Shown here: positions 1 to 24,813 of the stretch, piece by piece
Layout of the letters: the number at the start of each line of letters is the position of its first letter
Position numbering within the stretch: position 1 is the first letter of the stretch
IMG/VR virus record: IMGVR_UViG_3300047546_002341
Coordinates: 1 to 24,813 of that record
Reading direction: 5' to 3' (one strand)
From: a virus
Lineage: Duplodnaviria > Caudoviricetes
DNA: 24,813 bases
The notes under the pieces: generated by a model
What the model was told of the DNA's origin: nothing
What the model saw: the letters and a program-made list of their open reading frames with translations, nothing else
The model's database searches: none
Translations under genes and position numbers: made by a program

Positions 1-16
1 CCCCCGCCACGCGCAG

Positions 17-454
17 TTGCAAGAGGTCGCCGACGAGGCCCGGGCATCCGGTGACTTTGCGCCGGCTGTCGCGGCTTTGAAGGCCGCCGAAGCCTTGAGC
101 GCCGAAGCGCGCATCTTCGCCGAAGCCGCCGATTGGGCGGGCCGCCCGAAGAGCGCACAGATTCGCCACGCGGCAGGGTTGGCACTGGCGAAGGGGTCTT
201 TCGTCGCGTATCAAAGATTGTTGGCCGACCTTGAGCGGGCCGAAGCCGAAGAGGCAAGCGCCGCGGGTGCGGCGGAGCGCGAACACGACGACGCCACGCC
301 TGACAGTGTGCTTATTGCCGCCGCGGTCGATCCGCTGGCGGCTCTGCCGCGGCATCTTGCGGTCGAGGCCCTGCGGCAGCTTGCGGCCCGCCTGCACCTG
401 CCCGCGGTCTACGCGGACGGCACCCCGATCCGCCCCTTGGACGGTGCGCAGTGA
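17..454 (+). CDS. Probable terminase small subunit (5' end may lie outside the window)
   Basis: Ala-rich helical ORF directly upstream of the large terminase, coupled by a GTGA overlap at 451-454. The frame is open back to the window edge. The call rests on synteny only. Confidence 0.45.
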   Translation: MQEVADEARASGDFAPAVAALKAAEALSAEARIFAEAADWAGRPKSAQIRHAAGLALAKGSFVAYQRLLADLERAEAEEASAAGAAEREHDDATPDSVLIAAAVDPLAALPRHLAVEALRQLAARLHLPAVYADGTPIRPLDGAQ

Positions 455-2016
455 CGGGCAGCCCTGAGGCCACTGTAGGCGCTACGGCTGCGCCTACGCC
501 ATCGGGTGACCGTGCACACGTGGCGGCGACCATCGCGGCTGTAGACGCATCTGTGCGGGCTGTAGAGCGGCTGCAGGCAAAGGTGCGCCGGCGCCCGGGT
601 CAATACATCCGATGGCTGCCCCGGCAAGACCGGTTCTTGCGCGACACTTCGCGGCGCAAACTCATTCGCGCCGGTAACCAGCATTCGGGCAAAACCACCG
701 TCGCACTGTATGAAGTCATCTGCCGATGCCTTGGGCGGCATCCCTACCTATCCGTGCGCCCCCCTCCCATTCGCTGTTGGGTGGTGTGTGCCCGCGTTGA
801 TCAATCGATCCCGATCCAACAAAAGTTCGTGGACCTGCTACCTGAGGGCGTTCTCGATAATCTCGATCGCTTCGACCCGGGCGCGGGTTTCCGAAACGAG
901 GCTCGGGAGGCTGTCTTTAAGAACGGTAGCCGGGTTAAGTTTATGACCACGGGGCAGGACCCTATTGCTTTCGCCGGCGCAACGCTTGACCTTGTCCTGT
1001 TCGACGAGCCGCCACCAATGCGGGTTTTCCACGAGGCCAACAAGCGATTGATGCGGCGTGCGGGTGTGATGCTGATGAGCCTCACCCCAATCAACGCCGG
1101 CCCTATGGATTGGCTGCAGGCGTTGACCGAAAAGAGCCCGCCCGTCATTAAAGACATTTGGGAACCGCTGCGGCCTGAGAGCTTTATCCCTGTCGGCGCG
1201 TTCGAGCCGCTACGGTTGGATGACGGCACCCCGCTTGATGCGGAGTTTGTCAAGCGGCTTGAAGACGAAGGTGATCCGTATGAAAACCCCGTCGTTATCC
1301 ACGGCGAATGGAACCCGCGGACCACAGGGCAGGTATTCGCACAGTTCACGCCTGCGGAGCACGTGATCGGCGCATTTTCAGCGCAGCCGGGCGAGGATTG
1401 GCGGGTTTGTGTTGGCGTGGACCACGGCGAGCTTGTGGGCAAGGAATGCGCAGTCTTGGCCCTTACCCGTAGGGCACGGGCCGAAGAGGGCGAAGGCGAT
1501 GTAGTGATTGTCCTGGGCGAATACGTCGGCGGTACTGACCTTACGGTTGAGGCGGACGCCGAAGGTATCTTGTCGATGCTTTCGCGCTGGGGCCTCGATT
1601 GGGGCAACGTGGATAGCGCATGGGGTGACAAAACCACGACTGACAGTACCTTTCGGAGCAAGGGCAATACCGATCTAATCGCGGCAATCCGCAAAGCGTT
1701 GGAGCGCAAGAAGCGCGGCGCTGGGCGGCTTGTGACCAAGCGCAACGAGTTCCAGCAAGTCAAGACCGGCGAAGGTCGGGCGCAAGGGTCGGTAAATCTT
1801 GGGTATAAATACCTGAACCAACGCATGCTGCGCCGTGGTCAGTTTGCCGTACACGAATCCTGCCGCGCCTTGATCAAGGCGCTGCAAGAGTTTGATGGGC
1901 ACCCCAAGCATCCAGCCAAAGACATTCTTGACGCGCTGCGTTATGCCATCAATGATTCGGTATTCGAGGGTCGGCGCGTGGCATACGTGCCCCGCCTTGA
2001 CGCCGCGCCGCGATAG
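451..2016 (+). CDS. terL: Terminase large subunit (ATPase plus RNase H-like nuclease)
   Basis: Walker A-like LIRAGNQHSGKTT, Walker B LVLFDEPP, motif III-like SLTP, nuclease motifs VGVDHG and KDILDALRYA. Lies immediately before the portal-like gene. Confidence 0.93.
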   Translation: MTGSPEATVGATAAPTPSGDRAHVAATIAAVDASVRAVERLQAKVRRRPGQYIRWLPRQDRFLRDTSRRKLIRAGNQHSGKTTVALYEVICRCLGRHPYLSVRPPPIRCWVVCARVDQSIPIQQKFVDLLPEGVLDNLDRFDPGAGFRNEAREAVFKNGSRVKFMTTGQDPIAFAGATLDLVLFDEPPPMRVFHEANKRLMRRAGVMLMSLTPINAGPMDWLQALTEKSPPVIKDIWEPLRPESFIPVGAFEPLRLDDGTPLDAEFVKRLEDEGDPYENPVVIHGEWNPRTTGQVFAQFTPAEHVIGAFSAQPGEDWRVCVGVDHGELVGKECAVLALTRRARAEEGEGDVVIVLGEYVGGTDLTVEADAEGILSMLSRWGLDWGNVDSAWGDKTTTDSTFRSKGNTDLIAAIRKALERKKRGAGRLVTKRNEFQQVKTGEGRAQGSVNLGYKYLNQRMLRRGQFAVHESCRALIKALQEFDGHPKHPAKDILDALRYAINDSVFEGRRVAYVPRLDAAPR

Positions 2017-2020
2017 GGGA

Positions 2021-2049
2021 TAGCGCAGCCCTGCCGCCTGTGCTATGAT
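2021..2049 (+). promoter_or_regulatory. Putative sigma70-type promoter for the portal gene
   Basis: TAGCGC (2021-2026), 17-nt spacer ending in TGC, then TATGAT (2044-2049), followed by SD-like GAGGT (2056-2060). Confidence 0.5.
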
Positions 2050-2065
2050 TTTTGCGAGGTCAGCC

Positions 2066-3895
2066 TTGGACGCTATCACTACCGCAGCAGCCAACGCCAA
2101 CGCCGCGCAACGGTCTATCCCACTGCCTTCGGGTGCGGGCGAAATCAACCGCGTGCGGTCGACCCGTTCGCGCCGGGCGATGCTGGAAGGCACGTGGTCA
2201 AGCCTACTGGCGGAACGGACGACTCAAGTCCTGGGCGCCACGCGGGCGGCAATGCAGGCGGACCCGTCGCTTAGCCTCAACCCTTTCAAGTCTGTCTGTC
2301 GCGCTCTGTCTGTGCTGTATGATGCTGCGCCGACGATTCAGCATCCGACTGCAACCGCTGATGACCTGCGCAATCTGACGGGCAAGATTGCGGCGTCTGG
2401 CTTGTGGCCGATGATGCAACGGGTCCAGCAATACACGTTGGGCCTGCGCGAAATGATGGTGCATGCCGCGCTTGACCCAAGCAACGGCGCGCTTCGGTTT
2501 CGTGCGGTATATCCCGATATGGTCTATGCCCGCGCGACAGAAGACAGGCCCGATGAACCCGCTCGCATCGAAGAGTTGCGGGCAAGGTCGGCGGGCTATC
2601 TGCGGTCGCGTGGTATCGCGGTCACGCCAAACGTTGTAAACACGGATGAGGTCTGGACTGTCGATGTCTACGACATTAGCGGTCCGGTGCCTTTTCATGC
2701 GGTGCACTTGTTGGGCGGCGGTGCAACCGGTGCCGGTTGGCAGTTGGGGCTCGACATTACGGCACAGATTTACGGCGGCGCACTTGCCGGTGAGGCATAC
2801 CCCTGGCGGGCGACCCCGACCCGTGCGGCGCTTGCGGACAATCCCGACGCGCAAGGCGCGCCGGTTTTGCCTTATGTGCTCTACCACGCAGCCCCGAACG
2901 GCGATCGGCTTTGGGACCCGTATGAGTGGATCGAAATCGTCGATGGCACTCTGACGGCGGGTGTCCTGAATAGCTTCCTGTTGCATACTTTCGCGGATGC
3001 AAGTTGGCCGCAGAAATACCTTATCGGCGGTGCACCAGCCGGTGCGGCTGTCACGATGGCGGACGCGGAAGGCGAGCGCCGGGCATACGTTCCTGCCGAT
3101 CCAACGTCGATCTTGGTCGTCGAGAAGTTGCCCGGGTTTGATGGTCAGGTAACCGCGGGGCAGTTCCAACCGGGCGGCGATATCGCCACGCAGGAAAGCG
3201 TTCTTGGGAATATGATTTCGGCGCTGATGGAGTCGGCGGGGATTAGTCCTTCGGACGTTCAGCGGCTTTCGGGTAACGCTCGAAGCGGTGCCGCCATCGC
3301 GCTAACCAACGAAGGCAAGCGCGAACTGCAGCGGCGCTACCAAGCGATTTTCGAGGCGTCCGATCAACGGTTGGTGCGCCTGTGCGCGATCTTACTCAAT
3401 CGGTATAGTGACGGGCTTGAGCTTGCCGCAGAAGCGGCGGGGCAGCCAATCCCGACCCGGTATCGGTTCCCTGAGGGTGGATATAGCCTGACCTATCCGC
3501 GCATCCCTCGCAGCCCCGAAGAGTTGAAGGCGCACCGGGAGCATATTTTCGCGCTGCTCGATCGCGGTATGCTGACGGCTGCCGAAGCGTTTGCGGCGCT
3601 GCATGATGTGCCGCTTGATGTAGCCGAACGGCGCGTGCGGGAGATTACGCAAGAGCGGGAACCCGTCGAGGTCGCACCTGTAGAGCCTGCGCAACCGATG
3701 CCGTCACAGCCTGCCCAGCCTGAGAAGCCAAAGCGCGATATGATGCGTGAGGCGATTCAAGACGTTATCGATGCCATCCAAGACGGCGAAAGTGCGGCAG
3801 ATATTGCGGTCACTTTGCTTGCCTTGCTTGACGACGAAAACGAAGACGAAGAAGACATCGTGGATGATGTCTCGGTTGGGGGCGAGGATGCCTAA
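2066..3895 (+). CDS. Portal protein
   Basis: About 610 aa ORF after terL with an acidic C-terminal tail and a portal-like C-terminal segment (SGNARSGAAIAL...). Start placed at the in-frame TTG 2066 behind GAGGT; ATG 2045 is the alternative but falls inside the predicted -10 box. Confidence 0.75.
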   Translation: MDAITTAAANANAAQRSIPLPSGAGEINRVRSTRSRRAMLEGTWSSLLAERTTQVLGATRAAMQADPSLSLNPFKSVCRALSVLYDAAPTIQHPTATADDLRNLTGKIAASGLWPMMQRVQQYTLGLREMMVHAALDPSNGALRFRAVYPDMVYARATEDRPDEPARIEELRARSAGYLRSRGIAVTPNVVNTDEVWTVDVYDISGPVPFHAVHLLGGGATGAGWQLGLDITAQIYGGALAGEAYPWRATPTRAALADNPDAQGAPVLPYVLYHAAPNGDRLWDPYEWIEIVDGTLTAGVLNSFLLHTFADASWPQKYLIGGAPAGAAVTMADAEGERRAYVPADPTSILVVEKLPGFDGQVTAGQFQPGGDIATQESVLGNMISALMESAGISPSDVQRLSGNARSGAAIALTNEGKRELQRRYQAIFEASDQRLVRLCAILLNRYSDGLELAAEAAGQPIPTRYRFPEGGYSLTYPRIPRSPEELKAHREHIFALLDRGMLTAAEAFAALHDVPLDVAERRVREITQEREPVEVAPVEPAQPMPSQPAQPEKPKRDMMREAIQDVIDAIQDGESAADIAVTLLALLDDENEDEEDIVDDVSVGGEDA

Positions 3896-4241
3896 GCTGG
3901 CCCGGCCCCCTGTCGAGGTCGCGGCGGCAGCGCGTCGCGGGTTGGAGTTGCGTGCGCAGCAACCCCCGTCAAACCGGGCGGGTACACCTGTCGGTCTTCG
4001 GCGGGCGGTACAGCTTGCCAATCGACAGCCTGTAAGTCTGTCGACACTGCAGCGGATGGTTTCATATTTTGCGCGGCATGAAGTTGACAAGCAAGGCGAA
4101 GGCTGGGGCGTCGACAGCAAAGGTTACCAAGCGTGGCTTTTGTGGGGCGGTGATGCCGGGCGCGCCTGGGCAAAACGTATGATCCCCAAAATGCACGGCT
4201 ACAAGCCTCAACCCAACCCATCGGAGAGCCCCGATGTCTGA
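3888..4241 (+). CDS. Small conserved phage head-module protein (AWLLWGGDAG motif)
   Basis: ATG 3888 overlaps the portal stop. ARRGLELR...GTPVG..RA.QLA...LS..T..RM.SYFARH...AWLLWGGDAG..WA is a motif I recognise from uncharacterised phage head-region proteins. Confidence 0.7.
   Translation: MPKLARPPVEVAAAARRGLELRAQQPPSNRAGTPVGLRRAVQLANRQPVSLSTLQRMVSYFARHEVDKQGEGWGVDSKGYQAWLLWGGDAGRAWAKRMIPKMHGYKPQPNPSESPDV
4219..4236 (+). promoter_or_regulatory. Start-associated hairpin repeat, copy 1 (CATCGGAGAGCCCCGATG)
   Basis: Exact 18-mer ending in the scaffold ATG. CATCGG/CCGATG form a 6-bp inverted repeat around AGAGCC, overlapping the SD-like GGAGAG. Confidence 0.8.
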
Positions 4242-4854
4242 TACCGATATGGTCCCCCGGTCCCGTCTGAACGAAGAGATCGCCAAGCGCAAAGAGCTTG
4301 AAGCCGATCTCGGCACATTGCGCGGCAATCTCGCAGCGGCAGAGGCAAAGGCAGCCGAAGCCGAAACCGTGCGGGCTGCACTTGCCAAGGCTACCGCTGA
4401 GTTTGAGACGTACAAAGTTGGCGTCGATGCCGGGATCACTGACCCGGAAGGGTTGGAGTTGGCGCGATACTATTACGACAAAGTGCCAGCGGGTGAGGGG
4501 GAAGACGCCAAGCCTGCGTTCGGCGATTGGATGGCCAAGCTCAAGACCGACGCCACGGCGCGCCCCAAGGGGCTTGGGGCCTACTTCGCGGACCAGCCTG
4601 CCGCGGCTACGGCGACGCCAGCGGCTGCGCCTGTAGCGCCGCCCAAGGCGGCACAGGCTGCCCCGCCGCGTAGTGCCGCCCCGCTGCCGCCCGCGGCGAC
4701 CGGCGCGAACCCTGCGCCGGCCCCGTCGCCTACGGCGGCAGGCTGGACCCGGGAAAGTATCGCGCAGATGGACCCGGCGACCTGGGCCGCCAATCGCGCC
4801 GATCTAATCAAGGCCGCATCGGCTGGGCTGGTGTCTAAACTCGGCGGTGCGTAA
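4234..4854 (+). CDS. Capsid scaffolding protein
   Basis: N-terminal VPRSRLNEEIAKRKELE coiled coil, Ala/Pro-rich linker and C-terminal helix WTRESIAQMDPATWAANRADLI. Sits directly upstream of the major capsid gene. Confidence 0.8.
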   Translation: MSDTDMVPRSRLNEEIAKRKELEADLGTLRGNLAAAEAKAAEAETVRAALAKATAEFETYKVGVDAGITDPEGLELARYYYDKVPAGEGEDAKPAFGDWMAKLKTDATARPKGLGAYFADQPAAATATPAAAPVAPPKAAQAAPPRSAAPLPPAATGANPAPAPSPTAAGWTRESIAQMDPATWAANRADLIKAASAGLVSKLGGA

Positions 4855-4855
4855 C

Positions 4856-4884
4856 TTGCACCTATTGCGCGACCGTGCTACCGT
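4856..4884 (+). promoter_or_regulatory. Putative promoter for the major capsid gene
   Basis: TTGCAC (4856-4861), 17-nt spacer, extended -10 TGc-TACCGT (4879-4884), in the intergenic gap after the scaffold stop. Confidence 0.55.
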
Positions 4885-4892
4885 TTGATTGA

Positions 4893-4933
4893 CGGCTATC
4901 ACGGGCGCACCGTGTAACAAATGCGAATGGCCG
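4893..4933 (+). ncRNA. Candidate structured 5' leader (H-type pseudoknot) of the capsid mRNA
   Basis: S1 CACGG(4900-4904)/CCGTG(4910-4914); S2 CGCA(4906-4909)/TGCG(4922-4925); loop TAACAAA; flanking stem CGGCTAT(4893-4899)/ATGGCCG(4927-4933). Predicted by eye. Confidence 0.45.
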
Positions 4934-4973
4934 GCAGTGACCACACTACCTTCCAACGCCTTTGAGGTGCCTA

Positions 4974-5891
4974 ATGGCGAACGAGATTCTTGCCGCATCG
5001 TCGGACTTTTTGGTTGCATCCGTCCTTGAGATGGAGATTCTGACCAAGCTCAACAGCCTGATCAACCTGCGCGGTAGCCCCGCCCTGGTTGACTTTTCGC
5101 CGATGGCTTCGCGCGGCAGCCTCACCCTGGCGATTCCCCTCGCCGGCTGGGACAGCCTTGCGATGACCGCCCCCGGTGAAGCGACCGGTGTCAGCAACAC
5201 CGCGCTGGACAGCGATCAGATCACCTTGACCATTGCCCGGCAGGCTATCCAGTTGCAAGTCTCTGACGAGCTTCTGGTTTCCAGCCTGGGCGGCGCGATG
5301 AACATCGAGCGTCTTGCGCAGTCGACCGTTAGCGCCTACCTGAACCGTCACAACGATCTGACTGTTGGCCTGTTCAGCGGTGTGACCGCTTCGGCTGGCA
5401 CTTCGGGCGCCGACCTGACCCTCGATGACGTCATCGACGCCATGCAAACCTTGATGAAGGCCAACAACACCGATGGCCTGTACTGCATGCTCCACGGTCA
5501 GCAGATGGCCGACCTGCAGAACAGCCTTCGTGGTGAGGGCGGCGCGCTGTCTTTCGCGGCCCCGACCGCCGAAATGATCGCGGCCAAGGGCAAGGGCTAC
5601 GCGGGTAGCTACCTGGGTGTGGACTTCTGGGTGAACAACCGTGTGGCCACCGCCAACGCGGGCGCCGATCGCGCCGGCTGCATGTGGAGCCGCGGCGCCT
5701 TTGGTTACGCGGAAGCTACCCACCCGCTGTCTGCCCTGCGCGGTTCGCTCAACCCGCAGATCGTTAGCCCTGTGGTTGTCGAGTTCGAGCGCACCGGCAC
5801 CAGCGGTCTGAACACCGTGATCGCCTCCGCCTTCCTGGGCGTGGCCATGGTCGAAGACGCCCGCGCCTGCAAGATCGTCACCGACGCCTGA
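4974..5891 (+). CDS. Major capsid protein (HK97 fold presumed)
   Basis: 305 aa, follows the scaffold, SD GAGGTG, strongly biased codon usage. Capsid-like features include an E-loop GE(A)T, DLTLDDVIDA, LHGQQMADL and GSYLGVDFWVNNRV. Confidence 0.88.
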   Translation: MANEILAASSDFLVASVLEMEILTKLNSLINLRGSPALVDFSPMASRGSLTLAIPLAGWDSLAMTAPGEATGVSNTALDSDQITLTIARQAIQLQVSDELLVSSLGGAMNIERLAQSTVSAYLNRHNDLTVGLFSGVTASAGTSGADLTLDDVIDAMQTLMKANNTDGLYCMLHGQQMADLQNSLRGEGGALSFAAPTAEMIAAKGKGYAGSYLGVDFWVNNRVATANAGADRAGCMWSRGAFGYAEATHPLSALRGSLNPQIVSPVVVEFERTGTSGLNTVIASAFLGVAMVEDARACKIVTDA

Positions 5892-5902
5892 TCGGTGAGT
5901 CA

Positions 5903-5932
5903 CCCGACGGGCGGCTAACCCCGCCCGTCGGG
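5903..5932 (+). terminator. Perfect 12-bp GC hairpin after the capsid gene (terminator or mRNA stabiliser; no U-tract)
   Basis: CCCGACGGGCGG-CTAACC-CCGCCCGTCGGG, 11 nt after the capsid stop codon. Confidence 0.6.
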
Positions 5933-5978
5933 CCTGCCGCGGGTCAGGCTATACCCGCCCCTCTTGTGTTTCCCCCCA

Positions 5979-5996
5979 CATCGGAGAGCCCCGATG
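5979..5996 (+). promoter_or_regulatory. Start-associated hairpin repeat, copy 2
   Basis: Exact CATCGGAGAGCCCCGATG ending in ATG 5994. Confidence 0.8.
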
Positions 5997-6662
5997 CCGT
6001 TGCCTACTACCGCACGCCGCGCCGCAGAAGCCCCTATCTTGGGTGAGTCTGTCGGCAGTCTGACCACGAGCGAACGCCTGCGCATTGACCCGTCGCCCGC
6101 GTTCCTGTTGTCGTGTAGCCCTGAAAGCTATGAGCTTTCCGATATCGACGGCGAACCGGTGTACCTGCCCACTGTGCAGCGGCATGACGTTTCGCCCGGC
6201 TCTAACGGTGTGGACAAAGCTGGCGGCATCGCGCACTTTTCGGCCAACCTGCACACTCGCGGGCAGGTCTTGATCCAGCCGAACCAATGCCCGGCGGACC
6301 TGACCCCTGATGGGCGGCCCGGGTATCTGCGTCGGTATGAGGGCACGCAGGGCCTTGTGCATCTTGAAGCGTGGGTACAGGTCGTCAAGGCCCCGGGCAA
6401 CAAGCACGTTGCACAGCTTACCCGCGACAATGAACAGCTTTACCGCAAATGGCGGCTTTGGCTGATGGAATCGGGTATTGTTCCGTTCCCCTCTGACGAT
6501 TGGATTCAGCGGTATGAGGACCGCCTTGGGGAACGTGCCCTTCGTCGGGCAACCCAAGCAAGCGCGCCAGAGGTCAAAGCCGAGCGCGCGGCAGAGGCGG
6601 ACGCCAACTTGAAGCGCGCACGCAAGGCGCGTGCAAACGTTGCGGAGGTCGCCAATGGGTGA
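5994..6662 (+). CDS. Hypothetical protein (222 aa) in the head/neck module
   Basis: Clean ORF starting in the repeated RBS hairpin and overlapping the next gene. No recognisable family. Confidence 0.7.
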   Translation: MPLPTTARRAAEAPILGESVGSLTTSERLRIDPSPAFLLSCSPESYELSDIDGEPVYLPTVQRHDVSPGSNGVDKAGGIAHFSANLHTRGQVLIQPNQCPADLTPDGRPGYLRRYEGTQGLVHLEAWVQVVKAPGNKHVAQLTRDNEQLYRKWRLWLMESGIVPFPSDDWIQRYEDRLGERALRRATQASAPEVKAERAAEADANLKRARKARANVAEVANG

Positions 6663-6840
6663 ATCTGTCGCAGGCCGGCGGGCTATGGAAGAGACGCAGC
6701 GCAGATTGGTCAATGAAGGCATGCGCCCCGATCGCGCAGCCGAAATCGCGCGCGACTCTGCCATCCGGATTGATATAAGAGAACAGGGCGGGAAACCGCC
6801 CCCGCGCCGGTCGGATACCGGAAGCAACCCGCGGCGATAA
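6655..6840 (+). CDS. Small hypothetical protein (61 aa)
   Basis: ATG 6655 behind GGAGGT, overlapping the upstream stop and filling the gap between neighbours. Confidence 0.6.
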   Translation: MGESVAGRRAMEETQRRLVNEGMRPDRAAEIARDSAIRIDIREQGGKPPPRRSDTGSNPRR

Positions 6841-6844
6841 GCCG

Positions 6845-6864
6845 CGCCCGGGTAAAGCCGGGCG
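6845..6864 (+). other. Intergenic hairpin
   Basis: CGCCCGG-GTAAAG-CCGGGCG between stop 6840 and the RBS GGGAGA of the next gene. Confidence 0.35.
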
Positions 6865-6873
6865 GGAGACACT

Positions 6874-7329
6874 ATGCCAAAAGGGCCCCTTCGTTTCCGC
6901 GATGCCGTAGGCGCCGCGTTCCGCAAACTGACTGTGTGGACCAGCGGCGCCGAATCGGCGGTCGCGACCAGCCCCACGGTTACCAGCGGCAGCGGTGCAC
7001 CTTCGGCCAGTGAGCCCAACGGCTCGGTCTATCTGCGCACCAATGGCGCATCGGCGAACACCCTGTATCTGCGTATCAGCGGCGCATGGGTTTCGGTTGG
7101 CGCTTCGGTTCTGCCGTCCACTTCGGTCTTCTTGTCGACCGAACAGACCGGCAGCGGTAGCGCGCAGAACGTGGCGCACGGTTTCGGCACCGTCCCTGCG
7201 CTTGCCTTTGCGATTCCTTCGGATCACTCTGGCGGCGCATTCACGATCACCTATGGCACTCACACGAGCACTAACGTTGTGGTCACTGTGACCAACAACG
7301 AGAAGTACCGCGTGGTCGCCTTCAAGTGA
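6874..7329 (+). CDS. Probable head decoration or fibre protein
   Basis: Ser/Thr/Gly-rich beta protein with GSGAPSASEPNGSVYLRTNG...LY, a motif typical of phage fibre or trimer domains, and a C-terminal V.HGFGTVP. Capsid-like codon bias. Confidence 0.5.
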   Translation: MPKGPLRFRDAVGAAFRKLTVWTSGAESAVATSPTVTSGSGAPSASEPNGSVYLRTNGASANTLYLRISGAWVSVGASVLPSTSVFLSTEQTGSGSAQNVAHGFGTVPALAFAIPSDHSGGAFTITYGTHTSTNVVVTVTNNEKYRVVAFK

Positions 7330-7352
7330 TCTGACGGCAGGGAGGCCACACA

Positions 7353-8093
7353 ATGAGCGCGACCGCATACCAAGCGAGAATGTCCGGCCCGACCCTTTTG
7401 GAGAAGGGCCGCGACACTGTGATTTCTCTGCCCGTCTACAAAGACGGCGCGTTGGTCACTCCCTCGGCGGTTGTCGTTTCGGTGTGGTCTGCCGCAAATG
7501 CCCTTGTGGTTGCGGCTGCGTCGGGTTCGGTAGTGGGCTCAATCGCTACCTATACCGTGCCAGCCGCATCCACCTCTGCGCTTGCGTATGGGGCAGATTG
7601 GCGCATCGAATGGACGTTGACCCTTGCCGGCGTTGTTGAGGTCTTTCAGACCGATGCGGCGTTGGTTCGCAACCCCATTCGATGCCCGGTGACTGACCTG
7701 GACCTATACGCGCGAGAGCCAAGCCTGAACCCGTCTGGTTCTGCGCCGATTCACAGCCTAAGCAACTTCCAGGCATTTATCCACGATGCGTGGAAGACCC
7801 TGCTAAACCGACTTCTTGCCGATGGTCAGTACCCTTGGAAGATGCCAAGCGCAGCGGTAGTGCGCGAAGCCGCTTTGGCTTTGACGTTGCACCGTGTGTT
7901 TATGGCATTCACTACGGGTCTGAACGAAAGCTATGGAAAGTCGGCAGATGTGTATCGCCGGGACTATGAGGCTGCATACAACGCAATCCGGTACACAGAA
8001 GTCATCGACCCTGACAGCCCATCACCCACGGGTAACAAGGTCGCGGCCCGCCCTGTGTATTTCTTGGGTCAGCCCAAGCGGAGGGCCTTCTAA
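7353..8093 (+). CDS. Probable head-tail adaptor (neck) protein with an N-terminal Ig-like beta domain
   Basis: SD GGAGG. Beta-rich N-half and helical C-half (REAALALTLHRVF...YRRDYEAA). Position between head and tail genes. Confidence 0.5.
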   Translation: MSATAYQARMSGPTLLEKGRDTVISLPVYKDGALVTPSAVVVSVWSAANALVVAAASGSVVGSIATYTVPAASTSALAYGADWRIEWTLTLAGVVEVFQTDAALVRNPIRCPVTDLDLYAREPSLNPSGSAPIHSLSNFQAFIHDAWKTLLNRLLADGQYPWKMPSAAVVREAALALTLHRVFMAFTTGLNESYGKSADVYRRDYEAAYNAIRYTEVIDPDSPSPTGNKVAARPVYFLGQPKRRAF

Positions 8094-8551
8094 TGGCCCT
8101 GACAGTCTCAGATCTGATCGATAGGATCGGCGATCACTTGGTCGCGACCCTGCCGACTTCGCCGGATGCGGCGCGCTGGACCCGTTCGCGGTTCCTGCCG
8201 CCACAGTTAGGGCAAGATACTGAGGCCAAGATTGCGCGGTGTTGGTCTGTGTGGTCGCCATCCTTGACGATCACACAGCCAACCCAGCGGCAGGTTTCGA
8301 GCGAAGGCGTACACGTTACGTCCACGATCGAAGCCGGGTTCAGCTTTGCGCTTCGGCAAGACGGCACCGCGGCGGACTACACCGCGGCGCTTGCCGCCGA
8401 AGCCGCGTTCACGGCGGCGCTGTTCAGCGTGGGGCGGGCGTCTTTGCCCCGCTTCACGTTACAGACGGTTAGCCGGCAAGTGCAGACCGATAACCGTACC
8501 CTTGTGGTAGTGTTGACCTTGTTTGCTTCCCACCAAATCCCGCTGACCTGA
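8093..8551 (+). CDS. Probable tail terminator or completion protein
   Basis: 152 aa, TAATG-coupled, immediately before the tail tube gene. N-terminal helix followed by an alpha/beta pattern. Confidence 0.45.
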   Translation: MALTVSDLIDRIGDHLVATLPTSPDAARWTRSRFLPPQLGQDTEAKIARCWSVWSPSLTITQPTQRQVSSEGVHVTSTIEAGFSFALRQDGTAADYTAALAAEAAFTAALFSVGRASLPRFTLQTVSRQVQTDNRTLVVVLTLFASHQIPLT

Positions 8552-8561
8552 GAGGTACGCC

Positions 8562-9062
8562 ATGCCGGCTTCTGTTATCCCCAAGCACTTCACCGATGGG
8601 TCTGTCACCTTCAAAGATGGCACCGGCACGCCGGTTACCCTGTCGGTTCCGTTCACGATGGGCGACTGTTCGATTAGTGGCCTTGCGCAAGATGCGCTTG
8701 GTCGCGCGACGAATGCCTATGAAACCCGTGGCGTCCTGGTCGGCTTGCGCCGTGGCGCGCGGGAGTATCCGACGTTTTCGATGTCTTTGATGGTGCCAGA
8801 CGTCAGCGACGGCACCAACGTCACCCCGCTTGACTTCATTCGCAAGAAGGGTGCCTATACATCGAACGTGTCAACGACCACGGCCCTGGGTGATGTCTAC
8901 ACGATCGATATCGTGCTGACGATCGAAGGCACCGACCTGGGCGACGCCGCCGACCATACCTTCACCCTCGAAGATGTGGATTGCCGCGCCGACTTCGCCG
9001 AGGGCGAGCCCAACACGCTGACGATCAACGGCACGATCTACGGCACGATTACCCCGGCCTAA
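8562..9062 (+). CDS. Major tail (tube) protein
   Basis: 166 aa Thr/Gly/Asp-rich beta protein with SD GAGGT, optimised codons and C-terminal FAEGEPNTLTING. Upstream of the chaperone and tape measure genes. Confidence 0.7.
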   Translation: MPASVIPKHFTDGSVTFKDGTGTPVTLSVPFTMGDCSISGLAQDALGRATNAYETRGVLVGLRRGAREYPTFSMSLMVPDVSDGTNVTPLDFIRKKGAYTSNVSTTTALGDVYTIDIVLTIEGTDLGDAADHTFTLEDVDCRADFAEGEPNTLTINGTIYGTITPA

Positions 9063-9082
9063 GTTGGTCGCCTAACCATCCA

Positions 9083-9100
9083 CATCGGAGAGCCCCGATG
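9083..9100 (+). promoter_or_regulatory. Start-associated hairpin repeat, copy 3
   Basis: Exact CATCGGAGAGCCCCGATG ending in ATG 9098. Shares a longer 23-mer, CCACATCGGAGAGCCCCGATGCC, with copy 2. Confidence 0.8.
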
Positions 9101-9430
9101 CCCGACAACATCACATTTGGCGGCGCCACTTACGCGCTGCATGCCCCTCGCAGCCCAGCCCGTGCGGCGGCTGTCCTGCAAATCCAGGCCAAAGACAGTC
9201 CCCACGTTGCGCTTGCCGCGGCGTTGGGCCTGTGTGCGGACTGTCACGGGGTCCAATGGAAAGGGTCGGCATCGGCTTTCGGTGAAGCCGTCTTCGACGC
9301 GCTGCAGGCCCGAAAGGTTGCCTTCGGCGCGATTTGCGAGGCCGGCGCAAAGTGCATGGAGCTTGTCGCAAGCGCCGTGCTCTTTGAGGATGAGGTCGCC
9401 ACCGAAGAGGCTTTTACCGCGGCCCCGTAG
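9098..9430 (+). CDS. Tail assembly chaperone (lambda gpG analogue)
   Basis: 110 aa beginning MPDNITFGGATYAL (chaperone-like start), located between the tail tube and tape measure genes. Confidence 0.65.
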   Translation: MPDNITFGGATYALHAPRSPARAAAVLQIQAKDSPHVALAAALGLCADCHGVQWKGSASAFGEAVFDALQARKVAFGAICEAGAKCMELVASAVLFEDEVATEEAFTAAP

Positions 9431-9612
9431 GTCGGTTGGATTTCCAGACCTTGGAAATCTGCCGCCTGTGGGGCCAAGCGCCGGGATGGTGGGGCACCCT
9501 ATCGCGCACCGATAGGGTAGCCCTTACCGCGTGGTATCGGGTACACTGTGACCCGACGAAGGGGCAAGCCAAGGCGCCACCGCCACCGCCACCGCCTGCG
9601 CGTCGCCGGTGA
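9412..9612 (+). CDS. Chaperone -1 frame extension (gpT analogue), not in the ORF track
   Basis: The -1 frame is open 9394-9612: FYRGPVGRLDFQTLEICRLWGQAPGWWGTLSRTDRVALTAWYRVHCD...PPPPPPARRR*. It overlaps the chaperone end at GGCTTTTA (9409-9416) and stops 3 nt before the next ATG. TTG 9436 is an alternative independent start. Confidence 0.6.
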   Translation, partial: FYRGPVGRLDFQTLEICRLWGQAPGWWGTLSRTDRVALTAWYRVHCDPTKGQAKAPPPPPPPARRR

Positions 9613-9615
9613 AGC

Positions 9616-10176
9616 ATGAGCCGACCTATCAAAGTGCGAAGCGGCAAAGTGTCGATTGATATCGACGCCACACTGCAGGCACAGATTGATTCGATGGTGC
9701 GGGGTATGGCCCCCGCCGTAAGTGGCGCGCTGGACGCCTATCTCGACAAAGCAGAGGCATACGTCGCGCAAGAGTACCCGCGCCCCGGGGATAGTCGATT
9801 CCCCACGGCTACCGGCAACAGCCGCGATGCGTTCGCCTATGTCCGCACCGTTGAGCAGCGCGGCGACGGCGCTGTTTTGGTTGCCTCGATAGACAACGAC
9901 GCCAGCAACTACGGCAAGATTAGCCGTCTGCGCGGACGCGCGAATGACTTGCGGCGACAGTTACAAGACGGGCAAGAACTGACACCCGATGAACTTCGCG
10001 AACTGAGGGTGATTGAAGCCCTTGAGAAACAGACGGGTCGCAAGGCGTTGATTCCGTATGTGGTCTTTGTGCACCGCGGGCTATATTGGCAGACCCTGCG
10101 CCGCATGCGGAAAGAGGCAGAACGCGCTATTGTTGCAGAAGCAGCGGCAGAGTTGCGCCGCCTTGCCGGAGGGTAA
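9616..10176 (+). CDS. HK97 gp10-like neck or tail-completion protein
   Basis: Contains P.ATGNSRDAF (compare the gp10-family PvdTGnLrdSi), PYVVFVH and terminal amphipathic helices. Confidence 0.5.
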   Translation: MSRPIKVRSGKVSIDIDATLQAQIDSMVRGMAPAVSGALDAYLDKAEAYVAQEYPRPGDSRFPTATGNSRDAFAYVRTVEQRGDGAVLVASIDNDASNYGKISRLRGRANDLRRQLQDGQELTPDELRELRVIEALEKQTGRKALIPYVVFVHRGLYWQTLRRMRKEAERAIVAEAAAELRRLAGG

Positions 10177-10179
10177 ACC

Positions 10180-12339
10180 ATGGCTGACGTAGCAACCCTA
10201 ACCCTTCGGGCCGATATCTCTGAACTGCAGCGCAAGTTGCGCAGTATTCCAGACGAGGCAAGCGGCAGCGCAAAGCAGATGGCGATTGCGCTTGAAAGGG
10301 AGTTCAAGCGGGCAAGCGCAGCGGCAGAAGCGGCGGCAAAGGCCAGCAGCGCGGCCAACGTTCGCGCCGCGGCAGAGACTGAAAGGGCAACGCAGAAGCT
10401 GCAAGAGTATCTGGCGGCGGGTGACCCTGTAGCCGAACTGACCCTAAAGTTTCAGCGGCAAGCGGCTGAAATCGAGAAGATCGGCAAGGTTACCGGCGAC
10501 GCGAAAGGCGCGCAACAGGCGCTTGCCAAGGCATCGGCGGACTACTCGCAAAGCCTGCAGGCGTTGACAGCCCCGGCACAAAGCACGTTTTCGGCAGTCA
10601 GCGATGGAGCAACCAAAGCCGCCGGGTCAAACTGGAAGCTCAACCAACAGACCCTAAGCCTGCGCAAGAACGTCGGCGATTTTGCCAATAGCCTTATCGC
10701 TGGGCAGTCGCCGTTTACCGTGTTGATGCAGCAAGGCCCGCAGGTTGTCGAGCTTTTCGCAGAAGCGGATAGCGCGACGGCGCTATTGCAATCCAGCTTC
10801 GGCGGTCTGTTTGCCAAGGCGGCGGCGTTGGCCGTTCCGCTTGCGGCTATCGCAACAGCGGTTGCGGCAGCCGTTGCTATCTATTCAGTGTATGCGAACG
10901 CAACCGACGAAAACGCCGAAGGCAATAACCGTTTGGCTGCATCGTTCCGCAAGTTGACAGAAGAAGTTGATACGTCAAGCGATGCCATCAACAAACAACA
11001 GGCTGCGTTGACCCAACTGAAGAAGGCAACAGACGATCGGCGCGAAAGTCTGTTGGTTGAGATTGGCGTATTGAACGAGCATGACGTTGCCGCGAAGCGC
11101 GAAGCTGACGCGCTGCGCGAATCGACGCGCGCAACAATGCTCGATATCACGATGAAAAAAGCCAAGCTGCAGACTGATTTACAGACGGCAGAAGCGGTCT
11201 TGCGCAACAAAGACGCGAACGTGGCGATGCGCGCGGAAGCTTCGCAGGTCGTCAAGGTATTGCGCGATCAAGTCAAAGCCGAACAATCCAAGATTGATGC
11301 AGCCCAGGCAAACCTAAGCCAGCAACTCGAAGATATCGACAATATGCGGCTGGTGCGCCAAGTGCGCGATGAGGCTACCAATGCAGACGACAAAGGCACA
11401 ACCGCAAAGCAGGGCTTGACCAAAGCCACCAAAGACGAGAGTAAGGCGAACCGCGACCTTGCCGCAGCCTATGAGACTGTGCAAGGCATTTTGGGCGCAA
11501 CGGTCGAAGCCAATGCGTCAGCCGAACGCAAGCTTGGTATTGCCGCAGCAGAGCGCATCAAGATTCTGACCGATATCGCAGAAAAGTATGCGGACCAACC
11601 CGATATCGTCGCCAAGGCAGCGCAAGCCGAAGAGGCTGTTCGCGAACAGTTGCGCGCCGATCTTGCCGCTCAACAAGCCAAAGACGACGAAGCATTTGAT
11701 GCCGCGAAACAGAAACTGCATGAACGGCAGATGGCGCGCGCAAAAGAGCTTGCCGACCAAGAAGAGCGACTGCAAGCCCAGCGCATCGCGAACGCGCAAG
11801 CGGTCGGCACGTTTGCCAGCGGGGTTAGTGACCTTCTGGCGCAACGCGCCGAAGCCAACGCAAAGCGCGATCGTGAGCTTGCATTGAGACAGTTCAAGGC
11901 CAGCAAAGCCGCGGCTGTTGCAGAGGCAACGATCAACGGTGCGGTCGCTATCACCCGTGCGCTTGCGACCCTGGGGCCTGTCGCCGGTGCACTTGCCACG
12001 GCAGGTATCGCGGCAAGTACCGCAGCACAGATCGGCATAATCGCCAGCCAAAAGCCCGCGTTCGACCGCGGCGGTTTGATTCAGGGCGGCGCGATGGCTG
12101 ACCAAGTGCCCGTGAACGCATTGCCCGGCGAGGCTGTGCTATCGCGCGGCGCTGTGCGTGCGATCGGCGGGCAGGCCGGGGTCGATCGACTCAACCGCGG
12201 CGAAAGCACCGGCCCGCAAGTGGTAGTTGTCGAGGCATACAAACACTTCGGGCGATTTGTGCAAGACGAGCTTGGGCGCGCCGGTGTGCTCCAACGTGCT
12301 ATGCTTGCCGGGCGCCCTGTCGGCGCTTTGGGGTACTGA
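10180..12339 (+). CDS. Tail tape measure protein
   Basis: 719 aa Ala-rich helical protein starting MADVATLTLRADIS, with the lambda-type motif GQSPFTVLMQQGPQ and C-terminal FDRGG...PGEAVL. Confidence 0.92.
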   Translation: MADVATLTLRADISELQRKLRSIPDEASGSAKQMAIALEREFKRASAAAEAAAKASSAANVRAAAETERATQKLQEYLAAGDPVAELTLKFQRQAAEIEKIGKVTGDAKGAQQALAKASADYSQSLQALTAPAQSTFSAVSDGATKAAGSNWKLNQQTLSLRKNVGDFANSLIAGQSPFTVLMQQGPQVVELFAEADSATALLQSSFGGLFAKAAALAVPLAAIATAVAAAVAIYSVYANATDENAEGNNRLAASFRKLTEEVDTSSDAINKQQAALTQLKKATDDRRESLLVEIGVLNEHDVAAKREADALRESTRATMLDITMKKAKLQTDLQTAEAVLRNKDANVAMRAEASQVVKVLRDQVKAEQSKIDAAQANLSQQLEDIDNMRLVRQVRDEATNADDKGTTAKQGLTKATKDESKANRDLAAAYETVQGILGATVEANASAERKLGIAAAERIKILTDIAEKYADQPDIVAKAAQAEEAVREQLRADLAAQQAKDDEAFDAAKQKLHERQMARAKELADQEERLQAQRIANAQAVGTFASGVSDLLAQRAEANAKRDRELALRQFKASKAAAVAEATINGAVAITRALATLGPVAGALATAGIAASTAAQIGIIASQKPAFDRGGLIQGGAMADQVPVNALPGEAVLSRGAVRAIGGQAGVDRLNRGESTGPQVVVVEAYKHFGRFVQDELGRAGVLQRAMLAGRPVGALGY

Positions 12340-12342
12340 CCT

Positions 12343-15300
12343 ATGGCCACAAGCACCGCCCGTCCGCAGCATCCCGCTTTGGTTGTGATGGACCCCCGCC
12401 TTGACCGCGTTGTCGAGGCGTGGTCAAGCCAAAGCAGCTACACCGAAGCGAGCCCCCGGGCCGGCCTCCCTGACCCGTCTGGCGCCTATACAGGCAGCCT
12501 GCGGGCCAGTGGAGCGCAGACGGCCAAGGTGGTTACCCGTGTGCAGTCTGCAGGCTTGCCGGGCAGCACAGGCACGGCGGCGACGGTTGTGCACAGCCCC
12601 GATGGTTCGACCGGGTGGGTAGGATGGGAAGGCCCCGGCACGGTGTCGCATTGGGAAGCCGTCAACTACACCGCGACCACGACAGACTACCTTATCGATC
12701 CGCATATCGTCACCACGCCAGAAGGCGCGCTTGTGGCGTGCGCACGCAAAGGTGCGGGGACCGGCGGCGGTTCGCTTGTGGTGTATCGGCGGGCAATCGG
12801 CGCGGCTTCGTGGGGCTCGCCCATCACCGTAGACACAAACGGACTTGAGCCCTTCAATCCATGTCTTTGCGTGGTTGGGTCGCGTCTGTTTCTGTTTGCA
12901 GCCATTGAGGCCCCTGTCGGCACCGATAACTACGTGTGGACCTTTACGTCAGCCGATGACGGCCTCACGTGGCAGACTGCCGCGGCGCCCGCAACGGTCG
13001 ACCGGACCACGGTGCAGGCTGTACCGGTTGCCGATATCCAGCGGCTGCGCGCTGCATATGCAAACGGTCAAATCATTCTGTTTGTGCATACCCGCAACGG
13101 GACCACAAACACGACGTATCAATGGGCGTCCGATGACTTGGGCGCTTCGTTTGTGCTGGTGACCACAATCGCGGGCGAGGGCTATTGCGATGTGGTCGCA
13201 GTCGGCGGCCAGTTTATCGCGGTCTTTGGTCGGTTCAGCGGGGCGGCGTATACCACGCGAATCCGGCGCTTTGGGTCGGCATTCCAGGGTGCGGCATCGG
13301 CGATTATCGTTAGCGCAGTCGACAGCGGTAACGCTCTTGGGTCTGTGTATCTCGCCAACGTCGCGGCAACTGTCAGCCTGCACAACGGCTTCGCCATCGT
13401 CGCCGATGAAGTCGGCTGCGTGTATGTCTTCGGCGTGTACTACACCGCAGACCCTGACACGCCAACCTATCGCGGGGTGGTAGCTGTCAGCGAAGACCGC
13501 GGGTTGACCTGGATTCCTTGGGGTCAGGATACCTATAGTGCCAGCGACCCGACCGGCTACGGATACAGCGCGCGTTGGTTTAGCCCCATCAATACCGATA
13601 GTGCCACGCCAAGCCCAAGTATCTGCAGGGTACGGCGGTTTGCGGTCGCGGCCCAGCGCGGGCGGTTTGTGGTTGCGCACAACTGGGTCGCTCCAACTGC
13701 TACGTATGGCAACAGCCTGGGCATCGCCTATCTTGGCGGCCTGACCACGCAGTGTTTGCCGCCAATCAACCGCGGCGCCCGGTATCAAGACCAAGCTTCT
13801 TGGGATTACGCATGGTGGCCGTTCGAGGAACCATCACAAATCAGCGGCATCACATACACCGAAACCGGCACCGGTTCGTCCGTTCTGTCGGCACCGGGCG
13901 CGCTGAACCTGACAACGCCGCTCGCATCAACGACGTTCGCGACCCTCGAAGACCCGATGAGTCTGGACCCAACCCAGCGCGATAGCGTCGGCGAAACCGT
14001 GATCGCTGAAGCGGCATTCGAAGCGACGGCAAACCCCGATACGTCTACCGACCGCATCGCCCTTCGCGTTCGCGCAGATGATGGGGTGTATGGCTATCAA
14101 GTCAGTGTGCGCGTCAACACTTCCTTTATCGTCGTTTATGACGACGTATCGGGTTCCAACATCTTGACTTCGCTTGCGGTGCAAGGGGTCAAGCACGTTC
14201 GCGTGGGGCTTGACGGCAGTACCGGCACGGTTGCGATTTGGTATCGCGCATGGGCGCCCGACGTTACCCGTTCGTGGACGTTCTTGGGCTCCGACACCTT
14301 GACCGATGACGGCGGGACGGTCGGCAATCACCGCGTGCAATGGGGTCAGTTTGCAGGCGCAGCCTCTGCCCCAACGTCGTCGTGGTATTTTGTCGCGGCG
14401 TCTTTCGGCAGCCGGGCGGGCTTCTCGAACGTCGGCACATCGGCGCATTGGGATAGCTTCGACGTCTCACAGTTGCCGGATACCCTCAAGGGGCGGCAAC
14501 TCCCCGCGGTGCCGAACGCGGCTTTCGCGGCTTCTGAGGTCAGCGTTACCGGCCTGCGGGGCCCGTTCTATACCGGCCAAGTGTGGAGCACGGCACCCGA
14601 TGCAACCTTCGCGGTACGGCGCATCCTGCCGCAGATTGCGCGCTCGCCCCGCTTGGGTTGGCGGTCGCAAGCCGACAATGTGCAACAGACTATTGCATTC
14701 CGGCTGCAGTCGACCGGCACAGATAGCTCCCCGCTGGGGCCTGTGATGGCTTGCGTTCTGCGCGGCATCAACTGGCGCACAGGTGCGGTACAAGCCCGAA
14801 TCGGCGGCGTTTGGACTACGCAAGCGACGATTGACGCGGCGCTTTCGTCAACGGCTATTGGGTTCACCCGCAACGGCGATACCCTTACCCCGTCGACCTA
14901 TGCAGCCGATCGGCCTTATTTTGCGACGGCAGAGCTTGAGGGCTGGACTGCGGAGTTCGGGAATATCTCAGGCGGCGTGCTTATCGCGCAGCGCAAGGTG
15001 AGACACAGCACCGAAGGCAAGCTTTCGACCGGCACCTATGGCGGCCCGGTCTGCCGTATGACTTTGGCCGGTGTGACCGGCACCGAACAAACCAGCGGCA
15101 CGATGCGCCTATGGTCCCCCGAAATCGCGGTTATCTTCCCATTCAGCGCAAACGCTGACGGCTGGCGTATTCTGATTGATGCCCAGCAAACGGCAGAAGA
15201 TTACTACACCATCGGACAGATGGTGTTGGGTCCGCTGCATATCCTCGCAGCCCCCTATTCGTGGGGCCGCACACAAACGACCGAACGGGGTTCGGTTGTC

Positions 15301-15693
15301 GAGGTCCAGCCAGACCGCAGCACCTATCTTTCTCGGCCCGCCCCGACGCGCCGGGTCATCCAAATGACCTGGGCTGATGGGGTCGACGAAACCCAAATGT
15401 GGGCGGCAAGCCCCGAACCCGACTTCGTGGATTACGATAGCAGCGACGCCAGCAACGCCAACGCGGCAACGCTGCACAGCTTGACCGGGCTATTGAACGA
15501 AGCCGATGGGCGAATGGTTGCGCTGTTGCCCAAGGTCACACTGCCTATCACCACAACGCAAACGATTCGGCGCCGCGCTGGTCTGATCGTCGGCACCGCT
15601 TCGGCTGTCGATCAGTTGGACACAATCCAAGGCGAAGAGTTGACAGACGAAGTGCACCGCAGCGGCAACCTTGTAATCACCGAAGAGGTCTAA
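12343..15693 (+). CDS. Large tail-tip protein with Asp-box (BNR) beta-propeller region
   Basis: 1116 aa directly after the tape measure gene. Asp-boxes TSADDGLTW, ASDDLGASF and VSEDRGLTW; beta-rich throughout. Confidence 0.7.
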   Translation: MATSTARPQHPALVVMDPRLDRVVEAWSSQSSYTEASPRAGLPDPSGAYTGSLRASGAQTAKVVTRVQSAGLPGSTGTAATVVHSPDGSTGWVGWEGPGTVSHWEAVNYTATTTDYLIDPHIVTTPEGALVACARKGAGTGGGSLVVYRRAIGAASWGSPITVDTNGLEPFNPCLCVVGSRLFLFAAIEAPVGTDNYVWTFTSADDGLTWQTAAAPATVDRTTVQAVPVADIQRLRAAYANGQIILFVHTRNGTTNTTYQWASDDLGASFVLVTTIAGEGYCDVVAVGGQFIAVFGRFSGAAYTTRIRRFGSAFQGAASAIIVSAVDSGNALGSVYLANVAATVSLHNGFAIVADEVGCVYVFGVYYTADPDTPTYRGVVAVSEDRGLTWIPWGQDTYSASDPTGYGYSARWFSPINTDSATPSPSICRVRRFAVAAQRGRFVVAHNWVAPTATYGNSLGIAYLGGLTTQCLPPINRGARYQDQASWDYAWWPFEEPSQISGITYTETGTGSSVLSAPGALNLTTPLASTTFATLEDPMSLDPTQRDSVGETVIAEAAFEATANPDTSTDRIALRVRADDGVYGYQVSVRVNTSFIVVYDDVSGSNILTSLAVQGVKHVRVGLDGSTGTVAIWYRAWAPDVTRSWTFLGSDTLTDDGGTVGNHRVQWGQFAGAASAPTSSWYFVAASFGSRAGFSNVGTSAHWDSFDVSQLPDTLKGRQLPAVPNAAFAASEVSVTGLRGPFYTGQVWSTAPDATFAVRRILPQIARSPRLGWRSQADNVQQTIAFRLQSTGTDSSPLGPVMACVLRGINWRTGAVQARIGGVWTTQATIDAALSSTAIGFTRNGDTLTPSTYAADRPYFATAELEGWTAEFGNISGGVLIAQRKVRHSTEGKLSTGTYGGPVCRMTLAGVTGTEQTSGTMRLWSPEIAVIFPFSANADGWRILIDAQQTAEDYYTIGQMVLGPLHILAAPYSWGRTQTTERGSVVEVQPDRSTYLSRPAPTRRVIQMTWADGVDETQMWAASPEPDFVDYDSSDASNANAATLHSLTGLLNEADGRMVALLPKVTLPITTTQTIRRRAGLIVGTASAVDQLDTIQGEELTDEVHRSGNLVITEEV

Positions 15694-15695
15694 CC

Positions 15696-17306
15696 ATGCC
15701 CCGCGCCGATGCTGACTTGGTTTGGCTTCTGACCATCATCTTGCCGGGGTACACGTTTCGCTTGTCAACCCGACCGGTTGCGGTAACCGAAGCGAACGGC
15801 ACGGTTACCGAATACAGCGGCGGTCTGTCAGAAATCGACTTCGTGGAAGAGATCGATCTTTTGAGCATTTCGCCAGCCTCGCAGACGGTATCGGTCGAAG
15901 GGCACATAGACCCAACGCCTGCGGAGCTTGCGCGCCATGGCTTCGATCTGCGCGAAGGCGTGGCGCGATTGTCTTACGCATTGGTGGAGCCTCACCGCGG
16001 CTATACCCTGCAGGCCATCAGTCACACGGCCCGCGTTGATGTCGCCGAAGGTCGGCTTGCACAGCCTGCATGGGGCGACCCAATCAAGCCTGACACGTGG
16101 TTCAGCGCAAGCGTAGAGGCTACCCCGTGGACGTCACGTGTTCCGCTGCTAAGCCCAGCGGCGACCATTACCAGCGATGACTTCCCGAACCTGCGCGACG
16201 ATGCCGAAGGGTTCCCCTTCCCGCTTGTGATCGGCAAGCCTGGGAATGCGGTCATTGGGCTGTATTCAACGCCTGCCTACGTTGTCGAGACGTTCGGCGC
16301 ACAGGCTGAACATCTGTTGATTGCCGGCTATGACGTTTCAGCGCCGGGCGATTCTGTCGTGATTAGCGACGGGTCCACCAACGAAGCACAGGCTGTCTTG
16401 GCTGGAATCACAGCCTCGGGTGTGCCCTATTACTATTGCGATATCCTCGCCTCCACTGTGCTCGACAAAACCGCCGATCTGTATGCGGTTGCATGGTCGG
16501 CGGCTTCGGGTGTCGGCGGCGCATCGCAGCCGGGCGCGCCTTCGTCTGTGGGCGAGGCGATCCGCTATCTAATCGCAAGGGCGGGCCTGCCGTTCGATAT
16601 CGGTGGAAGTGCCGCGGCCATCGACTATCTGCGCGCGATTCGCTTTGATTGCTACCTGAACGATCCGGCGGTTTCGGCTTGGGAATACCTGTCTACGCAA
16701 GTCCTGCCGCGCTTGCCGATCACCCTGCGCTACACCGCTGCGGGCCTGCGCATCGACGCGCTCAATCCCGACCTGCCGCCCGCTCTTGCGACCGCGGCAA
16801 GCCCCGATGACGGCTGGTGCCGCTTGTCGGCCTGTGTGCAAGAGGATGCACCGGCACCAAAGCGGCTTGTCATCAAGGGCGGCCAAAACATCAGCACGGG
16901 CGGATATGCCCGAATCGTGATTGTCGACGGTCGGGCAGACGAAGTGCCAGCCGATCAGCCAAGCCGGCGCAGCGGCGTCGATGTGCGGACCCGTACCCCT
17001 GTTGGCGTACAGCCCAGCGAAGAGGAGGCGATCGAAATCCCTTGGTGCCAAGACCTGGGCAGCCTCTATACCCTCGCCCTATGGCGCGCTGGGTTCCGTT
17101 CTGCGCGTCCGTTCACTGTGACCTATAGTGCACCCGTGCAATACGAGCATCTCGAACCGGGCGCCGCTGTAGCGGTCACGGATGATGCCTTGGGCTGGGT
17201 TGATCGTGTGGTCTTCGTGCGCTCGAAAAGTTGGGTCAGCGGACGTTGGGTGTTTGTGCTTTGGGGCGTAGAGCGCGCCGCTTTCGACGTCTACGCAGGC
17301 GGGTAG
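15696..17306 (+). CDS. Probable tail hub or baseplate (Tal-like) protein
   Basis: 536 aa with G.PFPLVIG and C-terminal HLEPGAAVAVTD (hub-like LE.GD.V.v motif). Second gene after the tape measure. Confidence 0.55.
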   Translation: MPRADADLVWLLTIILPGYTFRLSTRPVAVTEANGTVTEYSGGLSEIDFVEEIDLLSISPASQTVSVEGHIDPTPAELARHGFDLREGVARLSYALVEPHRGYTLQAISHTARVDVAEGRLAQPAWGDPIKPDTWFSASVEATPWTSRVPLLSPAATITSDDFPNLRDDAEGFPFPLVIGKPGNAVIGLYSTPAYVVETFGAQAEHLLIAGYDVSAPGDSVVISDGSTNEAQAVLAGITASGVPYYYCDILASTVLDKTADLYAVAWSAASGVGGASQPGAPSSVGEAIRYLIARAGLPFDIGGSAAAIDYLRAIRFDCYLNDPAVSAWEYLSTQVLPRLPITLRYTAAGLRIDALNPDLPPALATAASPDDGWCRLSACVQEDAPAPKRLVIKGGQNISTGGYARIVIVDGRADEVPADQPSRRSGVDVRTRTPVGVQPSEEEAIEIPWCQDLGSLYTLALWRAGFRSARPFTVTYSAPVQYEHLEPGAAVAVTDDALGWVDRVVFVRSKSWVSGRWVFVLWGVERAAFDVYAGG

Positions 17307-17332
17307 ACCGGCACGATTGACCGTGCTACGCT
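17304..17332 (+). promoter_or_regulatory. Putative internal late promoter
   Basis: TAGACC, 17-nt spacer, TGc-TACGCT. Shares GACCGTGCTAC with the capsid promoter. SD GAGGTG at 17341. Confidence 0.45.
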
Positions 17333-17351
17333 TGCGGTGCGAGGTGCACTC

Positions 17352-17681
17352 ATGGCCGCAACTGTCAGCAAGTCCGGCACGCCGGGCCCGATTACCGACC
17401 GAATCGCTTTAGGCGGCACGGGCGGCAACGCCACCGCCATTACGTTCCCCCGTTGGGCGCGGGAAATCTCGATCCGCATCTTTGCCAGCGACAACGAAAC
17501 GCAGTCTGCGGGCTTCGTTAGCAGCACCGGCACTGATGGCGCGGCAATCGACAGCAACGGCGTTAGGGTCGAACTTGGCGTGCCCTATATGCTCAACCCG
17601 TCACCGGGCGGCGCAGCCGTTGTGCTGTACATTAGCGGCGACGCGGCAAACGACGTCGCCCATATCAGCGTGAGTGCCTGA
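17352..17681 (+). CDS. Small beta-rich virion-type protein (109 aa)
   Basis: ATG 17352 behind GAGGTG; Gly/Ser/Thr-rich with alternating hydrophobic strands. Confidence 0.6.
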   Translation: MAATVSKSGTPGPITDRIALGGTGGNATAITFPRWAREISIRIFASDNETQSAGFVSSTGTDGAAIDSNGVRVELGVPYMLNPSPGGAAVVLYISGDAANDVAHISVSA

Positions 17682-17682
17682 A

Positions 17683-19065
17683 ATGCCACGCCTGCGCACA
17701 CGCATCATTCCCCGCCCCGGCGGTTCGGTTGTCGACCTGACGCCGCCGACCCCACCATCCCCACAATCCCTCGCATCGTCGGCGACGACTGCAAGCCTGA
17801 CCTGGACCCATACCGGGGCGCCCGCGGGCACTACGTATGCGCTGACTGTGGTTGATGATGCTGGCGGTTCCGTGTCGCCTTCGTCGGGTTCCGGACTTGG
17901 TGCATACGTTATCCCTGTCACAGCAGGCAAGGCGTATACCGCACGCCTTCGCGCGACCGGTACAGATGGTCAAATCGCCCAATCCAGCGCGCTTGTATAT
18001 GTCGCGACCGCCGATCTGTCGGCACCAACCCCACCATCCCCACAATCCCTCGCATCGTCGGCAACGACTGCAAGCCTGACTTGGACCCATTCAACTGCAC
18101 CTGTAGGCACAACCTATACCCTCGCAGTGGTGGACGAAACCGGCGCTTCCGTGTCGCCTTCGTCGGGTTCCGGTCTTGGCGCATACGTTATCCCTGTCAC
18201 AGCGGGCAAGGCGTATACCGCACGGTTGCGGGCGACGGGTCCAGACGGGCAACTCTCACAGTCGAGTGCACTTGTATATGTGGCACCATCTGCCACTATC
18301 GCCGGCGCGTGGACACAGATTGGTTTGGTGAATTTTGTAGGCGCGACTGCGCAGACGTTTACCACGACGGGCGATAAGACAGTAACCTTGGCCGATTCTT
18401 CGACGGTGACCGTCAACGTGTCAATGTCGGTCGGCACCGTGACTACAGGCACGGCGGGCGCGGATGCAACGCGCGGCCTCATCGCTGATGTCCCTGGCGC
18501 GGTGGCATCGACGGCATACCGCCTGCGGACGGCGGTTCCTGTCTCCCCATCGATTGCCAGCACCGACGATCTGCTGGTGTCCATCCGCTGGCGGGCCAAT
18601 CTCGCCACGGGCACGGGGCAGCGGGCGCTGGTGGGTGTCACTGTCGCAAGCGGAAGCGAGGCATCAACCGAGTTCTCAGGCGGTGTCCTGCAAAACACCG
18701 CGACTAATGCGGTGAAATGGCAATGCCGCAAAACCGCGACCGTCGCCGATGTGGCGGCATCGGTGGACACTGGCTGGCGCGATGGTACTACGCGCATCCA
18801 AACCGATGTGCGCGTGGTCGGTAAGGCGCGGACATTGTTCGCAACGGCGACCAGCCGCAACGTTGACAGTGGAACCGCAACATATACCAGCGACATCGGC
18901 GGCGATAGCTCAGGACCAAACGCGGGCCTTGAAGCTCCGCTGTTTAGTGGATCAACGGTGTATGTCCAACTGTATAGTTGGAATGGCGGCGCATCCGGCG
19001 CGGCGTGCTCTACCGCGATTGAGCGAATCACTGTGTATTCGCGCGCATCAACCCGCGTACCCTGA
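17683..19065 (+). CDS. Putative adhesin or fibre with two tandem FN3-like domains and a C-terminal beta-sandwich (lectin-like) domain
   Basis: Two 93-aa repeats with the pattern TASLTWT...Y.L...G..YTARLRAT, typical of fibronectin type III. Start is ATG 17683 or GTG 17674. Confidence 0.65.
   Translation: MPRLRTRIIPRPGGSVVDLTPPTPPSPQSLASSATTASLTWTHTGAPAGTTYALTVVDDAGGSVSPSSGSGLGAYVIPVTAGKAYTARLRATGTDGQIAQSSALVYVATADLSAPTPPSPQSLASSATTASLTWTHSTAPVGTTYTLAVVDETGASVSPSSGSGLGAYVIPVTAGKAYTARLRATGPDGQLSQSSALVYVAPSATIAGAWTQIGLVNFVGATAQTFTTTGDKTVTLADSSTVTVNVSMSVGTVTTGTAGADATRGLIADVPGAVASTAYRLRTAVPVSPSIASTDDLLVSIRWRANLATGTGQRALVGVTVASGSEASTEFSGGVLQNTATNAVKWQCRKTATVADVAASVDTGWRDGTTRIQTDVRVVGKARTLFATATSRNVDSGTATYTSDIGGDSSGPNAGLEAPLFSGSTVYVQLYSWNGGASGAACSTAIERITVYSRASTRVP
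17749..18281 (+). repeat. Intragenic tandem duplication, 279-bp period
   Basis: 17749-18002 aligns with 18028-18281 (for example ACCCCACCATCCCCACAATCCCTCGCATCGTCGGC in both). Confidence 0.95.
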
Positions 19066-19074
19066 GAGGCGTCT

Positions 19075-19281
19075 ATGATTATCCAGAATGCGCGACAGGT
19101 AACCATTTCAGACGAATCCGGTGAACGGATTGGTGTCACTGGTGAGTTTCTGATCGAAGGCGCGCAGCTTGAGATGCTGCGCACGACAGACCTGTCAATC
19201 GCCACCAAACCGTCAGCCGAAGATTGCCGCGAACTGACAAGACCGTTTGCGCAAACGGTGCAGGCGCTGGTTCTGCCTTGA
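19075..19281 (+). CDS. Small hypothetical protein (68 aa), possibly fibre-associated
   Basis: SD GAGG, directly after the adhesin gene, TTGA overlap with the next ORF. Confidence 0.6.
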   Translation: MIIQNARQVTISDESGERIGVTGEFLIEGAQLEMLRTTDLSIATKPSAEDCRELTRPFAQTVQALVLP

Positions 19282-19589
19282 CCGATATCGCCCTGCAAGA
19301 TTGCGGCCCCTGCCTTTCCGGCGTGGGCCGCGTGGTCGATCATTTGCCCGGGCACCTATCGGCGACAGCGCGGCAGGTTATCGAGGTCAGGCTATCGCAC
19401 GGGGCAGCCCTATATGGGCAGCCGCTGCGGTTGGGTTGGACCCCGGCACCGATTGAGGCGGTGCAAGAGGCCGCCGACCTTGTGGCATATCTGGTCAGCG
19501 CAGGCGCACCCGAAGGGCTTTTGCGCGATGCTTCCGCACTTCTTGAGGGTGTGATAAGATGGCAGGCACAGGCCAAACAGTCTTCGTGA
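19278..19589 (+). CDS. Putative MazG-like (all-alpha NTP pyrophosphatase superfamily) protein
   Basis: R..HGAALYGQPL...EAVQEAADLVAYL resembles the phage G..kYG..L...qE..Dl..Yl motif. Start TTG 19278 overlaps the upstream stop. Confidence 0.5.
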   Translation: MTDIALQDCGPCLSGVGRVVDHLPGHLSATARQVIEVRLSHGAALYGQPLRLGWTPAPIEAVQEAADLVAYLVSAGAPEGLLRDASALLEGVIRWQAQAKQSS

Positions 19590-19690
19590 TTACCAACGGG
19601 GTCGCCGTTTTGCGGCTACCGTTGCGGCCTGTTGACCTTGTGGCGTTCGCCGAACGCCGCATGCGCCGTCAAGGCGTACCGGAGGCCTAA
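19559..19690 (+). CDS. Small ORF (43 aa), not in the ORF track
   Basis: MAGTGQTVFVITNGVAVLRLPLRPVDLVAFAERRMRRQGVPEA*. Fills the gap and is TAATG-coupled to the next gene. Confidence 0.4.
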   Translation: MAGTGQTVFVITNGVAVLRLPLRPVDLVAFAERRMRRQGVPEA

Positions 19691-19875
19691 TGCCCAAGCC
19701 TATGCCTAAAGACGTCAAGCCCCTTTTGTCTAAGCTCTTGCGCCTTGCCGCCAAGGCGGCGCGGTATTGGGCGGGTGGGTTTACCGCTGCCGAAATCGCG
19801 GCGCTTGCGGTTGACTTGATTGAGATTGCTGTGGAGCTTGCACAGTCTGCAAAAGAGGATGACGATGGGATTTAG
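19690..19875 (+). CDS. Small amphipathic protein in the lysis cassette
   Basis: SD GGAGG, basic amphipathic N-half and acidic C-half, overlapping the endolysin start. Confidence 0.6.
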   Translation: MPKPMPKDVKPLLSKLLRLAAKAARYWAGGFTAAEIAALAVDLIEIAVELAQSAKEDDDGI

Positions 19876-20305
19876 CTTCGGCGCAACGTCAACGGCCCGG
19901 CTGCATACCTGTCACCCGCTGTTGGTGACACTGTTTCGGCGGGCGTTGGCGCATCCAGATATGCCGCATGATTTGACCGTGGTGTATGGTCATCGGTCTG
20001 CGGCAGAGCAGGCGGCGCTATATGCCAAGGGTCGAACGACCCCGGGTAAAATCGTCACCAACGCAAAGCCGGGCAAGAGCAAGCACAATACCAAACCCAG
20101 TCAAGCGATTGACGTTGTGCCGTATATCGATCGAAAAGCAAGCCCCGACGATTGGGGCCCTATCCGCGCATGTGCTCCGGTGATATACGCAACCTGGGCA
20201 GAGATGCAGGCAGACGGTACGGTGCCGCACGGTGTTACACTGCATTGGGGCGGCGACTGGAACGGCCCGCCGGATGGCGCACACTGGGAAATCCGCGGCG
20301 TATAG
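19865..20305 (+). CDS. Endolysin, M15 family L-Ala-D-Glu peptidase (T5-lysin-like)
   Basis: F.FG..S..RL...HP.L, G.RS...Q..LY.KGRT.PG.IVT, SKH....AID and WGGDW...DG.HWE zinc-peptidase motifs. SD GAGG before ATG 19865. Confidence 0.92.
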   Translation: MGFSFGATSTARLHTCHPLLVTLFRRALAHPDMPHDLTVVYGHRSAAEQAALYAKGRTTPGKIVTNAKPGKSKHNTKPSQAIDVVPYIDRKASPDDWGPIRACAPVIYATWAEMQADGTVPHGVTLHWGGDWNGPPDGAHWEIRGV

Positions 20306-20328
20306 GCGCCCAAATCGGAGGCTAAACC

Positions 20329-20685
20329 ATGCTCGCACAAGTCGATCCACTCGCTTTGGCGCCCTACCTTGCCGGTCCAGGCGCCGCGACGTTGGTCCTT
20401 CTGATCGTCGGCGCCGCGGTGTATCGCCTTGTGATTTCGCATCTGTTGCCCCTTGCGGCGCATGCGATTGATCGTCATCTGAAACAGATCGATGCGTTGA
20501 TCGAAAGCCAAAAGACCGAAGCGCAGCAAACCGCAAAAGCCTTGAACAGTCTGGAAAAGACTGTCAAGGCCCTTGAGCGCCGCATTGCTCAGGCCGATGG
20601 CGGGACCGGCTGGGGCGTTGACGGCGACGGCGGCAGCATCGCGCGGCGGGCGGTGATTGATGGGGACGGGCGCGGCAAGCCTTAG
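20329..20685 (+). CDS. Holin-like membrane protein
   Basis: N-terminal hydrophobic segment (AATLVLLIVGAAVYRLVI) followed by a coiled coil, immediately after the endolysin. SD GGAGG. Confidence 0.55.
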   Translation: MLAQVDPLALAPYLAGPGAATLVLLIVGAAVYRLVISHLLPLAAHAIDRHLKQIDALIESQKTEAQQTAKALNSLEKTVKALERRIAQADGGTGWGVDGDGGSIARRAVIDGDGRGKP

Positions 20686-21023
20686 CGATAAGTGCCCCGA
20701 CGCACGGGAGGCCCTACTGTCCAGACCGTCTCTTCCCTGATTGCGGGCCGCCAATACGCGCCCCCTTTGGGGCACGGGATGGCCGCGGCTTGGGGCACGT
20801 TGGGGGCGCATCGGCCTTCAAGCTGCATTTGCCACAGCACCGCCGCTTCGGCTTTTTGGCGTTCGCCGCTGCGTTCCCATTCGATCTCAGCCGCGGCCAT
20901 GTCGGCGGCTGTGAGTGCATCGAGGTGCGCCTGCCACGCATCGGCGATGCTCCCAGCGGTCAACAAAAGCACAGCGCAAACCAGCATAACGATGCCGCGT
21001 GCGGCCTTGTCAGCGTCGCTCAT
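20682..21023 (-). CDS. Hypothetical protein with N-terminal transmembrane or signal segment
   Basis: MSDADKAARGIVMLVCAVLLLTAGSIA..., SD GGGGAG, ATGA overlap with the upstream ORF. Confidence 0.6.
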   Translation of the reverse strand: MSDADKAARGIVMLVCAVLLLTAGSIADAWQAHLDALTAADMAAAEIEWERSGERQKAEAAVLWQMQLEGRCAPNVPQAAAIPCPKGGAYWRPAIREETVWTVGPPVRRGTYR

Positions 21024-21208
21024 GGCTGCTCCCCCTCGTCGCAATCGTCGCCACAATCCAGCGTGAAGCAGTCCGGGCAATCGTCCGCCCCGCACGGCCC
21101 GTCATATGCGCGCCAGCCGCCGCAACCGCCCATGTGGCGCCGGTAGCCGTGGTCGGGGTCGCGCTCGCAATCGGGTGAGTAGGCGTAGCTGTGGTAGTAC
21201 TCGGTCAT
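21020..21208 (-). CDS. Small Cys/Asp-rich protein (possible metal binding)
   Basis: 62 aa with seven Cys including CGADDCPDC; coupled to the downstream gene. Confidence 0.6.
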   Translation of the reverse strand: MTEYYHSYAYSPDCERDPDHGYRRHMGGCGGWRAYDGPCGADDCPDCFTLDCGDDCDEGEQP

Positions 21209-21262
21209 GTGTCACCCTGTAGGCGCCGCTTGCGGCGGGCGCCGGGCCGATGTGGTTGGTGG

Positions 21263-21448
21263 TTAGACGGCGCGGCGGCGGGCGCTGGCGATCTGGCGCG
21301 CGGTCAGGCTGTGGCAGGTGGTGTAGTGCCCCGCCACACTGTCCCAAACGCGGACCGTTCCATCCGCGTCAACGCGGGCGCGGTAGGTGCCACGCTCACA
21401 GATGAAGGCGTTACGGACAGTGGTGTAGCGGGTGGCGGTGGCAGTCAT
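21263..21448 (-). CDS. Small conserved phage protein (DGTVRVWDSVAGHYTTCHSL motif)
   Basis: ATG 21448 behind GGAGCCGACC. The motif is one I recognise from uncharacterised small phage proteins. Confidence 0.7.
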   Translation of the reverse strand: MTATATRYTTVRNAFICERGTYRARVDADGTVRVWDSVAGHYTTCHSLTARQIASARRRAV

Positions 21449-21504
21449 GGTCGGCTCCGTCGGGTCAGTGTGGCGCCGGGTTCTCTCTCGCCCCAGGCCC
21501 CTTC

Positions 21505-21561
21505 TTTGTACCCCGGCACGTTCTACAGTGCAATAACTTTCGCGCACAAAGTGCGAAGAAA
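21505..21561 (-). promoter_or_regulatory. Early promoter cassette, copy 1
   Basis: Minus strand TTGCAC, 17 nt, TACAAA, preceded by the box TTTGTGCGCGAAAGTTA that is repeated near 23850. Confidence 0.65.
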
Positions 21562-21562
21562 T

Positions 21563-22066
21563 CTATTGCACGTTCAGAAGCGCGACCCTTAGCGCCTTTT
21601 CGTGCGCAGGCCCCAAGCTCTTTGCAGCGGCCTCGGCTTGCCCTTGCGCGTCGCCGGTTGTCCATCCCTGGGGCCGCGGGCATTGCGTCGTCAAAGCGGC
21701 GGCAAGATCGCCAAGGTCGATGCGCCCCGCGGTGCGCAGATAGTGCCGCGCCACACGCAGCGGATCGGCGCTGTGTGCTACGGCGATCGTCGGGCCGCGG
21801 GCGACCGATGGCATCGTCTTGGTCAGCTTCTGCGGTTCTCGGCTGGACCCGGCAAGAAGCGCGTCCCGCTGCGCTTTGTCGATCTTGGCCCAGGCGGCCA
21901 GAGTCAGAATCCGCAACTGCACCTGCCGCGGCGATCGATGCGGGAGGGCTGCGCATAAGTCCGCGAAAGTGCCGCCGAATCGCGCATAGTTGATGACGAT
22001 CGCATCGTCATACGTCACCCAAAGCGGCGCATTGGTGCGCTTCGGGCCGCCTTTTGGCTTGGTCAC
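21563..22066 (-). CDS. Putative DNA-binding protein (Myb/HTH-like N-terminal domain)
   Basis: W.TYDDAIV...TFADLCAALPHRSPRQVQLRILTL resembles a Myb/SANT-like three-helix motif. GTGA overlap with the upstream ORF. Confidence 0.55.
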   Translation of the reverse strand: MTKPKGGPKRTNAPLWVTYDDAIVINYARFGGTFADLCAALPHRSPRQVQLRILTLAAWAKIDKAQRDALLAGSSREPQKLTKTMPSVARGPTIAVAHSADPLRVARHYLRTAGRIDLGDLAAALTTQCPRPQGWTTGDAQGQAEAAAKSLGPAHEKALRVALLNVQ

Positions 22067-22287
22067 TTTTTGCCTACCTGCCCGAAGGCGAGAATGATGT
22101 CATGGTCGGAAATCTTGGCCCCCGCTGCCTTCTCTCTGCGCATCGCTTCGGCGGTCGCCAAATCCGCCAGTACCGCGGCGGGCACTACACCCTGCCGATC
22201 GGCGCGGGCCTGCGCACGGCGGCGCGCCTTGATGGCCGCTGTTGTGACCAGTGAATCAGCGCCAAACCCTGGAAAGACAGCGTTCAT
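22063..22287 (-). CDS. Small hypothetical protein (74 aa)
   Basis: ATG 22287 in an ATGA overlap with the thyX stop; coupled at both ends. Confidence 0.55.
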   Translation of the reverse strand: MNAVFPGFGADSLVTTAAIKARRRAQARADRQGVVPAAVLADLATAEAMRREKAAGAKISDHDIILAFGQVGKK

Positions 22288-23180
22288 CGGGCACCCCAAG
22301 CAGAAGTTAGCGCGGCCATCGTTTCGCGGCGCTCGCGTTCGGGCAGACCCGAAAGCGCATCAGCCAAGCGATCGGCGTCAACGATGCCAGCCAAAGCGCG
22401 CCATGCAGAAGCCGAAAGCCGCGGCGCATCGCGAACATGCTCAACCCACGCAGCCCAAGTCAGAGGGTAGGCGTCGGCGACAATGGCTGCGATTTCGTCG
22501 GCAAGCAAGCGGATTTCGCGCTGCGCGTCCGGCTTGGTGCGCAGGCCCAAGAAGTGCAGAAGATTGTGAAGGTCGACCTTCCAGACCCATTCGGTCATCG
22601 TCGCAAGCGGCAGCAAAACCCGGGCTTGTTCCCGAGCGATGCCGGCTTTTCGCGCGTGCTTGTACTCAAGGTCGGCCTGTTGCAAATCGAGCGCAAACCC
22701 AAGCGAACCCCACGCCGTCTTGTCGAGCGCGTCCGGCGTAAATGGCCCAAGTTCCAAGGGTTTGCCACGCCCTTGCTTGCTATCTTTCGGGTCAGGGTCG
22801 CGGCAAAGCGGACCCAAGCCGCGAACGTCCATCACGGCGTCGTTTTCGGCTTCGGTATAGCGCAAGCTTACTTCGTTGATGCTGGCCATCCGGTGCCGCA
22901 TCCACTGCCGCGCGACGAAGATCGGCGCCCGCACATGCATCACAAGCTCGCACATCTCGAAGGGCGACGTATGCCGGTGCCGCATCAGATAGCCGATCAG
23001 TTTGGCGTCTTCGCCTTCGGTTCGTGCTGCATTGTGGCGCCCATAGCTGACACGTGCCGCCCGGCTGATGCTGGCGTCGGTCCCGCAATAGTCGCGCAGG
23101 GTCACACTCCCCAAGTGTGCCACCGTGCGGGTCTTGCCCAGGTGCAGTTCGGCGCCGGGGTTGATCGGGCGGGCGGTCAT
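22284..23180 (-). CDS. thyX: Flavin-dependent thymidylate synthase
   Basis: AARVSY, H.SPFE, PIFVARQWMRHRMASINEVSLRY (RHR-x7-S-x-R signature), E.AR..LP, NLLHFL.LR...AQ.EIR. Start ATG 23180 in an ATGA overlap. Confidence 0.97.
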   Translation of the reverse strand: MTARPINPGAELHLGKTRTVAHLGSVTLRDYCGTDASISRAARVSYGRHNAARTEGEDAKLIGYLMRHRHTSPFEMCELVMHVRAPIFVARQWMRHRMASINEVSLRYTEAENDAVMDVRGLGPLCRDPDPKDSKQGRGKPLELGPFTPDALDKTAWGSLGFALDLQQADLEYKHARKAGIAREQARVLLPLATMTEWVWKVDLHNLLHFLGLRTKPDAQREIRLLADEIAAIVADAYPLTWAAWVEHVRDAPRLSASAWRALAGIVDADRLADALSGLPERERRETMAALTSAWGAR

Positions 23181-23455
23181 GTGTGCACCTTGCGCGCGCA
23201 GGCGTTGAGGGTGTCGCCGGTCACCACAAGAACACTGGGCTGATGGCCGCCTTCGATGGTCACCACAAGCCCCGGCACCAAATGCAAGCCCGACACGTGC
23301 ACCCACACACGTTGTTCGATGCGGCCTTCGATGTCGCGCCCGAAGTGCGGCCACGCAAACGAAGCGGCGAAACAGCGGCTTACATCGTCACTTGGCGATA
23401 CAATGAATCGATCGCCAACTTGCCAGTCGCGGAAAATAGAATCCTGCGTGTGCAT
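23177..23455 (-). CDS. Hypothetical protein (92 aa), beta-rich
   Basis: SD GGGCGAGG, contains WQVGDRFIV, coupled to thyX. Confidence 0.55.
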   Translation of the reverse strand: MHTQDSIFRDWQVGDRFIVSPSDDVSRCFAASFAWPHFGRDIEGRIEQRVWVHVSGLHLVPGLVVTIEGGHQPSVLVVTGDTLNACARKVHT

Positions 23456-23575
23456 CCTCGCCCCTATAGGTCAGTGTGGGCGGTCGCCTTGGTCGCCTGC
23501 CGGATGGCTGGCGTGCACCCCGCGCCGCGTGCAGGCGGCGACCATGCGGGGCTGGCCCGAAGGGCCGAGCGGCAG

Positions 23576-23776
23576 CTACTCCACGTCGCGGATGACGAGA
23601 TCGCCGTCATCGTCAAGCTCGGAGCGACCGCCGGCCTTGCGGATCGCCTTCCAGACGGCGGCCACATCATCATCGCCCAATACGTCGAGGTCGCCAGCGT
23701 CAAGGACAACCATCCCGACATAGATGCCGGACTCAATGGACTCGATTGCGTAGCGGGCGATTTCGTTGCGGATCAT
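23576..23776 (-). CDS. Small acidic hypothetical protein (66 aa)
   Basis: ATG 23776 behind AAGGAGCCGACC, followed by a GC hairpin at 23551-23570. Confidence 0.65.
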   Translation of the reverse strand: MIRNEIARYAIESIESGIYVGMVVLDAGDLDVLGDDDVAAVWKAIRKAGGRSELDDDGDLVIRDVE

Positions 23777-23823
23777 GGTCGGCTCCTTGGTGTTTCGCGG
23801 CGGGCTTCCCTGCCCGCCCCTCC

Positions 23824-23880
23824 ACACTATCGGACCGCCCTCAAAGCTGCAATAGCTTTCGCGCACAAACACGAAAGAAA
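23824..23880 (-). promoter_or_regulatory. Early promoter cassette, copy 2
   Basis: Minus strand TTGCAG, 17 nt, TAGTGT, preceded by TTTGTGCGCGAAAGCTA. 21 of 22 nt identical to copy 1. Confidence 0.65.
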
Positions 23881-23881
23881 G

Positions 23882-24574
23882 TTAGGCGGCCTTCGTCTTT
23901 CGCTTGCCTGTGCGCTTTTTCGGCTTGCCCTCTGTGTGCGCAGCCCAAAGCGCAACAGCGCACGCCTCGATCACATCGATCGGCAACGCGGCGTCGCCAT
24001 CTGGGCTCAAGACTTCGGCAAGATTGGCCGGAATACCGTAGTGCAGAAGCTTCCCGATGACTTCGGCGGTCGGCTTCTCGCCAGCGGGCAGATGCAGGCC
24101 GGCCCGCCATTGCATCGGCATCGGTCGCAGAAGCTGCGCTTCGGGGTGTCGCGCCAGAATCGGCCCGCACACGAGGCCCGAAACCCACACGATTTGACCC
24201 GCCGATCGCGCGAATCCGCCCATGGGCGGCGGCTTCTCGCACGCGACAACAAGCGGCGACAGCACACAGCCCGTCGCGATATGCGCGCCGATCTGCGCGT
24301 GCGTTGGGTGCACCGGTGCGCCGTCGATCGGCACTGCGTAGCCCTCTGCACAGCGGGCCGCACTCAACCGAAGCCCCGACGGGCCCGCCGCTTTGGCTGT
24401 GCTGCCGCGCCAAATCCAGGCGCTTAGCAGCGCGGGAAGCTCGCCAGCCGCAAGCCGATCGGCTGCAGGGCAGAAGAGCAGCACCGCGGCGCCGTTCGTG
24501 GTTGCCGGGTCGATGCCGACGATCATGCGGGCGCGGCTTGGTTCGGTAATCGGCAAGGCGCGTTGTTTAGGCAT
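23882..24574 (-). CDS. RuvC-like Holliday junction resolvase (RNase H fold)
   Basis: IVGIDPATTNGAAVL, VVACEKP, P.QWR and DVIEACAVALW match the RuvC acidic-motif spacing. Start is ATG 24574 or 24595. Confidence 0.75.
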   Translation of the reverse strand: MPKQRALPITEPSRARMIVGIDPATTNGAAVLLFCPAADRLAAGELPALLSAWIWRGSTAKAAGPSGLRLSAARCAEGYAVPIDGAPVHPTHAQIGAHIATGCVLSPLVVACEKPPPMGGFARSAGQIVWVSGLVCGPILARHPEAQLLRPMPMQWRAGLHLPAGEKPTAEVIGKLLHYGIPANLAEVLSPDGDAALPIDVIEACAVALWAAHTEGKPKKRTGKRKTKAA

Positions 24575-24813
24575 CAGCCAAAACCCCGGCCCCATGCGCG
24601 TCCGCGTGCGCGTCGATGACGGCTTTCACGACTTGACTCAACGACACAGCAAGCGATACCGCAAGCCAACGGACGTCCGCGTGATGCGCTGCCCATTCGG
24701 GGCCCGAAAGCTGACAGATGCCCAGGCCTTCAGCCTCGATCGTGCGCAGGCAGACCGGCAACGGCGCGCGCACGGGTCGCAGCTTGGGCGCCGCAAAGGC
24801 TGTTGGGCCCAGC
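24567..24813 (-). CDS. Partial hypothetical protein running off the window end
   Basis: Frame is open from the window edge to TAA 24567-24569 and overlaps the resolvase start. Confidence 0.45.
   Translation of the reverse strand, partial: LGPTAFAAPKLRPVRAPLPVCLRTIEAEGLGICQLSGPEWAAHHADVRWLAVSLAVSLSQVVKAVIDAHADAHGAGVLADA

What the first reader, a model, noticed from the sequence alone, without database searches (positions are those of the whole stretch)
4219..9100. Identical 18-nt RBS/start-codon hairpin on three separate assembly genes: candidate translational regulon
Seen: CATCGGAGAGCCCCGATG occurs exactly at 4219-4236, 5979-5996 and 9083-9100, each time ending on the ATG of a gene (scaffold, the unknown 222-aa ORF, tail assembly chaperone). 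CATCGG pairs with CCGATG, placing the AUG in a 6-bp stem with the SD-like GGAGAG at the stem/loop junction. Copy 1 is kept even though it also encodes the C-terminus of the upstream gene. I did not see it at any other start. Established: P22 scaffolding protein regulates its own synthesis post-transcriptionally, and Cluster K mycobacteriophages carry start-associated sequences. Inference: a shared RNA operator coordinates translation of non-structural assembly factors across the head and tail modules, perhaps through a phage RNA-binding protein. A palindromic DNA operator (CATCGG-N6-CCGATG) is the alternative, but the invariant loop and fixed register on ATG favour RNA.
Basis: partly seen in the sequence, partly recalled or inferred. 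Interest (0 to 1): 0.85.

Follow-up and report, generated by a model that had tools for sequence, protein, structure and literature searches.

The report
Shared translation switch for assembly helpers
Three phage assembly-helper genes start with an identical self-pairing ribosome-binding site; in distant relatives the same three genes share a different word whose antisense copy sits just after the capsid gene, so this is likely an undescribed RNA switch that jointly damps their translation.

Summary
Confirmed, and larger than first reported. The 18-mer occurs exactly three times and sits unchanged at 68 of 69 orthologous scaffold, 222-aa and tail-chaperone starts in a clade whose flanks and synonymous sites have drifted.

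Across distant lineages (capsid 34-45% identical) the same three genes share a lineage-specific ribosome-binding word, in 28 of 33 lineages more than other genes do. The start-codon hairpin itself is not kept. Instead, 23 of 33 lineages carry the reverse complement of their own word in a hairpin right after the capsid gene (0 of 20,000 permutations). The window's clade and one other lineage lack that seed and have self-complementary sites, with a compensatory CAT/ATG versus CAC/GTG change.

Best reading: a three-gene translational regulon that occludes the ribosome-binding site. A seed RNA likely does this in most relatives. Here a local hairpin does it, probably read by an unidentified phage protein.

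Against: direct pairing with the two distal genes is only borderline (p=0.07), some lineages keep the shared word with neither seed nor hairpin, and no regulator was found. Nothing matching turned up in Rfam, the literature searched or earlier scan notes.

The parts
4219..4236 (+). Operator copy 1: self-complementary RBS hairpin ending on the scaffold ATG
5979..5996 (+). Operator copy 2, ending on the ATG of the 222-aa post-capsid gene
9083..9100 (+). Operator copy 3, ending on the tail assembly chaperone ATG
5971..5978 (+). C/A-rich, almost G-free stretch before the operator (likewise 4211-4218 and 9075-9082); sequence varies, composition is kept
   Evidence: per-position counts over 47 distinct start contexts
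4234..4854 (+). Head scaffolding protein gene (target 1)
   Evidence: position before the capsid gene; 12 of 55 orthologues hit phrog_194
4974..5891 (+). Major capsid protein gene; its RBS is not part of the shared set
   Evidence: PF25209 and phrog_267; 13 RBS variants in 26 clade loci
5903..5958 (+). Post-capsid structured RNA: 12-bp hairpin (5903-5932) plus predicted H-type pseudoknot (5933-5958). In most distant lineages the element at this place carries the antisense seed; here it does not
   Evidence: covariation; seed; absence in the clade
5994..6662 (+). 222-aa gene of unknown function (target 2), found in 176 of the loci examined; confident model, no fold match in the PDB
9098..9612 (+). 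Tail assembly chaperone G (9098-9430) with predicted -1 frameshift extension (slippery-like GGCTTTT 9409-9415, open frame to 9612) (target 3)

Best explanation
The 18-mer is an invariant, self-complementary ribosome-binding site shared by the scaffold, post-capsid and tail-chaperone genes, and it is likely this clade's form of a family-wide switch that damps translation of these three assembly helpers by closing their ribosome-binding sites in a short RNA helix. Shown: the same three genes share a lineage-specific RBS word across the family, and in most lineages the reverse complement of that word lies 27-42 nt after the capsid stop, in the loop or 3' arm of a +strand hairpin. Inferred: that seed pairs with the adjacent 222-aa RBS as a pseudoknot and probably with the scaffold and chaperone RBSs at long range or in trans from the capsid mRNA 3' end, tying helper output to capsid expression. 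Inferred for the window's clade, which has no seed: each site closes on itself over the SD and AUG, and a partner that reads all 18 nt keeps the three copies frozen. I take that partner to be a phage-encoded assembly protein (scaffold or the 222-aa protein, both found across the family), about 40% for this step.
For: Invariance: 68 of 69 protein-ascertained starts exact; the one miss is a start-picking error, exact. Flanks -40..-16 are 48-59% identical and capsid 4-fold sites 55-62% identical in relatives with 86-91% capsid protein identity. 61 of 61 triad copies found through the 3' part keep the 5' arm. 12 of 45 single changes are predicted nearly neutral for hairpin and SD, yet none is seen. 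Family: of 66 gene pairs the three triad pairs rank first (8.4, 8.8, 7.1 against 3.4-5.1). Without the window clade, triad exceeds other pairs in 28 of 33 lineages (p=4e-7) and within-genome exceeds cross-lineage in 24 of 30. Seed: cognate complement 7.3, 7.8 and 8.4 nt against about 5.4 non-cognate, with nine other genes showing no excess. Distal-only permutation 0 of 20,000; capsid RBS null. The element is the best joint complement in the whole locus in 14 of 35 lineages and second in 4. 5 of 7 element-bearing lineages fetched after the hypothesis have the seed, one with a 17-nt perfect match to the chaperone RBS. The +strand fold is more stable in 24 of 30. Lineages that lost the element have weak sharing (L170, L155, L219, L197). 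L278 (37% capsid identity) has CACGG-AGGACC-CCGTG on three GTG starts.
Against: No expression or binding data; RNA-library contigs show presence only. Distal sites do not clearly match the seed beyond the core they share with the 222-aa site: 10 of 30 against 10.7 expected; energy test p=0.067, with 4 of 40 sites individually at p<=0.05. No G-U excess at duplex edges: A-C exceeds G-U in 15 against 3 of 22 lineages, at the same ratio as in outer flanks. The seed is predicted paired inside its own hairpin in many lineages (mean unpaired 0.47). L258, L263, L434, L250 and L248 keep a shared word with neither seed nor self-hairpin, and the complete genome G007 has no non-coding antisense. No regulator was identified: no Com or CsrA match in 5 records each. 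In G008 the word also precedes an SSB-like gene.
Confidence: 0.55

Rival explanations
1. All-RNA model: in the window's clade the near-palindromic sites are their own antisense, so the three copies pair with each other and no protein is needed.
For: The family default is RNA-RNA complementarity. Both seedless clades with long identical words are near-palindromes with the same loop pattern (A.C, G-C, tandem purine mismatch). A site-to-site duplex is predicted 5.1-8.6 kcal/mol more stable than two hairpins at standard state. Mutual pairing would freeze all three copies.
Against: The margin is about what dilution to cellular concentrations costs (inference), local hairpins form first, the pattern rests on two lineages, and it does not explain L434-type lineages.
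Confidence: 0.2
2. Protein-only regulon: one phage protein reads the word in every lineage, and the seed only pairs with the neighbouring 222-aa RBS in cis, so its match to the distal sites is indirect.
For: Lineages with a shared word but no seed or hairpin; weak distal extension tests; in seed lineages scaffold and chaperone RBSs are locally open (5.3 kcal/mol to open) while the 222-aa RBS is closed (9.3).
Against: Single strong distal matches beyond the shared core (L413 chaperone 17 nt, p=0.003; L163 scaffold; L274 scaffold 13 nt); sharing decays where the element is lost; no candidate reader found.
Confidence: 0.25
3. No regulation: a lineage's favoured strong RBS, copied between independently translated genes and kept for output level.
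For: Early genes of the clade use related GGAGCC-type starts; G008 uses the word at an SSB-like start.
Against: Capsid and tail-tube starts are equally uncoupled, have similar SD strength and vary freely; triad exceeds uncoupled genes in 27 of 33 lineages; it explains neither invariance at predicted neutral positions nor the co-evolving antisense copy.
Confidence: 0.1
4. DNA operator: a dimeric protein binds CATCGG-N6-CCGATG, or an asymmetric word with one inverted copy, and acts on transcription.
For: The arms form a perfect palindrome; the wobble test gave no RNA-specific signal.
Against: The spacer is invariant; distant lineages have no palindrome; every copy is the gene's SD with SD-like spacing; the inverted copy sits in a +strand hairpin at variable distance.
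Confidence: 0.07

Closest known systems
Leviviridae (MS2/R17) coat-protein translational operator (PMC3561173, passages read)
   Same: An about 20-nt hairpin around an initiation codon; a protein binding it represses translation.
   Different: Single site in an RNA phage, needing a loop adenine four nt before the start and an unpaired purine in the stem. Here there are three copies in a tailed DNA phage, a perfect stem without a bulge, and no known binder.
Cluster K mycobacteriophage start-associated sequences (PMC3203893, passages read)
   Same: Repeated SD-containing word at gene starts, conserved beyond the rRNA-pairing positions, function unknown.
   Different: SAS has 11-19 copies, is asymmetric, lies 3-7 bp before starts of non-structural right-arm genes. 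Here there are three fixed morphogenesis genes, the word changes by lineage, and it has an antisense partner or a self-hairpin.
Phage P1 C4 antisense RNA (PMC8201110, passages read; mechanism otherwise recalled)
   Same: A phage-encoded structured RNA that regulates the phage's own genes by pairing; target specificity differing between related phages is recalled.
   Different: C4 controls icd/ant in the immunity region. This element follows the capsid gene and matches three assembly-helper RBSs. No Rfam family matched.
P22 scaffolding protein autoregulation (Wyckoff and Casjens 1985; title seen in the reference list of PMC2115188 only)
   Same: Post-transcriptional control of scaffold supply (recalled).
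   Different: One gene, no shared operator on head and tail helpers known to me (recalled).
Mu Com and CsrA-type RBS-binding proteins (recalled; Com lead from an earlier scan note)
   Same: Small proteins acting on hairpins at ribosome-binding sites.
   Different: No PF10122 or PF02599 match in the records searched; many lineage words lack GGA.

Membership tests
Cluster K SAS | 13-bp consensus GGGATAGGAGCCC, asymmetric, 11-19 copies | tested here: not met
   different sequence, three copies per record
Cluster K SAS | Restricted to non-structural right-arm genes | tested here: not met
   all copies are in the head-tail operon
Cluster K SAS | Repeated SD-containing word conserved beyond rRNA-pairing positions | tested here: met
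Leviviridae translational operator | Hairpin that contains SD and start codon | tested here: met
   predicted fold; one compensatory lineage
Leviviridae translational operator | Unpaired purine in the stem and loop adenine four nt before the start | tested here: not met
   perfect 6-bp stem; position -4 is C
Leviviridae translational operator | Bound by a phage protein that represses translation | not testable with these tools
   needs binding and reporter assays
Trans-acting antisense RNA (C4-like, sRNA) | Exposed seed complementary to target RBSs, co-varying with them | tested here: met
   in 23 of 33 distant lineages; exposure only partial; not present in the window clade
Trans-acting antisense RNA (C4-like, sRNA) | Direct pairing with distal targets | tested here: inconclusive
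Trans-acting antisense RNA (C4-like, sRNA) | Exists as a discrete or 3'-terminal transcript | not testable with these tools
   only assembled contigs available
Rfam RNA families | Match at gathering score | tested here: not met
   0 in window, L160, L145, L274; best E 0.78 around 4800-6050
Com or CsrA regulon | Phage encodes a Com zinc ribbon or CsrA | tested here: inconclusive
   0 of 5 records each, but records are 46-78% complete by CheckV
Palindromic DNA operator | Conserved arms with variable spacer | tested here: not met
   spacer invariant; no palindrome in most distant lineages

The most novel reading that the evidence does not exclude
A widespread aquatic phage family uses the 3' end of its capsid mRNA as an antisense RNA that meters translation of the scaffold, a new-fold post-capsid factor and the tail chaperone, with seed and three targets re-coded together in each lineage. 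In the window's clade the seed was dispensed with because the three start sites became palindromic and act as antisense to one another.
Probability: 0.25. Interest if true: 0.92.

Novelty: new variant of a known kind. Interest (0 to 1): 0.8.

Why it matters
How tailed phages set the ratio of assembly helpers to structural proteins inside one late operon is known for few cases, such as P22 scaffold autoregulation and chaperone frameshifting (recalled). Here one signal links a head helper, a tail helper and an unknown gene across a large uncultured family. The natural series of matched seed/target words makes the mechanism testable by swaps in reporter fusions, without a cultured host. It also offers a testable model for orphan start-associated sequences, and it suggests that the 222-aa protein is an assembly helper.

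Tried and rejected
Covariation inside the clade: impossible, the motif is invariant. AUG-in-stem as a family rule: rejected. A trans antisense for the window clade: no sub-word of 12 nt or more elsewhere in three records, and no conserved helix of 10 nt or more with G-U allowed. Pairing of the motif loop with GGCTC-like stretches of the clade's post-capsid element: not conserved, judged by eye. A switch thrown by the ribosome ending the capsid gene: seed exposure fell in 9 and rose in 7 of 27; the nascent element hides the seed (15 against 0). Wobble and flank-extension tests: no or borderline support. Regulator search: nothing recognisable among 40 ORFs of G002, no Com or CsrA. Fold of the 222-aa protein: no Foldseek PDB match for the whole protein or its domain, only coiled-coil rows in VIA-align, one uncharacterised viral match; the VIA-align run on the domain alone could not be queued, so that fold question is open. 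No PDB sequence, PHROG or Atlas lead. Bacterial genome matches: 3 of 29 are this phage inside a Sphingomonadaceae MAG, 15 are an unrelated Acidobacteriota repeat, 11 are scattered; the host is not established. Only cultured hit: 23% identity to a Pelagibacter phage capsid. The consensus promoter scan was at chance level. The tree is a quick tree only, and L278's place is uncertain.
Full report
Observation. The 18-mer is at the three stated places and nowhere else within 3 mismatches; 0 of 100 shuffles reached 3 copies. The window is a 24.8-kb phage fragment with terminase, portal-like gene, scaffold, capsid, 222-aa gene, head-tail genes, tail tube, chaperone, tape measure and endolysin on +, and ThyX on -. 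The labels of the targets hold. 12 of 55 scaffold orthologues hit phrog_194. The chaperone has an open -1 frame past its stop in 21 of 22 lineages with a conserved slippery-like site. The 222-aa protein folds confidently (pLDDT 84 whole, 93 for the domain) but matches no PDB fold in the searches that ran.

The clade. An exact scan of viral contigs gave 62 loci; 50 of 51 distinct contexts are starts of the same three genes, judged from the N-terminal sequences. To avoid picking by motif, I took 29 loci by capsid homology: 68 of 69 triad starts carry the exact 15 nt before ATG, and the one miss is exact under the HMM-based start call. Capsid identity reaches down to 64%. Flanks at -40..-16 are 48-59% identical. 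Capsid four-fold sites are 55-62% identical in relatives at 86-91% protein identity, and the capsid RBS has 13 forms in 26 loci. A scan with the 3' part alone found 61 triad copies, all 61 with the 5' arm. Five records of 44-52 kb have exactly three copies. Since nothing varies there is no covariation. 12 of 45 single changes are predicted near-neutral for hairpin and SD and none occurs, so plain occlusion does not explain the freeze. The overlap with the upstream gene is a subclade trait.

The family. 160 further loci with capsid identity of about 34-45% (a few within the clade) keep the gene order, and all loci fall into 38 lineages at 80% capsid identity. Start sites were chosen by an automatic SD-plus-HMM rule that is the same for all genes; some calls are wrong. 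Among 66 gene pairs the three triad pairs have the most similar upstream 20 nt (8.4, 8.8, 7.1 against 3.4-5.1). Leaving out the two window-clade lineages, triad exceeds other pairs in 28 of 33, exceeds uncoupled genes in 27 of 33, and within-genome exceeds cross-lineage in 24 of 30. The word differs by lineage (GGGAGCA, AGAGAGAGC, GAGGAC, AAAGGGA and others), so the three sites change in concert. Start-codon pairing is not enriched (0.33-0.48 against 0.35-0.62). One distant lineage, L278 and four close relatives, has CACGG-AGGACC-CCGTG on GTG starts: the same architecture with a compensatory change and one pair fewer.

The antisense seed. The roughly 100-nt gap after the capsid stop holds the reverse complement of the lineage's own word at offset 27-42. 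Cognate complement is 7.3 nt (scaffold, 17 of 28 at 7 or more), 7.8 (222-aa, 22 of 31) and 8.4 (chaperone, 12 of 17) against about 5.4 for non-cognate elements; nine other genes show no excess. With GC-binned permutation over lineages that have a 50-140-nt element, distal-only and adjacent tests both gave 0 of 20,000; the capsid RBS gave 13,253 and pooled controls 1,934 of 20,000; 23 of 33 lineages have two or more sites at 7 nt or more. Lineages are related, so these p-values are optimistic. 5 of 7 element-bearing lineages fetched after the idea carry the seed, with a 17-nt match to the L413 chaperone RBS. L406 and L420 were left out as the same lineage as L404, and L391, L401 and L428 lack such an element. 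The element folds better on + in 24 of 30. The seed sits at the 3' side of the loop or in the 3' arm, which fits an H-type pseudoknot with the adjacent RBS (inference). It is hidden in the nascent hairpin and partly exposed in the full element. Lineages with a gap of 8-27 nt have weak sharing.

What does not fit. Direct pairing with the distal sites is not shown: 10 of 30 edge matches against 10.7 expected, p=0.067 by energy with four individually strong sites of 40, and no G-U excess. Five lineages share a word with neither seed nor self-hairpin, and complete genome G007 has no non-coding antisense. In complete genome G008 the 10-mer occurs five times: three targets, the seed, and an SSB-like start. 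The window clade has no seed; its post-capsid gap holds a covarying hairpin and a self-contained pseudoknot (6 pairs with changes on both sides). No Com, CsrA or other recognisable RNA-binding protein was found, and the 3888 and 6655 ORFs were not detected in eight lineages that keep the word. RNA-library contigs cover parts of the region but give no strand or ends.

Mechanism. The constant across the family is one shared word on three helper RBSs; the usual companion is a helix that closes it. I read this as a translational regulon that damps or times helper synthesis relative to capsid (inferred). In seed lineages the capsid mRNA 3' end supplies the closing strand, very likely for the adjacent gene and probably for the other two. 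In the window clade each site closes on itself; predicted opening cost is about 9.5 kcal/mol at all three, against 5.3 for scaffold and chaperone in seed lineages. A partner must read the loop as well. A phage assembly protein is my first choice (about 40%), because lineages with neither structure seem to need a reader. Mutual pairing of the near-palindromic sites is second (duplex favoured by 5-8.6 kcal/mol at standard state).

Comparison and novelty. It works like the MS2 operator in geometry but lacks its defining bulge and loop adenine (PMC3561173, passages). It resembles Cluster K SAS as a phenomenon but fails sequence, number and gene class (PMC3203893, passages). It resembles P1 C4 as a phage antisense RNA on phage genes (PMC8201110, passages). 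P22 autoregulation was seen as a reference title only. I read part 1 of 6 of a review on phage sRNAs (PMC12197685), which did not mention such a system in that part. Searches listed no paper describing it; subscription literature is not covered and no supplements were read. Rfam has no match. Earlier scan notes show no look-alike stretch but several different leader RNAs before tail chaperone genes. Verdict: real, strongly selected, family-wide; a new variant of translational control, with the mechanism inferred; interest 0.8.

Noticed in passing
window 4894-4932 (+), capsid leader: A second RNA motif conserved across the family (GCC-CGGG-TCGCA-CCCG-TAACA-GCG..GGGC type; short stem, A-rich linker, possible small pseudoknot), about 10-15 nt after a promoter-like site; no Rfam match.
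   Followed up: partly
window 4856-4884 (+); similar at about 17317-17332 and 2038-2049: Promoter-like TTGCAC-17-TACCGT with TG before the -10 box upstream of the capsid gene, seen by eye and recurring in relatives; not listed by the consensus scan.
   Followed up: partly
window 5933-5958 (+): Clade-specific predicted H-type pseudoknot after the post-capsid hairpin, with covariation; partly deleted in L064 and L073.
   Followed up: partly
window 21529-21561 and 23848-23880; starts at 21448 and 23776 (-): Duplicated promoter-like repeat on the early strand, each followed by a small ORF whose start shares GGAGCCGACCATG; similar starts recur on early genes of G002.
   Followed up: no
L217 2700-2943, L244 7916-8161, L259 7916-8163: One sub-clade has a 240-nt highly structured post-capsid gap and a duplicated GGTCACTCCCACC motif in the capsid leader.
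   Followed up: no
L155 about 6956: In a lineage without the element, a 13-nt complement of the 222-aa RBS lies inside that gene's own coding region.
   Followed up: no
L449 (G008 7327-7336): The lineage's triad word also forms the RBS of an oppositely oriented SSB-like gene.
   Followed up: partly
L096-L124: The same 18-mer lies inside a dispersed repeat of more than 100 nt in two Acidobacteriota MAGs, unrelated to gene starts.
   Followed up: no
window 17733-18284: Two 273-nt tandem repeats (82% identical) in a putative tail gene.
   Followed up: no
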